Below, piece after piece: positions 1 to 64,000 of a stretch of 64,000 bases of DNA. The position numbers were made by a program, and so were the translations under genes. The first letter of the stretch is position 1. Every line of letters begins with the position of its first letter. The notes beneath the pieces were generated by a model that was not told the origin of the DNA, did no database searches, and was given only the letters and a program-made list of their open reading frames with translations. The DNA is from an uncultured Desulfosarcina sp. (lineage in GTDB: Bacteria > Desulfobacterota > Desulfobacteria > Desulfobacterales > Desulfosarcinaceae), in contig CAXXWQ010000002.1 in the NCBI GenBank assembly GCA_963674945.2, forward strand, positions 160,001 to 224,000. Direction: 5' to 3'.

Positions 1-688
1 GAAGGCGCTCGAGGATTCCGCGAGACACATAGCCATTATCTCGAATCTAAAAGGACTGATATATAAGGCGCAGAAAATGGACGATTCGGCCGAGGACCAG
101 TTCAAGGCCGCCATCGAGGCTGATGAGAACTATCTGCCGCCATATTACGAATTGGCTGGTCTTTTTGCGAAGAGAAACGAAATAGACCTGGCTGTCGAGC
201 AATATAAGGCGGCATTGGCGAAAAACGACAATCATGTGCGTCCCCATATGCTGCTTGGCATGCTCTACGATGCACAGAAGAAATTCGATCTCTCGGAGCA
301 GCACTATCGCAAGGCGTTGGCGGTCAACCCGGAATTTGCCCCGGCGGCCAACAACCTGGCCTATCTGTTGGCGGAAAAAGGCGAAGATTTGAACGCGGCG
401 TTGGATTTCGCGCGGTTGGCCAAGGAAAGAATTCCCAATAACCCGGGCGTGATGGATACGCTCGGATGGGTCTATTTCAAGAAGGGATTGTATGACAGCG
501 CCATTGTCGAACTCAACGATGCCGTCGAGAAGTTGAAAGACAACGCCATGGTGAATTACCATTTGGGAATGGCCTTCTACAAAGCAGGGCAAGGGGCAAA
601 GGCCAAACCGGTTCTGGAACGAGCACTGGTGCTGGATCCAAATTTCGAAAAAGCGGATGAAGCCAAAGAGGTACTGGCGAAATTGTGA
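1..688 (+). CDS. Tetratricopeptide-repeat protein, C-terminal part (5'-truncated by the window edge); resembles the C-termini of PrsT-like TPR proteins
   Basis: Frame is open from position 2 (KALEDSARHI...) into ORF 77..688. Successive TPR units include AANNLAYLLA, DTLGWVYFKKG and YHLGMAFYK. Confidence 0.85.
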   Translation, partial: KALEDSARHIAIISNLKGLIYKAQKMDDSAEDQFKAAIEADENYLPPYYELAGLFAKRNEIDLAVEQYKAALAKNDNHVRPHMLLGMLYDAQKKFDLSEQHYRKALAVNPEFAPAANNLAYLLAEKGEDLNAALDFARLAKERIPNNPGVMDTLGWVYFKKGLYDSAIVELNDAVEKLKDNAMVNYHLGMAFYKAGQGAKAKPVLERALVLDPNFEKADEAKEVLAKL

Positions 689-740
689 AACTGCCTCAAA
701 TATGACTGCTGAGAAAGCCGGTAGTCACCACAAATGAAAA

Positions 741-853
741 GATGCCTTCTATAAAGGCTTTTCCTATTTTTGCCAATCGGCAAAGTACTTGAATAATGAG
801 TCTTGTTTCGAAAGACTGTTTGACCATCTTTGGCCTGAAAAGCTTTTTACTCA
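741..853. repeat. Palindromic interspersed repeat, family B, copy 1
   Basis: ATAAAGGCTTTTCC...ACTGTTTGACCATCTTTGGCCTGAAAAGCTTTTTAC matches 34879..34992. Abuts the mutL stop codon. Confidence 0.7.
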
Positions 854-2734
854 GACGATTCGTTGAAACTGCTTTTCCAACTCCTTTGTGGTCCACTGGA
901 TCCAGATGGGTCTTCCGTGAGGGCAGTGGGAGGGATTGTCGCAATCGTCCAGCTGCTGCAGCATGGCCGTGATCTGCGCTTGTGTAAGCTGCTGGTGGGC
1001 GCGAATGGCGTTGTGGCAGGCCATCACCATCAGACATCCATCCAATATCGTATCCATCTTTTCATTTACGCCGATTTCCGCCGTCTTTTCGACGATCCGG
1101 GAAACCAGGTCCGGCACGTCACCGCTGTCCAGCAACGTGGGCAAGGCCTTCACCACGAAGGTATTGCCGCCGAAAGGTTCGATCTCCAATCCGTAATGGT
1201 CCAATTCCGGACAGAGCTTTTCCAGGATCTGGGCCTCGCGAAACCCCAGGTCAATGGTTTCCGGCAAGAGAAGCCGCTGGGAGGCAGGGCGCTTTCTTTC
1301 CGATTGGTTTTTCAGTTGTTCGAAGACGATGCGTTCGTGGGCTGCGTGCTGGTCAATGAGAATCAGTCCGTTGGGAGACTCGCACAGGATATAGGTTCCC
1401 TTGTACTGACCGATTACCGTCAGATCGGCGAAAAAGCGAGGCTTCCACAACGGCGTCTGCCGGGCGGACGGGACACCGGCGGGTTTTGGTAAAGCAGGTA
1501 CCTGGACCTCATCATTCAAGCCGGATGATGAAGCCTGGGGCACCGGCCGCTCCGCCACCGGTTCGATTGGATCGATCCGGTCCGTCAGCCGGTTCCCTTC
1601 GGATTCCATTCCAACGGAGTTGTTGGTCACGGCTTTCGATTCCTCCGCGCCTGAGCCCCGGAACCCGGCAGCAGGTTCTGATACCAAGGGAGGATCCATG
1701 GTGTCCCGGACGGTTTTCTGTTCGGCCGTGTTCCAACGGGTGGGATCCGAACGCCGCAGGGCATCGGCCACGGCGGTTTCCACCGTGCCGTGAACCTCTT
1801 TCTGGCGTGCAAAGCGAATCTCGTGTTTGGTGGGGTGAACATTGACATCCACCTGATCGAAGGGAACCTGCACGAAGAGTACGGCCACCGGGTACCGCCC
1901 CTTCATTAAACGTCCCCGGTAACCGGCAAACAGGGCATGCTGGATGACCCGGTCCTTTACCCAACGGCCGTTGACGAAGAGATAGATACCCCTGGCCGTG
2001 GACCGGTTTTGGTTTCCGGCGGCGACCCATCCTGTGACCTTCACCGTTTCGCTGTTCCTTTTCACCGGGAAAAACGAATTCTTGATTGCAGTGCCCAAAA
2101 CATCCACCACCCGGTCCATAGGATTTGTTGCCGTTGCCCAGTCTTTGACGATTCGGTCGTTGTGAAGCAGACGGAATTGAACGTGTGGTCGACACAAGGC
2201 CATACTGGCGATGGTGTCGGCGATATGGCCCATTTCCGTAGTGACGCTTTTCAGGAATTTGCGACGGGCAGGGGTGTTGAAAAAGAGGCCGGCCACCGTG
2301 ATCATCGTCCCTGCCGGAGCACCCACGTCGAACACCTTTTTCATTTGGCCCCCCACCACATCGATCTGGGTGCCTGTATCCTCCTTTGCCATCCGGGTAA
2401 CGAGGGTGAACCGGGAGACCGATGCGATGCTGGGCAATGCTTCTCCGCGGAATCCAAGGGTTCGAATGGAAAAAAGGTCCGGGTCATGTTCGATTTTGCT
2501 GGTTGCGTAACGCTCCAGACTCAAGATGGCATCGTCTCTTCCCATGCCCGTGCCGTTGTCCGATACACGGATGAGTTTTCGTCCACCCTGTTCAATCTCT
2601 ACGATAATTCGGGTGCTGTCCGCGTCGATGGCGTTTTCCACCAGTTCTTTGACGACACTGGCCGGCCGTTCCACCACTTCTCCGGCGGCAATTTTGTTGG
2701 AGAGGATTTCCGGGAGAATTCTGATTCTCGTCAT
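851..2734 (-). CDS. mutL: DNA mismatch repair protein MutL
   Basis: N-terminal IAAGEVVERPASVVKELVENAIDA and GFRGEALPSI; C-terminal endonuclease motifs DQHAAHERIVFE, ACH and CPHGRP. Confidence 0.98.
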   Translation of the reverse strand: MTRIRILPEILSNKIAAGEVVERPASVVKELVENAIDADSTRIIVEIEQGGRKLIRVSDNGTGMGRDDAILSLERYATSKIEHDPDLFSIRTLGFRGEALPSIASVSRFTLVTRMAKEDTGTQIDVVGGQMKKVFDVGAPAGTMITVAGLFFNTPARRKFLKSVTTEMGHIADTIASMALCRPHVQFRLLHNDRIVKDWATATNPMDRVVDVLGTAIKNSFFPVKRNSETVKVTGWVAAGNQNRSTARGIYLFVNGRWVKDRVIQHALFAGYRGRLMKGRYPVAVLFVQVPFDQVDVNVHPTKHEIRFARQKEVHGTVETAVADALRRSDPTRWNTAEQKTVRDTMDPPLVSEPAAGFRGSGAEESKAVTNNSVGMESEGNRLTDRIDPIEPVAERPVPQASSSGLNDEVQVPALPKPAGVPSARQTPLWKPRFFADLTVIGQYKGTYILCESPNGLILIDQHAAHERIVFEQLKNQSERKRPASQRLLLPETIDLGFREAQILEKLCPELDHYGLEIEPFGGNTFVVKALPTLLDSGDVPDLVSRIVEKTAEIGVNEKMDTILDGCLMVMACHNAIRAHQQLTQAQITAMLQQLDDCDNPSHCPHGRPIWIQWTTKELEKQFQRIV

Positions 2735-2916
2735 GGAGAATTACTTATATCCTTATAACTGCGTGCGAGATACTCCGCTTCCATGGGCGTCAGGTTGAAA
2801 TTGAGGCAGGCTGCCTCGATCAATTGCTGTCGGGACTTGGATGATCCCGCCTTCTCCTCTTCCGCGATCCACTTGATCGCCTTGCGGATGTTTTCACCTT
2901 CCGGTTGAATGCTCAT
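2731..2916 (-). CDS. Small hypothetical protein (61 aa, MSIQPEGENIRKAIKWI...)
   Basis: Internal ATG at 2916 of track ORF 2731..3156; fits the gap below gatA; stop overlaps the mutL start (ATGA). Confidence 0.75.
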   Translation of the reverse strand: MSIQPEGENIRKAIKWIAEEEKAGSSKSRQQLIEAACLNFNLTPMEAEYLARSYKDISNSP

Positions 2917-2992
2917 GGTTACCGTCTTTCTATATGCGTATGATGAATCATCGATGTTGTCTTTCCGATATTGAAGCATCGATCTCCATTTT

Positions 2993-4453
2993 TTACAGCG
3001 CAGGCTTTTTTCCAACGATTGCGGCGGCCTTTTCAAAGTTACGGGCGATTTTGAAAAGGATCTGTTCGTTGAAGTGGGCTGACATGATCTGCAGCCCGAT
3101 GGGCATGCCGTCATCGGAGAATCCGCAGGGTACGGAAATGCCCGGTATACCGGCAAGGTTGGCGGAAAGGGTGAAGATGTCCGACAGGTACATGGTCAGC
3201 GGATCATCGATGGTTTCGCCGATGGGATAGGCCGGTGTGGGGGCCACCGGAGATACGATGGCGTCGCACTTTTCAAAAGCGGTCTGAAAGTCGTTTTTGA
3301 TCAGAGTGCGGATCTGGGATGCCTTGCCGTAGTAAGCGTCGTAATAGCCGGCAGAAAGGGCGTATGTTCCCAGGATGATCCGTCTTTGCACTTCAGGACC
3401 GAAGCCAACCGATCGGGTTCTTTTGTACATGCCGAGAAGGTCGGTTTGGTTCTTGTCTCGGAATCCATATTTTACGCCGTCATATCGGGCCAGATTGGAA
3501 CTCGCCTCGCTTGGGGCGATAAGATAGTATGCGGCCACGGCATGGTCGGTGTGGGGCAGGGAGACCGGCATGGTTCGGGCGCCCAACGTTTTGATGGTCT
3601 CGATGCCGGCTTTTACCGCCGATTCCACTCGAGGGTCCAGTCCTGCAACTGCCCAGTACTCTTTGGGGATGCCCACCACCACGTCGGAGAGACCGTCTTC
3701 GGCGATGTCCGAAAAGGTTGGTACCGGTTCGGGAACCGATGTGGCATCCCTGGGATCATGGCCGGCGATGGCATCCAGCATGATGGCGGTATCGGTCACG
3801 GTCTTGCCCAAAGGGCCGATCTGATCCAGCGAGGAGGCGAATGCCACCAGGCCGAATCGGGATACCCTGCCGTAGGTGGGTTTGATGCCCACCACGCCGC
3901 AGTGGGATGCAGGTTGCCGGATGGATCCGCCGGTATCCGAGCCCAGTGCCCCCAGGCACATGTCCGCCGCCACCGCCGCTGCGGATCCGCCGCTGGATCC
4001 GCCGGGAATGCGGTCGAGATTCCAGGGATTGCGGGTCACGTGAAACCCGGAATGTTCGTTGGTGGAACCCATGGCGAATTCATCCATGTTGAGCTTGCCC
4101 ACGATAACGGCGCCGGCATCCTTCAGCCGTGCGATCACGGTGGCATCGTATGGGGGGACGAAATTTTCGAGAATCTTCGATGCACAGGTGGTTCGAAGGC
4201 CTTTGGTGCACATCAAATCCTTTATCCCCAATGGCACGCCGGTGAGTCGGGTTCCACTGCCATCGGCAATTCGTTTGTCGGCTTTTTCGGCTTGGAGCAA
4301 TGCTTCCTTGTCATCGACGGTCAGGTAGGCACCGACCCTGTCATCCACCGCATCGATGCGGTCGAGAACCGCCCGGGTCAGTTCGACGGATCGGATCTCT
4401 TTTTTCTCCAATCGGCGAGATGCCTCTTCGATGGTCAGTTCGTAAAGTTTCAT
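2993..4453 (-). CDS. gatA: Asp-tRNA(Asn)/Glu-tRNA(Gln) amidotransferase subunit A
   Basis: Amidase signature [12 protein letters not shown] and [13 protein letters not shown]. Start set at MKLYELT (4453); the upstream ORF extension is repeat-derived. Confidence 0.97.
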
Positions 4454-4481
4454 CGATCGTTGTCCTCTTTCAGTCAAGCAA

Positions 4482-4635
4482 GACGGCTTCGTAAAAAGTC
4501 CGATATCTGCGTTACGCTTCATCCCTCGTCACTGCGACGTATCCAACCATACGCCTCATTCCTCGGGAATCGCAAGCCTTGATCTCGGGCTTTTTACGAA
4601 GCCGTCCGAAATCCGACTTTTTACGAGTTCATCAA
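4482..4635. repeat. MITE/ERIC-like palindromic element, family A, copy 1
   Basis: Inverted ends GACGGCTTCGTAAAAAGTCCG / CGGGCTTTTTACGAAGCCGTC plus an extra half-end GACTTTTTACGAGTTCATCAA; related copies at 18032, 26402, 33104 and 58637. Confidence 0.93.
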
Positions 4636-4655
4636 ATAAACGTAGCCGGTGTTCG

Positions 4656-4940
4656 TCAGATCACCTTGGGAACGACGAAGGCACCCTCATCCTTTTCCGG
4701 AGCATTGGCAAGGGCCGATTGCGGATCCAGGTGGTCCCGGGGCTCATCCTCTCGAAAGGCATTTGTCTGCGTAATGGCGTGAGAGGTAGCGGCGATCCCT
4801 TTGGTATCCACCTGCCCAAGGGTGTCCACGTAATCGAGGATGGTACCGATTTGATTGGCAAACCGGTCGACATCCGAATCGTCGATATCCAATCGGGCCA
4901 GGTTTGCTACATGCAGGACTTCTTCTTTTGTTATTTTCAT
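4656..4940 (-). CDS. gatC: Asp-tRNA(Asn)/Glu-tRNA(Gln) amidotransferase subunit C
   Basis: MKITKEEVLHVANLARL...FRED...NAP...FVVPKVI; directly upstream of gatA. Confidence 0.96.
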   Translation of the reverse strand: MKITKEEVLHVANLARLDIDDSDVDRFANQIGTILDYVDTLGQVDTKGIAATSHAITQTNAFREDEPRDHLDPQSALANAPEKDEGAFVVPKVI

Positions 4941-4959
4941 TGTCTGCCTCTCGCTTTGA

Positions 4960-5559
4960 TCAATACAGATTCAGTACTGTGGGCAAGATTTCCATTTGGT
5001 GCAGGGATTTGATGAGCTGCAAAAATCCCAGAATCAGGAGAAACCAGATGACCTCGCGCATGTGGCGACGATAGGTCCGGGGTCTGACCAGATATTCTGT
5101 TGGTTCTACGAGAAGCTTCCATGAAGGAAAAAAGCGGGGGACAAAGGCCGTATATTTCTGGAAGTTCTCACCATGAATTTCGAAAAGTTTGGTTTCCTCG
5201 CTTCTGATAACAAGGGGATAGTAGGCCATGAAACCGATCAGGATGATGGCGGGGATGAAAAGGGTCTCAGTGGCAAGACCGATACCGACGGCCCCCACCA
5301 GGCTGAAAAAATACAAAGGATTTCTGCTGATGGAATAGGGGCCCTGGTCGATCAGACGGTCCGTCTTGTACCCCGCAATGTACAGGGAACACCACATTCG
5401 CCCGATAACGGCAACACTCACCAGGGCAAGCCCAATGAAAGAGAGCAGTTTCCCGAAAAAGGGCGCAGACCTGCTCAAAGCACTGGACGAGACCAGGATC
5501 AGTGCGATGAGGATAACGGCGAAGATTCGGGAGACGATGATTCTAAGGCGTTCGATCAT
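4960..5559 (-). CDS. Isoprenylcysteine carboxyl methyltransferase / phospholipid methyltransferase family membrane protein
   Basis: Hydrophobic helices; motifs LIDQGPYSISRNPLY, EE..L and VPRFFP. Confidence 0.85.
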   Translation of the reverse strand: MIERLRIIVSRIFAVILIALILVSSSALSRSAPFFGKLLSFIGLALVSVAVIGRMWCSLYIAGYKTDRLIDQGPYSISRNPLYFFSLVGAVGIGLATETLFIPAIILIGFMAYYPLVIRSEETKLFEIHGENFQKYTAFVPRFFPSWKLLVEPTEYLVRPRTYRRHMREVIWFLLILGFLQLIKSLHQMEILPTVLNLY

Positions 5560-5589
5560 ATGGTTTCCATTATAAGGTTTGTGGTGATC

Positions 5590-6270
5590 TTATTTTTCGA
5601 TCAAAATGGGCTTTCTCTTGGTACTTTTCAGTCGTGCCATATCCAGTGCCGCCTCTTCGGAACTCGCGTAGCTGCCGATGCGCACGCGCAGCCAGAGGCC
5701 CTGGCCGGGTATCACCGAACGTGACAAATAGGCCGAATACCCCTGGTCTTTCAATTCAGCAACGATCTTTTCCGCCGCGGTTGCATCCTTGAGGGCGGCC
5801 ACCTGAATGGTAAGCCGATCCTGAGACGATGCCGTCTTTTCGGTCGGCGGTGATGTTTTCGGCGACCGTTGGCTGTCTGCCATACGGTGCTTTTTCTTCT
5901 GTAAAAGTTTGGTTCGGGTCTTGTGTATCGGTGCTTTCGTCCCGGATTCGAGGGAACCGGATTGCGGGCTGTAATCCGTGGTGTCTACGGTGGTATCCGG
6001 TCGATCCCTTTGCAGGTCTTCGTGAAAATCATCGGCCATGTGCTTCTTGTTTTCTCCCCGAACCGCTTTTTCGATGGCATCCTGCTGCTTTTTCACCATT
6101 GTGGATCGAAGGGCCGCCAACTCTTTTGTAAGTGCCTGGGTGTCGAATTCCACAGGTGCCCGTCCCCTGCCCACCATCACTCCCAAAACAAACATCCACG
6201 CGGCTACGAAAAGAACCAACAGGTATCGACCCCAGGCGACCCTTTGTTTTTGTAAGTTCTCTTTTTCCAT
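5590..6270 (-). CDS. SPOR-domain cell division protein (FtsN/DedD-like)
   Basis: N-terminal TM helix (FVLGVMVGRG), charged linker, C-terminal TIQVAAL...LRVRIGSY SPOR domain; lies downstream of argS. Confidence 0.88.
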   Translation of the reverse strand: MEKENLQKQRVAWGRYLLVLFVAAWMFVLGVMVGRGRAPVEFDTQALTKELAALRSTMVKKQQDAIEKAVRGENKKHMADDFHEDLQRDRPDTTVDTTDYSPQSGSLESGTKAPIHKTRTKLLQKKKHRMADSQRSPKTSPPTEKTASSQDRLTIQVAALKDATAAEKIVAELKDQGYSAYLSRSVIPGQGLWLRVRIGSYASSEEAALDMARLKSTKRKPILIEK

Positions 6271-6304
6271 TATAACGTGGTAATGCCTGTCCTCTCCAAC
6301 GCGG

Positions 6305-7972
6305 TCACATGGCGTCCGGTGCCGAAACGCCCAGCAGCGAAAGTCCGTTGAATATGACTTGTTGCACCGCCGAGATGAGATAAAGCCTGGCCCGGGTCAT
6401 GGACGGGTCATCCGGACACAATACCCGGTGCCGATTATAGTAGGTATGAAAGGCCGACGCCAGTGTCATCAGGTAATAGGTGATCCGATGCGGCTCCATC
6501 AAGGTCCCGGCAGCCTCGACGGTTTCCGGATAACGGGCCAGGTTCTTGATCAGGGCGATCTCCTCCGGTGCCACCAGGGAGGTCAGATCCGATGGGCTGA
6601 AATCACCTACATCCAGACCGTCGGCGATGGCCTTGCGATGGATACTGGCGATTCGCGCGTGAACGTATTGGACGTAGTAAACTGGATTGTCATTCGTCTT
6701 TTTCTTCGCCAGTTCCAGGTCGAAATCCAGAGGGCTGTCGTAATGCCGGGTCAAAAAGATGAATCGGGCCGCATCCTTTCCCACTTCTTTTACCACGTCG
6801 GCCAGGGTCACGAATTCTCCGGCCCGGGTGGACATGGCCGCCGGTTTTCCACCCCGAAGTAAGTTTACCAGTTGTACCAGAAGCACGTCAAACTGATCGC
6901 GTCCGTAACCGCACGCTTCTACAGCGGCCTTCATGCGTGGAATGTATCCGTGGTGGTCGGCGCCCCATACGTCGATCACCTTTTTGAATCCCCGTTGAAA
7001 CTTATCCTTGTGGTAGGTGATGTCCGATGCGAAGTAGGTGGTCTGCCCGTTTTGGCGAACCACCACGCGATCCTTTTCGTCGCCGTAGTCGGTGGTTTTG
7101 AACCACAGCGCCCCATCTTTTTCGTAAATTACACCCTTTTCCTTGAAATCCCGGATATCCGCCTCCACCTTACCTGCGTCGTATAGGCTCTGCTCGGAGA
7201 ACCATTGATCGAACCGGATGCCGAAATCTTCGAGATCTTCCCGCATGGTATCGATAATCTTTTGTGCGGCATACCGCGCGCAGGGCATGCAGGCATCCGC
7301 CTCGTCCTGCTTAAAAAAGGCGGAGCCCTTTTTTTTGATCAATTCATCTGCCAGATTACGAATATAGTCCCCTTGATAGCAGGTATCGGGAAAATCCACC
7401 GCCTCTCCCAACAGCTCTTTTCCCCTGAGGTAAACCGAAATTCCCAGTGTCTGGATCTGGCGGCCGGAATCGTTGATGTAGTACTCTTTTTGAACATCAT
7501 AACCACAATGGGCGAGTATGTTGGCCGTGCTGTCTCCCACGGCACCTCCCCTTCCGTGACCCACGTGAAGGGGGCCGGTGGGATTGGAACTGACGAATTC
7601 AATCTGGATTCTGGTTCCGTTGCCTATGTTACAGCAGCCGTATTGGTCCTTTTGCTGATGGATTGTCGTCAGCACCGGGTGCCATGCGGCAGGCCGGATA
7701 AAAAAGTTGATGAAGCCTGGCCCTGCGATTTCGGTACGCGCGATGATTTCTTTCGGGTCTTTCAGGTGAACGATCAGTGCCTCGGCGATTTTTCGTGGTG
7801 CCATACGCTGGGTTTTGGCCATTTGCATGGCCATATTGGTGGAGAGGTCCCCATGGCTTTCGGCCTTGGGTTCTTCGAGGACCACATCGACAAATTCCCG
7901 GGAGGGAAGGCTGCCATTTTCATAGGCCGCAGATGCTGCGGCTTCAATCATTTCCCTGAGAAGGGTTTTCAT
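6305..7972 (-). CDS. argS: Arginine--tRNA ligase
   Basis: [15 protein letters not shown] (HIGH motif), GADHHGY, MSTRAGE and [12 protein letters not shown] at 7972 chosen for its AAGGA RBS spacing. Confidence 0.98.
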
Positions 7973-8368
7973 GAACAAGTTCCTTTTACAATAAATTTTT
8001 GTTCATAAAGAGTTTTATGTGGCAAGTCAAGAAGCTTCCCCTGTTCATTTTTTCATACAGCTTCAAGGCCCATTTGTAGACGAATTTGTACTCAGTCCCT
8101 TCGTATCGTCAGGGGAAAGATTGGAAAAAATGGGTGATTCTTCATCTTGTCCGTGCCGGCAATGTTCGGGGCAAGCCATCCGGTAAGGGGTGAACATTCT
8201 TTCTGTTCTGCATGGTTTACTGACCAACTGGGGTGTGGGCCATCACCGGGTCGCGCCGGTATCATCTTGGCAGCGGTACTCGAAGGAAAAGAGAGCCGCA
8301 AATAAAATCAATAACGGCATGGGTCGTGCTTAATCCCTGGGAGCGTCACAAGCGTCACATTATCTCCC

Positions 8369-8405
8369 AAATAGACAAGGCCCTTGCCCGGGGCCTTGTC
8401 TATTT
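8369..8405 (-). terminator. Perfect 15-bp stem hairpin; probable intrinsic terminator of the MscS-hypothetical operon
   Basis: AAATAGACAAGGCCC-7 nt loop-GGGCCTTGTCTATTT, starting just downstream of the stop at 8418. Confidence 0.75.
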
Positions 8406-8417
8406 ATATACCATCCA

Positions 8418-8774
8418 TTATGGAGTCTCTTTACCGGTTGCCATCGATTCTTGCGTCGTTTCAATCACCTTCGGATTATAGATCTCCAGTTCGCCGGTGG
8501 CGTAGAATGGATAGGGTCGATCTTCATCATCCACGACGGTGATGTTATACATGGCACCTGGTTCTCCGGATTCTGATTTCGTGATGGTCGCCTGCCAGAG
8601 CTTCCATGCGTAGCGCCATGTGGTGACATCGGAATTCATCGGGGTTGCATCCAAGGGGGGCGAGTAGCCGAACTCGTATCCGGTTTCGGTCCGTAGGTGG
8701 TATCTCACCCGAAACCCCTTGGGTTTTTTAATCCATCCTTCCTTGATGACCTCCAATCCTTCGGCTATTTTCAT
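8418..8774 (-). CDS. Hypothetical protein (118 aa)
   Basis: AGGAG RBS upstream; co-directional with the MscS gene; protein-like composition. Confidence 0.8.
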   Translation of the reverse strand: MKIAEGLEVIKEGWIKKPKGFRVRYHLRTETGYEFGYSPPLDATPMNSDVTTWRYAWKLWQATITKSESGEPGAMYNITVVDDEDRPYPFYATGELEIYNPKVIETTQESMATGKETP

Positions 8775-8789
8775 GGGGGCTCCTGTTCC

Positions 8790-9671
8790 CTAAACGATTT
8801 CTTCATCCGTGTCATCCGGGTCGCAGATCCTCTTCATCCTACCTGGACTTGCAAGCCCAATCATTTCCTCTGGATGCGATTTGCTGTCGATGTGAAGGTC
8901 TAATTGGGGGTATGCGAAACGGATTCCCTCGCGATCGAACCGCAGCTTGGTCTTTTCATGCAGATCGCAGCGGGCGACCCAGAAATCCTTGTTGTCCACC
9001 CAGCACCGACCACCCAACGCCACGCAATTGGCGGTCAGTTTGAGAACATAGACCATCGGACCTGGTTTGGTCATGACACGGGGGTCCGCCGTCATGACCG
9101 CTTCCAGTGTTCGCTTTGCCTTCAGAATATCCTGGTCGTAGCGGATGTTCACATTGATTTTCACACGACGCGTCGTGGTGAAATGATAGTTGATGACGAT
9201 GTCATCGAGGATTTGCCGATTGGGTACGAAAAAGGTCTTGCCGTCGAAGGTCCTGAGCCGCGTGTTTAAAAACGTGATCGCTTCAACCTTGCCGAAAAGG
9301 GAACCGACTTTTATGGTATTTCCCACTTTAAATGGCAAGGATGGTATAAAGGGCCGAAAAAAGATCTGCAAACCGATGGCGATCAGGGCGATGATGGTGA
9401 GCAGCCGCAGCATGTTCATCGGGTTGGCGCCAAACTCCACCGTCGCAGCGATGACCACCACGGCCACCAGCAGGAAGTAGACGATATTGCAAAAAACCGT
9501 CACAAAGGCACTCTTGGGAAATATCCGGTGCATGACGATACGCAGTCCCTTGTCGATATAACGGCTCAACAAGAGGCCTACGATCAATAGAATCAGGGCC
9601 AGGACCATTTGGGTGCCATGCTGGGTCATCGTTTCACCGAGCCGTTCGAGCCGGGAAAACTCATGTACCAT
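8790..9671 (-). CDS. Small-conductance mechanosensitive channel (MscS family)
   Basis: Three TM helices, PFKVGNTI, GKVEAITFLNTRLRTFDG..FFVPN and GIRFAYPQ; GGAGG RBS. Confidence 0.92.
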   Translation of the reverse strand: MVHEFSRLERLGETMTQHGTQMVLALILLIVGLLLSRYIDKGLRIVMHRIFPKSAFVTVFCNIVYFLLVAVVVIAATVEFGANPMNMLRLLTIIALIAIGLQIFFRPFIPSLPFKVGNTIKVGSLFGKVEAITFLNTRLRTFDGKTFFVPNRQILDDIVINYHFTTTRRVKINVNIRYDQDILKAKRTLEAVMTADPRVMTKPGPMVYVLKLTANCVALGGRCWVDNKDFWVARCDLHEKTKLRFDREGIRFAYPQLDLHIDSKSHPEEMIGLASPGRMKRICDPDDTDEEIV

Positions 9672-9759
9672 AGAAGGCGACCTCCTTTATGAGAATCGTG
9701 TGTTATTCAAACATGGATCTCGTATGTAACTAGATCAAAATGGGATAGTTTCAGTCAAC

Positions 9760-9796
9760 GTTCAAACCGGCCAAAGGTCGGCTGCGGCGCTGAATT
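9760..9796. repeat. Short interspersed repeat, family G, copy 1 (inverted relative to 22526..22562)
   Basis: Reverse complement AATTCAGCGCCGCAGCCGACCTTTGGCCGGTTTGAAC aligns ungapped to 22526..22562 with 30/37 identities (hand count). Confidence 0.65.
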
Positions 9797-9872
9797 GTTT
9801 GTTGGTGTATCTTGAAAAACTAATCGATTTTGGGACATTACGTCAAGACCGCATAAAATGGCGTCCAGGCTT

Positions 9873-12851
9873 TTAAATGGCATCGATGGTAAGTGGTCGA
9901 TCCGCCATTTTTTCGTTGGCTTGTTCCAGGCGATCGCGGCTGGAAATGACGACAATGGCCTTTTGGGTTCCCTCGTCAGTGAAATAGCGGCTTGCCGCAT
10001 TCACTACGTTTTCTCGCGTCAGTTTCAGAAGTTTTTCCTTGTGAAGCTTTCGCATCTCATCGGTGAGTCCGATGATTTCCCGATAAAAGGACTTGCGGGC
10101 GGCAACGCCCGGAGGATCGGGTTTGTCGATTTCAGAGCATACCTGCAATACGGCTTCTTTCACATCCTCTTCGGAAAAATCACCCGATCGAATGAAATCG
10201 ACGGCACCACCATAGGCCTTCAAGGTATCAAGGATATGGGGGTCACGGTAGGAGCAAAAACTGAACAGACCGTCTTCGGCGTTGTACAGGGCAAAGCCGC
10301 CATAAGCTCCCCCTTTTTCGCGGATCTCACGGTGGAGATACATGGAGCGCAGGATCTTTGCGATGATGGAAAGGGCCGAACTGTCGGCATGTCCCAGTCG
10401 AACGGTGGGGAATGTCTGGGCCACGAAGGAGACGGCCGTGGAAGTGCTCCATCCCTCCTTCGGCAGGGCCGTTTCCACTCTCAACCGGGGCGGGACGAAA
10501 CCATTCGCCCTCTTTGCCGGAAGGCCTTGGGTTAGCGTATGGACTGGTTTTTGAGCGTCCTGTATCATCTTCTCATCGCCGATCATCGCCAGTTTGAGGT
10601 TATTCCGGCAAAACAGCAATTCCCGGATGGCGGCAAGGTCTGCGGTGAACCGCGCCATGCCTTCTTCATCCGCAGTCTGGGCCTCCACCCGTTTGATGGT
10701 CTTCAATTGTCCCACGCCACCCCAGATCTCCTGGAGATGATTGGATACGGAGAAATTCCGGGATGCCAAGGATATGGCCAGGCGATGGCCGTTGTGGATT
10801 ACGGCCGATTCCAGACTCGCGCGGTATTCCAATATGAGCTGACGAACTCTTCGTTGATCGGCAAAGTCCACCCGGCTCGTCAGTTCATGGAGAATTTCAA
10901 ACATTTTCTCCTGATTGCGGCCAAGGCACTTTCCGGTAAGGGTGACGACGGGAAGGCAAGCGCCGTTATCGTCGAAGCGGGTGCGGGCACTGGCGGACAG
11001 ACCGACGCCTCCGGTGTACAGGTCCAGGCGCCGGGCTATTTGCGTGTAGTCACAGTCCGCCGTACCTACTTTGGTCACGGCGTAGCAGAAAAAGGGGACG
11101 AGGGGAATTTGGGCGGCGTCGATGTTGCCGGCGCCCAATCCGCTGGAGAAGTAGAAGATGCCGGATGTGGGCTGTTCATACTCTCGCAAGGTGCCGGCAG
11201 CATCTTTCCTGGATGGCGCGATGCGGGTCACGTCGGGCAAAATGTCCCTTCGCTGCAATGTGGGAAGACAGGTCAGGTCTTCCTGGGTCTCCTGAAGCGT
11301 TTTCAGGGCTTTTGCATCATCCCGTATGGCGGCCAAATCAGTCTCGTCCATGGTAGCCATGAGATCGGCGAGTTCCTCGGCCACGCGGGCCTCTTCTTTC
11401 CGGGCCATCTGTTGATCCGGAGCGAGGATAAAGCGGACCCGATGTGGATTGTCCAGAAAAAGGGTCCGGATCTGATCTTCCAGGAATTTTCCTTTGGCCA
11501 GTTTTTCACGGAGTCGTTTGAAGTCGGCGTCCATCTGGAGGATCCGCTCCGGATCGCCGCCGTGCAGCCAGGACGCCGCCACACCGACCAAGAGCTTGAT
11601 GCCGTAAGGATATGGCGTGTTGGTGATCTCCTTCCGATGAAATTCGATCTGATGGATGGCCGATTCGACCAACTGCGGGTCGATGCCGTCGTCGACGAGA
11701 GATTGGATTACCGCAAAGACGATCTGCTCTATTTTTTCGGCATCGGATTCGGTCACATCCTTTAAGCCTACGGAGAACATGGTATCCCGGTTTTCCGCAT
11801 CGAAGCCGGTACCGTCGGAAAGGGCCGTTCCCAGCTGGCTGTCCATGAGTGCTTTTCGAAGGGGGGAAGCGGCATTGCCGATGAGGACCTGCTCGATCAC
11901 GGCGGTGACCAATACCTGGAACGTATCCTTGATGTCTCCCATGAGCCACGCGACGCAGGCCTGAAACTTCTTCTCGGGATCTTCATCCGGGGCCAGGGGA
12001 TAACTGTACGTAACGGTTTTGGGTGCCGACCATCTGGGCTGGGCGGGGACCGTCGTTCTCGGATCGATGCGCGAGAATTGGTCCAATACCCGTTTTTCGA
12101 TGAATTCCAGGTGATCCGTCAGGGGCAGGTTCCCGTAAGTATAGAAAAAGGCGTTGCTCGGGTGGTAGTGGTGGGCATGAAAGGCCTTGAGCTGTTCGTA
12201 GGAAAGGCTCGGGATGACGGATGGATCGCCTCCGGAGTTGTAGTGATAGGTCGTATCCGGGTACAGGGCGCTCAGCATGGACCGCACCATTACCTGGTCG
12301 GGTGACGACATGGCACCTTTCATTTCGTTATACACGACTCCCTTGTAGACGAGCCGGGCATCTTCACCGTCTCCCTCCACATCCAGCCGGTGTCCCTCCT
12401 GCTTGAAACTCAGCTGTTCGATGCGGGGGAAAAAGGCCGCATCCAGGTAGACGTCCATCAGGTTGTAGTAATCTTTTTTATTCTGGGTGGAGAAGGGGTA
12501 CATGGTCCAATCCGATGCGGTGAAGGCGTTCATGAAGGTCGACAGGCTTCGTTTGAGCATGGAGAAGAAGGGATCCCGTACGGGAAATCGCCGGGAGCCG
12601 CAAAGGACCGTATGCTCCAGAATGTGGGCCACACCGGTGGCGTCCGACGGCACGGTTTTAAAGGCAACGCCAAAGGTATTCTCCTTGTCCTGGTTGCCGA
12701 TGTGCAGATGTCGGGCGCCCGTGTTCGCATGAACCAATTGGTAGAGCCAGGCTGCGATGTCCGTGAGATAGGATGCCTTCGTAACGGTGTAGCCGCCGAT
12801 CCGGCTTCCTGTCTTGATATTTGGGTTGGCTGTGTCGGTTTTCGTCATCAT
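9873..12851 (-). CDS. Peptidase M16C (presequence protease PreP / insulinase family)
   Basis: Inverted zincin motif HILEH, GSRRFPVRDPFF, FMNAFT, GVVYNEMKG and IREKGGAYGG. Start approximated at MMTKT. Confidence 0.95.
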   Translation of the reverse strand: MMTKTDTANPNIKTGSRIGGYTVTKASYLTDIAAWLYQLVHANTGARHLHIGNQDKENTFGVAFKTVPSDATGVAHILEHTVLCGSRRFPVRDPFFSMLKRSLSTFMNAFTASDWTMYPFSTQNKKDYYNLMDVYLDAAFFPRIEQLSFKQEGHRLDVEGDGEDARLVYKGVVYNEMKGAMSSPDQVMVRSMLSALYPDTTYHYNSGGDPSVIPSLSYEQLKAFHAHHYHPSNAFFYTYGNLPLTDHLEFIEKRVLDQFSRIDPRTTVPAQPRWSAPKTVTYSYPLAPDEDPEKKFQACVAWLMGDIKDTFQVLVTAVIEQVLIGNAASPLRKALMDSQLGTALSDGTGFDAENRDTMFSVGLKDVTESDAEKIEQIVFAVIQSLVDDGIDPQLVESAIHQIEFHRKEITNTPYPYGIKLLVGVAASWLHGGDPERILQMDADFKRLREKLAKGKFLEDQIRTLFLDNPHRVRFILAPDQQMARKEEARVAEELADLMATMDETDLAAIRDDAKALKTLQETQEDLTCLPTLQRRDILPDVTRIAPSRKDAAGTLREYEQPTSGIFYFSSGLGAGNIDAAQIPLVPFFCYAVTKVGTADCDYTQIARRLDLYTGGVGLSASARTRFDDNGACLPVVTLTGKCLGRNQEKMFEILHELTSRVDFADQRRVRQLILEYRASLESAVIHNGHRLAISLASRNFSVSNHLQEIWGGVGQLKTIKRVEAQTADEEGMARFTADLAAIRELLFCRNNLKLAMIGDEKMIQDAQKPVHTLTQGLPAKRANGFVPPRLRVETALPKEGWSTSTAVSFVAQTFPTVRLGHADSSALSIIAKILRSMYLHREIREKGGAYGGFALYNAEDGLFSFCSYRDPHILDTLKAYGGAVDFIRSGDFSEEDVKEAVLQVCSEIDKPDPPGVAARKSFYREIIGLTDEMRKLHKEKLLKLTRENVVNAASRYFTDEGTQKAIVVISSRDRLEQANEKMADRPLTIDAI

Positions 12852-12906
12852 AAGGAACTCCAGGGCCGCACATCGGCTTTGCATGTGATGGGTGGGGAAA
12901 GAGAGG

Positions 12907-13266
12907 TTACTTGGCCTTGTAGTGCCCACGCCTGAATCGCGTGATCTTATCCATCTTGTTGAGACGAAAGAGGATATTGCGCACTTTCTTGTCTTCGTAA
13001 CCGGTTCGCTCCAGGATGTCTGCGATGCTTACGCCGTCGTGGCTTTTTTTGATGAGGTCTAAAACGGCTTGTGTCGCACTTTTCGGAGATGTTCCATCGG
13101 TCTTTCCCTTTGGCCGGGAATTTCGTGTGGGCAAGGCGGTGATGAGGCTTTCCAGACGGTCCAGCCGCTTGTTGATCTGTTCGACATCCCGTTTTGTGGG
13201 GATCTTGTAAGTGTGAAGGAAAAATTTGATCATCGAGTCGAAGCTGACCTGTTTTCTTCTTGCCAC
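12907..13266 (-). CDS. Hypothetical protein with a phasin-like coiled coil and a C-terminal winged-helix-like domain
   Basis: GTG start with GGAGG RBS; IPTKRDVEQINKRLDRLE segment; VLDLIKKS..GVSIADILERTG..KKVRNILFRL...GHY follows a wHTH pattern. Confidence 0.7.
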   Translation of the reverse strand: MARRKQVSFDSMIKFFLHTYKIPTKRDVEQINKRLDRLESLITALPTRNSRPKGKTDGTSPKSATQAVLDLIKKSHDGVSIADILERTGYEDKKVRNILFRLNKMDKITRFRRGHYKAK

Positions 13267-13340
13267 GTTGCCTCCCTAGGAAGAAAAGACCATTTGAATT
13301 TTATGTAAAATATAAAATAAGTTATGTAAAGTCAATCGCG

Positions 13341-14531
13341 TCATTCTGTTCGCTCCGTTCGGGACGAATTCCGACCGAGAAGCGCCATGGCCGTCTGGCA
13401 GTAAAGTTCCACGCCGGTCGTCAGGATCGTTTCATCGAAGTCGAATCGTGGGTTGTGGATGGCACCGAAGGATGCGTTGCCGGCCCCCAGGCAAAAGAAG
13501 CAGCCCTTTGTCTTTTCAAGGAAAAAGGCCATGTCTTCTCCACCTAAGGATCTTTCCGGATTCAGGATCCGATCGGTGCCTACCACGTCTGTGGCGATGC
13601 GCCTCATCAACTCGGCCATATCTTCATCGTTTACCAGCGGCGGATAACCATCTTCGAATCGGATTTCATATCCGGCTCCCATGGAATCGCAGACTCCTTT
13701 TACCACCGTTTCGATGATGGTTGGCCAGTTCTGCCAGGTGGTCTTCTCGAAGGTCCTGGCGGTTCCCCACAACCTGGCCCGCTCCGGGATGACATTAAAC
13801 GCCGTGCCCGCTTCAAAACGGCCGATGGTAATCGCCGTGGGGGAAAAGGGGTTCATCTTCCGGCTGACGATTCGCTGCAACGCGCCGACCACCTGACATC
13901 CGGTCTCCAGGGCATCCACGCAAAGGTGGGGCATGGCGCCGTGGCCGCCCTTTCCCGTGATGGTAATGTCGAAACTGAACATGGCCGCCATCAGGGCGCC
14001 TGCCCGGATACCGATCGTTCCCTCGGGGATGTCGGGCCAGATGTGACAACCCAATGCATAGTCCACCGGTGGATCTTCCAGCACGCCGGCCCGGATCATG
14101 GGAGCGGCTCCCCCCGGTCCCTCTTCTGCCGGTTGAAACACGAATTTGATGGTGCCGCATATCTCATTTTTTACCTGGGCCATGATCATGGCGGCGGCCA
14201 GGGCCATTGCCATGTGACCGTCGTGGCCGCAGGAGTGCATTGCGCCGGGATGTTCGGAACAAAAGGAAAGACCAGTTTTTTCCGTGATGGGCAAGGCATC
14301 CATGTCTGCGCGAATGAGCAGCGTGGGGCCGGGGCGACCGGTGGAGAGAATTCCCATCACTCCCGTGCCGGCAATGCCCGTAATCACATCCATTTTTGTT
14401 TCTCGCAATTGGTCTGCTACGTATACGCTTGTTTTTTCTTCCTTGAAGGCCAGTTCCGGGATGCGATGGAGATCCCGGCGGATGGCCACGAGTTGTTTTT
14501 CGAAGCGGCGGACAAGCTGTCGTACATTCAT
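13341..14531 (-). CDS. M20D amidohydrolase (hippurate hydrolase / N-acyl-amino acid hydrolase family)
   Basis: RRDLHRIPEL, RADMDALP, MHSCGHDGH, FQPAEEG, GGHGAMPH and GGEDMAFF. Start at MNVRQL. Confidence 0.93.
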   Translation of the reverse strand: MNVRQLVRRFEKQLVAIRRDLHRIPELAFKEEKTSVYVADQLRETKMDVITGIAGTGVMGILSTGRPGPTLLIRADMDALPITEKTGLSFCSEHPGAMHSCGHDGHMAMALAAAMIMAQVKNEICGTIKFVFQPAEEGPGGAAPMIRAGVLEDPPVDYALGCHIWPDIPEGTIGIRAGALMAAMFSFDITITGKGGHGAMPHLCVDALETGCQVVGALQRIVSRKMNPFSPTAITIGRFEAGTAFNVIPERARLWGTARTFEKTTWQNWPTIIETVVKGVCDSMGAGYEIRFEDGYPPLVNDEDMAELMRRIATDVVGTDRILNPERSLGGEDMAFFLEKTKGCFFCLGAGNASFGAIHNPRFDFDETILTTGVELYCQTAMALLGRNSSRTERTE

Positions 14532-14565
14532 GGTTGTATTTCCAAAGGATTTCCTGGAGTATATT

Positions 14566-15858
14566 CTATAAGAATATTTTGCAGGCCAGGACGGCGAAGA
14601 GAATGCCTGCCGCATCGGCGGTCAGGGCAGCGGCCATGGCGTGACGAATGCGCTTGACCTGGACGGCACCGAAATAGACGGCCATTACGTAAAACGTGGT
14701 CTCCGTCGACCCCTGCAAGGTGGAAACCAGTACGCCCGTGTAGCTGTCCGGTCCGATGACAGGATCGTTGATGATCGACGCCAGGATCCCGTAGGCACCG
14801 GAACCGCTCAATGGGCGCATCAGGGCCATGGGCAGGGCTTCGGCGGGAAGGCCGAACCGTGATGTGACGGGAGAAAGGGCGTTCACGAGAAGATCCAGTG
14901 CGCCACTCGCACGGAGCATGCCTACGGCAACCAAAATGGCCACTAAGTAGGGGATAATGCGAAGGGCCACTTGAAATCCCTCTTTGGCCCCGTCCACGAA
15001 TACCTCGTACACCCTCACCCTGCGAAGGGCTCCGAACAGGAGAAAGCCGGCCATCAATGCCGGGAGAATCCATGGCGAGATGGTTTTACCATACAGGACG
15101 GCAATGGGAATCAGGGATACCAGCGCCACGAGCGCCGACAGGCTCACCCATAGCGGGTAGGCTGTTTGGGCCCCTTCCAGTCCCACGGTTTCAGAATCAT
15201 CGCGTTTGCCCGTTTTCGCCACCTCTCTTTTCTGTCCCGTTCCCGTTTCCACGGGAGAGAAATGCCGGTAGAGTTTGGCGGCGATGATGGCCACGGTGGT
15301 GGAGCCGATGGTGGCAGCCAGGGTGGTGGGCAGGATCATCGCCGGATCGGCGCTTCCCGCCGATGCCCGAAGGGCGATGACGCCGGTGGGCAACAGTGTC
15401 ACGCTGGATGTGTTAATGGCCAGAAACAGGGCCATGGCATCGGTGGCCGTTCCCGGCTCCGGGTTGATTTGTTCCAGCTCCTGCATGGCACGGATACCGA
15501 AGGGAGTGGCCGCATTGCCCAACCCAAGGGCGTTGGCGGAAAGATTGAGGATCATGGCACCCATGGCCGGATGGTCCGCCGGCACCTGGGGAAAGAGTCG
15601 CACCATCATGGGACGGATGAGGCGGGCCAGGATGGTGAGCATGCCGCCGGATTCGGCCACCTTCATCAGACCCAAAAACAGGGTCATGACGCCGACCAGA
15701 CCGATGGCCAGATCAACGGCGCCCGCGGCCGAATCCACCAATGCGGTGGACAACGCCGCCATGGGGGTGGGCTGATCCGCCATGGGGACGAAGGTGAGCT
15801 GTCTGAAGCCGGCGAAGCAAAAGGCGGCGAGGATGATTGCCAAAAAGATACGATTCAT
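14566..15858 (-). CDS. Fused SpmA/SpmB (nucleoside-recognition gate domain) membrane protein
   Basis: NLSANALGLGNAATPFGIRAM (SpmA) and RPLSGSGA...GSTETTFYVMAVYFG (SpmB). Confidence 0.9.
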   Translation of the reverse strand: MNRIFLAIILAAFCFAGFRQLTFVPMADQPTPMAALSTALVDSAAGAVDLAIGLVGVMTLFLGLMKVAESGGMLTILARLIRPMMVRLFPQVPADHPAMGAMILNLSANALGLGNAATPFGIRAMQELEQINPEPGTATDAMALFLAINTSSVTLLPTGVIALRASAGSADPAMILPTTLAATIGSTTVAIIAAKLYRHFSPVETGTGQKREVAKTGKRDDSETVGLEGAQTAYPLWVSLSALVALVSLIPIAVLYGKTISPWILPALMAGFLLFGALRRVRVYEVFVDGAKEGFQVALRIIPYLVAILVAVGMLRASGALDLLVNALSPVTSRFGLPAEALPMALMRPLSGSGAYGILASIINDPVIGPDSYTGVLVSTLQGSTETTFYVMAVYFGAVQVKRIRHAMAAALTADAAGILFAVLACKIFL

Positions 15859-18020
15859 GCCGTCGCACCCGCCCCAAGGGTATCCATCGGCTTGAGGAGA
15901 ATGCGGGCATCCACGATGGTAATGCCCTTTTCGTGAACGATGACCGGATTGAGATCCATCTCCTGGATTTCGGGGTAGGCCTCGATGATTTCCGAACAGC
16001 TCAGCAAGAGGTTCACCAGGGCCTTTTTATCGTATGGAGGACCGCCGCGAACACCGTCCAGAATGGGATACGACTTGGTATCTTCGATCATGCGCTGGGC
16101 CGAACGCCGGGAGACGGGAAGGACGCGGAAGGCCACATCCTTTAAAATTTCCACCAATATGCCACCCAATCCGTACATGATGACCGGTCCGAACTGGTCG
16201 TCGATCTTGGTACCGATGATCACCTCCACGCCCGACGTCGCCATGGGGGAGACCAATACGCCCTCGATGCGGGCATCGGGTTTGTAGGCCTTGGCATTTT
16301 TGACGATGTCCCGAAAGGCTTTTTTCACCTTGTCCTTGGCACCGAGGTTCAGCACGACACCTTTTGCATCGCTCTTGTGAAGAATGTCGGGCGAGGCGAT
16401 CTTCAGGGCAACTTTCCCTTTCCTGCGGGCGGCGATTTCGGCGGCCTCTTCGGGGGTTTGGGCCAATTCATCAATCGTCACCGGGACATCATGCAGCGCC
16501 AACAGCTGCTTGGCTTCGATCTCCAGCAGGGCGGTTCTTCCACCGGCCATGACCTGGTCGATGATCTTTTTGCCTTCGGGCTTGGCCTTGGCGCCGTAAT
16601 TGATAACGAAGTTGGTTTTGGCGTGGTAGCTTTTCAGATATCGACCATACTGGGCCAGGACGCCCATGCATTTGCACGCCACATCCAGGCTGCCGTAAAC
16701 GGGAACGCCGTAGTAACGCAGAAGGTTCAGGCTGTGTGGCTTTTCCGAATTGTAGAGGCTGTGGACCACGATCGCCTTTTTCCGCTTGCCGACCATTTTT
16801 CCCATCTGGTGGGCGGCGTCCTCTTCCTTCATGGTCAGACTTTCGGCGAAACGAATGCCATATCCGCCGAAGAGGCCCACGATCAGCAGTCCTCCCACAT
16901 TGGGGTCAGAAAGGATGATCCGGGTGCAGTCGGCGAAGATCACTGGATTGTCGTCGGTGCCGCCGGCGACGTCGATGGGATTTCTCACCGCGGCGCCTTT
17001 GGGAAGGATGGTGCGCAGCTTTTTTTGGGTAGCCTCTTCCAGTTCGGGAATGAGGACACCCAGATCGGTCAATTTGTCCGCGGCGATGGTGGCGTGCCCC
17101 CCACCGTCCGCCAGGATGGCGATCTTGTTGTTTCGGATGGGAGGGAGGCTGGAGAGCGTCTCGGCGGCCGGAAAAAGCTCATCGGAATTTTCGATGACGA
17201 TGATACCGGCCCGCTGAAAAGCGCCCTTGGCCACCCGCGACATGCCGGCCAAGGCGCCGGTGTGGGATCCGGCGGACTGCTTCCCCTTTGTGGAACGCCC
17301 CCCTTTGAGCAGGATGATGGGCTTTTTTTCGGTGGTTTTATAGGCCTGCTGCAAGAATTTCCGTCCCTCTCGCATGCCTTCCACGTACATGAGGATCGCC
17401 CGGGTTTCGGGATCATCGGAGAAAAATTCAAGGTACTCGTGAAACCGGATATCCGCCTCGTTCCCGACTCCCACGTAATAGCTGAATCCTTTTTGACTGG
17501 TCAGCTTGGCCTCGGTAATCAGGGTCAGTGCCATATTGCCGCTCTGGGTCAAAAGGGCGATGTCCCCCCTGGGAGAATCTTTCAGACCCACCAGGTTCAG
17601 ATTGGTCTTGAGGTTGATCATGCCGGAGGTGTTGGGGCCCACCAGTCGGATATGGTGGCGGGAAGCCACTTCCAAGACCTCACGCTCCAGCACCTTTCCC
17701 TCTGCCCCGATTTCTCCGAATCCTGTGGCCAGGATCACGGCCCCCTTGATGCCTTTTTGGCCACAGGTATCCAGGACGGCGGGGATGGTGCGGGCCGGGG
17801 TGGCGATCAGGGCGACATCCACGTCACCGGGGATCTTACCGACATCCGGATAACAGGGCAGCCCCAATATCATCTCCTCTTTGGGGTTGACCGGATAGAT
17901 GGCCCCTTCGTATCCTTCGTCGCGAAGGGTTCGAATGGTCTGATATCCGCGTTTGGTGGGAATTTTCGATGCGCCGATGACGGCGATGGATTTTGCGTTG
18001 AGGACATGCTCCAGGCCCAT
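15855..18020 (-). CDS. ADP-forming acetate/acyl-CoA ligase (fused alpha-beta)
   Basis: SIAVIGAS, VGPNTSG, TQSGN, GNEADI, phospho-His SHTGALAG and ATP-grasp HKSDAKGV. ATG at 18020 with AAGGAG RBS; the upstream ORF extension is repeat-derived. Confidence 0.93.
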   Translation of the reverse strand: MGLEHVLNAKSIAVIGASKIPTKRGYQTIRTLRDEGYEGAIYPVNPKEEMILGLPCYPDVGKIPGDVDVALIATPARTIPAVLDTCGQKGIKGAVILATGFGEIGAEGKVLEREVLEVASRHHIRLVGPNTSGMINLKTNLNLVGLKDSPRGDIALLTQSGNMALTLITEAKLTSQKGFSYYVGVGNEADIRFHEYLEFFSDDPETRAILMYVEGMREGRKFLQQAYKTTEKKPIILLKGGRSTKGKQSAGSHTGALAGMSRVAKGAFQRAGIIVIENSDELFPAAETLSSLPPIRNNKIAILADGGGHATIAADKLTDLGVLIPELEEATQKKLRTILPKGAAVRNPIDVAGGTDDNPVIFADCTRIILSDPNVGGLLIVGLFGGYGIRFAESLTMKEEDAAHQMGKMVGKRKKAIVVHSLYNSEKPHSLNLLRYYGVPVYGSLDVACKCMGVLAQYGRYLKSYHAKTNFVINYGAKAKPEGKKIIDQVMAGGRTALLEIEAKQLLALHDVPVTIDELAQTPEEAAEIAARRKGKVALKIASPDILHKSDAKGVVLNLGAKDKVKKAFRDIVKNAKAYKPDARIEGVLVSPMATSGVEVIIGTKIDDQFGPVIMYGLGGILVEILKDVAFRVLPVSRRSAQRMIEDTKSYPILDGVRGGPPYDKKALVNLLLSCSEIIEAYPEIQEMDLNPVIVHEKGITIVDARILLKPMDTLGAGATA

Positions 18021-18031
18021 TATTGCTCCTT

Positions 18032-18183
18032 TACGGCTTCGTAAAAAGTCCGATATCGGCGTTACGCTTCGTCCCTCGTCACTGCGACGTATCCAACCAT
18101 ACGCCTCATTCCTCGGGACTCGCAATCCTTGATCTCGAACTTTTTACGAAGCCGTCCGAAATCAGACTTTTTAGGAGTTCTCA
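18032..18183. repeat. Family A element, copy 2
   Basis: Near-identical to 4482..4635; fills the gap between the hydratase stop and the ligase RBS. Confidence 0.93.
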
Positions 18184-18954
18184 CTCCTTGGTTTTCTTCC
18201 GGTCTTCGAAGGCTGCCAGCGATTCCTGCCGCTCCTTGGTGGAGACACAGGCCAGGCATCCTTCCACTTCAAAGTCCATGATGGCCTCCAGGCTGGCTTC
18301 TCCCAGTGCCATGTTCAATCCCTTTTTGATGATCGAAAGGGAAAAAGCCGAATTGGCGACGATTTTGGCTGCCATCTCCATCACCGTGTCCATCAGATCC
18401 GCCAGGGGAACCGCACGGTTGACCAGGCCGATACGCTGGGCCTCCACGCCGTCGATATACTCGCCTGTGAAGAGCAATTCCCGCGCTTTTCCCGGTCCCA
18501 CCAGGTTTTGAACCAACCGGAATGCACCCCCGGTAACCGAGGAGGTGACCTTTGCTTCGGGACTTCCGATCTTGGCTTCCTCTGCGGCGATTCGAATATC
18601 GCAGGCCAGGGCCAGTTCGTATCCGGAGCCGACGGCGTAACCGTTGATGGCGGCAATGGTGGGTTTTTCGAAACGGATGATGGCACGGGAGACTTCCTGT
18701 AGGGAAACCAGATAGTCACGGTACTGCTCGATGGATCTCGTCTTGGACTCCTTCAGATCGGCGCCGGTGGAAAATGCCCGTCCCTCGCCGGTGAACACCA
18801 CCACCTTGACGGTTTCATCTGCGCGGGAATCCTCAAGACAGGCCTGAATGTCCAGCCAAAGGCGCTTGTTCATCGCGTTTAACACCTTGGGCCGATTGAG
18901 CCGGATGACGGCCACGCCTTCTGTTTTGTCGTAATTGACACATTCGAGATCCAT
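18181..18954 (-). CDS. Enoyl-CoA hydratase/isomerase (crotonase) family protein
   Basis: LNRPKVLNAM, FSTGADL and KPTIAAINGYAVGSGYELALACDIRIA. ATG at 18954 with GAGGGAG RBS. Confidence 0.93.
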   Translation of the reverse strand: MDLECVNYDKTEGVAVIRLNRPKVLNAMNKRLWLDIQACLEDSRADETVKVVVFTGEGRAFSTGADLKESKTRSIEQYRDYLVSLQEVSRAIIRFEKPTIAAINGYAVGSGYELALACDIRIAAEEAKIGSPEAKVTSSVTGGAFRLVQNLVGPGKARELLFTGEYIDGVEAQRIGLVNRAVPLADLMDTVMEMAAKIVANSAFSLSIIKKGLNMALGEASLEAIMDFEVEGCLACVSTKERQESLAAFEDRKKTKE

Positions 18955-19077
18955 TGAATTCTCCCTCGTGCAAACGGTGAAACATCGTTGCAGTTGATTC
19001 ACCCCGGGCACTGCCCGTGCGATACGAAGAGGTTCGAACCGGTCCGGTGAGACACTCAATCTGCAAAAACTTTTTTA

Positions 19078-19137
19078 ACATCGAACGTCCGGCGTCGAAT
19101 GCATAGATCGCTTCGCTCCATCGTTTGACAAATGGGA
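19078..19137. repeat. Heptamer-armed repeat, family E, copy 1 (partial)
   Basis: ACATCGA ACGTCCG GCGTCGA ATG...GATCGCTTCGCTCCATCG matches 55153..55215. Confidence 0.65.
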
Positions 19138-19162
19138 TTGCCGGTCAAGAAAAATCGTGTCC

Positions 19163-20389
19163 CTATGCCAGCTCGTCCATGGCTTCGGCCATGAGGCGGC
19201 CGATGGGCAGACGCCTGGGGCATCGGGCTTCGGCCACCGTATAGTCCGCCCGTGCCAAATCCCTGCGGGTCGAATCTGACAGACGGGCAAAGCGTCGTCG
19301 CGCATCGTCCGTGTCGCCGTAGTTTCTCGCATACATGAGATAGCGCATCACGTTTCCGATGGGCACATTTTCGGCGACGGCATTTTCGCAAATCTGCGTG
19401 CAGCCGGCGCAGTAATGGCCGAATGTTTCGGCCGCGTATCGATCAAGGTCCCGCCGATCGTTTTCGGTCAGGGCGGTACGGTCCACTGCCGCGGCGATGT
19501 TTGCCATAAGAATGGCCATGGTGGGCATCTGGCTGCAAATGGCGCTGATCCGCGGATCCTCCCACACCGCCTTGAGCTTTGCCTGTTTGTCTGTAAATCC
19601 CCTTTGCACGAATCGACCGGCCAGTCCCAGGTCCCGGGCAGTCGTCGTCCTTACGGCGCCGCCTCCCTGGGTCTTCATGGCCGTTAGACCGATACCGGCC
19701 TTCACGCAGGCATCCACGGCCTCTTTCATTTTGTCTTCGTGCATGAGCCGAAAGTTGTAGGTCAGCATGATGCCGTCGATCCATCCCAGCCGGGCAGCGT
19801 CCATCAGGCAGCGCTCCATGTTGGCGTGGGTCGAAAAGCCGAGCAGGCGAATCTTTCCCGTGGCTTTTTGTTTCTCCCCCCATTTTCGTATGTCGTCGTC
19901 CATGACATCGGCATCGCGAATGCCATGGACAAAGAAGAGGTCCACGTGGTCGGTGTTCATGCGTTCCAGGGAATTGGACAGTTCGCGGCCCAATGCCGAA
20001 GGGCTCCGGCCGGTGGATTTGGTGACCAGGAAGATCTTGTCCCGTTGATCGGGGTAGTCGGCGAAAAACTGGCCGATACCCTCTTCGCTTTTTCCGCCGC
20101 TATAGGTATGGGCCGTGTCCCAGTAGGTAACGCCGTAGCGGATGGCCTGCTTGAGAAGGCTCTGGTTGGATGGAATGTCGAACATGCCGCCCAGGGAGAG
20201 GATGGGAACGTCGATGCCGGATCTGCCGAATCGCCGTTTGGCAACGGCTGTGGCCGTCGTTGCACGATCCGGCGCGGCCGCTTTCACCGGGCTTTTCCCA
20301 CCAAAGGGTGTCAGCGCCGTCCCAAGGCCGATGGCGCCCGCCCGTTTGATGAAGGATCGTCTTGACATACCCGTTGTATCCTTTTTCAT
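19163..20389 (-). CDS. Aldo/keto reductase with Tat signal and C-terminal Fe-S-like Cys motif
   Basis: SRRSFIK twin-arginine signal; DTAHTY, LVTK and DLFFVH AKR motifs; CAGCTQIC...CP at the C-terminus. Confidence 0.9.
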   Translation of the reverse strand: MKKDTTGMSRRSFIKRAGAIGLGTALTPFGGKSPVKAAAPDRATTATAVAKRRFGRSGIDVPILSLGGMFDIPSNQSLLKQAIRYGVTYWDTAHTYSGGKSEEGIGQFFADYPDQRDKIFLVTKSTGRSPSALGRELSNSLERMNTDHVDLFFVHGIRDADVMDDDIRKWGEKQKATGKIRLLGFSTHANMERCLMDAARLGWIDGIMLTYNFRLMHEDKMKEAVDACVKAGIGLTAMKTQGGGAVRTTTARDLGLAGRFVQRGFTDKQAKLKAVWEDPRISAICSQMPTMAILMANIAAAVDRTALTENDRRDLDRYAAETFGHYCAGCTQICENAVAENVPIGNVMRYLMYARNYGDTDDARRRFARLSDSTRRDLARADYTVAEARCPRRLPIGRLMAEAMDELA

Positions 20390-20417
20390 GATTTCACCTC
20401 ATTGGCCTTTGTTAACA

Positions 20418-20466
20418 ACAGTTCACAGTTCACAGTAAACCGAGAACCGAGACCCTTGAACCGAGA
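20418..20466. repeat. Tandem degenerate heptamer array (7 units)
   Basis: ACAGTTC ACAGTTC ACAGTAA ACCGAGA ACCGAGA CCCTTGA ACCGAGA. Confidence 0.75.
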
Positions 20467-20474
20467 ACCATCTT

Positions 20475-22418
20475 TTATAATACCATTCGATGGCGCCGAT
20501 TCCGGCTTTCGTTTTCCGCCGTAATTCGGATGGCGCGGCGGCCCTTGACCGGGCATTCGTGTTCGCACATTCCGCACCCGATGCATCTGGATGGGTCCAC
20601 ATAGGGTCGCTGCAACCGTACCATCAACGACATCGTCGTTTCCGAATCCACCGTTTCCCCCCATGGATTGGTCTCCACGGTGATGGTGCCTGTGCCCACG
20701 CCCGTGATTCTGGTCTTTGGCCCGTTTGGATGTTCTGCCACGGCGAGATAGGCATCGCCGGTGGCGTATCGATGGGAGGAAAGCGTCGGGCCGCTTATCT
20801 TGAGCCGGTTGCCATCCGATTCCACCAGCTTGATATCGTCGGCAAGGGAAACCGGTTGAAAGTGTTCGCGCGTAACGATGGCCTTGGGGCTCACCGGGCA
20901 GTTCTCCTGACAGACGATGCAGGGGCGGTCCATGGCCCAGGGGAGACAGCGGCCACGGTCCACAAAGGCCGTGCCGATGCGGATGGGACCCGTGTCGGCA
21001 TAGGCACCCCTGCCCTGCCGTTCGTCCAGACTGATCGGTCGAATGGCGGCTGTCGGACAAAGGTTGCCACAGGCGATGCAGCCGGACTGGCACCCGCTGG
21101 TTCCCATGCGAAAGTTCAGCATCGGCGTCCAGATGCCTTCGATGCCTCCCTGGAGACCCGCTGGGTGAATCACGTTGGTGGGACAGATGCGCATGCACTG
21201 GCCACATTTGATGCACCGTTGCAAAAATGTCTCTTCGTCAAGGGCGCCCGGCGGCCGGATAACCCGTGGATTCCAGTTGGTGCCGGTGTCGGCGGATAAT
21301 CGTACCAGGGGAGGGGTGGCGAATCCAGCGGCCAACGTCGCCACGAAGGCCCTCTTGGAAAGGTCCGGCAGGGTGATTTCCCCTGCTGTGGAGGGGTAGA
21401 GATGATACCCCATGGCGTCATGGGGGCAATCGGTTTGACAGTTCATGCACAGAACGCATTCGGCGGTATGGATGACCGTGGATGGCTGGCATCCTCCTTC
21501 ACAGTGAAAATCGCAGGTCCCGCAATGGGTGCAGCGGTCCGGCTTTTGGCCCATACGCCACAGGGCTTTTTTTCCCAAAATGCCGAAAAGGGCACCCAAG
21601 GGGCAGAGGAAACGGCAGTAGAACCGGGGGATCCGAAGATTCAGCACAAGGGCCGTCCAGAAGATGACCCCGATAACAAAGGCGCCGGGGTACACACGGC
21701 CGGGGGTTGACAGGGTGACGGTATATCCGTCGATCAAAGGGAGCAGCGTGAGGTTGATGGATCGATAAAAGAGGGGAATTGGATCCAGCAGTCCGGTCTG
21801 TAGGGATGCGGCCAGCAGTCGTGAGCCGTCGGTGAGCCATCCCAGGGTGACCCATCCCATGAGCGCCACCGTCGTGCCGCAGATCCAGCGACGCCAGGAA
21901 TGTTTTGTCGCCACGGCCGCCGCCGTGCCGCACGCCAGCAACGCAGCCGCGATGATCGCGGCGGTAAAGAGCGATTCCACGGCCAGATCGAGGATTCGAT
22001 TCGCCAGATTCCCGGCAGCTGCGCCCAAGAGAAAGAGGAGAACGACGTATTTGATGACCTGGCCGTTACGGTAGCGATTGAGGTCGATGCGCTTGAAAGC
22101 CGGCCGTCTGCGGTTGGCCAGCCAGCCGACGGCGTGGTGCAGGGTGCCGAAGGGGCAAACCCATCCACAGAAAAAACGACCCAGCACGAGGGTCGCCACG
22201 ACGGTCAGTACGCCCCAGAGCAAGCCGGCATAGAGGGTGCCGGTCGTCAGCAAAGTGCCCAGTCCCACCAACGGGTCCAGCTGGATCAGCCAGTTCACGG
22301 GCCATCCGCGCAGCTGCCACCACCGTTCCCCCAGGGTGGCGACGACGCTGAACCACAGGAAGAGCAGGAAAAAGAAGATCTGACTGATGCGTCTTGCGGT
22401 TCGAATAGGCATAATCAT
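20475..22418 (-). CDS. Membrane-bound 4Fe-4S protein, NapH/MauN-like fused to NapG/MauM-like polyferredoxin
   Basis: GRFFCGWVCPFG, RFYCRFLCPLG, multiple CxxCxxCxxxCP motifs, IRPPGA and TM helices. Confidence 0.9.
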   Translation of the reverse strand: MIMPIRTARRISQIFFFLLFLWFSVVATLGERWWQLRGWPVNWLIQLDPLVGLGTLLTTGTLYAGLLWGVLTVVATLVLGRFFCGWVCPFGTLHHAVGWLANRRRPAFKRIDLNRYRNGQVIKYVVLLFLLGAAAGNLANRILDLAVESLFTAAIIAAALLACGTAAAVATKHSWRRWICGTTVALMGWVTLGWLTDGSRLLAASLQTGLLDPIPLFYRSINLTLLPLIDGYTVTLSTPGRVYPGAFVIGVIFWTALVLNLRIPRFYCRFLCPLGALFGILGKKALWRMGQKPDRCTHCGTCDFHCEGGCQPSTVIHTAECVLCMNCQTDCPHDAMGYHLYPSTAGEITLPDLSKRAFVATLAAGFATPPLVRLSADTGTNWNPRVIRPPGALDEETFLQRCIKCGQCMRICPTNVIHPAGLQGGIEGIWTPMLNFRMGTSGCQSGCIACGNLCPTAAIRPISLDERQGRGAYADTGPIRIGTAFVDRGRCLPWAMDRPCIVCQENCPVSPKAIVTREHFQPVSLADDIKLVESDGNRLKISGPTLSSHRYATGDAYLAVAEHPNGPKTRITGVGTGTITVETNPWGETVDSETTMSLMVRLQRPYVDPSRCIGCGMCEHECPVKGRRAIRITAENESRNRRHRMVL

Positions 22419-22525
22419 GGATTAGGTAATTTTCTTTTATCAGAGGTGTAGAAAACCTATTCCCATGGAGTAGGTAAGCGTTTATTGACTCTGCCGTATG
22501 ATTGTTCCAAGACTCCAGGAGTCAG

Positions 22526-22562
22526 AATTCAGCGCTGCCGCCGGCTTTCAACCGGTTTGAAC
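22526..22562. repeat. Family G repeat, copy 2
   Basis: AATTCAGCGCTGCCGCCGGCTTTCAACCGGTTTGAAC; see 9760..9796. Confidence 0.65.
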
Positions 22563-22584
22563 TAAAACCTGACTTCGGGAAAAT

Positions 22585-22706
22585 GAAGTCAGATACGAGA
22601 ATCCAGAATCAGGTATTCGCCTTCGGCTCGATCCATATTATCCAATCGATGGAGCGAAGCGACATCAGATTCATTCTGGCTCCTGAATATTGGCTTCTGA
22701 CTCCTG
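22585..22706. repeat. Heptamer-armed palindromic repeat, family D, copy 1
   Basis: AGAATCC-type heptamers, core ATTCGCCTTCGGCTCGATCCAT...CGATGGAGCGAAGCGACA, then inverted TTCTGGC/TCCTGAA/TTCTGAC heptamers; matches the reverse complement of 55243..55367. Confidence 0.8.
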
Positions 22707-22783
22707 TGGTTTCACAAAATCGCAGTACATCCTTCATTTAAGGAAAAGCGTAAGGCCAAGTTCTCCGAACACGGACTTTTGCC

Positions 22784-23803
22784 TCATCCCAGTCGTATCT
22801 CTTTTACGTCCAAGCTGGAAAAATCGGTCGTTCCGGCGCCGGCCGCCTCGGCCTTGGCGATAAAGGGGAGATCGTCCGGTCTTTTTTCCAACAAAACCGC
22901 TCCGGCCGTATCGGCGGCCACGGGATCGGTGCTTACGATCAGGGTGCCGGTGGGTGCGAGGTCGGACAGGCTGCCGCCGGTGGGTCCGTTGGAGACCATG
23001 GACCAGGTACCGTCCAGGACCACTGCCGTGGGCCGGACCATCATGGCCAACTCCTGGATTACGGTATGCACATCCTGGTGAAAGATATTTCGCCGCCCCC
23101 CCAACAATCCATACCAATTCTTCAGGGTCATGGACGCACCGCTGCGGTGGTGATCCTTCACCGGGGCAAGGCCGATGACGCGGTCCGCCCGGGCCAACGG
23201 TGCATACAAGACAGGCCAGTTCGTGATCAGTCGTCCACCTTTCACGGACAGTGCCGTAAACAGGGATTCACGGGGAACGATCACCTGAGCGCCGGCCCGA
23301 CGTGCCGCTTCGTCGATTCCGGTGAGGGCGAAACAGGTTGCCGGATCATTGATGGGATTGTCAGTGACGGTGACCCGGGCGGCCCCGGCCCCAAGGCATA
23401 GGCGAACCACAGCCGACAGCAGATCCGGATGGGAGGTGGCACCCAATGTCGGGGGCGATGCGAAGGCCGCGTTGACCTTGACCAGGACGTGTTCACCGGG
23501 CTTGATCAACTTGTCCATTCCGCCAATGGCGGTAAAGGCTTTTGTGACGGCCTCGGCACGATCCATCCTGTTTGCCTCTCCCCGAACGATGCAAATTTTT
23601 CCCCCCATGGGAGCCACGGCGTAATCGGGAAGTGCAATGGCCTCCGCACCATGGGAGGTCGCCTCCGGTGCGTCGTTTTGGAAAAAGCCAATGCCAACGG
23701 CTGCCGTTGCCACAGCGCCGATGCCGACCCGGGTGCAGCGGCCTAAAAATTCTCGGCGATCCATTGGATTGGCTTCTGGTGGATTTGTATTTTTGGCATT
23801 CAT
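22784..23803 (-). CDS. DUF362 family protein with Tat signal
   Basis: DRREFLG signal; VLVKVNAAF, TSHPDL, PVKDHH, MTLKNWYG and STDPVAAD motifs typical of DUF362. Confidence 0.88.
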   Translation of the reverse strand: MNAKNTNPPEANPMDRREFLGRCTRVGIGAVATAAVGIGFFQNDAPEATSHGAEAIALPDYAVAPMGGKICIVRGEANRMDRAEAVTKAFTAIGGMDKLIKPGEHVLVKVNAAFASPPTLGATSHPDLLSAVVRLCLGAGAARVTVTDNPINDPATCFALTGIDEAARRAGAQVIVPRESLFTALSVKGGRLITNWPVLYAPLARADRVIGLAPVKDHHRSGASMTLKNWYGLLGGRRNIFHQDVHTVIQELAMMVRPTAVVLDGTWSMVSNGPTGGSLSDLAPTGTLIVSTDPVAADTAGAVLLEKRPDDLPFIAKAEAAGAGTTDFSSLDVKEIRLG

Positions 23804-24792
23804 TGGACGTTCTCCAAGTGTTCGGCCAGATGTCGGGAGAGCTTTGTTGCCGCATCGAGGTTGCTGGCTTCGTGAATGCCGGCCAGATGGCGACCCCTGT
23901 GGAAAAGTACCTCGTACGTATCGAAAAATTGTACGACGATCGCCCCGTCAACCGGCGCCGGTCCCGCGACGACGGTGGCACCGTAATTTATCAAGGTTTG
24001 TTCGTGTTGTTTAACCAGTTTCGATGCCTGCTCTTCATCTTCACGAAGCGATACGAAGGCGGTGATTGGATTTTCGTCGATTCTGTACTGCGCTGTGTAG
24101 ACCCGGTCCAGGTATTCGTATCCAAAGGCATTTGCAAGGATCAACCGAATGCTGTCAGGTTCCAGCGCCGCCCGGGGAAACAGGTCTGCACCGGTCGGAT
24201 CCGATGCCGGACCTTCCGTTTCCGAGCCGATGTACCGGCGTGCCACGAGTTGCATGATCTCTCTGAGCGCCACAGAATCGTTCGTTCCGACCAGTTCCAG
24301 GTAGCACCCGCCGTGGATGGCAAACAAGGCGTTTTGCGTCTCATATGCCGGTGTCCCCAGATCCACGTTTTTGGCGTCTTCACGTCGTTGCATGGTAAAG
24401 ACCGAATAGGCGTTTTGGGCATTTTTCATGTCATAAACGAACAACTCCACCCATTGGTCGGCATTTGGGGCTGCTGCAAAACGCTGGGTGGCAAGGGATA
24501 CGAATCCCGAGGAGAGGTAGAGGTCGGCTCGACCATTGATTTTTTCATACAAGGTATCCGGATCGAATCGTTCCGGTGGCGAAAAGGGAACGATGCCCGA
24601 ATCCGCAACATCGATCAATGGGGTTTGGGCTGACGGTGGCGTCTGGACGGCCACATGGGCTCCCGGCCTTAGGGCGACGACGGCCGGATTGATCTGGAAC
24701 TGACGGACGAACACGCCAACAAAGATGGCCGCCAGGATGGTCAGCACCACGATAGAAATGCGGTTTTCCATATTCAATAGAAAAATGTTCAT
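23800..24792 (-). CDS. Membrane-anchored periplasmic protein, probably DUF6599-like
   Basis: N-terminal TM helix; LYEKINGRADLYLSSGF and VELFVYDM..AQNAYSVF; stop overlaps the DUF362 start. Family name is from recall. Confidence 0.7.
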   Translation of the reverse strand: MNIFLLNMENRISIVVLTILAAIFVGVFVRQFQINPAVVALRPGAHVAVQTPPSAQTPLIDVADSGIVPFSPPERFDPDTLYEKINGRADLYLSSGFVSLATQRFAAAPNADQWVELFVYDMKNAQNAYSVFTMQRREDAKNVDLGTPAYETQNALFAIHGGCYLELVGTNDSVALREIMQLVARRYIGSETEGPASDPTGADLFPRAALEPDSIRLILANAFGYEYLDRVYTAQYRIDENPITAFVSLREDEEQASKLVKQHEQTLINYGATVVAGPAPVDGAIVVQFFDTYEVLFHRGRHLAGIHEASNLDAATKLSRHLAEHLENVQ

Positions 24793-24881
24793 AGCCGTTT
24801 GTCAATAACAATTGATGTGCAGGATAACCGGGACATGGCATCACGGATTTCGCGGAGTCTGATGCCCATGGGACGCGGTGG

Positions 24882-25358
24882 TTATTTCGGCGACGATGAT
24901 GGTAGGCTTTCGCTCCCATTTTTCCGGAATCGCAAGAGTGCCTGATTCAGCCACCGGGAGGCGGTTATCGTTTTTCCATCGCAGGTCACCATATAAGGCC
25001 GACCACTGATGCTGCTTTTCGTTGCCGTAAGCCGGATAAAATCTTCGGTGGTTTTTATCCACGTTTTCGTGTGAGCATATTTTCGCCGGATGTGTTCGCC
25101 GGCCTCCCGGCCATCATGGTCAACGCCGTTTCGGGTAAATGTGCACCCTGAGGTTTCGATGTAGGCGAGCAAAAAGTCGATTTCAGATTCCAGCGTCGCA
25201 TGGGCAAAAACGGGGTTCAGGAGGACACAAAAAACAAGGGAACAGAGAACAAAGGATATTTGCAGGTGGTCAATTGACGTAAACCGCCTTGTCCGCCATT
25301 TTGAACGTGACCGTAAGAGGGTTGTGGTCGGACGTTGTAACCATGGGTGTTTTCGCAT
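24882..25358 (-). CDS. DUF5329 (YfeK-like) secreted protein; true start uncertain, probably near 25265
   Basis: Signal-like hydrophobic stretch, then EIDFLL..I..SGCTFTRNG..H...AGEHIRRKY...EDFI...ATKSSISGRPYMV. Confidence 0.8.
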   Translation of the reverse strand: MRKHPWLQRPTTTLLRSRSKWRTRRFTSIDHLQISFVLCSLVFCVLLNPVFAHATLESEIDFLLAYIETSGCTFTRNGVDHDGREAGEHIRRKYAHTKTWIKTTEDFIRLTATKSSISGRPYMVTCDGKTITASRWLNQALLRFRKNGSESLPSSSPK

Positions 25359-26265
25359 CTACTGCCTCCAGTCCACGATAGTAGACATGATCGATATCGT
25401 GTCCGAAAAATCGAGAACGGCGGTCTTCATCGAACCTGACCGCTGTCATGTCCAGTCGCCTGACCATGTCCGTTACGCGGGCCATCCGCCGGCTGGACCA
25501 TGTGTTGAAATCTCCAGACAGGATTATCGGTCCCTCGTGCACTTTCAGAATACCTTCCAGGTGGTCCATCTGATTCGTAAGCGTTTTGTGCCCAATGGAA
25601 AAGTTGATCGCATGAATGTTGGCGACCAAAAGTTCATTGTCGCTCCCTGCCAGTGGATACCGATTGATCAGGACACTCTTGGGAAGTCGGATGATCGGCT
25701 CTGTCTGGCGAAACATGCAGACCATATTCGGTGGTACACGGGCGGCGGTAAGGACCCCCGTGGCAATTTTTCGGTATTCGAACGCATTCGTCATATCCCA
25801 TTGGAAGTTTTCCAGGTGAAGCAAAGTATCTAACCCGTCGTCCATATAGGCTTCCTGGAGAATGAGGATATCCGCCATTCTGCTGAATTTCTTAAAATCT
25901 TCGGTCCATCCCGGCCGTTTGCCCTTCTGGATGTTCCAACTGACCAGTGTGAACCCGCCCCGATCCAATTGGGAGTGGAATTTTTCTGGATGCCGCTTTA
26001 TGGGATCTGCCACCGTAGTGCTTGCAGATAGAAAGTCAAGGCATTCGTCCCCACATTGGTCGCCCCTTGCCGATTTGATATCCGGCCATCGGTGACTGAT
26101 GATCCGGCTTTCTTCAGGGATTCGAAGGCATCCGGACACGAAAAACAAAACGACGATCAGGACTGCCCACCGCCGCCCATAGGGGGCTTTCGGGTCGGTT
26201 GCCGCAGATGGCTCATCTGAGAAAAACGATCTGTGGCGTGTAAGTGCTGATGGTGAATGTCGCAT
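25270..26265 (-). CDS. Endonuclease/exonuclease/phosphatase family protein (YafD-like), possible lipoprotein
   Basis: SWNIQKG, LILQEA, NIHAINF, SGDFNTWS, IDHVYYRG and SDHNPL; lipobox-like VSGC. Start approximated at MRHSP. Confidence 0.9.
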   Translation of the reverse strand: MRHSPSALTRHRSFFSDEPSAATDPKAPYGRRWAVLIVVLFFVSGCLRIPEESRIISHRWPDIKSARGDQCGDECLDFLSASTTVADPIKRHPEKFHSQLDRGGFTLVSWNIQKGKRPGWTEDFKKFSRMADILILQEAYMDDGLDTLLHLENFQWDMTNAFEYRKIATGVLTAARVPPNMVCMFRQTEPIIRLPKSVLINRYPLAGSDNELLVANIHAINFSIGHKTLTNQMDHLEGILKVHEGPIILSGDFNTWSSRRMARVTDMVRRLDMTAVRFDEDRRSRFFGHDIDHVYYRGLEAVDAKTPMVTTSDHNPLTVTFKMADKAVYVN

Positions 26266-26401
26266 CTTTCTGCGTCCCAAAATTTCTGGTTCTCTGGGTC
26301 CGGATTTTCCTCCCAATGATAGGGAGGAATTTCGAAAATGCAAATTTTCGACCCCAGGAAAAGCGGAACAAATATCAATGGATGGTGAGGTTGTCAATGA
26401 A

Positions 26402-26555
26402 TGGTGAACTCATAAAAAGTGATATTTCAGACGGCTCCGTAAAAAGCCCGAGATCAAGGCTTGCGAGTGCCGAGGAATGAGGCGTATGGTTGGATACGTC
26501 GCAGTGACGAGGTGCGAAGCGTAACGCAGATATCGGGCTTTTTACGGAGCCGTCA
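26402..26555. repeat. Family A element, copy 3 (opposite orientation)
   Basis: GACGGCTCCGTAAAAAGCCCG...CGGGCTTTTTACGGAGCCGTCA; the end overlaps the rhomboid stop codon. Confidence 0.93.
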
Positions 26556-27293
26556 ATGAATGGTGGGTTTGTCCTGCTTATCATCATCATCCTTGCCGTC
26601 GATGACGGTGAATCGTGTGCGCCGTTTTCGTTGGGTATAGGAAAAATATTTCCAACGCCACCAATTGGCATCGAGCCATTGGGTCGGCGACAGGAAATAG
26701 AGCCATGCCAAGGCGATGCCGCCCAGATGGTATGCGCCGTGGACATTGGTCTGGGCCAAAAAGGTCAGCGCCGTGACGATGACGGTACCGTAACTGATGT
26801 ATTTCGCCTTGATGGGCAAAACGAACATCAGCATGACGGTGGCTTCGGGTTGAAGGAGGCCGAATACGACAATCAGGGATAACAGGCTCGGCATCATTCC
26901 GGAGTAGAATACGCCAAAGGAGGTCAGGCTGCCGAATACCAGGGCGGCGCCACAGCCACCAATGGCCGCGACGATATAAAGCCGGAGAAATCCGCGGGTT
27001 CCCAGCGCGGATTCGATGGTACCGGCAAAAAAATAAAACACCAGGCAGTCGATGAGAAATCCGATGGGTGAATTGGGATTGTGGATCAGTGGGTGGGTGA
27101 CCAATTGCCAAAAATGGAAGTTGCCGGTTTTGGGCGGGCTGAGGGCCAACCATTGAAAGATCGGTATTCCAAGCCATTGTTGGCCGATCAGCTGTGCGAC
27201 ATAAACCGCCGCGTAGACGATCAGCATTGTTTTTCCCGTCGGTGTCAGCGTGCTACCGAATCCCATTGTTTTTTGATGGCCGTGGGGGTACAT
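26553..27293 (-). CDS. Rhomboid-family intramembrane protein, apparently catalytically inactive
   Basis: WQLVTHPLIH, IESALGTRGF, GLLQPEATV, PIKAKY and HLGG; the GxSG position reads GMMP. Confidence 0.85.
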   Translation of the reverse strand: MYPHGHQKTMGFGSTLTPTGKTMLIVYAAVYVAQLIGQQWLGIPIFQWLALSPPKTGNFHFWQLVTHPLIHNPNSPIGFLIDCLVFYFFAGTIESALGTRGFLRLYIVAAIGGCGAALVFGSLTSFGVFYSGMMPSLLSLIVVFGLLQPEATVMLMFVLPIKAKYISYGTVIVTALTFLAQTNVHGAYHLGGIALAWLYFLSPTQWLDANWWRWKYFSYTQRKRRTRFTVIDGKDDDDKQDKPTIH

Positions 27294-27447
27294 GTTTATT
27301 TGCGCCGCCTTCATTGTTGGGTTACGACAAATTTCAGCGAAGGATCGCTACGTTCCAATTTTTATTTATACCATGTTTGTTCGGTTCATCCAATGCCTTG
27401 TACCTGGACATCTTCGGTATGTTTTTGGCAACCTTGAGGTAGGCAAA

Positions 27448-28461
27448 ATGGGATTTCGCATCGCAATCCTATTGATTTGGGTTCTTTGTTTTGTGGAAAT
27501 CGGTCCCGGCCTATCTTGGGCGGATGAAGAACGGGGCGTTCCGAGAAACGTAGGTTCGACTCCCGGACGGGTGCAACGGACCGGAAAAATCGAATCGAAC
27601 CGGCTCGTGGAGTGCTCCGGTATAGACATGTCCCTGGCAGACGACGACTTGCTATGGGCCATCAACGACGGTGGAAACGGACCATTTCTTTTTGCCCTTG
27701 GCAGGGATGGCAGGGATCGCGGGGTCATTCGTATTTCGGGGGCAACCAATCGGGACTGGGAGGATCTGTCCACCTTCTCGTGGCAGGGTCGGTCCATGAT
27801 CCTCATCGCAGACTTCGGGGACAACAAGCGGCGCCATGAGACCCATACGCTCTATTTTGTGCTGGAGCCCGTGATCCGGGGGGAGCGAACGGCCGGTACG
27901 GCCGTGACCGAACCGGCATGGCAAATCGAATTCTCCTATCCGGATGGGGCACACGATGCCGAGGCGGTCGCCGTAGACGCATTGGGCAAAATGGTTTATA
28001 TCCTGACCAAGCGGGACGAACCACCCATTCTGTTCGTCCTGCCCTTGGATCCATCCCAAGATGGCAGATCGGTCGTGGCCCGCCGTGTGGCATTTGTCAA
28101 TCGAATCCCTCCCCCGACAACAGAGGATCGGCGATTTCCCTATGGGCGTTTCCGTTCCCAACCGACGGCCATGGATCTTTCCGACGATGGTCTTTCCATG
28201 GTCGTACTTACATATAAACACGCCTACCTGCTGGATCGTTCCCCCGAAGAACCCTGGTCAGACGCTGCCGTCCGAACACCCACCGAGGTGTCACTGCCAC
28301 TTCCCCAAATTGCCCGAGATTTAAAACAGCGGGAGGCCGTCTGTTTTTCGAAAAATAATGCCTCGTTGCTGGTGACATCCGAGGGAAGGGGTGCCGGACT
28401 GATACGTGTCGAACGCAACAGCCAATCCGTGGCAAGAATCGAAGATGCCAAAGACGATTAA
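27448..28461 (+). CDS. Secreted hypothetical protein, probable beta-propeller
   Basis: GAGGT RBS and signal peptide; ECSG, LWAINDGG, DWED, IADFGDN, YPDGAHDAEA, TAMD and QREAV repeats. Confidence 0.8.
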   Translation: MGFRIAILLIWVLCFVEIGPGLSWADEERGVPRNVGSTPGRVQRTGKIESNRLVECSGIDMSLADDDLLWAINDGGNGPFLFALGRDGRDRGVIRISGATNRDWEDLSTFSWQGRSMILIADFGDNKRRHETHTLYFVLEPVIRGERTAGTAVTEPAWQIEFSYPDGAHDAEAVAVDALGKMVYILTKRDEPPILFVLPLDPSQDGRSVVARRVAFVNRIPPPTTEDRRFPYGRFRSQPTAMDLSDDGLSMVVLTYKHAYLLDRSPEEPWSDAAVRTPTEVSLPLPQIARDLKQREAVCFSKNNASLLVTSEGRGAGLIRVERNSQSVARIEDAKDD

Positions 28462-28497
28462 ATCAAGATTTTGACTCATGAAAGAAAGATCGGCGCA

Positions 28498-29718
28498 ATG
28501 AAATATGATTTCGATAAAGAGATCGATCGCGATGGTACCCAGTCGGTGAAATGGTCCATGGTGCAGGACCCGGACGATCCATCCCAGTGGCGGGCAACCA
28601 CTGATTGTTTTGGTGAAAACCGGCTTTTGCCCATGTGGGTGGCGGACATGGATTTTCCCGCACCCGCACCCGTTGTGGATGCTCTGACGCATCGGGCCGG
28701 ACACGGCATTTTCGGGTATTCCCGCCGGACAGATGCCTATGATCAGGCCATTGTGGGGTGGATGAAGCGGCATCATGGCTGGGACATGGATCCCCAATGG
28801 ATCGTTTGTACCCCCGGCGTCGTGCCGGCTCTTCATCTCCTCGTTCGCAGCCTCGTTCGACCCGGAGAACGGGTTCTGATCCAGCGGCCCGTTTACTATC
28901 CCTTCTTCAGCGCCATCGAAAAAAACGGTGGTGAAATCGTCTCCAACAGCCTGATTCAAGACGACGGTCGATACGGGATCGACTTTGCGGACTTCGAAAC
29001 CAAGGCGGCGGACCCGGCCACCACTCTTTTCATTCTGTGCAGTCCCCACAATCCGGTGGGACGTGTGTGGACGCCAAGCGAATTGGAACGCATGGGCGAA
29101 ATCTGCCTGAAATACGATGTTCGGGTCATCGCCGACGAAATTCACGGTGACCTGGTCTACCGGGGTGTCCGATTCACGCCCTTTGCCGCCATCGGAAAAC
29201 AGGTGGCCGCCAACACCGTTGTCTGCACAGCTCCGAGCAAGACCTTCAATCTGGCAGGCCTTCACACAGCCAACATCATCATTCCTGATCCCACGCTGCG
29301 GCACCGATTCAAACAGACCCTGGAACAATGCGGCATGGGCAGGTGGGCCAACCCTTTCGGGGTGTTGGCCTGTGAAACCGCATATCGGGAGGGTGACGAT
29401 TGGCTTGTGCAAGTGATGGCATACATCGAAGGAAATCTCGATTTTCTGATGCGATTTATCCATGACCATATTTCCCGTATCCGGATTGTCCGGCCGGAGG
29501 GCACCTATCTGGTATGGTTGGATTGTCGGTCGTTGGGGCTTTCTCCCCGTGCTCTTCGCCGGCTGATGACCCGCCGGGCAAATATCTTTTTGGACGATGG
29601 ATTGCTTTTCGGCCCCGAAGGAGACGGTTTCCAACGAATCAACATCGCCTGCCCCCGGTCCATTCTCCAAGAGGCATTGACGCGCCTTGCGCAGGCGGTG
29701 GACGGTCTGGCCGATTGA
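28498..29718 (+). CDS. MalY/PatB family PLP-dependent cystathionine beta-lyase
   Basis: PMWVADMDF, LCSPHNPVGRVW, DEIH, APSKTFN (PLP lysine), EGTYLVWLD and RINIACP. Confidence 0.95.
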   Translation: MKYDFDKEIDRDGTQSVKWSMVQDPDDPSQWRATTDCFGENRLLPMWVADMDFPAPAPVVDALTHRAGHGIFGYSRRTDAYDQAIVGWMKRHHGWDMDPQWIVCTPGVVPALHLLVRSLVRPGERVLIQRPVYYPFFSAIEKNGGEIVSNSLIQDDGRYGIDFADFETKAADPATTLFILCSPHNPVGRVWTPSELERMGEICLKYDVRVIADEIHGDLVYRGVRFTPFAAIGKQVAANTVVCTAPSKTFNLAGLHTANIIIPDPTLRHRFKQTLEQCGMGRWANPFGVLACETAYREGDDWLVQVMAYIEGNLDFLMRFIHDHISRIRIVRPEGTYLVWLDCRSLGLSPRALRRLMTRRANIFLDDGLLFGPEGDGFQRINIACPRSILQEALTRLAQAVDGLAD

Positions 29719-29735
29719 TCCGATCCTGCAAGCAC

Positions 29736-29805
29736 CGAAGATATCGGACTTTTGAGGAACTCCTTCATCAATACAAATGGAAAGAGACTTTTTACGAAGC
29801 CGTCA
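29736..29805. repeat. Truncated or rearranged family A element
   Basis: CGAAGATATCGGACTTTT (as in copy 5), a GGAACTCCTTCATCAATACAAAT module, then GACTTTTTACGAAGCCGTCA overlapping the DMT stop. Confidence 0.75.
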
Positions 29806-30690
29806 TCGGTTGAACAGGAAGAAACCCGACAGTATCAGTATCATGCCAAAGATATGAAACGGTGCCAGGGTTTCGCCCAGAAAGAGGATCGCCAGGATGG
29901 CGGCGAAGACGGGAATGAGGTTTATGAAAAGCCCGGTCCGGTTGGCGCCGATCACGGCTACACCCCGGTTCCAGCAAAAATAGGCCACGATGGATGGGAA
30001 GATTGCCACGTAACCGATGCTGGCTGCGATGCCGGGGGTGAGGGCGAAGGATCCTGTGGTTGCCGATTCCCACAAATAGAGCGGAAGAAGGAACAGGGCG
30101 CCTAATCCGAAGGTGTATACCAGCAGGCTCAACGGATGAATGGCCGGACGTTTGGGCAAAAGGGCCGAGTAGAGAGCGTAGAGAACCACCGCCACGATCA
30201 TCAGAAGATCTCCTTGCACCAGTGTCATATGGATGAGCGCCTGCCATTGTCCCTTGAGGACCACCACGGCCGCCCCGACCATGCACAGTCCCACCCCGGC
30301 TGCCTGCACCAACGAAACCCGATCCTTGTAAAGAATTGTTGAGATGACGATGATGACGGCCGGCATGGTCGACTGTATCAATGCACCATTGATGGCACTC
30401 GTGGTGTGAACGGCCGTGTAGAGCAAGGTGTTGAATCCGGTGATGCCGAACAGGGAGAGGAGAACGATGATCTTCCAGCCGGTCAGGGTGGCCCGTAAAT
30501 CCCTTTTTACATAGGGCCAGGCAAAAGGGGCGAGGATGAAAAAGGCCACGGTCCATCGCCAGAACGCCAGGGCAACCGGTGGAATGAGCAGGGCGATGCC
30601 TTTGGCCAGAACGATGTTTCCGGCCCAGCACAGCGGTGCTATGGCGACGATGAGAAATGCCCACGGGGGTGATGGTTGTTGGGTCTTCAT
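29803..30690 (-). CDS. DMT/EamA family transporter
   Basis: About ten TM helices with duplicated EamA halves (WAGN, LAFWRW, AYFCWNRGV, LFLGE). Confidence 0.93.
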   Translation of the reverse strand: MKTQQPSPPWAFLIVAIAPLCWAGNIVLAKGIALLIPPVALAFWRWTVAFFILAPFAWPYVKRDLRATLTGWKIIVLLSLFGITGFNTLLYTAVHTTSAINGALIQSTMPAVIIVISTILYKDRVSLVQAAGVGLCMVGAAVVVLKGQWQALIHMTLVQGDLLMIVAVVLYALYSALLPKRPAIHPLSLLVYTFGLGALFLLPLYLWESATTGSFALTPGIAASIGYVAIFPSIVAYFCWNRGVAVIGANRTGLFINLIPVFAAILAILFLGETLAPFHIFGMILILSGFFLFNR

Positions 30691-30753
30691 GATTGTTTTC
30701 TTGTATCCAAACCCGACCGCTATATCAAGACGCGGTTTCGTCCTGCTTTGGGA

Positions 30754-30890
30754 GCAGGATTAGCAGGATTGTATGTCGGGTAGTGACGGCGTATTTTTGG
30801 AGCTATGGGTCGTATGGGACAAGTGAGGGACGAAGGAGGATGGAAGGGGGACGAAAGGATGGGGGCTGTATCATCCATCGTCCTTCGCTT
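30754..30890. repeat. Mosaic of degenerate 7-mer and 9-mer tandem repeats
   Basis: GCAGGATTA GCAGGATT; GAGCTATGG GTCGTATGG GAC; GGGACGA AGGAGGA TGGAAGG GGGACGA AAGGATG followed by inverted CATCCATCGTCCTTCG. Confidence 0.55.
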
Positions 30891-31077
30891 TCATGTCCAT
30901 TGTGCGAATTGATGGAATTTGTCCATGAACCCAATAACGGAAATGTCCAATTGCGACCACCCTGGTCCGCCGGGTGATGGACATTGACACCGCGCCGGCA
31001 TTGGGGCATATAGGCGGTACATGTCCCAGTTTCAACGATCTACCGCTTATCCCATCACCAATGAGGAGGATTGTATC

Positions 31078-31320
31078 ATGAAAGAGGGAAAGTGTCCCAA
31101 ATGCGGATCCACAAACGTATACGTGGCCGATGATCTCCCCTTGAAAAGCGGTCCATTCGGCAGCAATTCCATTCCTGTCAGTCTGACGGCCCTGGCGGCA
31201 TTGGACAATTACGTCTGTGTGGATTGCGGTTTTGTCGAAAACTACGTTTCCGACGAACGGATGTTGAAAAAAATCACCAAGAGATGGGATCTGGTCTCCG
31301 ATTTGAAAAGCCAAGAATAG
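31078..31320 (+). CDS. Small zinc-ribbon protein (80 aa)
   Basis: GAGGAGG RBS; CPKCGS and YVCVDCGFVENY motifs. Confidence 0.8.
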   Translation: MKEGKCPKCGSTNVYVADDLPLKSGPFGSNSIPVSLTALAALDNYVCVDCGFVENYVSDERMLKKITKRWDLVSDLKSQE

Positions 31321-31390
31321 GGTCCCCCATCCCTTACCTCGTACCCATTCATAAACGGCCAATTCGATCGAAGATTGGGCCGATTTCTGG

Positions 31391-33106
31391 ATGGACAGTA
31401 ACCCAATACATGGGGGTTCGATGCCGTTTCCCTTATCCAGCAACCGCATTCGCGGCATTCGCCATCTTGGTGTGATTTCCCGCGTGCTCATCAAACATGG
31501 CATGGGGGAGATTGCCGATCGATTGAAGGGTCAGACCGGATCCCGGATCAAGTTCGGATTGCCCAATCCCGGCCGGGTCCGGCGAACCCTGGAAGAGTTG
31601 GGCCCCAGCTTCATCAAGCTCGGCCAGTTGATGAGCACGCGGGGCGATCTGTTTCCACCGGAATATATCGATGAATTGACCAAATTGCAGGACCAGGTCC
31701 CCCCAGTACCCTTCCGCAAAATTCGTCGGCTGGTCGAAACGGAACTGGAAAAGCCGCTGGACCGATTGTTCGACGAGATAGACGAAACGGCCCTTGCCGC
31801 CGCGTCGGTAGCCCAGGTACACAGGGCACGGCTCAAAACCGGTGAAGATGTGGCCGTGAAGGTGATTCGGCCGGGGATCGCGAAACAAATCCGAAAAGAT
31901 ATCCAGCTCATGTATTACTTCGCCACAAGGTTTGAGAAGGCCTTTGACATCGGGCGCATCGTGGGTGCGGTCAACCTTGTGAAAGAGTTCGAGCGAACCA
32001 TCTTCCGGGAACTGGACATGCTCATCGAAGCCGGCAACATCGAACGCTTTGCCCAAAACTTCAAGAATGTGGACGAAATCCACATTCCCTCCGTTTACTG
32101 GGATTTTACATCCAAGTCGGTGCTGGTCATGGAGCATATCGAAGGGATCAAGATGGATCGGGTGGAGGAGATTCGAAGCCAGGGTATCGATCCCGAATCG
32201 GTGGCCATGATCGGGCTTCGTTCTTTTTCCCGGCAGCTCATGGTCTCCGGAATTTTTCATGCCGATCCCCATCCGGGGAACACCATCGTCATGCGTGACG
32301 GACGTGTCGGCCTTGTTGATTTCGGCATCGTGGGATATCTGGACGAAGAGACCATGATGCAAATCGCACATCTTTTCCTGGGATTTTCCGAACACGACTA
32401 CGACATGGTAATGGAGGCATTCGAATTGGCCGGCCTGGTGGACCCGAAGTCCATGGACCTAAAAAGCTTTCGGGAAGACCTCAAGGACATGGCCGAACCT
32501 TTTTATGGCCGAAGTTTGAAAACCATTTCGGTCAAGGATGTATACGATCAGGTGATGCGCCTGGTGTTCAAATACCGAATCTGTCTGCCCCGGAACCTTT
32601 TGCTCCTCTTCAAGACCTTCATCCAGACAGAGGCCCTGGGAAAGATTCTCGGTTCCGATGCCAGCTTGCTGGAGGTGACACGACCCTACGCGGAGAAGCT
32701 TGTCAGACGGGGCTATGAAGCCCACAAGGTGCTGAAAAATATGGGGCGGGACGCGAAACTGTTCGGTGGCTACCTGCGCCAGATGCCCCACCTGGCCCAT
32801 GGTCTCTTTAAAAAAATGGCCACCGAAAATCCACGTGTGGAACTGGATCATACGGGCCTTACGTCCATGTCCAACAAATTCGAAAGCGGCATCAACCGTC
32901 TCACCATGGGGTTGGTGGTGGCCGCTTCGCTCATCGCCGCCGCACTGATTCTGAACTCCAAACGAGAGGTGTTCGTTATCGAGGTCGATTTCTGGGGATT
33001 GCAGACCCTTTCGATCACCGACCTTTTGGGCGTTGCCGGTTATGTCATCGCAACGATTCTGGGGGTGTGGTTAGTAATGTCCATCCTCCGCTCTAACAAA
33101 AGATAA
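31391..33106 (+). CDS. AarF/ABC1/UbiB kinase family protein
   Basis: LGPSFIKLGQ, LQDQVPP, AAASVAQVH, VAVKV, FHADPHPGN and DFG; two C-terminal TM helices. Confidence 0.95.
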   Translation: MDSNPIHGGSMPFPLSSNRIRGIRHLGVISRVLIKHGMGEIADRLKGQTGSRIKFGLPNPGRVRRTLEELGPSFIKLGQLMSTRGDLFPPEYIDELTKLQDQVPPVPFRKIRRLVETELEKPLDRLFDEIDETALAAASVAQVHRARLKTGEDVAVKVIRPGIAKQIRKDIQLMYYFATRFEKAFDIGRIVGAVNLVKEFERTIFRELDMLIEAGNIERFAQNFKNVDEIHIPSVYWDFTSKSVLVMEHIEGIKMDRVEEIRSQGIDPESVAMIGLRSFSRQLMVSGIFHADPHPGNTIVMRDGRVGLVDFGIVGYLDEETMMQIAHLFLGFSEHDYDMVMEAFELAGLVDPKSMDLKSFREDLKDMAEPFYGRSLKTISVKDVYDQVMRLVFKYRICLPRNLLLLFKTFIQTEALGKILGSDASLLEVTRPYAEKLVRRGYEAHKVLKNMGRDAKLFGGYLRQMPHLAHGLFKKMATENPRVELDHTGLTSMSNKFESGINRLTMGLVVAASLIAAALILNSKREVFVIEVDFWGLQTLSITDLLGVAGYVIATILGVWLVMSILRSNKR

Positions 33107-33250
33107 CGGTTTCGTAAGAGGCCCGATACCGGCGTTACGCGAATCCGACGTCACTGCGACGTACTCTTTGTACGTCTCGTTCCTTACGGATCCGCAATCC
33201 TTGCGGGCCTCTTACGAAGCCTCTGAAAATCCGTCCTTTGACGTCATCAA
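33104..33250. repeat. Family A element, copy 4 (divergent)
   Basis: TAACGGTTTCGTAAGAGGCCCG...CGGGCCTCTTACGAAGCC; core GGCGTTACGC...GTCACTGCGACGTA; begins on the UbiB-family stop TAA. Confidence 0.85.
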
Positions 33251-33325
33251 AGTATCGTATTGGCGTAAACACGAACTCCTAACGATGCGTTATTAAAAAA
33301 ATCAATTGTGTTCTTGGAGTGTTAC

Positions 33326-34822
33326 ATGCGTATCCCCACAATAATTCCGAGTCTATTTGTTATGATCCTGATGGCTGTCGGTCCTGCCCAAAGCAGTGAG
33401 ACGAATGTCAGCGACGCCACCCAGGAATGCCTGGACTGCCATGGCGTCTTTCATCCGGGAATCGTCGCCGACTGGGAAAAGAGCCGCCATGGCCGGACGA
33501 CCCCCAAGGCCGCTTTGGCCAGGGAAGGCATGATGCGACGTCTTTCCAGTGACAATGTACCGGAGCCATTGCGGGCAAACCGTGTGGGTTGTGCTGAGTG
33601 CCACACCTTGCGGGGCGATGCCCACACCGACACCTTCGAACATAACGGCTATGATATCCATGTCGTCGTCACCCCGGACGATTGCGCCACATGCCACGTC
33701 ACCGAGCGGGCGCAGTTTGGCGAAAACATCATGGCCATGGCCGAAAAGAATCTATCCGAAAATCCGGTTTATAAAGATTTGCAGCGAACGATCCTGGGCC
33801 CGGCAACCATTGCCGAAACCACCGTTCATTTTACGCCGGCCAATGACATGACCCGGGCAGACGCCTGCTACTATTGCCATGGGACCCGTCTTGCGGTCAC
33901 CGGCACCAAGATTCGGGACACCGACGCCGGTGAACTGGAATTTCCCGTTATTTCGGGCTGGCCCAACCAGGGCGTGGGAAGGGTGAACCTGGACGGTAGC
34001 CGCGGCGCCTGCTCGGCCTGCCACACCCGACATAACTTTTCCATCGAAATGGCCAGAAAGCCGTATACTTGCAAGGAGTGCCACGTGGGACCGGACGTGC
34101 CCGCCTATAAGGTCTATTCTGCCAGCAAACACGGCAATCTCTTTTCCGCCCTGGGACACCAATGGGATTTCGATGCGGTGCCTTGGATGGTGGGGCGGGA
34201 TATTCCAGCGCCCACATGTGCCACCTGCCACATCAGTCTGACGGTAAACGCTGATGGGGATGTGATCAACGAGCGGTCCCATAAGATGAGCGACCGGCTG
34301 GGGTGGCGCATCTTCGGACTGATCTACGCCCACCCCCAACCCAGGGGGCCGGACACCACCGTGATCAGAAGCCCAAAGGGATTAACCCTGCCCACAGACC
34401 TGGATGGCGGGCTGGCCACCGGTTGCTTGATCAGCGAAGATGAAATTGCCGGTAGGCGCGACACCATGCAGCGTACCTGCCTGGCATGTCACGATACCTC
34501 CTGGATAAAAGGCTACTTTGCCCGGCTGGACAACACGATCGCCACCTCCAACGGTTCGGTCCGGGCCGCCACCCGACTGATGGAATCGGTTTGGGAAAAA
34601 GGATACGCGACGGGGATAGGTCAAGGTGGCAGCATCTTCGACGAGTACATCGAACGGCGTTGGAGCGACGTCTGGCTGCTGTACGCCAACAACATCCGGT
34701 TCGTCGCGGCCATGGCCGGTGGCGGGGACTACGGCGTATTCGAAGACGGTCGCTACCATTTGACCAAAAGCCTTATGGAGATGCAGGACTGGATTCAGAC
34801 ACGCAACATTCTGAAAAAATGA
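33326..34822 (+). CDS. Octaheme cytochrome c, hydroxylamine oxidoreductase-like
   Basis: Signal peptide and 8 CxxCH motifs (CLDCH, CAECH, CATCH, CYYCH, CSACH, CKECH, CATCH, CLACH); GWPNQGVGRVNLDGS.G.CSACHTRH.F and SKHG are HAO-family features. Confidence 0.9.
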   Translation: MRIPTIIPSLFVMILMAVGPAQSSETNVSDATQECLDCHGVFHPGIVADWEKSRHGRTTPKAALAREGMMRRLSSDNVPEPLRANRVGCAECHTLRGDAHTDTFEHNGYDIHVVVTPDDCATCHVTERAQFGENIMAMAEKNLSENPVYKDLQRTILGPATIAETTVHFTPANDMTRADACYYCHGTRLAVTGTKIRDTDAGELEFPVISGWPNQGVGRVNLDGSRGACSACHTRHNFSIEMARKPYTCKECHVGPDVPAYKVYSASKHGNLFSALGHQWDFDAVPWMVGRDIPAPTCATCHISLTVNADGDVINERSHKMSDRLGWRIFGLIYAHPQPRGPDTTVIRSPKGLTLPTDLDGGLATGCLISEDEIAGRRDTMQRTCLACHDTSWIKGYFARLDNTIATSNGSVRAATRLMESVWEKGYATGIGQGGSIFDEYIERRWSDVWLLYANNIRFVAAMAGGGDYGVFEDGRYHLTKSLMEMQDWIQTRNILKK

Positions 34823-34878
34823 CGATGAAAAGCAGAAGGGATTTCTAAGGAACTCGTTCATCATTACAAATAAAAAAA

Positions 34879-34992
34879 TTCCATAAAAAGCTTTTCCCAT
34901 TCGATTCATCGACAGAACAATACAAAAATTTGTTTCTTTCGTAATACTGTTTTGGCCATCTTTGGCCTGGAAAAGCTTTTTACGAAGCCGTT
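34879..34992. repeat. Family B repeat, copy 2
   Basis: TTCCATAAAAAGCTTTTCC...GGAAAAGCTTTTTACGAAGCCG; same terminus type as family A with a different AT-rich interior; matches 741..853. Confidence 0.75.
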
Positions 34993-35008
34993 GTAAGGAG
35001 CGCTATCG

Positions 35009-35677
35009 ATGGAACTGACCCCTGATTTGCACGCCTTTATCTGGCATTCTGAAACGGTGAACAACTGCAACGCCTATCTGATCCGTTCGAAGGAGAGGAA
35101 CATCCTCATCGATCCGGGCCACCTGGCACACTTCGATCACGTCCGCAGGGAATTGACCGATCTGGGCCTGTCGGTCGAGGATGTGGATATGGTAATTTGT
35201 ACCCATGCCCATTCGGATCACATGGAGTCCGTGGGCCTTCTTGCCGAGACATCGACCCTTTTCGCACTGCACACCGCAGATTGGGATATGGTGGAGATAG
35301 GGACACCGGTTTTCAAAGGTGTTCCCAATATGGATCCGAAACGCTACGAGCCGGATCTGTTTCTGACCGAAGGGGAGTTGAAGGTGGGGGACATTTCATT
35401 GACCATCTACCATACACCCGGTCACTCTCCCGGATCCATAACCATCCACTGGCCGGCGACCGGCGCCCTGTTTACCGGAGACCTGATATTCCAGGAGGCG
35501 CTGGGGCGCACCGATCTTCCCGGTGGAAACGGCAAGCTCCTCAAAGAAAGCATCCGGCGGATGGCGGAGGTGGATGCGGCCTGGCTGCTTTCCGGGCACG
35601 GGGATGTAATATCGGGAGCCGAAGCGGTCCACGCCAATTTCGAGCAGGTGGAGCGCTTTTGGTTTGGTTATGTTTGA
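35009..35677 (+). CDS. MBL-fold metallo-hydrolase (glyoxalase II-like)
   Basis: THAHSDH, HTPGHSPG, LFTGDL and GHG; AAGGAG RBS. Confidence 0.93.
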   Translation: MELTPDLHAFIWHSETVNNCNAYLIRSKERNILIDPGHLAHFDHVRRELTDLGLSVEDVDMVICTHAHSDHMESVGLLAETSTLFALHTADWDMVEIGTPVFKGVPNMDPKRYEPDLFLTEGELKVGDISLTIYHTPGHSPGSITIHWPATGALFTGDLIFQEALGRTDLPGGNGKLLKESIRRMAEVDAAWLLSGHGDVISGAEAVHANFEQVERFWFGYV

Positions 35678-35959
35678 TTGGTAATTATTTAAATATAATT
35701 TGGCCATTTTTTTTCATATAGGTATTTTTTTCTCTATTCCATCGCCCCCGTTATAATCGCTGAAATCCCCGGTTCTCGCCATCTCGTAAAGATTTAAATG
35801 CTTTGATCTTAATATGTTATCTATTCAAAACCAAAACTGGCCGAACCATCTGCCCACCGATTTCGAAACCGGTATCTTGGTTTCATGCCTCCACGCCAAC
35901 TTGATTTTAACTCTCTGTAATCATAGCTTATATATTGTTTTTTGGAAGTAATGCCGTGT

Positions 35960-35975
35960 TGGTATCCAAATTGCT
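35960..35975 (+). promoter_or_regulatory. Putative sigma54 (-24/-12) promoter
   Basis: TGGTAT-CCAAA-TTGCT with exact GG-N10-GC spacing, about 60 nt upstream of the PEP-CTERM ATG. Confidence 0.7.
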
Positions 35976-36033
35976 ACATCTGGTATCAGAACCAATCCTT
36001 TCATTGTTCATCACCAACGCCACGGACCAAGAC

Positions 36034-36927
36034 ATGAAAAAAATCCTGCCCACATCGATCCTGATATCCTGTCTTATCATCCTTTTTTTTATCTGTTACG
36101 CCATTTATACCAATAATTTTACCAATGCACAGGCATTGAACAAAATCGGACAAGATCCGGCGTCGGAGAGACAGGCCGATCTTGTCCCACATGAACCGGA
36201 TCGCGTAACAACCGGTGAAGCCGGAGATACGGAGGACTCCTACGAGCCGTTCTCATACGGTCATTCCATCCTCGCCAGAAAAGGGTCATTGGAAGCGATA
36301 GGTGCATTGATGGAGGATGGATGGGAACGTTACCAGCGCATGGCACGCAGTCCATCATTGGCTGATGGTGAGGTGGTCCAGTGGATTATCGAAGAGAACC
36401 ATCGGTTGACAGATGAGGACCATCCAATGGCAGGCTTGGGAGCGGAAGATTGGGGTAGGGATGATCTGCTTGCATGGGTAACCGGCGACGATAGCCTGGC
36501 CGTCACGGTGTTGGATAGGATCCCGGCTGTCACTTATTCGGGTTTTTCGGCCAGATCGGCGGCCGGTTCCAACGGATCCCATCCGGACTTGGGTTCATCA
36601 CCATCGGGCGGTGGCAGCAGTTCGTCCCAAAACCCGAGTGCTCCCTATCAGGCTCCGTATCCACCGATCGCCGGCGGTTCCAGGGCGCCTCAAGGCCCGC
36701 ACCCTCCTTCTTTTCCGGTCCCGGGCACACCGACACCACCAAGTGATCCTGTCCAGCCGCCGATCCCTTATGATCCGCCATCGGGAGAACCAACCTGGCC
36801 CGTTGACCCACCGGAGGACCCCGGCAGTCCGGCGCCGGTGCCAGAGCCATCCACGTTGGCACTTCTGGCTGCCGGTATCCTGGGGCTTGCCGGAGTGACC
36901 CGTGCCTCAAAAAAAAACGTAAAATGA
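36034..36927 (+). CDS. PEP-CTERM sorting-domain protein with a Pro/Ser/Gly-rich stalk
   Basis: C-terminal VPEPSTLALLAAGILGLAG plus basic tail; N-terminal MKK and hydrophobic stretch. ATG at 36034 lies downstream of the sigma54 motif. Confidence 0.9.
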   Translation: MKKILPTSILISCLIILFFICYAIYTNNFTNAQALNKIGQDPASERQADLVPHEPDRVTTGEAGDTEDSYEPFSYGHSILARKGSLEAIGALMEDGWERYQRMARSPSLADGEVVQWIIEENHRLTDEDHPMAGLGAEDWGRDDLLAWVTGDDSLAVTVLDRIPAVTYSGFSARSAAGSNGSHPDLGSSPSGGGSSSSQNPSAPYQAPYPPIAGGSRAPQGPHPPSFPVPGTPTPPSDPVQPPIPYDPPSGEPTWPVDPPEDPGSPAPVPEPSTLALLAAGILGLAGVTRASKKNVK

Positions 36928-36940
36928 AGATTGACTTTCA

Positions 36941-37465
36941 TCAGGCTTCGTCGATGATCGCCTCTATTTCATCCATCGTCTGCCGATTTAGGGCGGCACG
37001 TTCCCTTCGATAGGCCGGATCTTTGTTGGGGTTCGGGACAACCGCCGACCCCCGGACGCCGTGGTCCCGGGTGAGCCGGTCCCGTGAAGTTTCCTTTGCG
37101 ACATCCATGCGTTCGGTCTGCCGATGAACGTGAAGTGAAAGGCGTTTTTCCAATGAATGGGCAATGGCCGGATCGATGACTGCAAGAAATTGAAGCCAGC
37201 GCCGGTTGTCTTTTTCCGGGTCGATGCGCTCACCTGTGGCAGAGAGTACAATCCGCCGGTCATCGACCTTCAGTTCCTCCTGCAATTGAGAAATTCGGTC
37301 CCGCAGCGCCTCGACGGTCAGAGCGCCGTCGTCGAAATTTGCGAGTAATCCGTTCAACCGTTTCCGGAAATCCTCATTTTGCTGCCGCTCCTTCTCTTCG
37401 GAAGACATGGAGAGGTGACGGGTCCTTTCCATTACAAGGTCCAGCGTGCTTTTTATTTCACCCAT
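36941..37465 (-). CDS. Hypothetical protein (MGEIKSTLDLVMERT...)
   Basis: AAGGA RBS before the ATG at 37465; helical, charged protein. Confidence 0.8.
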   Translation of the reverse strand: MGEIKSTLDLVMERTRHLSMSSEEKERQQNEDFRKRLNGLLANFDDGALTVEALRDRISQLQEELKVDDRRIVLSATGERIDPEKDNRRWLQFLAVIDPAIAHSLEKRLSLHVHRQTERMDVAKETSRDRLTRDHGVRGSAVVPNPNKDPAYRRERAALNRQTMDEIEAIIDEA

Positions 37466-37761
37466 TTCCTTACTCTTTCTGATGCATCCGTAACATCCAC
37501 GATCTTGATCATATCGAAGGGGGTATCCGTCTGTGACGACACCGAGACTTTCGATATCACCAACGTTATCCGAAGTACAACCCAATTGAAATGGTGCCGT
37601 GCCTTTGAATCTATGTTGCCAATCGTCCGGTTCGGGTTTGAATGCTCCGGCATTCCGTTGCAGAATTGAAAAGCACGATATACAGTGATCGAATTTATGA
37701 AATACGGTGAATTGAAGTGAACGTGATCGATAAAAATTTGTAATGATTACAAAACATTTCT

Positions 37762-37777
37762 TGGCATAGTATCTGCC
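37762..37777 (+). promoter_or_regulatory. Putative sigma54 promoter of the LolA-like/MMPL operon
   Basis: TGGCAT-AGTAT-CTGCC with GG-N10-GC spacing; imperfect palindrome CACGATATACAGTG about 85 nt upstream. Confidence 0.65.
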
Positions 37778-37884
37778 TGAAACGCAGTAAGTGAACGCGG
37801 AATGATTCTTGGCCGATTACTCGATCGATATGGATGAAATATTCACAAGCAATTGACCTGATAAATTCTGAAAGCGGGGAAGAC

Positions 37885-38631
37885 ATGAATCGTAAAATGG
37901 TAATTTTTGCTGTATTATTGGGCGCTTTGTTCATCATTCCCATGGGAACGGCAATGGCCGAGACGCCCCAGGAAAAAGGGTGGCAGATAAAAAAAGCCAT
38001 CGATGAATTGCCGGTGGTTGAGAAGATGACCAACGAGGTGGCATTCCGAATCTACGATGCCCAGGGAAAGCTGTTGTTTACGAAAAAGTCACGCGCAGCG
38101 ATCTTTACCGAAAATTACAATGACGCGGAAAATCGTTTGGACCGCAACATCAGCTATTTCTTTGCTCCCGCCGATGACAAGGGCAACAGCGCCTTGATGA
38201 TCGAGTATCCGGGGGACAAGGAGGATGACCAGTGGGTCTACCTGAAGGGATTACGAAAACCCAAACGGATTATCGGTTCCGATAAGGGCTCATCTTTCAT
38301 GGGATCCGATTTTTCCAACGGCGATGTTTCCCCCATTGATATCGATGACAGCCGTTATACCTGGCTTGGGACGGAAGCGCCCGCTGCCACAGACACCGGC
38401 GCCAATGTGGAAAAAAGTGCCGGCAGCAGCGGCGCTGCAGGCGTTTCGGGGTTATCGGTCAACATCGGCGGATATCTCAAGACCTTGGGGTATTGGAGCC
38501 AAGAACGCTATTCCGATACGTTCTGGCAGGAGATGTACCGGAACCTTCCCGCCCGCCCGGCCGATCAGGAACTCAGCGGCTATACCAATGTCGGTACGCG
38601 ACTGCAGGCGGAAGTGAAATACTCTTTTTAA
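37885..38631 (+). pseudogene. Chimeric ORF: truncated LolA-like (outer-membrane lipoprotein-sorting) protein fused to remnants of an outer-membrane beta-barrel gene
   Basis: Signal peptide, FFAPADDKG, DDQWVYL...KRI and SSFMGSDFSNGD (LolA-like) stop at YTWLGTE. A low-complexity linker follows, then LSVNIGGYLKT (barrel first strand) and AEVKYSF* (BAM beta-signal-like). Confidence 0.6.
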
Positions 38632-38648
38632 AGCGGAGTTTGCCAACG

Positions 38649-41600
38649 ATGGGAGTTCTCGGTCGATTTTCAACACGCTATCCCAAAGCAATTATGCTGG
38701 CCGTTTTGGGACTGACGGTTTTTTTCACGTATCAGTTTATAACGAAATCCTACGTAGAGTCAGATCCTTATAAATTCATTCCGACGGATTTGGAAAGTGT
38801 CAAAGCCAACGACTATTATCAAAAAAACTATGACTTTAAAGAATCGTTTGTTATCGGCATAGAGTCTGTTGATACCGGGATTATGAATCCGCCGGTGCTG
38901 CGGAGCATCGAGAGTATCGTCATAGAGCTGAAAGCGCTGAAAACCCGAAAGATCATCCACAGCAAATTGACCGGAAGAACCGAAGAAATTGAGATGCCCA
39001 TCGGTTTTGATATCAATGATATCAGCAGCATCTCCGGACTGGAGGATGGAGTCCTGGACAAGGAGACCGGTGCGGTCGTCACCGGCAGCGTCATACAAAA
39101 ATTAAAAAAAGAAGCGGGCATTCCTTTCACCGAAGCCAATGAAACGTTGCTGCCCGAATCGGATGAGAATCTTTTAAAGATTATCCCCGCTTTACAGGAT
39201 CACATTCAAAACGATCGGCTGTTTCGCGGCAACATGCTCTCTGAAGACGGCAAAGCGACCGCCATTCATGTCCCCATGATCAACAAATGGGACTATAGAA
39301 GGCGTTTTTCCATCCTGGAATTGGAAACGGCCCTGGACTCCGACTTGCTGAAAACCAGGTTCCAGGGAAAGACCTCCTTTTTCCCCTTTACTGTTTATGG
39401 CAAGACGATTGACGGTGTGGTGTACGATGATGCGTTTATCGAAGAGCATTCGAAAAAAATCTCTGAGCGGTTAAGAAATCATCTCATCGCGTATCTGAAA
39501 CCCGCTTACCTTGAATATCCCGAACTGAAACAATTATTAAGCAAAGCGCTTACCCGGAATCGTTTTAATGAGATTGTCCGCGTTACCCAAAAACGGGATT
39601 TTTTCATGAATCCCAATATGTTAACCTGGGAGGTGTTCACCAATAAGCTATACGATTTCACGTTGGAACAGATCGATCCCCTAAGCTATGAAAATCTTGA
39701 ATTTCAACTTCCGGATGTGAGAGAAATTTACAACATGTTGGAAGTATATGATCACGTCCGAAATATTCTGGACCGAAACAGCATATCCGGAGTGAAGGCC
39801 TATGTGGCCGGACAGCCGGTCATGCTTGCCGCGTTGTTTAGAGCGATCAATACGGATTTTGGATTGCTGCTTCCCATCGCGTTGCTGGTGATGGTGTTTA
39901 TGCTTGCGGTCAGCTTCAGGAGTTTTAAAGGTGTGGTGATACCATTTATCACGGTTGTGCTATCCGTGATTTGGTCCTACGGCTTGATGGCCCTGACAGG
40001 CACCCCGATTACACCGATCACGTCAATCACTCCGATCGTTCTGTTGGCAATCGGCAGTGCCTATGGCATCCATCTGCTGAATCGATATCTGGAGGATGCG
40101 TGGAATTTGGATGATCGCCGCAAGATTCTGCGCAGATCGATCCAGGGTGTGGGTGCGGCGATCGTGATGGCAGGCTTGACGACATTCGGGGGGTTTATTT
40201 CACTTTCATCCTCTTCCATGGTAATGATTCAGCATTTTTCGGTTTTTACCTCCTTCGGCATCATTGTGGCGCTTGTGCTCACCTTGACCCTCAGCCCCGC
40301 GATTCTGTGCTACTGGAAGCGGCCTCGCCAAAAACGGTCTGTATCTGATCAAAATGAAGATGCGCCTTCCGGCTTTTTGGAAAAAATGCTGGTTGGCCTG
40401 TCAAAAATCGTTACTTCGTCCCCAAAGAAAGTGTTGACGATTTTTGCCGTAATTTCGGTGATAAGCGCCTTTATGATAAAGGACCTTCAATTTGAAGGAA
40501 GCATGGCTGAAAATTTCAGGAAAGATCATCCGGTACGGATGAGCACCCATTTCATCGATCGCTATCTGACCGGAACCGGACAGATTGCAATGATGTTTAC
40601 ATTCAGGGATCACGTCAACCTGGAAAACCAATGGCTTCAAGATCAGCTCCGCAAGCGAAGCAGAGCGTTCGCCACCGAATGGCAAATGTTTTCCGACGAG
40701 ACGAACCTGGATGATTCGCCGGTGAATGCGTTTGTCGTCAAAATGATTCATATGTTCGAACAGCCGAAACGTTACGGACAGAAAATGGAGCCGTCCATCA
40801 TCCTGATGAATGATTTGTTGAATGAGGAATATATCGTCGAGTTTCAAAAGCAAAGTGCGGCAACGTCCGAAACAAAAGACGCTGCTCTCGACGCATTGCT
40901 TGGAGAGGAAACGGTTGCAAATCACGATTCCGGTTCGGGACTGGATGGGCTTGCCGGTTTGGCGGAAACCGTCGCGTCAATGCCAGATCATGTCCGGGAC
41001 GCGACATTCGCCGGTTACGGCACCGACCAAATCAACGGATTCAAGGATCTTAATCGGAGGCTGGGCCGGTCCGAAGAGAGTTGGGAGAACACGGGCAAAT
41101 CGATCATCAAGCTCCGAAGCCTGAAAATAACACCCAACGGCACGTGTATGGTTCGTCATTGGAATGTGTTACAGGATCTATTCGCAGCCGACGTCAAACA
41201 ACCCTATGTGCTTCATAAACTCGAAAAGGTTCGGGAACAATTGCTTTCCCTGGAAGAACCCAACGTGGATCTTGGGGAAAGGTCGGTGGGGCCGACCGGT
41301 TTTGTCTTCGGGCCGGTGGATTTAGTGCGGAAAACATACAGCCTGTTTTATCATGATGAAGACCCCGCCTACAAAAAAATTCCCGATACCCGTACCGACG
41401 GCCTTGGCGATCCCACACTGACCGACAGAGGAGTTATCGGCGTGGTTCTGAACCAAGCGCAGAACTCAAACCGGGATACGTTCAACGGCATGATACGCCC
41501 CGATCTCAAAGAGTTCCATTTCTCGGTTTTGGTTAGAAGCTCACTAACGGCATTCACCACGGTGTATTTGGAAAAAGTTAAGAAAATACTGGCGCGGGAA

Positions 41601-42215
41601 TTTCCCGTCGATGACCCCTATATCGAATCGATTTCCATGGGCGGTCATAATCTGACCACGATGGAGATCGCCAATATGATTATAAAATCTCAATTTTCCA
41701 GTATTGCACAAGCCATGGTCTTTATTTTCATTATTACTTTTTTTATCTTCAGATCATGGGTTGGCGGCATCTATTCAATGATTCCACTGGTGTTCACGAT
41801 CCTGACAAATTTCGGAATCCTCGTTATTATGGGTTGGAAGGTGAATTCCGGGACGAGTATGGTGGCGTCTATTTCCGTCGGCATCGGTGTCGACTATACC
41901 ATCCATTTCCTCGAGCGTTTCAAAGCCCAGCTAAAGCGAGGGGACACATTCGATCGGGCATATTTCAACACCATCCGTTCCTCGGGAAAGGCGATTGTCA
42001 TCAATGCCGCTTCCGTCGCGGTCGGTTTTGCGGTGTTGCTGCTGGGGGAGATGGAAAACAACCGGGCGATGGGACTGCAGATGGCCGGTGCCATGATTTA
42101 CAGCTCCGTTGCGGCACTGACGCTGTTGCCGGCGCTGATTTCTGTCGCCAAACCGAAATTCCTGACCAAGGTCGGTGAGGACTGCCAAGTTAAAAGCCTG
42201 GAAATGAAGAACTGA
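38649..42215 (+). CDS. Very large RND/MMPL-family transporter (1188 aa)
   Basis: Two TM blocks with VAGQP, IGSAYGIH and IGVDYTIH, and LTLSPA/LTLLPA; large periplasmic domains; GCGGAG RBS before the ATG at 38649. Confidence 0.9.
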   Translation: MGVLGRFSTRYPKAIMLAVLGLTVFFTYQFITKSYVESDPYKFIPTDLESVKANDYYQKNYDFKESFVIGIESVDTGIMNPPVLRSIESIVIELKALKTRKIIHSKLTGRTEEIEMPIGFDINDISSISGLEDGVLDKETGAVVTGSVIQKLKKEAGIPFTEANETLLPESDENLLKIIPALQDHIQNDRLFRGNMLSEDGKATAIHVPMINKWDYRRRFSILELETALDSDLLKTRFQGKTSFFPFTVYGKTIDGVVYDDAFIEEHSKKISERLRNHLIAYLKPAYLEYPELKQLLSKALTRNRFNEIVRVTQKRDFFMNPNMLTWEVFTNKLYDFTLEQIDPLSYENLEFQLPDVREIYNMLEVYDHVRNILDRNSISGVKAYVAGQPVMLAALFRAINTDFGLLLPIALLVMVFMLAVSFRSFKGVVIPFITVVLSVIWSYGLMALTGTPITPITSITPIVLLAIGSAYGIHLLNRYLEDAWNLDDRRKILRRSIQGVGAAIVMAGLTTFGGFISLSSSSMVMIQHFSVFTSFGIIVALVLTLTLSPAILCYWKRPRQKRSVSDQNEDAPSGFLEKMLVGLSKIVTSSPKKVLTIFAVISVISAFMIKDLQFEGSMAENFRKDHPVRMSTHFIDRYLTGTGQIAMMFTFRDHVNLENQWLQDQLRKRSRAFATEWQMFSDETNLDDSPVNAFVVKMIHMFEQPKRYGQKMEPSIILMNDLLNEEYIVEFQKQSAATSETKDAALDALLGEETVANHDSGSGLDGLAGLAETVASMPDHVRDATFAGYGTDQINGFKDLNRRLGRSEESWENTGKSIIKLRSLKITPNGTCMVRHWNVLQDLFAADVKQPYVLHKLEKVREQLLSLEEPNVDLGERSVGPTGFVFGPVDLVRKTYSLFYHDEDPAYKKIPDTRTDGLGDPTLTDRGVIGVVLNQAQNSNRDTFNGMIRPDLKEFHFSVLVRSSLTAFTTVYLEKVKKILAREFPVDDPYIESISMGGHNLTTMEIANMIIKSQFSSIAQAMVFIFIITFFIFRSWVGGIYSMIPLVFTILTNFGILVIMGWKVNSGTSMVASISVGIGVDYTIHFLERFKAQLKRGDTFDRAYFNTIRSSGKAIVINAASVAVGFAVLLLGEMENNRAMGLQMAGAMIYSSVAALTLLPALISVAKPKFLTKVGEDCQVKSLEMKN

Positions 42216-42273
42216 TGCGTCCGTTCGCCTGGATGATCGAACAGTCTCGAAAGCAGGCGGAACGTTCAGCTTC

Positions 42274-43842
42274 CTAGTGGGGTGCGCCGGCATGTAAGCG
42301 GTTTTTTTTAAATGGGATTCCCAGTTTTTTCATTTTCGTTCGTAACGTATTGGGATGCATCTCAAGCAGGGATGCGGCCCCGTTATTACCGCTGATTCGT
42401 CCGTTTGTATGTTTCAGCGCCAGAATTATATGCTTTTTCGCCATCTGATCAAAGGGTAGAACATCCGAAGAGCGCTGCCCGTTGTCGTGTTTCGTGTGAT
42501 CCCGCGGAGAAAGAAAATCATCCAGGGAGAGCAACCCGCTCTGGTATCGAATCAAAGCCCGCTCCACCACGTTTTCCAGTTCCCGAATATTGCCGGGCCA
42601 TCGGTAGTGGATCAACGGATCCAGGGTTCCCGGGGCCAGCTTTGGAATTTGCTTCAATTTTAGCTCTTTTGCCTTTTTTGCAATAAAATAATGGGCGAGT
42701 TCGGGGATATCGATTTTTCGCTGCCGCAGAGGGGGAATCATGATGGGAAGAACATTCAACCGATAATACAAATCCTCCCTGAATTCGTTTTTCTCCACCA
42801 TACTGGACAGATCCCTGTGAGTTGCGGCGATGACCCGAATGTCCACCGGGAGGGTTTGTGTCCCTCCCACCCGCTCGATCTCTTTGTTCTGAATCACTCT
42901 CAGCAGACGCACCTGGGCCTTCAACGATAATTCGCCGATCTCGTCCAGAAAGATGGTTCCCTCGTTGGCCCGTTCAAATCGTCCCCGCTTCCGCCCGGTG
43001 GCCCCGGTAAATGCACCTTTTTCATGTCCGAACAATTCGCTGTCGATCAGGCTTTCGGGAATGGCGCCGCAATTCACCTTGACCAAAGGCTTGTTCCGTC
43101 TCGGCGAAGAATAATGGATCGCATTGGCAATGACCTCTTTTCCCGTGCCGGTTTCACCCAACAACAGCACCGGGTTCTCCCTCGGGGCTGTTTGTGCGAC
43201 GATCTCCATCACATCCTTCAGCCCATAGTCTCTTCCGATCACTTCATTTGATGATTCCTGCAGTTCTAACCGAAGATTGCGGTTGTCTTCTGCCAGAATC
43301 TCTTGCAGCCTCATTATCTCCTGATATTGCAGGCAATTTGACATTACCATGGCAAAGGGTTCCTGCAAGGGTTCCAACAGGTCTGCATGGTTTTGAAAGT
43401 ATTGATCGATCCCGGCAGCAAACATGCTCAAGATCCCGATCCATTCACCATCGATCAGCAGCCGTAAATTCAGGCTCGATATTCCATTTTCGCCGAACAA
43501 ATCCGGTACGGATGACGCAAGGCCCTCCAGATTCGGCTTGTTTTGGTTGGTAAGCACAATATTGTTAATCAGCGTCGGTTCTTTCATGCTCCAGGATTTT
43601 GCAAACTCAATGGTTTTTTCCCGCAGAGGGCGGTGAACATTTTCGCTTACGGAATATTCTGCCGTGGTTTCGGCCATTTGCCTGAAGTATTTCATTTCTA
43701 TATCCAAAACGCCGATGGTGATTAGTCTCAGTGGTATGATATCGGCAAGATAGTCGAATAAACGGCGAAGAGCGATTGTAATGTCCAGGCTGCTGCAAAA
43801 CCGTTGGATCGCTTCAATATAAAACTTATCCTTAGAAGGCAT
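42274..43842 (-). CDS. Sigma54-dependent transcriptional activator (GAF-like sensor, AAA+, Fis HTH; FhlA-like)
   Basis: GETGTGKE, ELFGHEKGAFTGA, FLDEIGE, FREDLYYRLNV, WPGNIRELEN and HPNTLR HTH. Confidence 0.95.
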   Translation of the reverse strand: MPSKDKFYIEAIQRFCSSLDITIALRRLFDYLADIIPLRLITIGVLDIEMKYFRQMAETTAEYSVSENVHRPLREKTIEFAKSWSMKEPTLINNIVLTNQNKPNLEGLASSVPDLFGENGISSLNLRLLIDGEWIGILSMFAAGIDQYFQNHADLLEPLQEPFAMVMSNCLQYQEIMRLQEILAEDNRNLRLELQESSNEVIGRDYGLKDVMEIVAQTAPRENPVLLLGETGTGKEVIANAIHYSSPRRNKPLVKVNCGAIPESLIDSELFGHEKGAFTGATGRKRGRFERANEGTIFLDEIGELSLKAQVRLLRVIQNKEIERVGGTQTLPVDIRVIAATHRDLSSMVEKNEFREDLYYRLNVLPIMIPPLRQRKIDIPELAHYFIAKKAKELKLKQIPKLAPGTLDPLIHYRWPGNIRELENVVERALIRYQSGLLSLDDFLSPRDHTKHDNGQRSSDVLPFDQMAKKHIILALKHTNGRISGNNGAASLLEMHPNTLRTKMKKLGIPFKKNRLHAGAPH

Positions 43843-43990
43843 CGTTCAAATTTGTGAGATTGCGTGATACGATTTTACCAAAATATCCAGAAAGTCTTTT
43901 TACGAGATACCGAAAATTTAGTCAAGATATTATATATATTTCTGAAATAATTGAAAATATTCTTTTGATGGGATTGTCTCTGAATCGAGA

Positions 43991-44905
43991 TCAGTCCGAT
44001 TTTTCTTCGGTTTTAGAGAACTCCCCGTTGATAAAGTCGATGAAGGTACGACACAGGGGAGAGATCGATCGATGGCGGTGGTAGGTAAGGTAAAAGGCGC
44101 GCTTGAGGTTCAGGTCCTTGATGGACAATGTCGCGAGGTGTCCGGCAGCCACATCGTCGAAAACAGCGATGGAGGAGAGGATCGAGACGCCCATTTTTCT
44201 TTTGATTCCCTGGCGGATCGCCTCGGTGCTGCCGATCCGTGCGACCACATTCAGGTCATTCACGTTCAGGCCGGCTTCGGAGAAGCTGGTTTGAATGGAT
44301 TTCAGGGTTCCCGAGCCATGCTCCCGGATGATGAATGGTTCGGTAAACAATTGTTTGGATGTGATCTGTTTTTTATTGGCCCATCGATGACCTGCGGGAA
44401 CCACCAGACACAACTCGTCTTCCACAAGATGGGTTTGGATGATGGCCGCATCGTTTGCGATGGCACCGACCACAGCCAACTCCAACTTTCCGTCCAGGAT
44501 TTCATCAACGGTTTTTTCGGTATCGGCAATGGAAAGGCTGATATTGACTTCCGGGAAGTGGCTGGTAAACGCACCGATGATTGCCGGTAGGATGAAGGCC
44601 CCCGGGATTGTACTTCCGCCCAAATCAAGACTTCCCTTGATCTTTCCCTTGAATTCCGCCATTGCGCTTTCGGTCTCATCCCGCAAGGCGATCAAGCGTT
44701 TGGCGTACTGGTATAACAGACGTCCGCCCTTGGTGGGTACCGCTTCCTTGGTCAGGCGATCGATCAGTCGACATCCGAAATGTTCTTCCAGGTCACGGAT
44801 GTGGCTGGAGACGGTGGGTTGGGAGAGGTGCACCGCACGTCCGGCCCGGGAAAAACTTTTCAGTTCGATCACTTTACAGAAAATTTGCAGTTGCCACAGA
44901 TCCAT
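43991..44905 (-). CDS. LysR family transcriptional regulator (CysL-like)
   Basis: SFSRAGRAVHLSQPTVSSHIRDLE HTH; GSTIPG and REHGSGT. Confidence 0.93.
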   Translation of the reverse strand: MDLWQLQIFCKVIELKSFSRAGRAVHLSQPTVSSHIRDLEEHFGCRLIDRLTKEAVPTKGGRLLYQYAKRLIALRDETESAMAEFKGKIKGSLDLGGSTIPGAFILPAIIGAFTSHFPEVNISLSIADTEKTVDEILDGKLELAVVGAIANDAAIIQTHLVEDELCLVVPAGHRWANKKQITSKQLFTEPFIIREHGSGTLKSIQTSFSEAGLNVNDLNVVARIGSTEAIRQGIKRKMGVSILSSIAVFDDVAAGHLATLSIKDLNLKRAFYLTYHRHRSISPLCRTFIDFINGEFSKTEEKSD

Positions 44906-44908
44906 GAA

Positions 44909-45391
44909 TCAACATCCGAATTTCTTTTTGATTCGACGGTTGACCCCAGGGGGGACCATGTCGGAAACATCGCCGCCAAAACGGGCCGCTTCCTTTATGA
45001 TCGATGAACTGGTGAAAATCCATCGCAGACCGGTCATAAGAAAAACCATCTCTACTTCACGGTTGAGTTTTCTGTTCATCAGCGCCAGCTGAAATTCGTA
45101 TTCGAAATCCGAAACGGCACGCATGCCCCGTAAGACGACCCTCGCATTTCGTTTCTGGGCGTAGTCCACCAAAAGACCGTCGAAGGTATCAAACTCGATG
45201 TTGCCCAGTCCCGACATGGCTTCTTTCAACATTTCCAGACGCTCTTCAATGGAAAACATCGCCTTTTTCCCGGGGTTCTGTAAGATGGCGACAACGATTC
45301 GATCATATAGCGTAAGGCCTCGTTTTACGATATCGAGATGGCCGTTGGTCACTGGGTCGAAAGATCCTGGATAGATGGCAATTTGTCCCAT
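44909..45391 (-). CDS. coaD: Pantetheine-phosphate adenylyltransferase
   Basis: YPGSFDPVTNGHLDI, RGMRAVSDFEYE and SSSIIKE. Confidence 0.98.
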   Translation of the reverse strand: MGQIAIYPGSFDPVTNGHLDIVKRGLTLYDRIVVAILQNPGKKAMFSIEERLEMLKEAMSGLGNIEFDTFDGLLVDYAQKRNARVVLRGMRAVSDFEYEFQLALMNRKLNREVEMVFLMTGLRWIFTSSSIIKEAARFGGDVSDMVPPGVNRRIKKKFGC

Positions 45392-45446
45392 AAACTCTCC
45401 CGATGATGGAATTGAACTGTAGGAGAGACCTCCTATCAGCAGCGGT

Positions 45447-46001
45447 CTATATCACGGAAACCATAAAGGAAACAAGGGTCTTCCCGAAATTCCGTTGGTC
45501 GACCAGGGACAATGCTCCGAAATCGACGTCAACGGGTTCCCGGACGCCATGCTCGATGACGATGTTTCCATGGGGAGACAGTGCACCGCACGATATCAGA
45601 TTTGCCAGGGCTGGCGACACCGAATCCTTTTCGTACGGAGGGTCCATAAACACCAGATCGAACTTTCGTTTCATGGATAAGAGGCAGTTGAGGTTTCTTT
45701 TGATGTTCCACCGAATGATACGGATACGATCTTCCACGTCCAGATGCCGAACATTGTGGCGGATGACGGAAAGGGCCGTATTGGATTGATCCACGAAGAC
45801 GGCAAACGCGGCGCCCCGACTGAGTGCTTCGATTCCCAGTGCGCCGGTGCCGGCGAACAGATCCAGCACCGTCGTGTTTCGGATGCGTTGTCCGAGGATA
45901 TTGAATATGGACTCTTTGATCCGGTCGGCCGTGGGGCGGATATCCATTCCGGCGGGCGCCGTGAGTCGCCGCCCCTTGAACCTGCCGCTGATGATTCTCA
46001 T
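45447..46001 (-). CDS. rsmD: 16S rRNA (guanine966-N2)-methyltransferase
   Basis: MRIISG, RPTADRIKESIFN, LDLFAGTGALGIEALSRGA and DPPY; adjacent to coaD. Confidence 0.96.
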   Translation of the reverse strand: MRIISGRFKGRRLTAPAGMDIRPTADRIKESIFNILGQRIRNTTVLDLFAGTGALGIEALSRGAAFAVFVDQSNTALSVIRHNVRHLDVEDRIRIIRWNIKRNLNCLLSMKRKFDLVFMDPPYEKDSVSPALANLISCGALSPHGNIVIEHGVREPVDVDFGALSLVDQRNFGKTLVSFMVSVI

Positions 46002-47341
46002 GATTCCGGAGACGCCATGAGAGACTGGATGTATTCCACGCTTACACCGATGGATTGGGCCGTTTTTTCCATGTCGTCGTTGTAAACAGACAACTTCCTT
46101 TGCACATATTCCTTTTCGAAAGCGTTTCTGGCTTTGTCCAGGTCCTCCATGGAGAAGAGTTCACTGCCCATCCGTTTCCGATTGGATAAATTGGACGGCA
46201 GGTCCCTTACGGTAATGGTTTCCCCATGGACCATGATCGCCAGTCGTTCGATGAGGTTTTTCAACTCCCGCACGTTTCCCGGCCAGGAGTATTTGGTTAG
46301 CACGTCCATGGCATCGGGAGCGATGGTTTTGCACTTTTCACGATTGCTGGCCGCGGCCTCTGCCAGGAAAATATCCGTTAATTCCGGAATATCTTCCAAG
46401 CGGTCCCGTAAGGGCGGAACGACAATGGGAACCACGTTGAGGCGGTAATACAAATCTTCCCTGAAGTTGCCGTTTTCGATTTCCGCTTCCAGATCCTTAT
46501 TGGTGGCCGCGATGACCCTGACGTCCGTGGTCAGGATGCGTCCCTGGCCCACCCGCTGGAATTTTTTTTCGTCCAGCACCCTCAGGATCTTGGCCTGGGT
46601 GGCCTTGTTCATGTCCCCGATTTCGTCCAGAAAAATGGTTCCGGTGTTGGCCAGTTCAAACTTGCCCCGTTTCTTCGAACTGGATCCGGTGACGGCGCCC
46701 TTTTCATGGCCGAACAGCTCACTTTCCATCAACGTTTCCGGAATGGCGGCACAGTTGACATCGATCATCGGGGATTCGGCGCGGGGACTCAATTGATGAA
46801 TGGTTCGGGCCACCAACTCCTTTCCCGTGCCATTCTCGCCTTTGATCAGCACCCAGGAATCGGTGGGGGCGACGTTGTCGATCTGTGCTTTGAGGGCCTG
46901 GATCGGTGCGCTGTTGCCACTGATGGAGTGTTTTTCGAGGGTTTTTTTTCGTAAGTATCGGTTTTCTTCCTCCAGACGTCGGAAGTTGAGGGCATTGTTG
47001 ATGGCGACGATCACCTTGTCAATATTAAGGGGTTTCTCGATGAGATCGTATGCCCCCAGCTTGGTCGCTTTGACGGCGGTCTCCACATTGCCGTGACCGG
47101 TGATGACGATGACCGGTAGTGCGGTGTTGACCTTTTTGATCTCCCGTAACGTCTCGATGCCGTCGATGCCGGGCATCCAGATATCCAGCATGACGAGATC
47201 CGGCGCCTCGGCATCGATGATCTTTAAAGCCTCATATCCGTTGTTTGTGGTGATAACCTCGAAACCTTCATCCGTGAGCAGACCGCTTAAGGACTGCAGA
47301 ATCGTGGGCTCATCGTCTACGATTAGAATGGTGGGGAACAT
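45998..47341 (-). CDS. ntrX: NtrX-like response regulator (REC-AAA+-HTH)
   Basis: ILIVDDE, LDIWMP, GENGTGKE and FREDLYYRLNV; follows the NtrY-like kinase; the GAFTGA loop reads GAVTGS. Confidence 0.85.
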   Translation of the reverse strand: MFPTILIVDDEPTILQSLSGLLTDEGFEVITTNNGYEALKIIDAEAPDLVMLDIWMPGIDGIETLREIKKVNTALPVIVITGHGNVETAVKATKLGAYDLIEKPLNIDKVIVAINNALNFRRLEEENRYLRKKTLEKHSISGNSAPIQALKAQIDNVAPTDSWVLIKGENGTGKELVARTIHQLSPRAESPMIDVNCAAIPETLMESELFGHEKGAVTGSSSKKRGKFELANTGTIFLDEIGDMNKATQAKILRVLDEKKFQRVGQGRILTTDVRVIAATNKDLEAEIENGNFREDLYYRLNVVPIVVPPLRDRLEDIPELTDIFLAEAAASNREKCKTIAPDAMDVLTKYSWPGNVRELKNLIERLAIMVHGETITVRDLPSNLSNRKRMGSELFSMEDLDKARNAFEKEYVQRKLSVYNDDMEKTAQSIGVSVEYIQSLMASPES

Positions 47342-47365
47342 GGCGTTTTCCTAATTTGTAAACCA

Positions 47366-49603
47366 TCAAACGGGCAGTTCGATGACGAATTTGGCGCCTT
47401 TCGGCAAGTTGTCCTGAACGCGTATCACACCATTGTGGTCGGTGACAATAGAGTTGACGATGGTCAGCCCCAATCCCATACCGGTCTTTTTTGTGGAAAA
47501 ATTGGGTTCGAACAGCCGGATCTTGTCCCTGTCGGTGATGCCGGTACCGTCGTCGGCAACTTCCAGACGAACGATTTTCAAGATAGGGTCATAGCTTGCA
47601 GACAGGGTAATACGGCCACGGTTGCGGACGGCGGACACGGCGTTATCCACCAGATTGATCATGGCCTGCTTCAATTGCTGGCGATCCAGGTTCATTTGAG
47701 GGATGTCTTCGCCGATGCGGACATCGAACGCGATATCCGGGTGTCCCTCCCGATACAGGGAAACCGTCTCTTCGATGATGGGGGGCAGTTGGCACGGTTT
47801 CGGATTGGCCGTGGGGAAACGGGCGAAGGTGGAAAATTCGTTGACCAGATTGCGGATCAGATCCACGTGGTCGATGATCATGCGGGTACACTCGTCGAAC
47901 ACCGGTTCGTTGATACGGTGGGAATAGCGACGTTTGAGACGCTGGGCGGAGAGGCTGATGGGGGTCAGCGGATTTTTCACTTCATGGGCAATCCGCCGGG
48001 CCACTTCCCGCCACGCGGCCATTCGCTGGGCCTTTTCCAGTTCCGTGAGATCGTCGAACACCATGACATTTCCCATGGGATGACCCAACTCGTCCTTTAA
48101 CGTGTTGACGTACATGAGAAAGGTCCGTGGTTGTCCGTTTACCGTGATGCGCAGGGGGATCTCCATGGTCTGTTCCCGGAGCGAGGCGATCCGTTCCATG
48201 ATGTCTTCGGTGAATTGCAGGTGTTCGGTAACCAGAAGATCACCGTAGTGTCTGTCCAGGACACTTTCGGCATCGATGTTGAGCATGAATTCGGCCGATT
48301 TGTTGAAGGTGGTGATGATGCCGTTGGCGTCTACGGTGATGACGCCGGCGGAGACGTTTTTCAACACGATCTCCATATACTGCCTTCTCTCCTCGATCTC
48401 CTGGTTCTGCTCGGTGAGTTTCCGTGCGGACAATTCCAGTTGCTGACGGTTGGAACGCAGGTCTTTCGTCATTTTGTTGAAGGCGTCCACGAGGGTGCCG
48501 ATCTCGCCATCGGCCGTTTTCCTGTCGATGTAGACGGTGAGATCTCCGCCGGCAACCCGCCGCGTACCCTCTGCCAGATCCATGATGGGGGTGGTGATGG
48601 TCTTGGCGAAGTAGAGGCCGAACCAAACGGCACAGAAAATGACCAGAAGGGCGACGATGGACAAGGTGATGTAATAGGTGATCTGAATGGGTCGTTTCAG
48701 CAGTTTGATCTGTTGGTACTCTTCGATCCCTCTGGAGATGGACTCCATATTGGAAGAGAGATCCGGTGGAATGAAAAGTCCCAGTGCCACATGGGCGACG
48801 GCCGTTTCCGGCGGGACGTCAAAGGGAACGGTTCCGATGGTCCGCTGTAGTTCGCCGTCGTTGATCGCCTGTGTGAGAGAACGAACCTTCTTTTCACCGG
48901 CATCCATGACAAAGGCGCTCGGTGGTGCCGCCGCAATGGCAACGCCATCCAAATCCCTGCTCAGAGCATAGGTGAGGCGGCCGTAATTGGCGGAGTAAAC
49001 CTCCACTGTATCCAGGTCGAACTCCCGCTGGACCACCTGAATGTAGTGGGTAAGATCCTTTCGCTTCTCCGGTTCAATCAAATTTTTTCGTTCCATCTGG
49101 TATGAAATTCGTTCCAGGAAAAACTGATGGCGGATCTCGTTTTGCTGATAGAACTCCTGGCCCACCAGAAGGGATTTGTCCAGGGCCTGTTCAACTGGCA
49201 CATTGAACCAGAATTCGATGCTATTGGTGATAAAGTTGATGGAAAAGAGGAACAAAATGGTTGTGGGAAGCAGCGAAAGGGCAATGAATGCCAGAACCAG
49301 CCGCGTCCGAAGTCGGGAACCTTCGATTTTCCGGCGACGCGTATACAAGAGTTTGACGAGGTTCCGAAACACAAGAAATATCAATAAGATCAACAGTAAA
49401 AGATTGATGTTGATCAAGATGAACATCAAGATGGTATTGGATACCGGTATGTCGCGGGGGAAGGTGATGATACGGTTTTCCGCAAGGGTGAGAGCGGCCA
49501 CCACGACGATGATGACAAGGCTGATGATGGCCTCTCGCTTACGGCGTCTCCGTTCTTCCCTGGACAGGGGCGGTTTGGCGGTCGGGGTACGTTTACCGAT
49601 CAT
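47366..49603 (-). CDS. ntrY: NtrY-like PAS/HAMP sensor histidine kinase
   Basis: TM helices, HAMP and PAS domains, AWREVARRIAHEVKNPLTPI H-box and GMGLGL. Confidence 0.9.
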   Translation of the reverse strand: MIGKRTPTAKPPLSREERRRRKREAIISLVIIVVVAALTLAENRIITFPRDIPVSNTILMFILININLLLLILLIFLVFRNLVKLLYTRRRKIEGSRLRTRLVLAFIALSLLPTTILFLFSINFITNSIEFWFNVPVEQALDKSLLVGQEFYQQNEIRHQFFLERISYQMERKNLIEPEKRKDLTHYIQVVQREFDLDTVEVYSANYGRLTYALSRDLDGVAIAAAPPSAFVMDAGEKKVRSLTQAINDGELQRTIGTVPFDVPPETAVAHVALGLFIPPDLSSNMESISRGIEEYQQIKLLKRPIQITYYITLSIVALLVIFCAVWFGLYFAKTITTPIMDLAEGTRRVAGGDLTVYIDRKTADGEIGTLVDAFNKMTKDLRSNRQQLELSARKLTEQNQEIEERRQYMEIVLKNVSAGVITVDANGIITTFNKSAEFMLNIDAESVLDRHYGDLLVTEHLQFTEDIMERIASLREQTMEIPLRITVNGQPRTFLMYVNTLKDELGHPMGNVMVFDDLTELEKAQRMAAWREVARRIAHEVKNPLTPISLSAQRLKRRYSHRINEPVFDECTRMIIDHVDLIRNLVNEFSTFARFPTANPKPCQLPPIIEETVSLYREGHPDIAFDVRIGEDIPQMNLDRQQLKQAMINLVDNAVSAVRNRGRITLSASYDPILKIVRLEVADDGTGITDRDKIRLFEPNFSTKKTGMGLGLTIVNSIVTDHNGVIRVQDNLPKGAKFVIELPV

Positions 49604-49626
49604 TATACGAGTGATGCGAAGTGCGG

Positions 49627-50199
49627 TTAGTAGATAAAGTCGATGGTATACCAGTCCGTTTCAAAATCCCAAAAAGAGAGAAAGAAAAGGACGTAGTGCA
49701 GATAATAGGGCAATGTGATCCGACTCAGCTTCGCCTTTGCCTGGATCTGGTATTGTTTTCCCTTCGTCAGTTGACTCAACGGAGCCACTTTGAGACTATC
49801 GATTTCGGTCATCAACTTTTTTGCAGCCTCGAAGGACTGAACGATGACGGGGCTGTTGGCGTCCCAGGATCGGGAGACGGCAAACTCCTTTTTCAGTCCG
49901 TTGTACTTGATGGTGTGCGTAACGGTGAGATCCGCCACCTCCTTGTCAAACCACATGCTCCGCGCTCGATACAGGTTCACGAAGAAGGTGAATGACGCCG
50001 GTACTCCGTTGATAACGGCCTCCTCCATCTCTTTGGTAAAGGCACCTTCCACCGACAGGTATACCAGCAAATCGTCACGTGTGTTGGTGACAATGATGTT
50101 CGCGAGCTTGGCATTTTTCGCATTGGCCGTTTCCGCGAAGAAGAAGAGGAGGGTGGCCAACACGTAAAATACCACCGCCCTTTGACCGAATCGATTCAT
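49627..50199 (-). CDS. DUF4390-like periplasmic protein
   Basis: Signal peptide; EAVINGVP..FTF...R.R..WFD pattern; usual position directly upstream of ntrY. Confidence 0.75.
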   Translation of the reverse strand: MNRFGQRAVVFYVLATLLFFFAETANAKNAKLANIIVTNTRDDLLVYLSVEGAFTKEMEEAVINGVPASFTFFVNLYRARSMWFDKEVADLTVTHTIKYNGLKKEFAVSRSWDANSPVIVQSFEAAKKLMTEIDSLKVAPLSQLTKGKQYQIQAKAKLSRITLPYYLHYVLFFLSFWDFETDWYTIDFIY

Positions 50200-50306
50200 G
50201 TACGTTCCGCCAGAAGGTTTAATTTCGGAAGAAAAGCTGGCTAACCATATCGAATTTAAAGAAAAATGACAAGTGGTTTTGTTTGCGGCGAAAAAGGCAC
50301 GTCATG

Positions 50307-51179
50307 TTAATCGGCATCGGTGCCCATGGTGCAGGTATTCCATGATCCTTTTTCCTCGAAAAATTTTTCCAGGAAGGCATGGTTGAATGCGTGGCCGGAT
50401 TTTTCTGCGGTCACGTGTCCCATGATGGGCATGCCGATAAGAGAGAAGTCGCCGATGCAATCCAGGATTTTGTGACGGACGAATTCATCCGGATATCGCA
50501 GTCCTCCATCATTGAGTACACGCTGTCCGTCGATTACGACGGCATTGTCCAGGGACCCGCCTCTGGCAAGGCCATACCGTTTCATCATCTCGACTTCATG
50601 GAGGAATCCGAAGGTCCTGGCACTGCAGATCTGCTCTTCGAATGTTTTTTTTTCGATTATGAAATCGCACGTCTGGGTCCCGATGAGCGGATGATCATAG
50701 CTGATGGTGTAGGTAATTCGAAATTCATTTGCCGGATGGATAGTGACCGACTTTCCATTCTCCACGAGGCTGATGGGCCGGTTAACCTTGAAAAAGCACT
50801 TCGCCCCCTCCTGGCGATGGGTTCCCGCCGATTTGATCAGCCGGGTAAAGGGGCCGGCGCTTCCGTCCATGATGGGCAGTTCATAGGCATCCACCTCCAC
50901 GATGGCGTTATCGATGGCCATGCCGCTGAGCCCGGCCATTAAGTGTTCGATGGTGGAGACGATACAGCCCTCGGAACCGATGACTGTCGCCAGACTTGTG
51001 TCCACTACGTTGTTGAAATGGGCGGTAACGCCGGGATGGCCGGGAAGGTCCGTCCGGACAAACCGAATCCCGTGGTTGACCGGCGCGGGTTTAATGGTGA
51101 GGTTGACGGCTTTTCCCGAATGTACCCCCACTCCTTTGCAATGGACTGTTTTCCTTATTGTTTGTTGGTGGTGTTCCAA
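50307..51179 (-). CDS. lpxC: UDP-3-O-acyl-N-acetylglucosamine deacetylase
   Basis: QQTI, GVGVHSG, TIEHLMA, PIMDGSA, ARTFGF and HKILDCIGD. TTG at 51179 preferred; the track ORF extends to 51269. Confidence 0.97.
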   Translation of the reverse strand: MEHHQQTIRKTVHCKGVGVHSGKAVNLTIKPAPVNHGIRFVRTDLPGHPGVTAHFNNVVDTSLATVIGSEGCIVSTIEHLMAGLSGMAIDNAIVEVDAYELPIMDGSAGPFTRLIKSAGTHRQEGAKCFFKVNRPISLVENGKSVTIHPANEFRITYTISYDHPLIGTQTCDFIIEKKTFEEQICSARTFGFLHEVEMMKRYGLARGGSLDNAVVIDGQRVLNDGGLRYPDEFVRHKILDCIGDFSLIGMPIMGHVTAEKSGHAFNHAFLEKFFEEKGSWNTCTMGTDAD

Positions 51180-51305
51180 TGAGCACGGCTTCCTGAATAT
51201 GGAGGTTATGCCGACAAGATGTCGGTGAATTCGATTGAATTTCCATTTTATTGGCTGACTTTCGGGCAATTTTAATCACCTATGAGCTGTTTGACAACTA
51301 TTAAT

Positions 51306-51450
51306 TAGTGCCCATCCAGAAATGGCCAATTTGCCCGATATCGGCGTTGCGCGAAAAATTTTATCCTCGGAATATCAACCATATGCCTCCGGTAAAATTT
51401 TTCACGCGCCTTGATCTCGACCAAATTTGCCTATTTCTGGACAGACACTA
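51306..51450. repeat. TA-flanked MITE-like palindromic element, family C, copy 1
   Basis: TAGTGCCCATCCAGAAAT...ATTTCTGGACAGACACTA inverted ends; matches the reverse complement of 63430..63613; interior shares the family A core. Confidence 0.9.
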
Positions 51451-51571
51451 GTTATTTTCGATGAGGGGAAAGCATCCGGTGCAGGAAAAACATTGTTCTT
51501 CACCGGCAGAGTTGGTATAAGTAAATACTTCTCTTTTTGCATACGAAGTTATTTATTATCTTCAGGGGAGA

Positions 51572-53113
51572 ATGATCTTGCTCGCCAAGGTACTGAGCAG
51601 TGCCGTCGTTGGTATTGATGCCTATCTGGTTGAGGTGGAGGTGGATATCGCCCGGGGGCTGCCCACCTTCACCACGGTGGGACTGCCGGAAGCGGCCGTC
51701 AAGGAGAGTCGGGAACGGGTCAAGTCTGCCATCAGTAACTCCGGTTACACCTTCCCGGCGGATCGCATCACGGTGAATCTGGCGCCGGCCAATATCAAGA
51801 AGACGGGAACGGGCTTCGATCTGCCCATGGCACTGGGAATTCTTTGCGCAACGGGCATTATTCCCGATGCGGCCATCGCCGGCTATCTGTTTCTCGGGGA
51901 ACTGTCCCTGGACGGTCGCATCAAGCCGGTCAACGGCTCTTTGCCCATGGCCATCGAGGCGAAAAAGGCAGGATATCGGGGAATCGTGGTCCCTTCGGAG
52001 AACGGCAACGAGGCATCCGTGGTATCGGGGATTTCCGTCTATCCGGTAAACACTTTGGGACAGGTTGTGGATTTTTTACGGGGCCATGTTTCCATTCTTC
52101 CACGCACAGCCGATCTCGATGCATTGTTTGCCGCCAAGCACCGGTCCGGTATCGATTTTGCCGAAGTGTTGGGACAAGAGAATGCCAAACGCGCCCTGGA
52201 GATCGCCGCGGCCGGAAGTCATAACGTCCTGATGGTGGGACCGCCCGGGTCGGGCAAAACCATGCTGGCCAAACGGATGCCGACGATTCTGCCGCCCCTG
52301 TCCTTTGCAGAGGCCATCGAGACCACCAAGGTTTTCAGCGTCGTCGGTCTTTTGGATCCGGATCAGCCCCTCGTTACCCAAAGGCCCTTCCGATCCCCGC
52401 ACCACACCGTTTCCGACGCGGGGCTTATCGGCGGCGGCCACGTTCCCAGACCCGGGGAAGTAAGTCTGGCCCACAACGGCGTGCTCTTTTTGGACGAGCT
52501 GCCCGAGTACAAGAAGAACGTTCTGGAAGTCCTGCGCCAGCCCATGGAAGATCTGCGTGTGACCATCTCCCGGGCGGCTTCCACCTTGACCTATCCGGCC
52601 AGTTTCATGCTCATCGCCGCCATGAATCCCTGCCCGTGCGGCTATTTTGCCGATCCCCACCATCGATGCCGGTGCACGGCCCATCAGATCCGTCGGTATC
52701 GTTCGAAGATATCCGGGCCCTTGCTGGATCGAATCGACATCCATGTGGAAGTGCCTGCCGTTGCATACAAAGAACTGATGGGTACATTTCAGGCCGAATC
52801 ATCGGAATCGATCCGAGATCGCGTTGTGGCTGCGCGAAAACGGCAGATTCGCCGTTTTTCGCGGGCAAAAATTTACTGCAACGCACAGATGGCAAGCCGG
52901 CATATTCGTACCCACTGCCAGATCGGGGAAGACGGCAACCAGGTGCTGGCCGCCGCCACCCGGCGCCTGGGGCTGTCGGCCAGGGCCTATAACCGCGTCT
53001 TGAAGATTTCCCGAACCATCGCCGACCTGGAGGGCGCGGATGACATTTGTGTCCACCATGTCACCGAGGCCATCGGCTACCGAAGCCTGGATCGATCGAA
53101 ACATAATTTGTAA
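51572..53113 (+). CDS. comM: YifB/ComM family Mg-chelatase-like AAA+ ATPase
   Basis: [56 protein letters not shown] and SGPLLDRID. Confidence 0.93.
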
Positions 53114-53341
53114 CATGGAGACGGGATCTGTAATTATCACCTATGATCAGCACTTTCAAAATGTTACATACGAAAAACAAATTACAATTTTGCTTCAATT
53201 ATCATTTGTCCAATCTGAAAACCAATGTCTCCAGGATCTTCCCATCCTTGGACATCCGTGTCATATCTTTCCACGATAACGAGGTTCAGATCAGGTACAA
53301 TCACAAGGGCATGAACGCCATGACCGGTATGGTAAAAATAA

Positions 53342-53653
53342 TCATATCCAAGCAATTTTTAGTATCATCCAGCACAGCACGTTACATACAATCCATCGGT
53401 CGGATGCTCCATTAATGCGCTTCTGCCAAAAGTGAATTTGGGGCGACTGCTTGTAGCCAATGCAAGCCAAGTTGAAGATGTTATCAACAAGATTCTTGCC
53501 TATGAGAGAGAGATTCCGGACATGGACTATCAGCAATCGTTTATGTTTCATAAACAAGATCATCCCCCCACCACATACACAAAATGGTTTGATCCAGTTA
53601 TTCCCGATTATCTTAGACCGTATACAAGAATACTCATCCCATATGTGCAGTAA
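53342..53653 (+). pseudogene. Degraded fragment resembling a peptidase C25 (gingipain-like) domain
   Basis: One frame reads SYPSNF*YH...LLPKVNLGRLLVANASQVEDVINKILAYE, resembling C25 motifs from recall; in-frame stop, no clear start, AT-rich context. Confidence 0.45.
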
Positions 53654-53762
53654 ACCCCCAAATGCGATTTCTTTGAACGGGTAATGATCCGTATTGGACA
53701 ATGAAACAAAGGGTGTGCTACCTTCGATTCACAGCCTACTCAACCATTCGGAGATTCGCATT

Positions 53763-55184
53763 TTGCCCACTTCATCGAAACCGGTTCAATCCTTTGACGT
53801 GGTTATCGTCGGCGGCGGTCCCGCGGGACTTTTTTCCGCCTATTACCTCGGTGCGCATTCGAAGCTCAAGGTGTTGCTCGTGGAGCAGGGAAAAGAACCG
53901 CGCAAGCGGGTCTGTCCGATTGCGGACCGGCAGTATTGCACGCAGTGCAACCCCTGCAACATCCTGTGCGGGGTCGGCGGTGCCGGACTCTTCTCCGATG
54001 GAAAGCTCAACTTCATCCCGAAGCTGGGCAAGACCGATCTCACCCAGTTCCTGTCCCCGGCGGATGCGGCAAGCCTGATCGACGAGACCGAGGCGATTTT
54101 CAATCGATTCAAAATGGACGGTCCGGTCTACCCGACGGATATGGCGGCGGCGAAAATCATTCGCAAGAATGCCAAACGCTTCGGAATCGATTTGTTGCTC
54201 ATCAGGCAAAAGCATCTGGGTAGCGATCGGTTGCCCCAATATATCACCGCCATGACCGAACATATCCGGTCCAGTGGCGTCACCTTGCATACGGGTGAAA
54301 AAGCGGAGGATGTGATTGTCCAAGAGGGGAGGGTCGTCGGCGTTACCACCGATCGCGGCGTTTACCACTGTGATCATGTGATCCTGGCACCGGGACGCAT
54401 CGGTGCGGATTGGGTGTCGCGGCTGGCCCAGCGTCACGGTATCGGCCTCACCCAGCGGGGAATCGAGGTGGGGGTGCGGGTGGAAGTGCACAACGACATC
54501 ATGCAGGATCTTTGCGACGTGATCTACGACCCGACCTTCTTCGTCCAGACCGGCAAATACGATGACCAGACCCGCACCTTTTGCACCAACCAGGGCGGAT
54601 TCGTCTCCCTGGAGAGCTATGCCGATTTTGTGTGTGTAAACGGACACGCCTACCTTGACCGCAAGTCGGCAAACACCAACTTCGCCTTTCTTTCCAAGGT
54701 GGTGCTCACCGAACCCGTCACCGATAACCAGGCCTATGGCGAGGCCATCGGCCGACTCTCCACCCTCATCGGCGGCGGAAAGCCAATTTTGCAGCGTTTC
54801 GGAGATCTGAAACGGGGCCGCCGAAGCACCTGGAACCGGATTCGCAAGGGCTACATGGAGCCGACGCTGACCAACGTCGTATGCGGGGATATCGCCATGG
54901 CGCTTCCCGAGCGGATTCTTACAAACATCATCGATGGATTGGAGCAGCTGAACCGGGTGGTACCCGGTGTTTCCAACGACGAAACGCTGCTTTACGCACC
55001 GGAGATCAAGTTCTTCGCCACACAGGTCAAGACATCCCGTCTTTTGGAGACGGACGTTCGGGGTATGTATGTGGCCGGCGACGGGCCGGGCGTCGCCGGA
55101 AATATCGTCTCCGCCGCCGCCACCGGCTTGATACCGGCAAAGGCGATTTTGCACATTGAACATCGAACGTCCAACGCCGAATGA
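53763..55184 (+). CDS. FAD-dependent oxidoreductase with an N-terminal Cys cluster
   Basis: DVVIVGGGPAG, CP...CTQCNPCNILCGVGGAGLFSDGK, GVRVE, RTFC, VNGH, NTNFA and AGDGPG. TTG at 53763 with GGAG RBS; the track ORF starts at 53694. Confidence 0.9.
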   Translation: MPTSSKPVQSFDVVIVGGGPAGLFSAYYLGAHSKLKVLLVEQGKEPRKRVCPIADRQYCTQCNPCNILCGVGGAGLFSDGKLNFIPKLGKTDLTQFLSPADAASLIDETEAIFNRFKMDGPVYPTDMAAAKIIRKNAKRFGIDLLLIRQKHLGSDRLPQYITAMTEHIRSSGVTLHTGEKAEDVIVQEGRVVGVTTDRGVYHCDHVILAPGRIGADWVSRLAQRHGIGLTQRGIEVGVRVEVHNDIMQDLCDVIYDPTFFVQTGKYDDQTRTFCTNQGGFVSLESYADFVCVNGHAYLDRKSANTNFAFLSKVVLTEPVTDNQAYGEAIGRLSTLIGGGKPILQRFGDLKRGRRSTWNRIRKGYMEPTLTNVVCGDIAMALPERILTNIIDGLEQLNRVVPGVSNDETLLYAPEIKFFATQVKTSRLLETDVRGMYVAGDGPGVAGNIVSAAATGLIPAKAILHIEHRTSNAE

Positions 55185-55215
55185 TGCGATCGCTTCGCTC
55201 CACCATTGAAAATGA
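55153..55215. repeat. Family E repeat, copy 2, overlapping the oxidoreductase 3' end
   Basis: ACATTGA ACATCGA ACGTCCA ACGCCGA ATGATGCGATCGCTTCGCTCCA. Confidence 0.7.
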
Positions 55216-55242
55216 AATCCCAATAAACAAATTCCAAAACTG

Positions 55243-55367
55243 CAGAAGTCAGAATCCAGAAGTCAGAATTTAGAATGGCGATGTTGTCACTGCGCTCCAT
55301 CGTTTTTAAATGGATGAGCTATAGGCGAATCCGATTTCTGGATTCTGGCTCCTGACTCCTGAATACT
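55243..55367. repeat. Family D repeat, copy 2
   Basis: AGAAGTC AGAATCC AGAAGTC AGAATTT arm, core GCGCTCCATCG...ATGGATGAGCTATAGGCGAAT, inverted arm TTCTGGA TTCTGGC TCCTGAC TCCTGAA. Confidence 0.8.
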
Positions 55368-55409
55368 CTTTCTGTTTGGGATTTGTTTTGGCCGCTGATC
55401 TTCATGCCC

Positions 55410-55853
55410 TCAGGGATTTTGCGCCACCAAATCCCGCACCGTTTCCAACAGGGGAGACTCCAACGGGCGCCAGTCGGGAAATAGGGCTTTTTTTTCGTGC
55501 CATTTAAGCACGACTCTGTCCAGCTTTTCCGGTATGATTTTTTCTGAATTTACGCCATAGGTCTCCCGGGGGTAATACTCCACCACGACCATACGACCGG
55601 GGTCGATGGCAAAACGGTGAACGATGGTGGTTGCCACGTGACTGATGCAAGCCCGAAGGGAGACTTTTTTCATGGACGGCTGCCGTCTGTCTCCTGGCAG
55701 TTCGGATACGACGGCGATGATGGGTTTGAGCTGTGGAACATTTCCCGTCTGGTCTTTGGAGAGATCGAACAGACGCAAACGACACCGACCTGCGGCAAGG
55801 TTGAACTTGCCGCCATATCCGTCCCAGTGCATAATGTCGTCGAATATCTTCAA
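55410..55853 (-). CDS. Hypothetical protein (147 aa)
   Basis: TTG start with AAGGAG RBS, 36 nt downstream of the VWA gene. Confidence 0.8.
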   Translation of the reverse strand: MKIFDDIMHWDGYGGKFNLAAGRCRLRLFDLSKDQTGNVPQLKPIIAVVSELPGDRRQPSMKKVSLRACISHVATTIVHRFAIDPGRMVVVEYYPRETYGVNSEKIIPEKLDRVVLKWHEKKALFPDWRPLESPLLETVRDLVAQNP

Positions 55854-55889
55854 AATCGCTCCTTTTTATCGGATCTGGATGGGTACAAT

Positions 55890-58622
55890 CTAATGCCGCG
55901 TAAGGGCGCTGTAAACCCTCACCAGCCGATCGGGTAAATCGCGCACGTTACCGATAAGGGTATGGTGGGTGGCGCCGTACAGGCGATCCAGTTGGCCGTT
56001 ATCGCTGACGTTGACAGTGATGGCCTTGACGTGAATAGTGGCTGTCCGGGCCTCCATGATGGCCCGCCGTGTGTCTTCCACGGCATAGGCACCCTTGTAG
56101 GCAAGATCGTTGGGATAACCGTCCCCCAAGCAGATGATCAGTTTCGCCCGGGCCTGGATGTTGGAAAGGACGGCGGTGGCATGGCGGATGGCCGCACCCA
56201 TGCGCGTACTGCGCTGGGGGGCCATGGCGCCGATTCGCCCCTTTACCTTTTCATCCAATGGTTCGTCCAGGTCCTTGACCCGATAGTAATCCACGCCCAA
56301 CGGGCCGGAGCCGGAAAATCCGGCGATGGCGAAACGGTCTCCAACCACCGTCAATGCCTCGCAGAGAAGGACGATGGCCTGTTTCTCCACATCCAAAACA
56401 CGTGTACCCGACTGATCCACGGCATTGCCCGTCGATCGGGACAGGTCCACCAGCAAAAGGGCGACGACGTCCCGCTGTCGTTTCGTCCGTTTGATGTACA
56501 AACGATCGGAAGGCATCAACCCTGCTTTTTTGTCCATGGCGTAATCCAGCAGGGCACGGTAATCAAAGTCGTCTCCCTCCTTCCACTGGCGCAGGATGGT
56601 CAGCCCTTCCGGGCGCAAGAGTTCGAAGGCGTAGCGGATGCGCCGAACCAATCCGGAATGTTCGGTAACGGTTTGCCGGTAGATATCGGGACTCGTTCCG
56701 GTAATTTCTCTTTCCCGCAACCGAACCCGGTCCATCAGATAATCTGCCATGCAGGTGTCCCACTCCCGGTACCGAAAGGCCCTGGACTCGTCGACGTCTT
56801 TTTCCAATTGACGAATTCCATGGCTGCAAAGAACCGCGTGGAGGTCCAGCCTGGATGGCATGGCGGTGTCTTTATCGGCACCGTTTTTTGGGGTGCAGAC
56901 GATCAGCCGTTTCAGATCGGTCGTCGAGATCTGTCCCTGTTGTGAAACGAGCAGGTTGCAAAGGTCGGATCGATAGACTCTGATTTGCTGTTTTGCCAGA
57001 CGATCGCGGATATCCGCTGCCATTTGGTCATAGGCAGTGGGAACGGGACCGAAACACGATGGAATGAATCTTCTGCCGAAGGGGAGGACCAGGGGGCGAT
57101 AGTCTCCCAGAGACCTGCCGACCACCGGTTCCTCCGGATGCTTGGCATGTTTCAGGACCATGTATGCACTGGTCTGAACCGTGGCATCACCGGCCTCGAT
57201 CAACCTGCGGAAGCGATCCACCATGGGCCGGATGGAAGCCGTTCGGCGCGTTGCCGGTTTCAATGATTCACCCAGCACCAGGTGACGGTAGAGAAAATAC
57301 CAGGTGCCGCCGGGACTGCCGCCGATTCTGTCCAGCCGCGTCCCATGGGAAAGGATCGATGTGAGACGGCCATGAAGGCCCGGGTAGTTCCGTTTTACTT
57401 CATGGGCGATGCGGGCGTGCTCGAAAGTCGTGAACAGGTCCAACGCCTCATTCGAATCCTCAAAGAGGCGAAGAAAGCGTGCCAGATCGGATCGGGGCAC
57501 AGGTGATCCGGCCTCATCCAAAGGCTGCGGGAGGCCGACCTCATCCGATACCTTCTCCACATCAAAGGAAAATGTGCCGAATTCGATGACGCCGGCCTCC
57601 AGCCGGACGAGCAGCTTGTACAATTCGGCATTGTCCGCCTGCCGATCCATGACATCCATGTCATCGGGCAGGTAGATGGTTCGCCCATCGCAAAGGACCA
57701 TGGGCATCGGCATTTTCTCTTCCACCGGGATTGTTGGCAGGGCGGAAAAAGGACGGACGGCCACCGCCGATCCTGTTCGGGCGAACAGGTACCGTTCCAG
57801 GGCGGATCGAACCAAGGAGAGGGGAACGGTCACCTGTCGATCCCTGCACATCTTTTTGGCTCCCTCTGATTCGAGGGATAGGAATCGGGCACCCAATCGG
57901 GCATCTTTTTCATGTCGTCGGATCGCGTGGTCCAGAAAATCGTTCAGGGCCGTTTCGGAAAGCAGGTCGAGTCCTGCCGCCAAGCCCGTGAGGTATTGAT
58001 CGGCAAGCCGCTCATCCGTTTGGATCATCCTCGTCAAGCCTCGAATCTGCCATGGCCTTCGAGACGGTGAGAACCCGATGACGGCACGCGGCAGGGTATG
58101 GGTGAGATAGACCGTTCGATTGTATGAGGTGTCGAGGCCGTAGGTGGCCATCAGAAGGTCCAGGAAGGCCAGGGCGCTTATCATCTCCTTGTCCCGAATC
58201 AGGACTGAGAGCGTTTCCAGCGGTGCCTTGAGCGTATACGTGCCTTTTTTCAGCATCACCCGGGTGATCGAATCGAAACGGCCGGCCAGTTTGGGATCAC
58301 CGCAGGTCAATACCGGTATCAGGTGGGAGGCAAAGAGATTTGCCAGGGTCGGGCCATGGTCGGCGGCCACCTTCAAGATATTTCGGTATCGGTCCAGATG
58401 GGAAGGTATGCCGAGGGCCAACATTCGTCCCATGCCATCGGCAAAGTTGCGACCGAATGTGATCTCCATGGCCAGGGCCTGGATCACCTCGTCCACCACT
58501 TTGTCCAATGGAACATGGCCATCGGCGGGTTGCCAATCGTTCAGATGGCGCTGCATCCGTTTCGCCGCTTCGGGGTCGGCAACCGCCAGATGGTCCAATG
58601 ACGAGCGGACGTTTGCATCCAT
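55890..58622 (-). CDS. NorD/CbbO-like von Willebrand factor A protein with a long N-terminal extension
   Basis: YREWD...DY, GDDFD, MIDAS DLSRST, TRMGAAIRHA, DGYPND and AVEDTRRAI.EAR. Confidence 0.88.
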   Translation of the reverse strand: MDANVRSSLDHLAVADPEAAKRMQRHLNDWQPADGHVPLDKVVDEVIQALAMEITFGRNFADGMGRMLALGIPSHLDRYRNILKVAADHGPTLANLFASHLIPVLTCGDPKLAGRFDSITRVMLKKGTYTLKAPLETLSVLIRDKEMISALAFLDLLMATYGLDTSYNRTVYLTHTLPRAVIGFSPSRRPWQIRGLTRMIQTDERLADQYLTGLAAGLDLLSETALNDFLDHAIRRHEKDARLGARFLSLESEGAKKMCRDRQVTVPLSLVRSALERYLFARTGSAVAVRPFSALPTIPVEEKMPMPMVLCDGRTIYLPDDMDVMDRQADNAELYKLLVRLEAGVIEFGTFSFDVEKVSDEVGLPQPLDEAGSPVPRSDLARFLRLFEDSNEALDLFTTFEHARIAHEVKRNYPGLHGRLTSILSHGTRLDRIGGSPGGTWYFLYRHLVLGESLKPATRRTASIRPMVDRFRRLIEAGDATVQTSAYMVLKHAKHPEEPVVGRSLGDYRPLVLPFGRRFIPSCFGPVPTAYDQMAADIRDRLAKQQIRVYRSDLCNLLVSQQGQISTTDLKRLIVCTPKNGADKDTAMPSRLDLHAVLCSHGIRQLEKDVDESRAFRYREWDTCMADYLMDRVRLREREITGTSPDIYRQTVTEHSGLVRRIRYAFELLRPEGLTILRQWKEGDDFDYRALLDYAMDKKAGLMPSDRLYIKRTKRQRDVVALLLVDLSRSTGNAVDQSGTRVLDVEKQAIVLLCEALTVVGDRFAIAGFSGSGPLGVDYYRVKDLDEPLDEKVKGRIGAMAPQRSTRMGAAIRHATAVLSNIQARAKLIICLGDGYPNDLAYKGAYAVEDTRRAIMEARTATIHVKAITVNVSDNGQLDRLYGATHHTLIGNVRDLPDRLVRVYSALTRH

Positions 58623-58636
58623 ACACTACCTAAACA

Positions 58637-58791
58637 TGATGATCTCGTGAAAAGTCAGGTTTTCGGACGGTTTCGTAAAAAGTTCGAGATCAAGGATTGC
58701 GAGCCCCGAGGAACGAGGCGTATGGTTGGATACGTCGCAATGACGAGGGGCGAAGCGTAACGAAGATATCGGACTTTTTACGAATCCGTCA
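58637..58791. repeat. Family A element, copy 5
   Basis: Extra half-end TGATGATCTCGTGAAAAGTC, then GACGGTTTCGTAAAAAG...CTTTTTACGAATCCGTCA; overlaps the AAA+ gene stop. Confidence 0.93.
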
Positions 58792-59604
58792 AACATAAAG
58801 GTCCTCGATCAGGTCGGAGAGTGTCTCCTGCAGTCGATCGTCATCCGTGAGCGGTTGACACAGGGCCGCCGTGCAGGCATCGATGAACCCGATGCCGTTT
58901 TTCATCAAGTGGGCGGCATAGATGAGCAGCCGGGTGGAGGCGCCTTCGGTGAGACCGTGCTCGCGGATGTTCCTGATCTTTCCCGCCAGGGTGACCAGGC
59001 GCCTTGCCGTATCCATGGAAATGCCGCCTTCGGTCGCCACGATCTTCGACTCGGCGACAGCCTCGGGGTAATCGAAACAAAGGGCCACGAAGCGTTGGCG
59101 GGTGCTCTGTTTCAGGTCCTTTAACACCGACTGGTACCCCGGGTTGTAGGAGATGACCATCAAAAAATCGGGATGGGCCCGGATTACCTCCCCTTTTTTA
59201 TCGATGGAGAGGGTGCGCCGGTCGTCGGTGAGCGGGTGGATGACGACGGTGGTATCCTTTCGTGCCTCTACGATTTCATCCAGGTAGCAGATGGCTCCCA
59301 TGCGCACGGCCCGGGTCAGGGGGCCGTCCACCCAGACCGTTTCGTCGTCTTTGAGCAGGTATCGACCGATAAGATCCGAGGCGAAAAGGTCCTCGTGACA
59401 GGCCACGGTAATCAGGGGGCGATGGAGGCGAAAGGCCATGTGCTCGACGAAGCGGGTCTTGCCGCATCCGGTGGGCCCTTTGAGCATGATGGGAAGTCTT
59501 GCCGCTGCCGCTGCCTCGAACATCCGGATCTCATCTCCGGTGCTCAGGTAAAAGGGTTCGCTGTCGATGGTATACGGATTTTTCGAAGGACTGGTTTTTT
59601 CCAT
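58789..59604 (-). CDS. CbbQ/NirQ/NorQ family MoxR AAA+ ATPase
   Basis: [56 protein letters not shown] and STRLLIYA. Confidence 0.95.
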
Positions 59605-59756
59605 CGGATCATCCCGTTTGTAATCTTTCCCGGTGCATCGAATCGCCTGGACGTTTCACAACCGATTCGTGGCCTCGGCAATCGGTGTTTGACATCAACC
59701 GAAAAGATTATATATTTGCTAATCTTTAATCCGCAAAGGACGATACCATATATCCG

Positions 59757-60926
59757 ATGAATGAGAAACTCAACAACGAGATGATCCACCAGCTGGATCA
59801 CGACGGAAAACAGATCACCCTGGTGGGGACGGCCCACGTATCCAAAGAGAGTGTGGACCTTGTCAAGACAGTCATCGACGAGGTAAAACCGGATACGGTC
59901 TGCGTCGAACTTTGTGAGAGCCGTGCCCAGGCCATTAACCAGAAGGACCGTTGGCGGGAGATGGACATCATCAAGGTGATCAAGGAGAAGAAGGCCTTTC
60001 TCCTTCTATCCAACCTGATGCTGGCATCCTTTCAAAAGCGAATCGCCGACAAGCTGGAGGTCTCTCCCGGTCAGGAGATGATCCAGGCCATGGAGTCGGC
60101 AAATGCCGTTGGCGCCAAGGTGCATATGGCGGACCGGGACATCCGGACCACATTATCCCGGACGTGGCGGAGCATGGGGCTGTGGGGCAAGACCAAACTG
60201 ATCTTCCAACTGCTTCTCTCTATGGGTGCCGTGGACGAGATCAGCGAGGAGGACGTGGAAAAGATGAAGCAGCAGGACATGCTGGCTTCGATCCTGGACG
60301 AGGTGGGAAAGTCCATGCCCCGAGTTCGTGAAACCCTCATCGACGAACGGGACCAATACCTGACCGAGCGGGTTCGCACCGCTCCCGGGCAGCGAATCGT
60401 CGCCGTGGTCGGCGCCGGCCACGTGCCGGGCATGTTGCGTAACTGGGAGCGTCCCATCGATCTTGCGCCCTTGATGGAATTGCCGCCAAAGGGCCCCTTT
60501 TCCAAGATTTTTAAATGGCTTCTGCCCTTTGCGATCTGTACGATGATCATTTATGGGTTTTTCCGCGGGGGAGCGGCCGCGGGTTCTGAAATGGTTACCT
60601 GGTGGGTCTTGGCAAACGGCGTCCTGGCCGGACTGGGTGCCCTGTTGGCCCTGGGTCACCCGTTTACCATCCTGTCATCCATACTGGCGGCACCACTGAC
60701 CTCTCTCAACCCCATGATTGCCGCGGGGTGGGTCTCGGGTCTGGTGGAGGCCTTTTCCCGTAAGCCCAGAGTCATGGATTTCGAAAATCTTTCCAGTGAC
60801 ATCGTTTCGGTCAAAGGGTTCTGGCGAAACAAAGTAACCCGGGTTCTGTTGGTGGTTGTCTTTACCAATCTTGGAAGTTCCGTCGGGACTTTTGTCGCCA
60901 TACCCATGATGATGAAGTTCCTATAG
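59757..60926 (+). CDS. TraB/GumN (pheromone-shutdown TraB-like) family protein
   Basis: LVGTAHVS, PDTVCVELC, PGQEM, ADRDI, LIDERD and AVVGAGHVPG; C-terminal TM helices. Confidence 0.92.
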   Translation: MNEKLNNEMIHQLDHDGKQITLVGTAHVSKESVDLVKTVIDEVKPDTVCVELCESRAQAINQKDRWREMDIIKVIKEKKAFLLLSNLMLASFQKRIADKLEVSPGQEMIQAMESANAVGAKVHMADRDIRTTLSRTWRSMGLWGKTKLIFQLLLSMGAVDEISEEDVEKMKQQDMLASILDEVGKSMPRVRETLIDERDQYLTERVRTAPGQRIVAVVGAGHVPGMLRNWERPIDLAPLMELPPKGPFSKIFKWLLPFAICTMIIYGFFRGGAAAGSEMVTWWVLANGVLAGLGALLALGHPFTILSSILAAPLTSLNPMIAAGWVSGLVEAFSRKPRVMDFENLSSDIVSVKGFWRNKVTRVLLVVVFTNLGSSVGTFVAIPMMMKFL

Positions 60927-61062
60927 GGGCCACGACAAAGGTTTTGGACTGTGTTATCGGTCGTCGCGGTATACATGCATACAGCTTCCTCCCTCTGGCC
61001 TTGCCAAAACAATTGTCGTGGCCCCTATGCCCGGATTTGAAATTTCAAATCCGAAATTATCT

Positions 61063-61866
61063 TTATGACTCTTGTGCGATCTTGACCACGGTACGCCGAT
61101 ATATCTTGCCGTCGTCCAGGTGGTGGGTCATGTGCACGGTTTCGATGCGTCCACGGGCAAAGTGCTGAATGCACTCCGGGTAGAGAATCCACTCTTGTTC
61201 CAACCCTTTTCGTTTCACCTCTTCCAGGGTATCGGTTTCCGAAATTAGAAAGGACCGTTGACCGATGATCGGTCCCGAGTCCTCGCCATAATCGATGAAA
61301 TGCACGGTGCATCCGCCTACCTTGCACCCATAGCGAAAGGTGTCGCCGTATCCATCCACTCCGGGAAACGAGGGCAATAGCGCCGGATGGATGTTCATGA
61401 TCCGGGGCCTGCCGGGGTCGGTGTTGAATCGGTCAATGAAATAGGGTGTGAGGTTTCGCATGAAACCGGCCAGTACGAGCAAATCGATGGGGCCAAAGGC
61501 CGCCATCTCGGATAGCAGGCGGTTTTCGGCGGCGGCCCGTGTTGAGAAAAAGGCCTGCAACCGATTTTCGTCGGCATCGGCGGCAAACAGATGCTGTTTG
61601 GCGATAACGGTCGACAATTGAAAATCGTCCGGTAATTCGAAGCCTGCGGGATCTTTTTTGCGGGCTTCGATGAACGGCCCATAATCGACGACGAAACTGG
61701 GAATGTTACTCTTTTTTGCCCGTTCGAGGCCCTTGACACCCGCCTTGTCCGATCCGACGAAGACCATTTCTCCATTGATTCGGCCATCTTCGCATGCATC
61801 GATGATGGCCTGTAGGTTGGTGCCACCGCCTGAGATCAGTGCACCAATGCGGATTTTATGCCCCAT
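61063..61866 (-). CDS. purN: Phosphoribosylglycinamide formyltransferase (with an internal insertion)
   Basis: LISGGGTNLQAI, VLAGFMR, NIHPALLPSFPG, GCTVHF and DSGPII. Confidence 0.95.
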   Translation of the reverse strand: MGHKIRIGALISGGGTNLQAIIDACEDGRINGEMVFVGSDKAGVKGLERAKKSNIPSFVVDYGPFIEARKKDPAGFELPDDFQLSTVIAKQHLFAADADENRLQAFFSTRAAAENRLLSEMAAFGPIDLLVLAGFMRNLTPYFIDRFNTDPGRPRIMNIHPALLPSFPGVDGYGDTFRYGCKVGGCTVHFIDYGEDSGPIIGQRSFLISETDTLEEVKRKGLEQEWILYPECIQHFARGRIETVHMTHHLDDGKIYRRTVVKIAQES

Positions 61867-62128
61867 CTTTCTTCCCCCTTTTTTATTGTACTCAATTTTG
61901 ACTGAAAAAGAGGTACCAGATATGAGCGAGTCATGTCAATTTTACCGGAGCTTTTCGTCATCGTATCCGGCTTTTCTTCGATCCTTGAACTTCTCATGGA
62001 AATCAAAAACCCATTTCACACCCTGCCCGAATGGCTGTGCATTGCCGCAGTTGACAATCCGTAGCCATGTTATTATGTTGATAAAGATTTTTAGGCGTTG
62101 CCAACATCCATCGAAAGGAATAATCATC

Positions 62129-62458
62129 ATGGCAGAAGGAATCATGGAAGTCGCAGACAATAGCTTTGATGCCGAAGTGCTGCAAAGCGATAAACCAACG
62201 GTCGTTGATTTCTGGGCACCCTGGTGTGGCCCCTGCAAAGCGATCGGCCCCGTACTCGATGAATTGGCTCAAACTTATGGTGAAAAGGTGAAATTCACCA
62301 AATGCAATGTAGATGATAATCCGGTAACCCCCGGCAAGTTCGGTATCAAAGCCATTCCCACCTTGATATTTTTTAAGGACGGAGAAGTCGCCGAGCAGAT
62401 CACCGGTATGGTGGCCAAAGCCAAACTCGAAGAGGCATTGAAAAACATTCTGTCCTGA
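62129..62458 (+). CDS. trxA: Thioredoxin
   Basis: DFWAPWCGPC and IPTL; ATG at 62129 with AAGGA RBS (109 aa). Confidence 0.96.
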   Translation: MAEGIMEVADNSFDAEVLQSDKPTVVDFWAPWCGPCKAIGPVLDELAQTYGEKVKFTKCNVDDNPVTPGKFGIKAIPTLIFFKDGEVAEQITGMVAKAKLEEALKNILS

Positions 62459-62484
62459 TGTAGAAAGATTCACACGGGCAATCA

Positions 62485-62524
62485 TCGACCGGCGGTGTGC
62501 CGAATGGGGTGCACCGCCGGTTGA
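62485..62524. other. GC-rich hairpin between trxA and bamD
   Basis: TCGACCGGCGGTG...CACCGCCGGTTGA; no U-tract, so function unclear. Confidence 0.4.
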
Positions 62525-62634
62525 CGTTCGGCGCAGCAAAACACGCTCGTGTTTCAATCGTTGCGGTCGTAGCCGGGTGCTGATCATTCGGTGCGCAGGC
62601 AACCAAAATAACGCCATTTCAAAATGAGGGTGCG

Positions 62635-63321
62635 ATGCGGGGGATGTTCATTGCTTCGGGCCTGGCATTGCTGATACTGATCGGGTGTGCCGGTGCCGAC
62701 GTAGGAGAGGAAAAGTCCGCCCAGGAGTTGATCCAGGAGGGGATGGAATTTTTCGAAAACGGAAAATACGAAAAGGCCGTCGATTCTTTCGAAAGACTTC
62801 GGGATTGGTATCCTTTTTCCAAGTATGCCATCCTGGCGGAGTTGAAGATTGCCGATGCCTACTACAACCTGGATTCCTATATCGAAGCGATTTTCGCCTA
62901 TGAAGAGTTCGAGCAACTTCACCCCCGCAACGAAGCCATCCCTTACGTCATCTACCGCATCGGTCGCAGCTACTTCAATCAGATCGATACCATCGACAGG
63001 GATCAATCCAATGCCGAAAAAGCCCTGGAAACCTTTCAGCGCCTGGTCCGCCAATATCCCAACGATGCTTACGCCACCATGGCCAGGAGCGACATGGTGG
63101 AATGTTATAAAAGCCTATCGGGACACCAGCTTTACGTGGGCGTGTTCTACTACAAGCAAAAAAACTATAAGGCCGCCAAGAAACGGTTTTTGGACCTGAT
63201 AAAAAAATATCCGGACGTGGGGCACCACTACAAAGCGCTGACATATCTTGCCAATTGTGATGCCTGGCTGAATTCGAATTTGCAAGTGCAGCAGGTGCCT
63301 TCGGCGCCTGGCGTGCCATGA
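62635..63321 (+). CDS. bamD: Outer membrane protein assembly factor BamD
   Basis: Lipobox LIGC; YPFSKYA..AEL..ADAYY, LHP, DRDQ and VGVFYYK..Y.AA..RF TPR pattern. Confidence 0.93.
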   Translation: MRGMFIASGLALLILIGCAGADVGEEKSAQELIQEGMEFFENGKYEKAVDSFERLRDWYPFSKYAILAELKIADAYYNLDSYIEAIFAYEEFEQLHPRNEAIPYVIYRIGRSYFNQIDTIDRDQSNAEKALETFQRLVRQYPNDAYATMARSDMVECYKSLSGHQLYVGVFYYKQKNYKAAKKRFLDLIKKYPDVGHHYKALTYLANCDAWLNSNLQVQQVPSAPGVP

Positions 63322-63429
63322 AGGGTCGCAGCGTTACAAAATCACTTTACATTCACGGTAAATTCATGTAACAAACATCGGCTTGGAAGACTGAAACGGG
63401 GGCTTTTCCCCATGATTCGATTAAAGCGA

Positions 63430-63613
63430 TAGTGTCTATCCAGAAATAGGCAAATTTGGTCGAGATCAAGCGCATGAAAAAATTTTGCCGCAGGTGCCCG
63501 AAGGAAATTCCCTTGGGGTGCATATGGTTGATATTCCGAGGATAAAATTTTTCGTGCAACAAGGATGTCGGCCAACTTTAACATTGGCTTTGGCCATTTA
63601 TGGATGGGCAATA
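63430..63613. repeat. Family C element, copy 2, carrying two internal insertions
   Basis: TAGTGTCTATCCAGAAATAGGCAAATTTGGTCGAGATCAAG...TGGATGGGCAATA; extra hairpin at 63495..63520. Confidence 0.88.
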
Positions 63614-63638
63614 GATAGGTACGGGAGATATTTACGTC

Positions 63639-63830
63639 ATGTCGAAAATGTGTGAACTCTGCGGCAAGAAACCCATGGTAGGAAGCAACATCAGCCATGC
63701 CCACAATATCAACAAGCGTCGGTTCAATCCCAATCTTCAAAGTGTCCGGGCTCTTTATAAGGGACAGGTGAAGAAGATGGTGGTGTGTACCCAATGCATC
63801 AAGTCCGGCAACGTGGTCAAGGCACCCTGA
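63639..63830 (+). CDS. rpmB: 50S ribosomal protein L28 (Cys-containing, Zn-ribbon type)
   Basis: [29 protein letters not shown]...VCTQCIKSG. Confidence 0.97.
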
Positions 63831-63836
63831 TACGTC

Positions 63837-64000
63837 CTATCCCAAGCGTTTGACCTCCAGCACCTGTTTCACCTGTTTCAATGATTCCACCACACGGGTC
63901 AGGTGCTCCGTACTTTCTACCGACAGCATGAAATAACTGTCCACGGTCTGGTTCTCTTTGGTCTCCGTGTTGGCACTGAGAATATTGGCTCCATTCTTTG
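63837..64000 (-). CDS. 3' end of a RelA/SpoT family (p)ppGpp synthetase/hydrolase (ACT domain), partial
   Basis: Manual translation KNGANILSANTETKENQTVDSYFMLSVESTEHLTRVVESLKQVKQVLEVKRLG* fits the C-terminal ACT domain; absent from the ORF track. Confidence 0.8.
   Translation of the reverse strand, partial: KNGANILSANTETKENQTVDSYFMLSVESTEHLTRVVESLKQVKQVLEVKRLG

What the first reader, a model, noticed from the sequence alone, without database searches (positions are those of the whole stretch)
51306..51450. One conserved hairpin core carried by two unrelated mobile chassis (families A and C)
Seen in the sequence: family A (4482, 18032, 26402, 33104, 58637) ends in GACGGCTTCGTAAAAAG, while family C (51306, 63430) ends in TAGTGTCTRTCCAGAAATAG. 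The termini are unrelated. Read in the same orientation, A3 is CGAGATCAAGGC-TTGCGAGTGCCGAGGAAT-GAGGCGTATGGTTGGATACGTCGCAG-TGACGAGGTGCGAAGCGT-AACGCAGATATCGG and C1 is CGAGATCAAGGC-GCGTGAAAAATTTTACCG-GAGGCATATGGTTGATATTCCGAG-GATAAAATTTTTCGCGC-AACGCCGATATCGG. Three motifs are fixed, at nearly the same spacing. The arms between them are replaced by different sequence that still pairs (GCGTGAAAAATTTTA with TAAAATTTTTCGCGC). From recall, an AAGGC...GAG..TA-loop-TA...AACGC layout also occurs in enterobacterial ERIC and neisserial Correia elements. Inference: the core is a structure-selected RNA or ssDNA module with sequence-specific internal loops, probably bound by a protein, that is exchanged between different terminal repeats. 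It could be an undescribed structured ncRNA motif or mobilisation system.
Basis: partly seen in the sequence, partly recalled or inferred. Interest (0 to 1): 0.8.

Follow-up and report, generated by a model that had tools for sequence, protein, structure and literature searches.

The report
ERIC/Correia core in unrelated transposon shells
Small gene-less jumping DNAs here have ends matching two different transposon families yet carry the same folded centre as the classic ERIC and Correia repeats; its two conserved loops sit about 10 or 20 bases apart, so it is likely a docking site for an unidentified host protein.

Summary
Confirmed and extended. C1 is a 141-bp MITE (51308-51448). The genome holds about 230 strong copies of families A, C and a third interior E, plus a short form F (window 60923-61028).

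The shells are explained. C ends match an ISNCY element of this genome; A ends match a 1.9-kb IS1182-like element in relatives. Both give 6-bp target duplications with the matching consensus. The autonomous elements lack the core.

A covariance model built without them finds family A, E. coli ERIC and 105-bp Correia elements. Stems covary across phyla while loop motifs stay fixed. In a blind scan the motif spacing was 9-12 or 19-22 nt, never 13-18: one or two helical turns. The folding strand is under-represented in mRNA orientation (46 against 96).

No binding protein was found, and RNA versus DNA is unresolved. No Rfam family or paper on the shared core was found in 10 searches.

The parts
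51308..51448 (-). Family C MITE C1, 141 bp, both ends like the right end of an ISNCY element
51302..51307 (.). left copy of the 6-bp target duplication (TAATTA)
51449..51454 (.). right copy of the 6-bp target duplication (TAGTTA, 5 of 6 matching)
51408..51413 (-). core, 5' side of the basal loop (CAAGGC)
51364..51392 (-). core, apical module: CC-GGA-GG, short stem, variable loop, GA-GG-A
51344..51348 (-). core, 3' side of the basal loop (AACGC)
63432..63611 (+). Family C MITE C2, 180 bp, with an extra hairpin inserted in the core
4482..4633 (-). Family A MITE A1, 152 bp, IS1182-like ends
18032..18183 (-). Family A MITE A2 with an exact 6-bp duplication
26403..26554 (+). Family A MITE A3 with a 7-bp duplication
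33105..33248 (-). Family A MITE A4, diverged
58638..58790 (+). Family A MITE A5 with an exact 6-bp duplication
60923..61028 (-).

Best explanation
Families A and C are non-autonomous transposons (MITEs) with ISNCY-type and IS1182-like ends that likely move by those transposases in trans, and both carry one hairpin core shared with ERIC and Correia elements that likely works, when one particular strand folds, as a docking site for a conserved host protein. Shown: ends, target duplications, partner elements, covariation, core homology, two spacing classes, strand asymmetry. Inferred: the protein would read the basal purine-rich loop and the apical module on the same face of the helix (hence 10 or 20 nt apart); this would favour the spread or survival of any IS-ended carrier; the core likely changes shells by recombination in the shared flanking segment or by fold-back duplication of an IS end. 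RNA or single-stranded DNA as the working form is about even; I lean slightly to RNA because orientation tracks transcription.
For: Shells: both C ends are closer to ISNCY right ends (13.1-15.7 of 20 nt) than to the left end (10 of 20); flank consensus T....A fits ISNCY and A....T fits the IS1182-like element; IS copies share a target with an adjacent A element. Core is cargo: no hit inside IS in 18 loci, only two adjacent A elements pass E 0.01. Selection on the fold: own arms pair at -13.8 against -6.3 kcal/mol for swapped arms, at 34% arm identity, 47 diverse cores; covariation 0.483 against 0.148 shuffled and at most 0.156 slid. Unsearched AAC motif at the expected place in 106 of 119 against 4.4 shuffled. 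In 10 F copies the core is 95% and the arms 65% identical to the active family, arms 81% self-complementary. Spacing: unconstrained 3' distance 9-12 nt in 62, 19-22 in 35, 13-18 in 0, no motif in 11 of 108. Strand: the AAGG strand folds better in 31 of 32 C and 52 of 54 A; antisense 96 against sense 46 between same-direction genes, 18 against 7 for F.
Against: No protein was identified: no neighbour family is enriched in this genome (376 neighbours) or recurs among 64 of 122 neighbour proteins from other genomes. The orientation bias is weak elsewhere (20 against 16), and both E. coli hits are in sense orientation. G-T against A-C is 8:8 in the inner stem. Arm-to-arm gene conversion can produce compensatory changes without selection. 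Core conservation is partly built in, because copies were found by core patterns. The coupled non-Watson-Crick change is clear only in family C (13 of 14 against 3 of 18, possibly one event; absent in A). The A-type transposase was not found in this genome. No usable expression data.
Confidence: 0.5

Rival explanations
1. The core is mainly a host-useful cis-acting RNA element (transcript processing or stability); MITEs only scatter it and the host keeps useful copies.
For: Old copies with decayed ends keep hairpin and core. Some F copies sit at shared loci in related species. Reviews report RNase E and RNase III effects of ERIC and Correia transcripts, orientation-dependent for ERIC (passages of PMC2229807, PMC2649163). 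Two Rfam small-RNA families overlap the E. coli ERIC.
Against: The best-folding strand tends to be kept out of mRNA here. Neighbours are random. The reported cleavages are in the terminal repeats, not the core. The core is fixed in young, spreading families too.
Confidence: 0.22
2. The core is a selfish unit of its own that creates MITEs: it lands in or beside IS ends and promotes fold-back copying, so that the carrier becomes a palindrome with two usable ends.
For: C has two right-type IS ends instead of one left and one right. A is a left end plus an inverted pair around the core. The core is absent from autonomous IS, so these are not simple internal deletions. Many shell types exist.
Against: No free core with its own target duplication and no dedicated enzyme were found. 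The copy-specific arms of F, which first suggested copying of the target, proved homologous to a shared family end.
Confidence: 0.18
3. The core is an inherited relic: ordinary MITEs swap ends by recombination, and gene conversion keeps stems paired and motifs alike without any function.
For: An A/C chimera shows that recombination occurs. Both-sided changes are mostly Watson-Crick (77 of 87 in A), as conversion would give.
Against: Conversion between arms would erase, not keep, the unpaired loop motifs. It cannot explain fixed motifs around 34%-identical stems across phyla, two discrete spacings or the strand bias.
Confidence: 0.1

Closest known systems
ERIC / IRU / RU-1 of enterobacteria (127-bp MITE)
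   Same: Same core plan and long spacing class; the model ranks two E. coli K-12 intergenic elements first among 14 matches in 49.8 kb (23.6 bits, E 1.3e-4; 16.2 bits, E 0.021). The first translates to the RU-1 peptide end printed in PMC2759123.
   Different: ERIC has TA ends (PMC2229807); A and C have 6-bp duplications, other ends and lengths of 141-153 bp. The passages read mention no core shared with other families.
Correia / CREE / NEMIS of Neisseria (104-108 and 153-157 bp)
   Same: 6 of 6 short-form loci score 21-28.5 bits; same motifs at the short spacing, like family F. End sequences agree with those printed in PMC2649163.
   Different: Different ends. The long form, with its 50-nt insert, scores under 10 bits inside the element in 9 loci. 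Described as confined to Neisseria.
ISNCY insertion sequences (NCBIfam NF033593)
   Same: Donor of the C ends; an intact 1685-bp copy with an exact 6-bp duplication lies in this genome (G000:C4:1594875-1596559).
   Different: It encodes a 454-aa transposase and has no core.
IS1182-like element of related genomes (577-aa transposase, 1.9 kb)
   Same: Its left end equals the outer end of family A; 6-bp duplication exact in 8 of 9 copies.
   Different: It scores below the curated IS1182 cut-off (170 against 270 bits), has no core, and was not found in this genome.

Membership tests
Bacterial MITE | short, no transposase, terminal inverted repeats, many copies | tested here: met
   141-153 bp; 143 A and 69 C loci at 40 bits or more
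Bacterial MITE | target-site duplication | tested here: met
   6 bp: A 18 of 59 exact (shuffled 0.7); C 5 of 55 exact, 13 of 55 with one mismatch allowed (shuffled 0.3 and 2.9)
Bacterial MITE | autonomous partner with the same ends | tested here: met
   ISNCY for C, IS1182-like for A; none found for F among 17 IS630-type loci
Bacterial MITE | mobilisation in trans shown by experiment | not testable with these tools
   inferred from ends and duplications only
ISNCY-dependent element (family C) | partner transposase passes the curated ISNCY cut-off | tested here: met
   NF033593, 425 bits against 325
IS1182-dependent element (family A) | partner transposase passes the curated IS1182 cut-off | tested here: inconclusive
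   best family NF033551, E 1e-49, but 170 bits against 270
ERIC / RU-1 | 127 bp with TA ends and ERIC terminal repeats | tested here: not met
   other ends, 6-bp duplication, other length; A and C are not ERIC members
ERIC / RU-1 | central hairpin core | tested here: met
   E-values of the model are rough
Correia / CREE | 26-bp Correia repeat ends | tested here: not met
   ends differ from those printed in PMC2649163
Correia / CREE | conserved core of the short form | tested here: met
Described Rfam RNA family | match at gathering score | tested here: not met
   0 matches in the window; none on the core in 8 non-E. coli loci at E up to 1
Kink-turn (definition recalled) | bulge followed by invariant tandem G-A pairs | tested here: not met
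   the would-be first G is C in 30 of 47 diverse cores
REP / REPIN (HUH transposase dependent) | linked RAYT gene | not tested
   not searched; DDE-type duplications argue against it for A and C

The most novel reading that the evidence does not exclude
ERIC, Correia and many unnamed repeats across bacterial phyla are one superfamily defined by a phase-locked two-loop hairpin. A conserved host protein docks on it, and it turns almost any insertion-sequence end into a successful MITE: a transposase-independent enhancer of mobile DNA that hops between transposon families.
Probability: 0.3. Interest if true: 0.9.

Novelty: new variant of a known kind. Interest (0 to 1): 0.72.

Why it matters
ERIC and Correia repeats have been studied since 1986-1991 as separate, lineage-bound elements, and the mobiliser of Correia was still reported unknown in PMC2649163. 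MITEs are usually taken for internally deleted IS, and a census found no bacterial cluster crossing phyla (PMC11602168). A core that is absent from the partner IS, shared across transposase families and phyla, and limited to two spacings points to an unrecognised molecular interaction. It gives a sharp test that can be run in laboratory E. coli with its own ERIC copies: loop mutants and half-turn against full-turn shifts.

Tried and rejected
Target-copied arms: F copies in this genome have copy-specific 26/27-nt arms, but relatives show an active family with one shared end from which they derive; rejected. A 2-kb repeat beginning with an A-type end was a duplicated electron-transfer-flavoprotein-like gene pair (my reading of the translations), not an IS. 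No multi-copy IS with A or C ends was seen in the self-comparison; the single-copy ISNCY came from a domain search. A phylum-wide pattern was too strict and missed even this genome (1 of 301); it shows nothing. The first viral scan was mostly chance: 3 real cores among 80 loci. No plasmid match for C1 or A3. No viral relative of the ISNCY transposase. RNA runs held at most 6% of the words and are contigs only, so reads say nothing about expression. The promoter and terminator scan around C1 was at chance level. Orthologous empty sites for the window's F copy were too diverged to align. A replication-strand bias is weak outside same-direction gene pairs (35 against 25). No 30-nt spacing class among 150 listed of 313 family-level matches (read by eye). 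De Gregorio 2005 on Yersinia ERIC is not held, so it is cited through reviews only. No supplements were read.

Full report
Observation. The sequences quoted are present. C1 folds into one long hairpin, best on the strand that reads AAGGC...AACGC (RNA -73.6 against -54.6 kcal/mol; z -10.3). A loose pattern for the three motifs finds 91 places in the 7.08-Mb genome and 2 in the reversed genome. Profile searches give 264 loci (A 156, C 90, E 18), 227 of them at 40 bits or more. E is a third interior; 7 copies sit in C-type ends and 7 in other ends. The host is probably one of the Desulfobacterales, inferred from named records with the same ends.

Both shells are ordinary transposon ends. C elements have a 6-bp duplication (5 of 55 exact, 13 of 55 with one mismatch; shuffled 0.3 and 2.9). 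A elements have one too, but only when measured from an outer end about 27 nt beyond the GACGG repeat (18 of 59; shuffled 0.7; 0 of 48 from the inner end). This genome has an intact ISNCY element (454 aa, 425 bits against a cut-off of 325) and a truncated one, whose right ends match the C ends. In relatives 9 of 17 ISNCY rows (one locus listed twice) have an exact 6-bp duplication of the C-type consensus. For A, a 1.9-kb element with a 577-aa IS1182-like transposase in genomes G015, G031 and G033 has A-type ends, in G033 the same outer end, and an exact 6-bp duplication in 8 of 9 copies; some copies share their target with an adjacent A element. The two transposases do not align significantly (best E 0.067). 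The A partner was not found in this genome. That these enzymes move the MITEs is inferred.

The core is not part of those IS: the covariance model finds nothing inside them in 18 loci, only two adjacent A elements. Both C ends resemble the IS right end, so C is not a plain internal deletion. A 55-bp chimera at G000:C2:345072 joins a C end to an A end within the shared segment, which is direct evidence of exchange between the families.

The core is widespread and covaries. One genome-collection scan for the 5' motif plus the apex stopped at 120 stretches (80 titles shown): Desulfobacterales and kin, Nitrospirota, Acidobacteriota, Rokubacteria, Pseudomonadota, and single Firmicutes, Myxococcota, Actinomycetota and archaeal bins (single bins may be mis-binned). 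The third motif was not in the pattern, yet it lay 12-24 nt downstream in 106 of 119 (shuffled 4.4). Of 59 diverse cores, 47 passed length and pattern filters; their inner arms pair with their own partner at -13.8 against -6.3 kcal/mol for others, best of all partners in 30 of 47, at 34% identity between arms. On the 58-row alignment the covariation score is 0.483 against 0.148 shuffled and at most 0.156 slid. These controls do not correct for kinship, and the apex columns were fixed by the search pattern. At least six end types are seen.

ERIC and Correia. The model (57 scan hits plus C1) finds all five A copies of the window (four at E 1e-6 to 3e-8, A4 at 0.03). In 49.8 kb of E. coli K-12, chosen because I recalled ERIC copies there, its two best of 14 matches are intergenic elements at rpsB-tsf and before lpd; the first encodes the RU-1 peptide end given in PMC2759123. 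All 6 short Correia loci tested score 21-28.5 bits; the 9 long ones score under 10 bits inside the element. A and C are relatives in the core, not members of these families.

A new short form and a spacing rule. The model also found window 60923-61028 (family F, 106 bp). It is an active TA-ended family in relatives (31 exact core matches in G017). In 10 copies here the core is 95% and the arms 65% identical to that family, with arms 81% self-complementary; the copies were found through the core, which favours this result. F and Correia have 10-11 nt between the basal loop and the apical module; A, C, E and ERIC have 19-23. The unconstrained 3' distance was 9-12 nt in 62 (exactly 10 in 55), 19-22 in 35, 13-18 in none, with no motif in 11. 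Of 25 hits with 11 nt on one side and about 20 on the other, 24 are long forms with a second CAAGGC inside the arm; 50 short cores fall into 10 flank clusters. The step is one helical turn, nearer B-DNA (about 10.5) than A-RNA (11), though bulges blur this (textbook values).

Strand and context. The AAGG strand folds better under RNA and DNA parameters. One-sided changes give G-T more often than A-C on it in terminal stems (A 87:67, outer C 22:3, F 14:6 and 31:18) but not in the inner stem (8:8). Between same-direction genes it is antisense in 96 and sense in 46 cases (A 54:35, C 32:11, E 10:0; crude ORF calls), also after allowing for GC skew, and 18:7 for F. Other genomes show 20:16, and both E. 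coli hits are sense. Neighbouring genes show no enrichment.

Mechanism. Shown: what the shells are, that the core is separate cargo, that its fold, loop sequences and two spacings are conserved, and that one strand matters. Inferred: a host factor reads both motifs on one face of the folded strand and so favours carriers (0.5). Rivals: host-useful RNA element (0.22), selfish MITE-maker (0.18), relic (0.1). A resemblance of the basal loop to loop-E-like or SRP helix-8 motifs is recalled and untested.

Prior knowledge. Rfam has no family for the core; CssrA and, weakly, V_AS5 overlap the E. coli ERIC. Ten library searches gave no paper on a core shared by these families. I read search-term passages, not whole texts, of PMC3184786, PMC2229807, PMC10969869, PMC2759123, PMC2527527, PMC2649163, PMC2267715 and PMC11602168 (also its abstract and outline). 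Subscription papers, ISfinder and supplements were not seen, and a listing there could bear on novelty. Earlier notes of this scan report the same idea in other genomes; they are leads, not independent support.

Verdict: real; a new variant of a known kind (MITEs), with an unexplained conserved module that unites ERIC and Correia; interest 0.72.

Noticed in passing
window 60923-61028 (-): Family F: 106-bp TA-ended element with the short form of the core; about 13 copies in the genome, with arms diverged by compensatory changes.
   Followed up: yes
G000:C2:138742 and about 14 more loci: Interior E: third version of the core, in C-type ends or in other ends; nearly every copy in related genomes has its own inner-arm sequence at fixed length.
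   Followed up: partly
G000:C2:345072 (55 bp) and C1:79946 (66 bp): Chimeric mini-elements with one C-type and one A-type end.
   Followed up: partly
G000:C4:2240120, C4:3190487, C3:2557834, C3:2613321: Longer (228-264 bp) A-ended elements in which part of the core is fused to another interior; a further family uses A-type ends with that other interior.
   Followed up: no
window 63432-63611; L220, L230, L241, L191: Small extra hairpins inserted beside the apical module, at places like that of the 50-nt insert of long Correia elements.
   Followed up: no
L054, L065, L051, L067 (G033): IS1182-like copies inserted directly beside family A elements; in L054 and L065 the 6-bp target appears three times.
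   Followed up: partly
window 42719-43085 and 46401-46767; 19074-19125 and 55156-55207; 22644-22712 and 55237-55305: Other two-copy repeats listed by the repeat finder; not examined.
   Followed up: no
G000:C3:1499043-1501060 and C4:3256403-3258443: Near-identical 2-kb duplication of an electron-transfer-flavoprotein-like gene pair that begins at an A-type end.
   Followed up: partly
L310:313-495 (E. coli K-12 rpsB-tsf): Rfam CssrA (136 bits) and, weakly, Vibrio V_AS5 overlap the ERIC copy, so these small-RNA families may be ERIC-derived.
   Followed up: no
G000, all contigs: Many recent multi-copy IS (about 26-28 copies of 1.67-kb and 2.47-kb elements and others).
   Followed up: no
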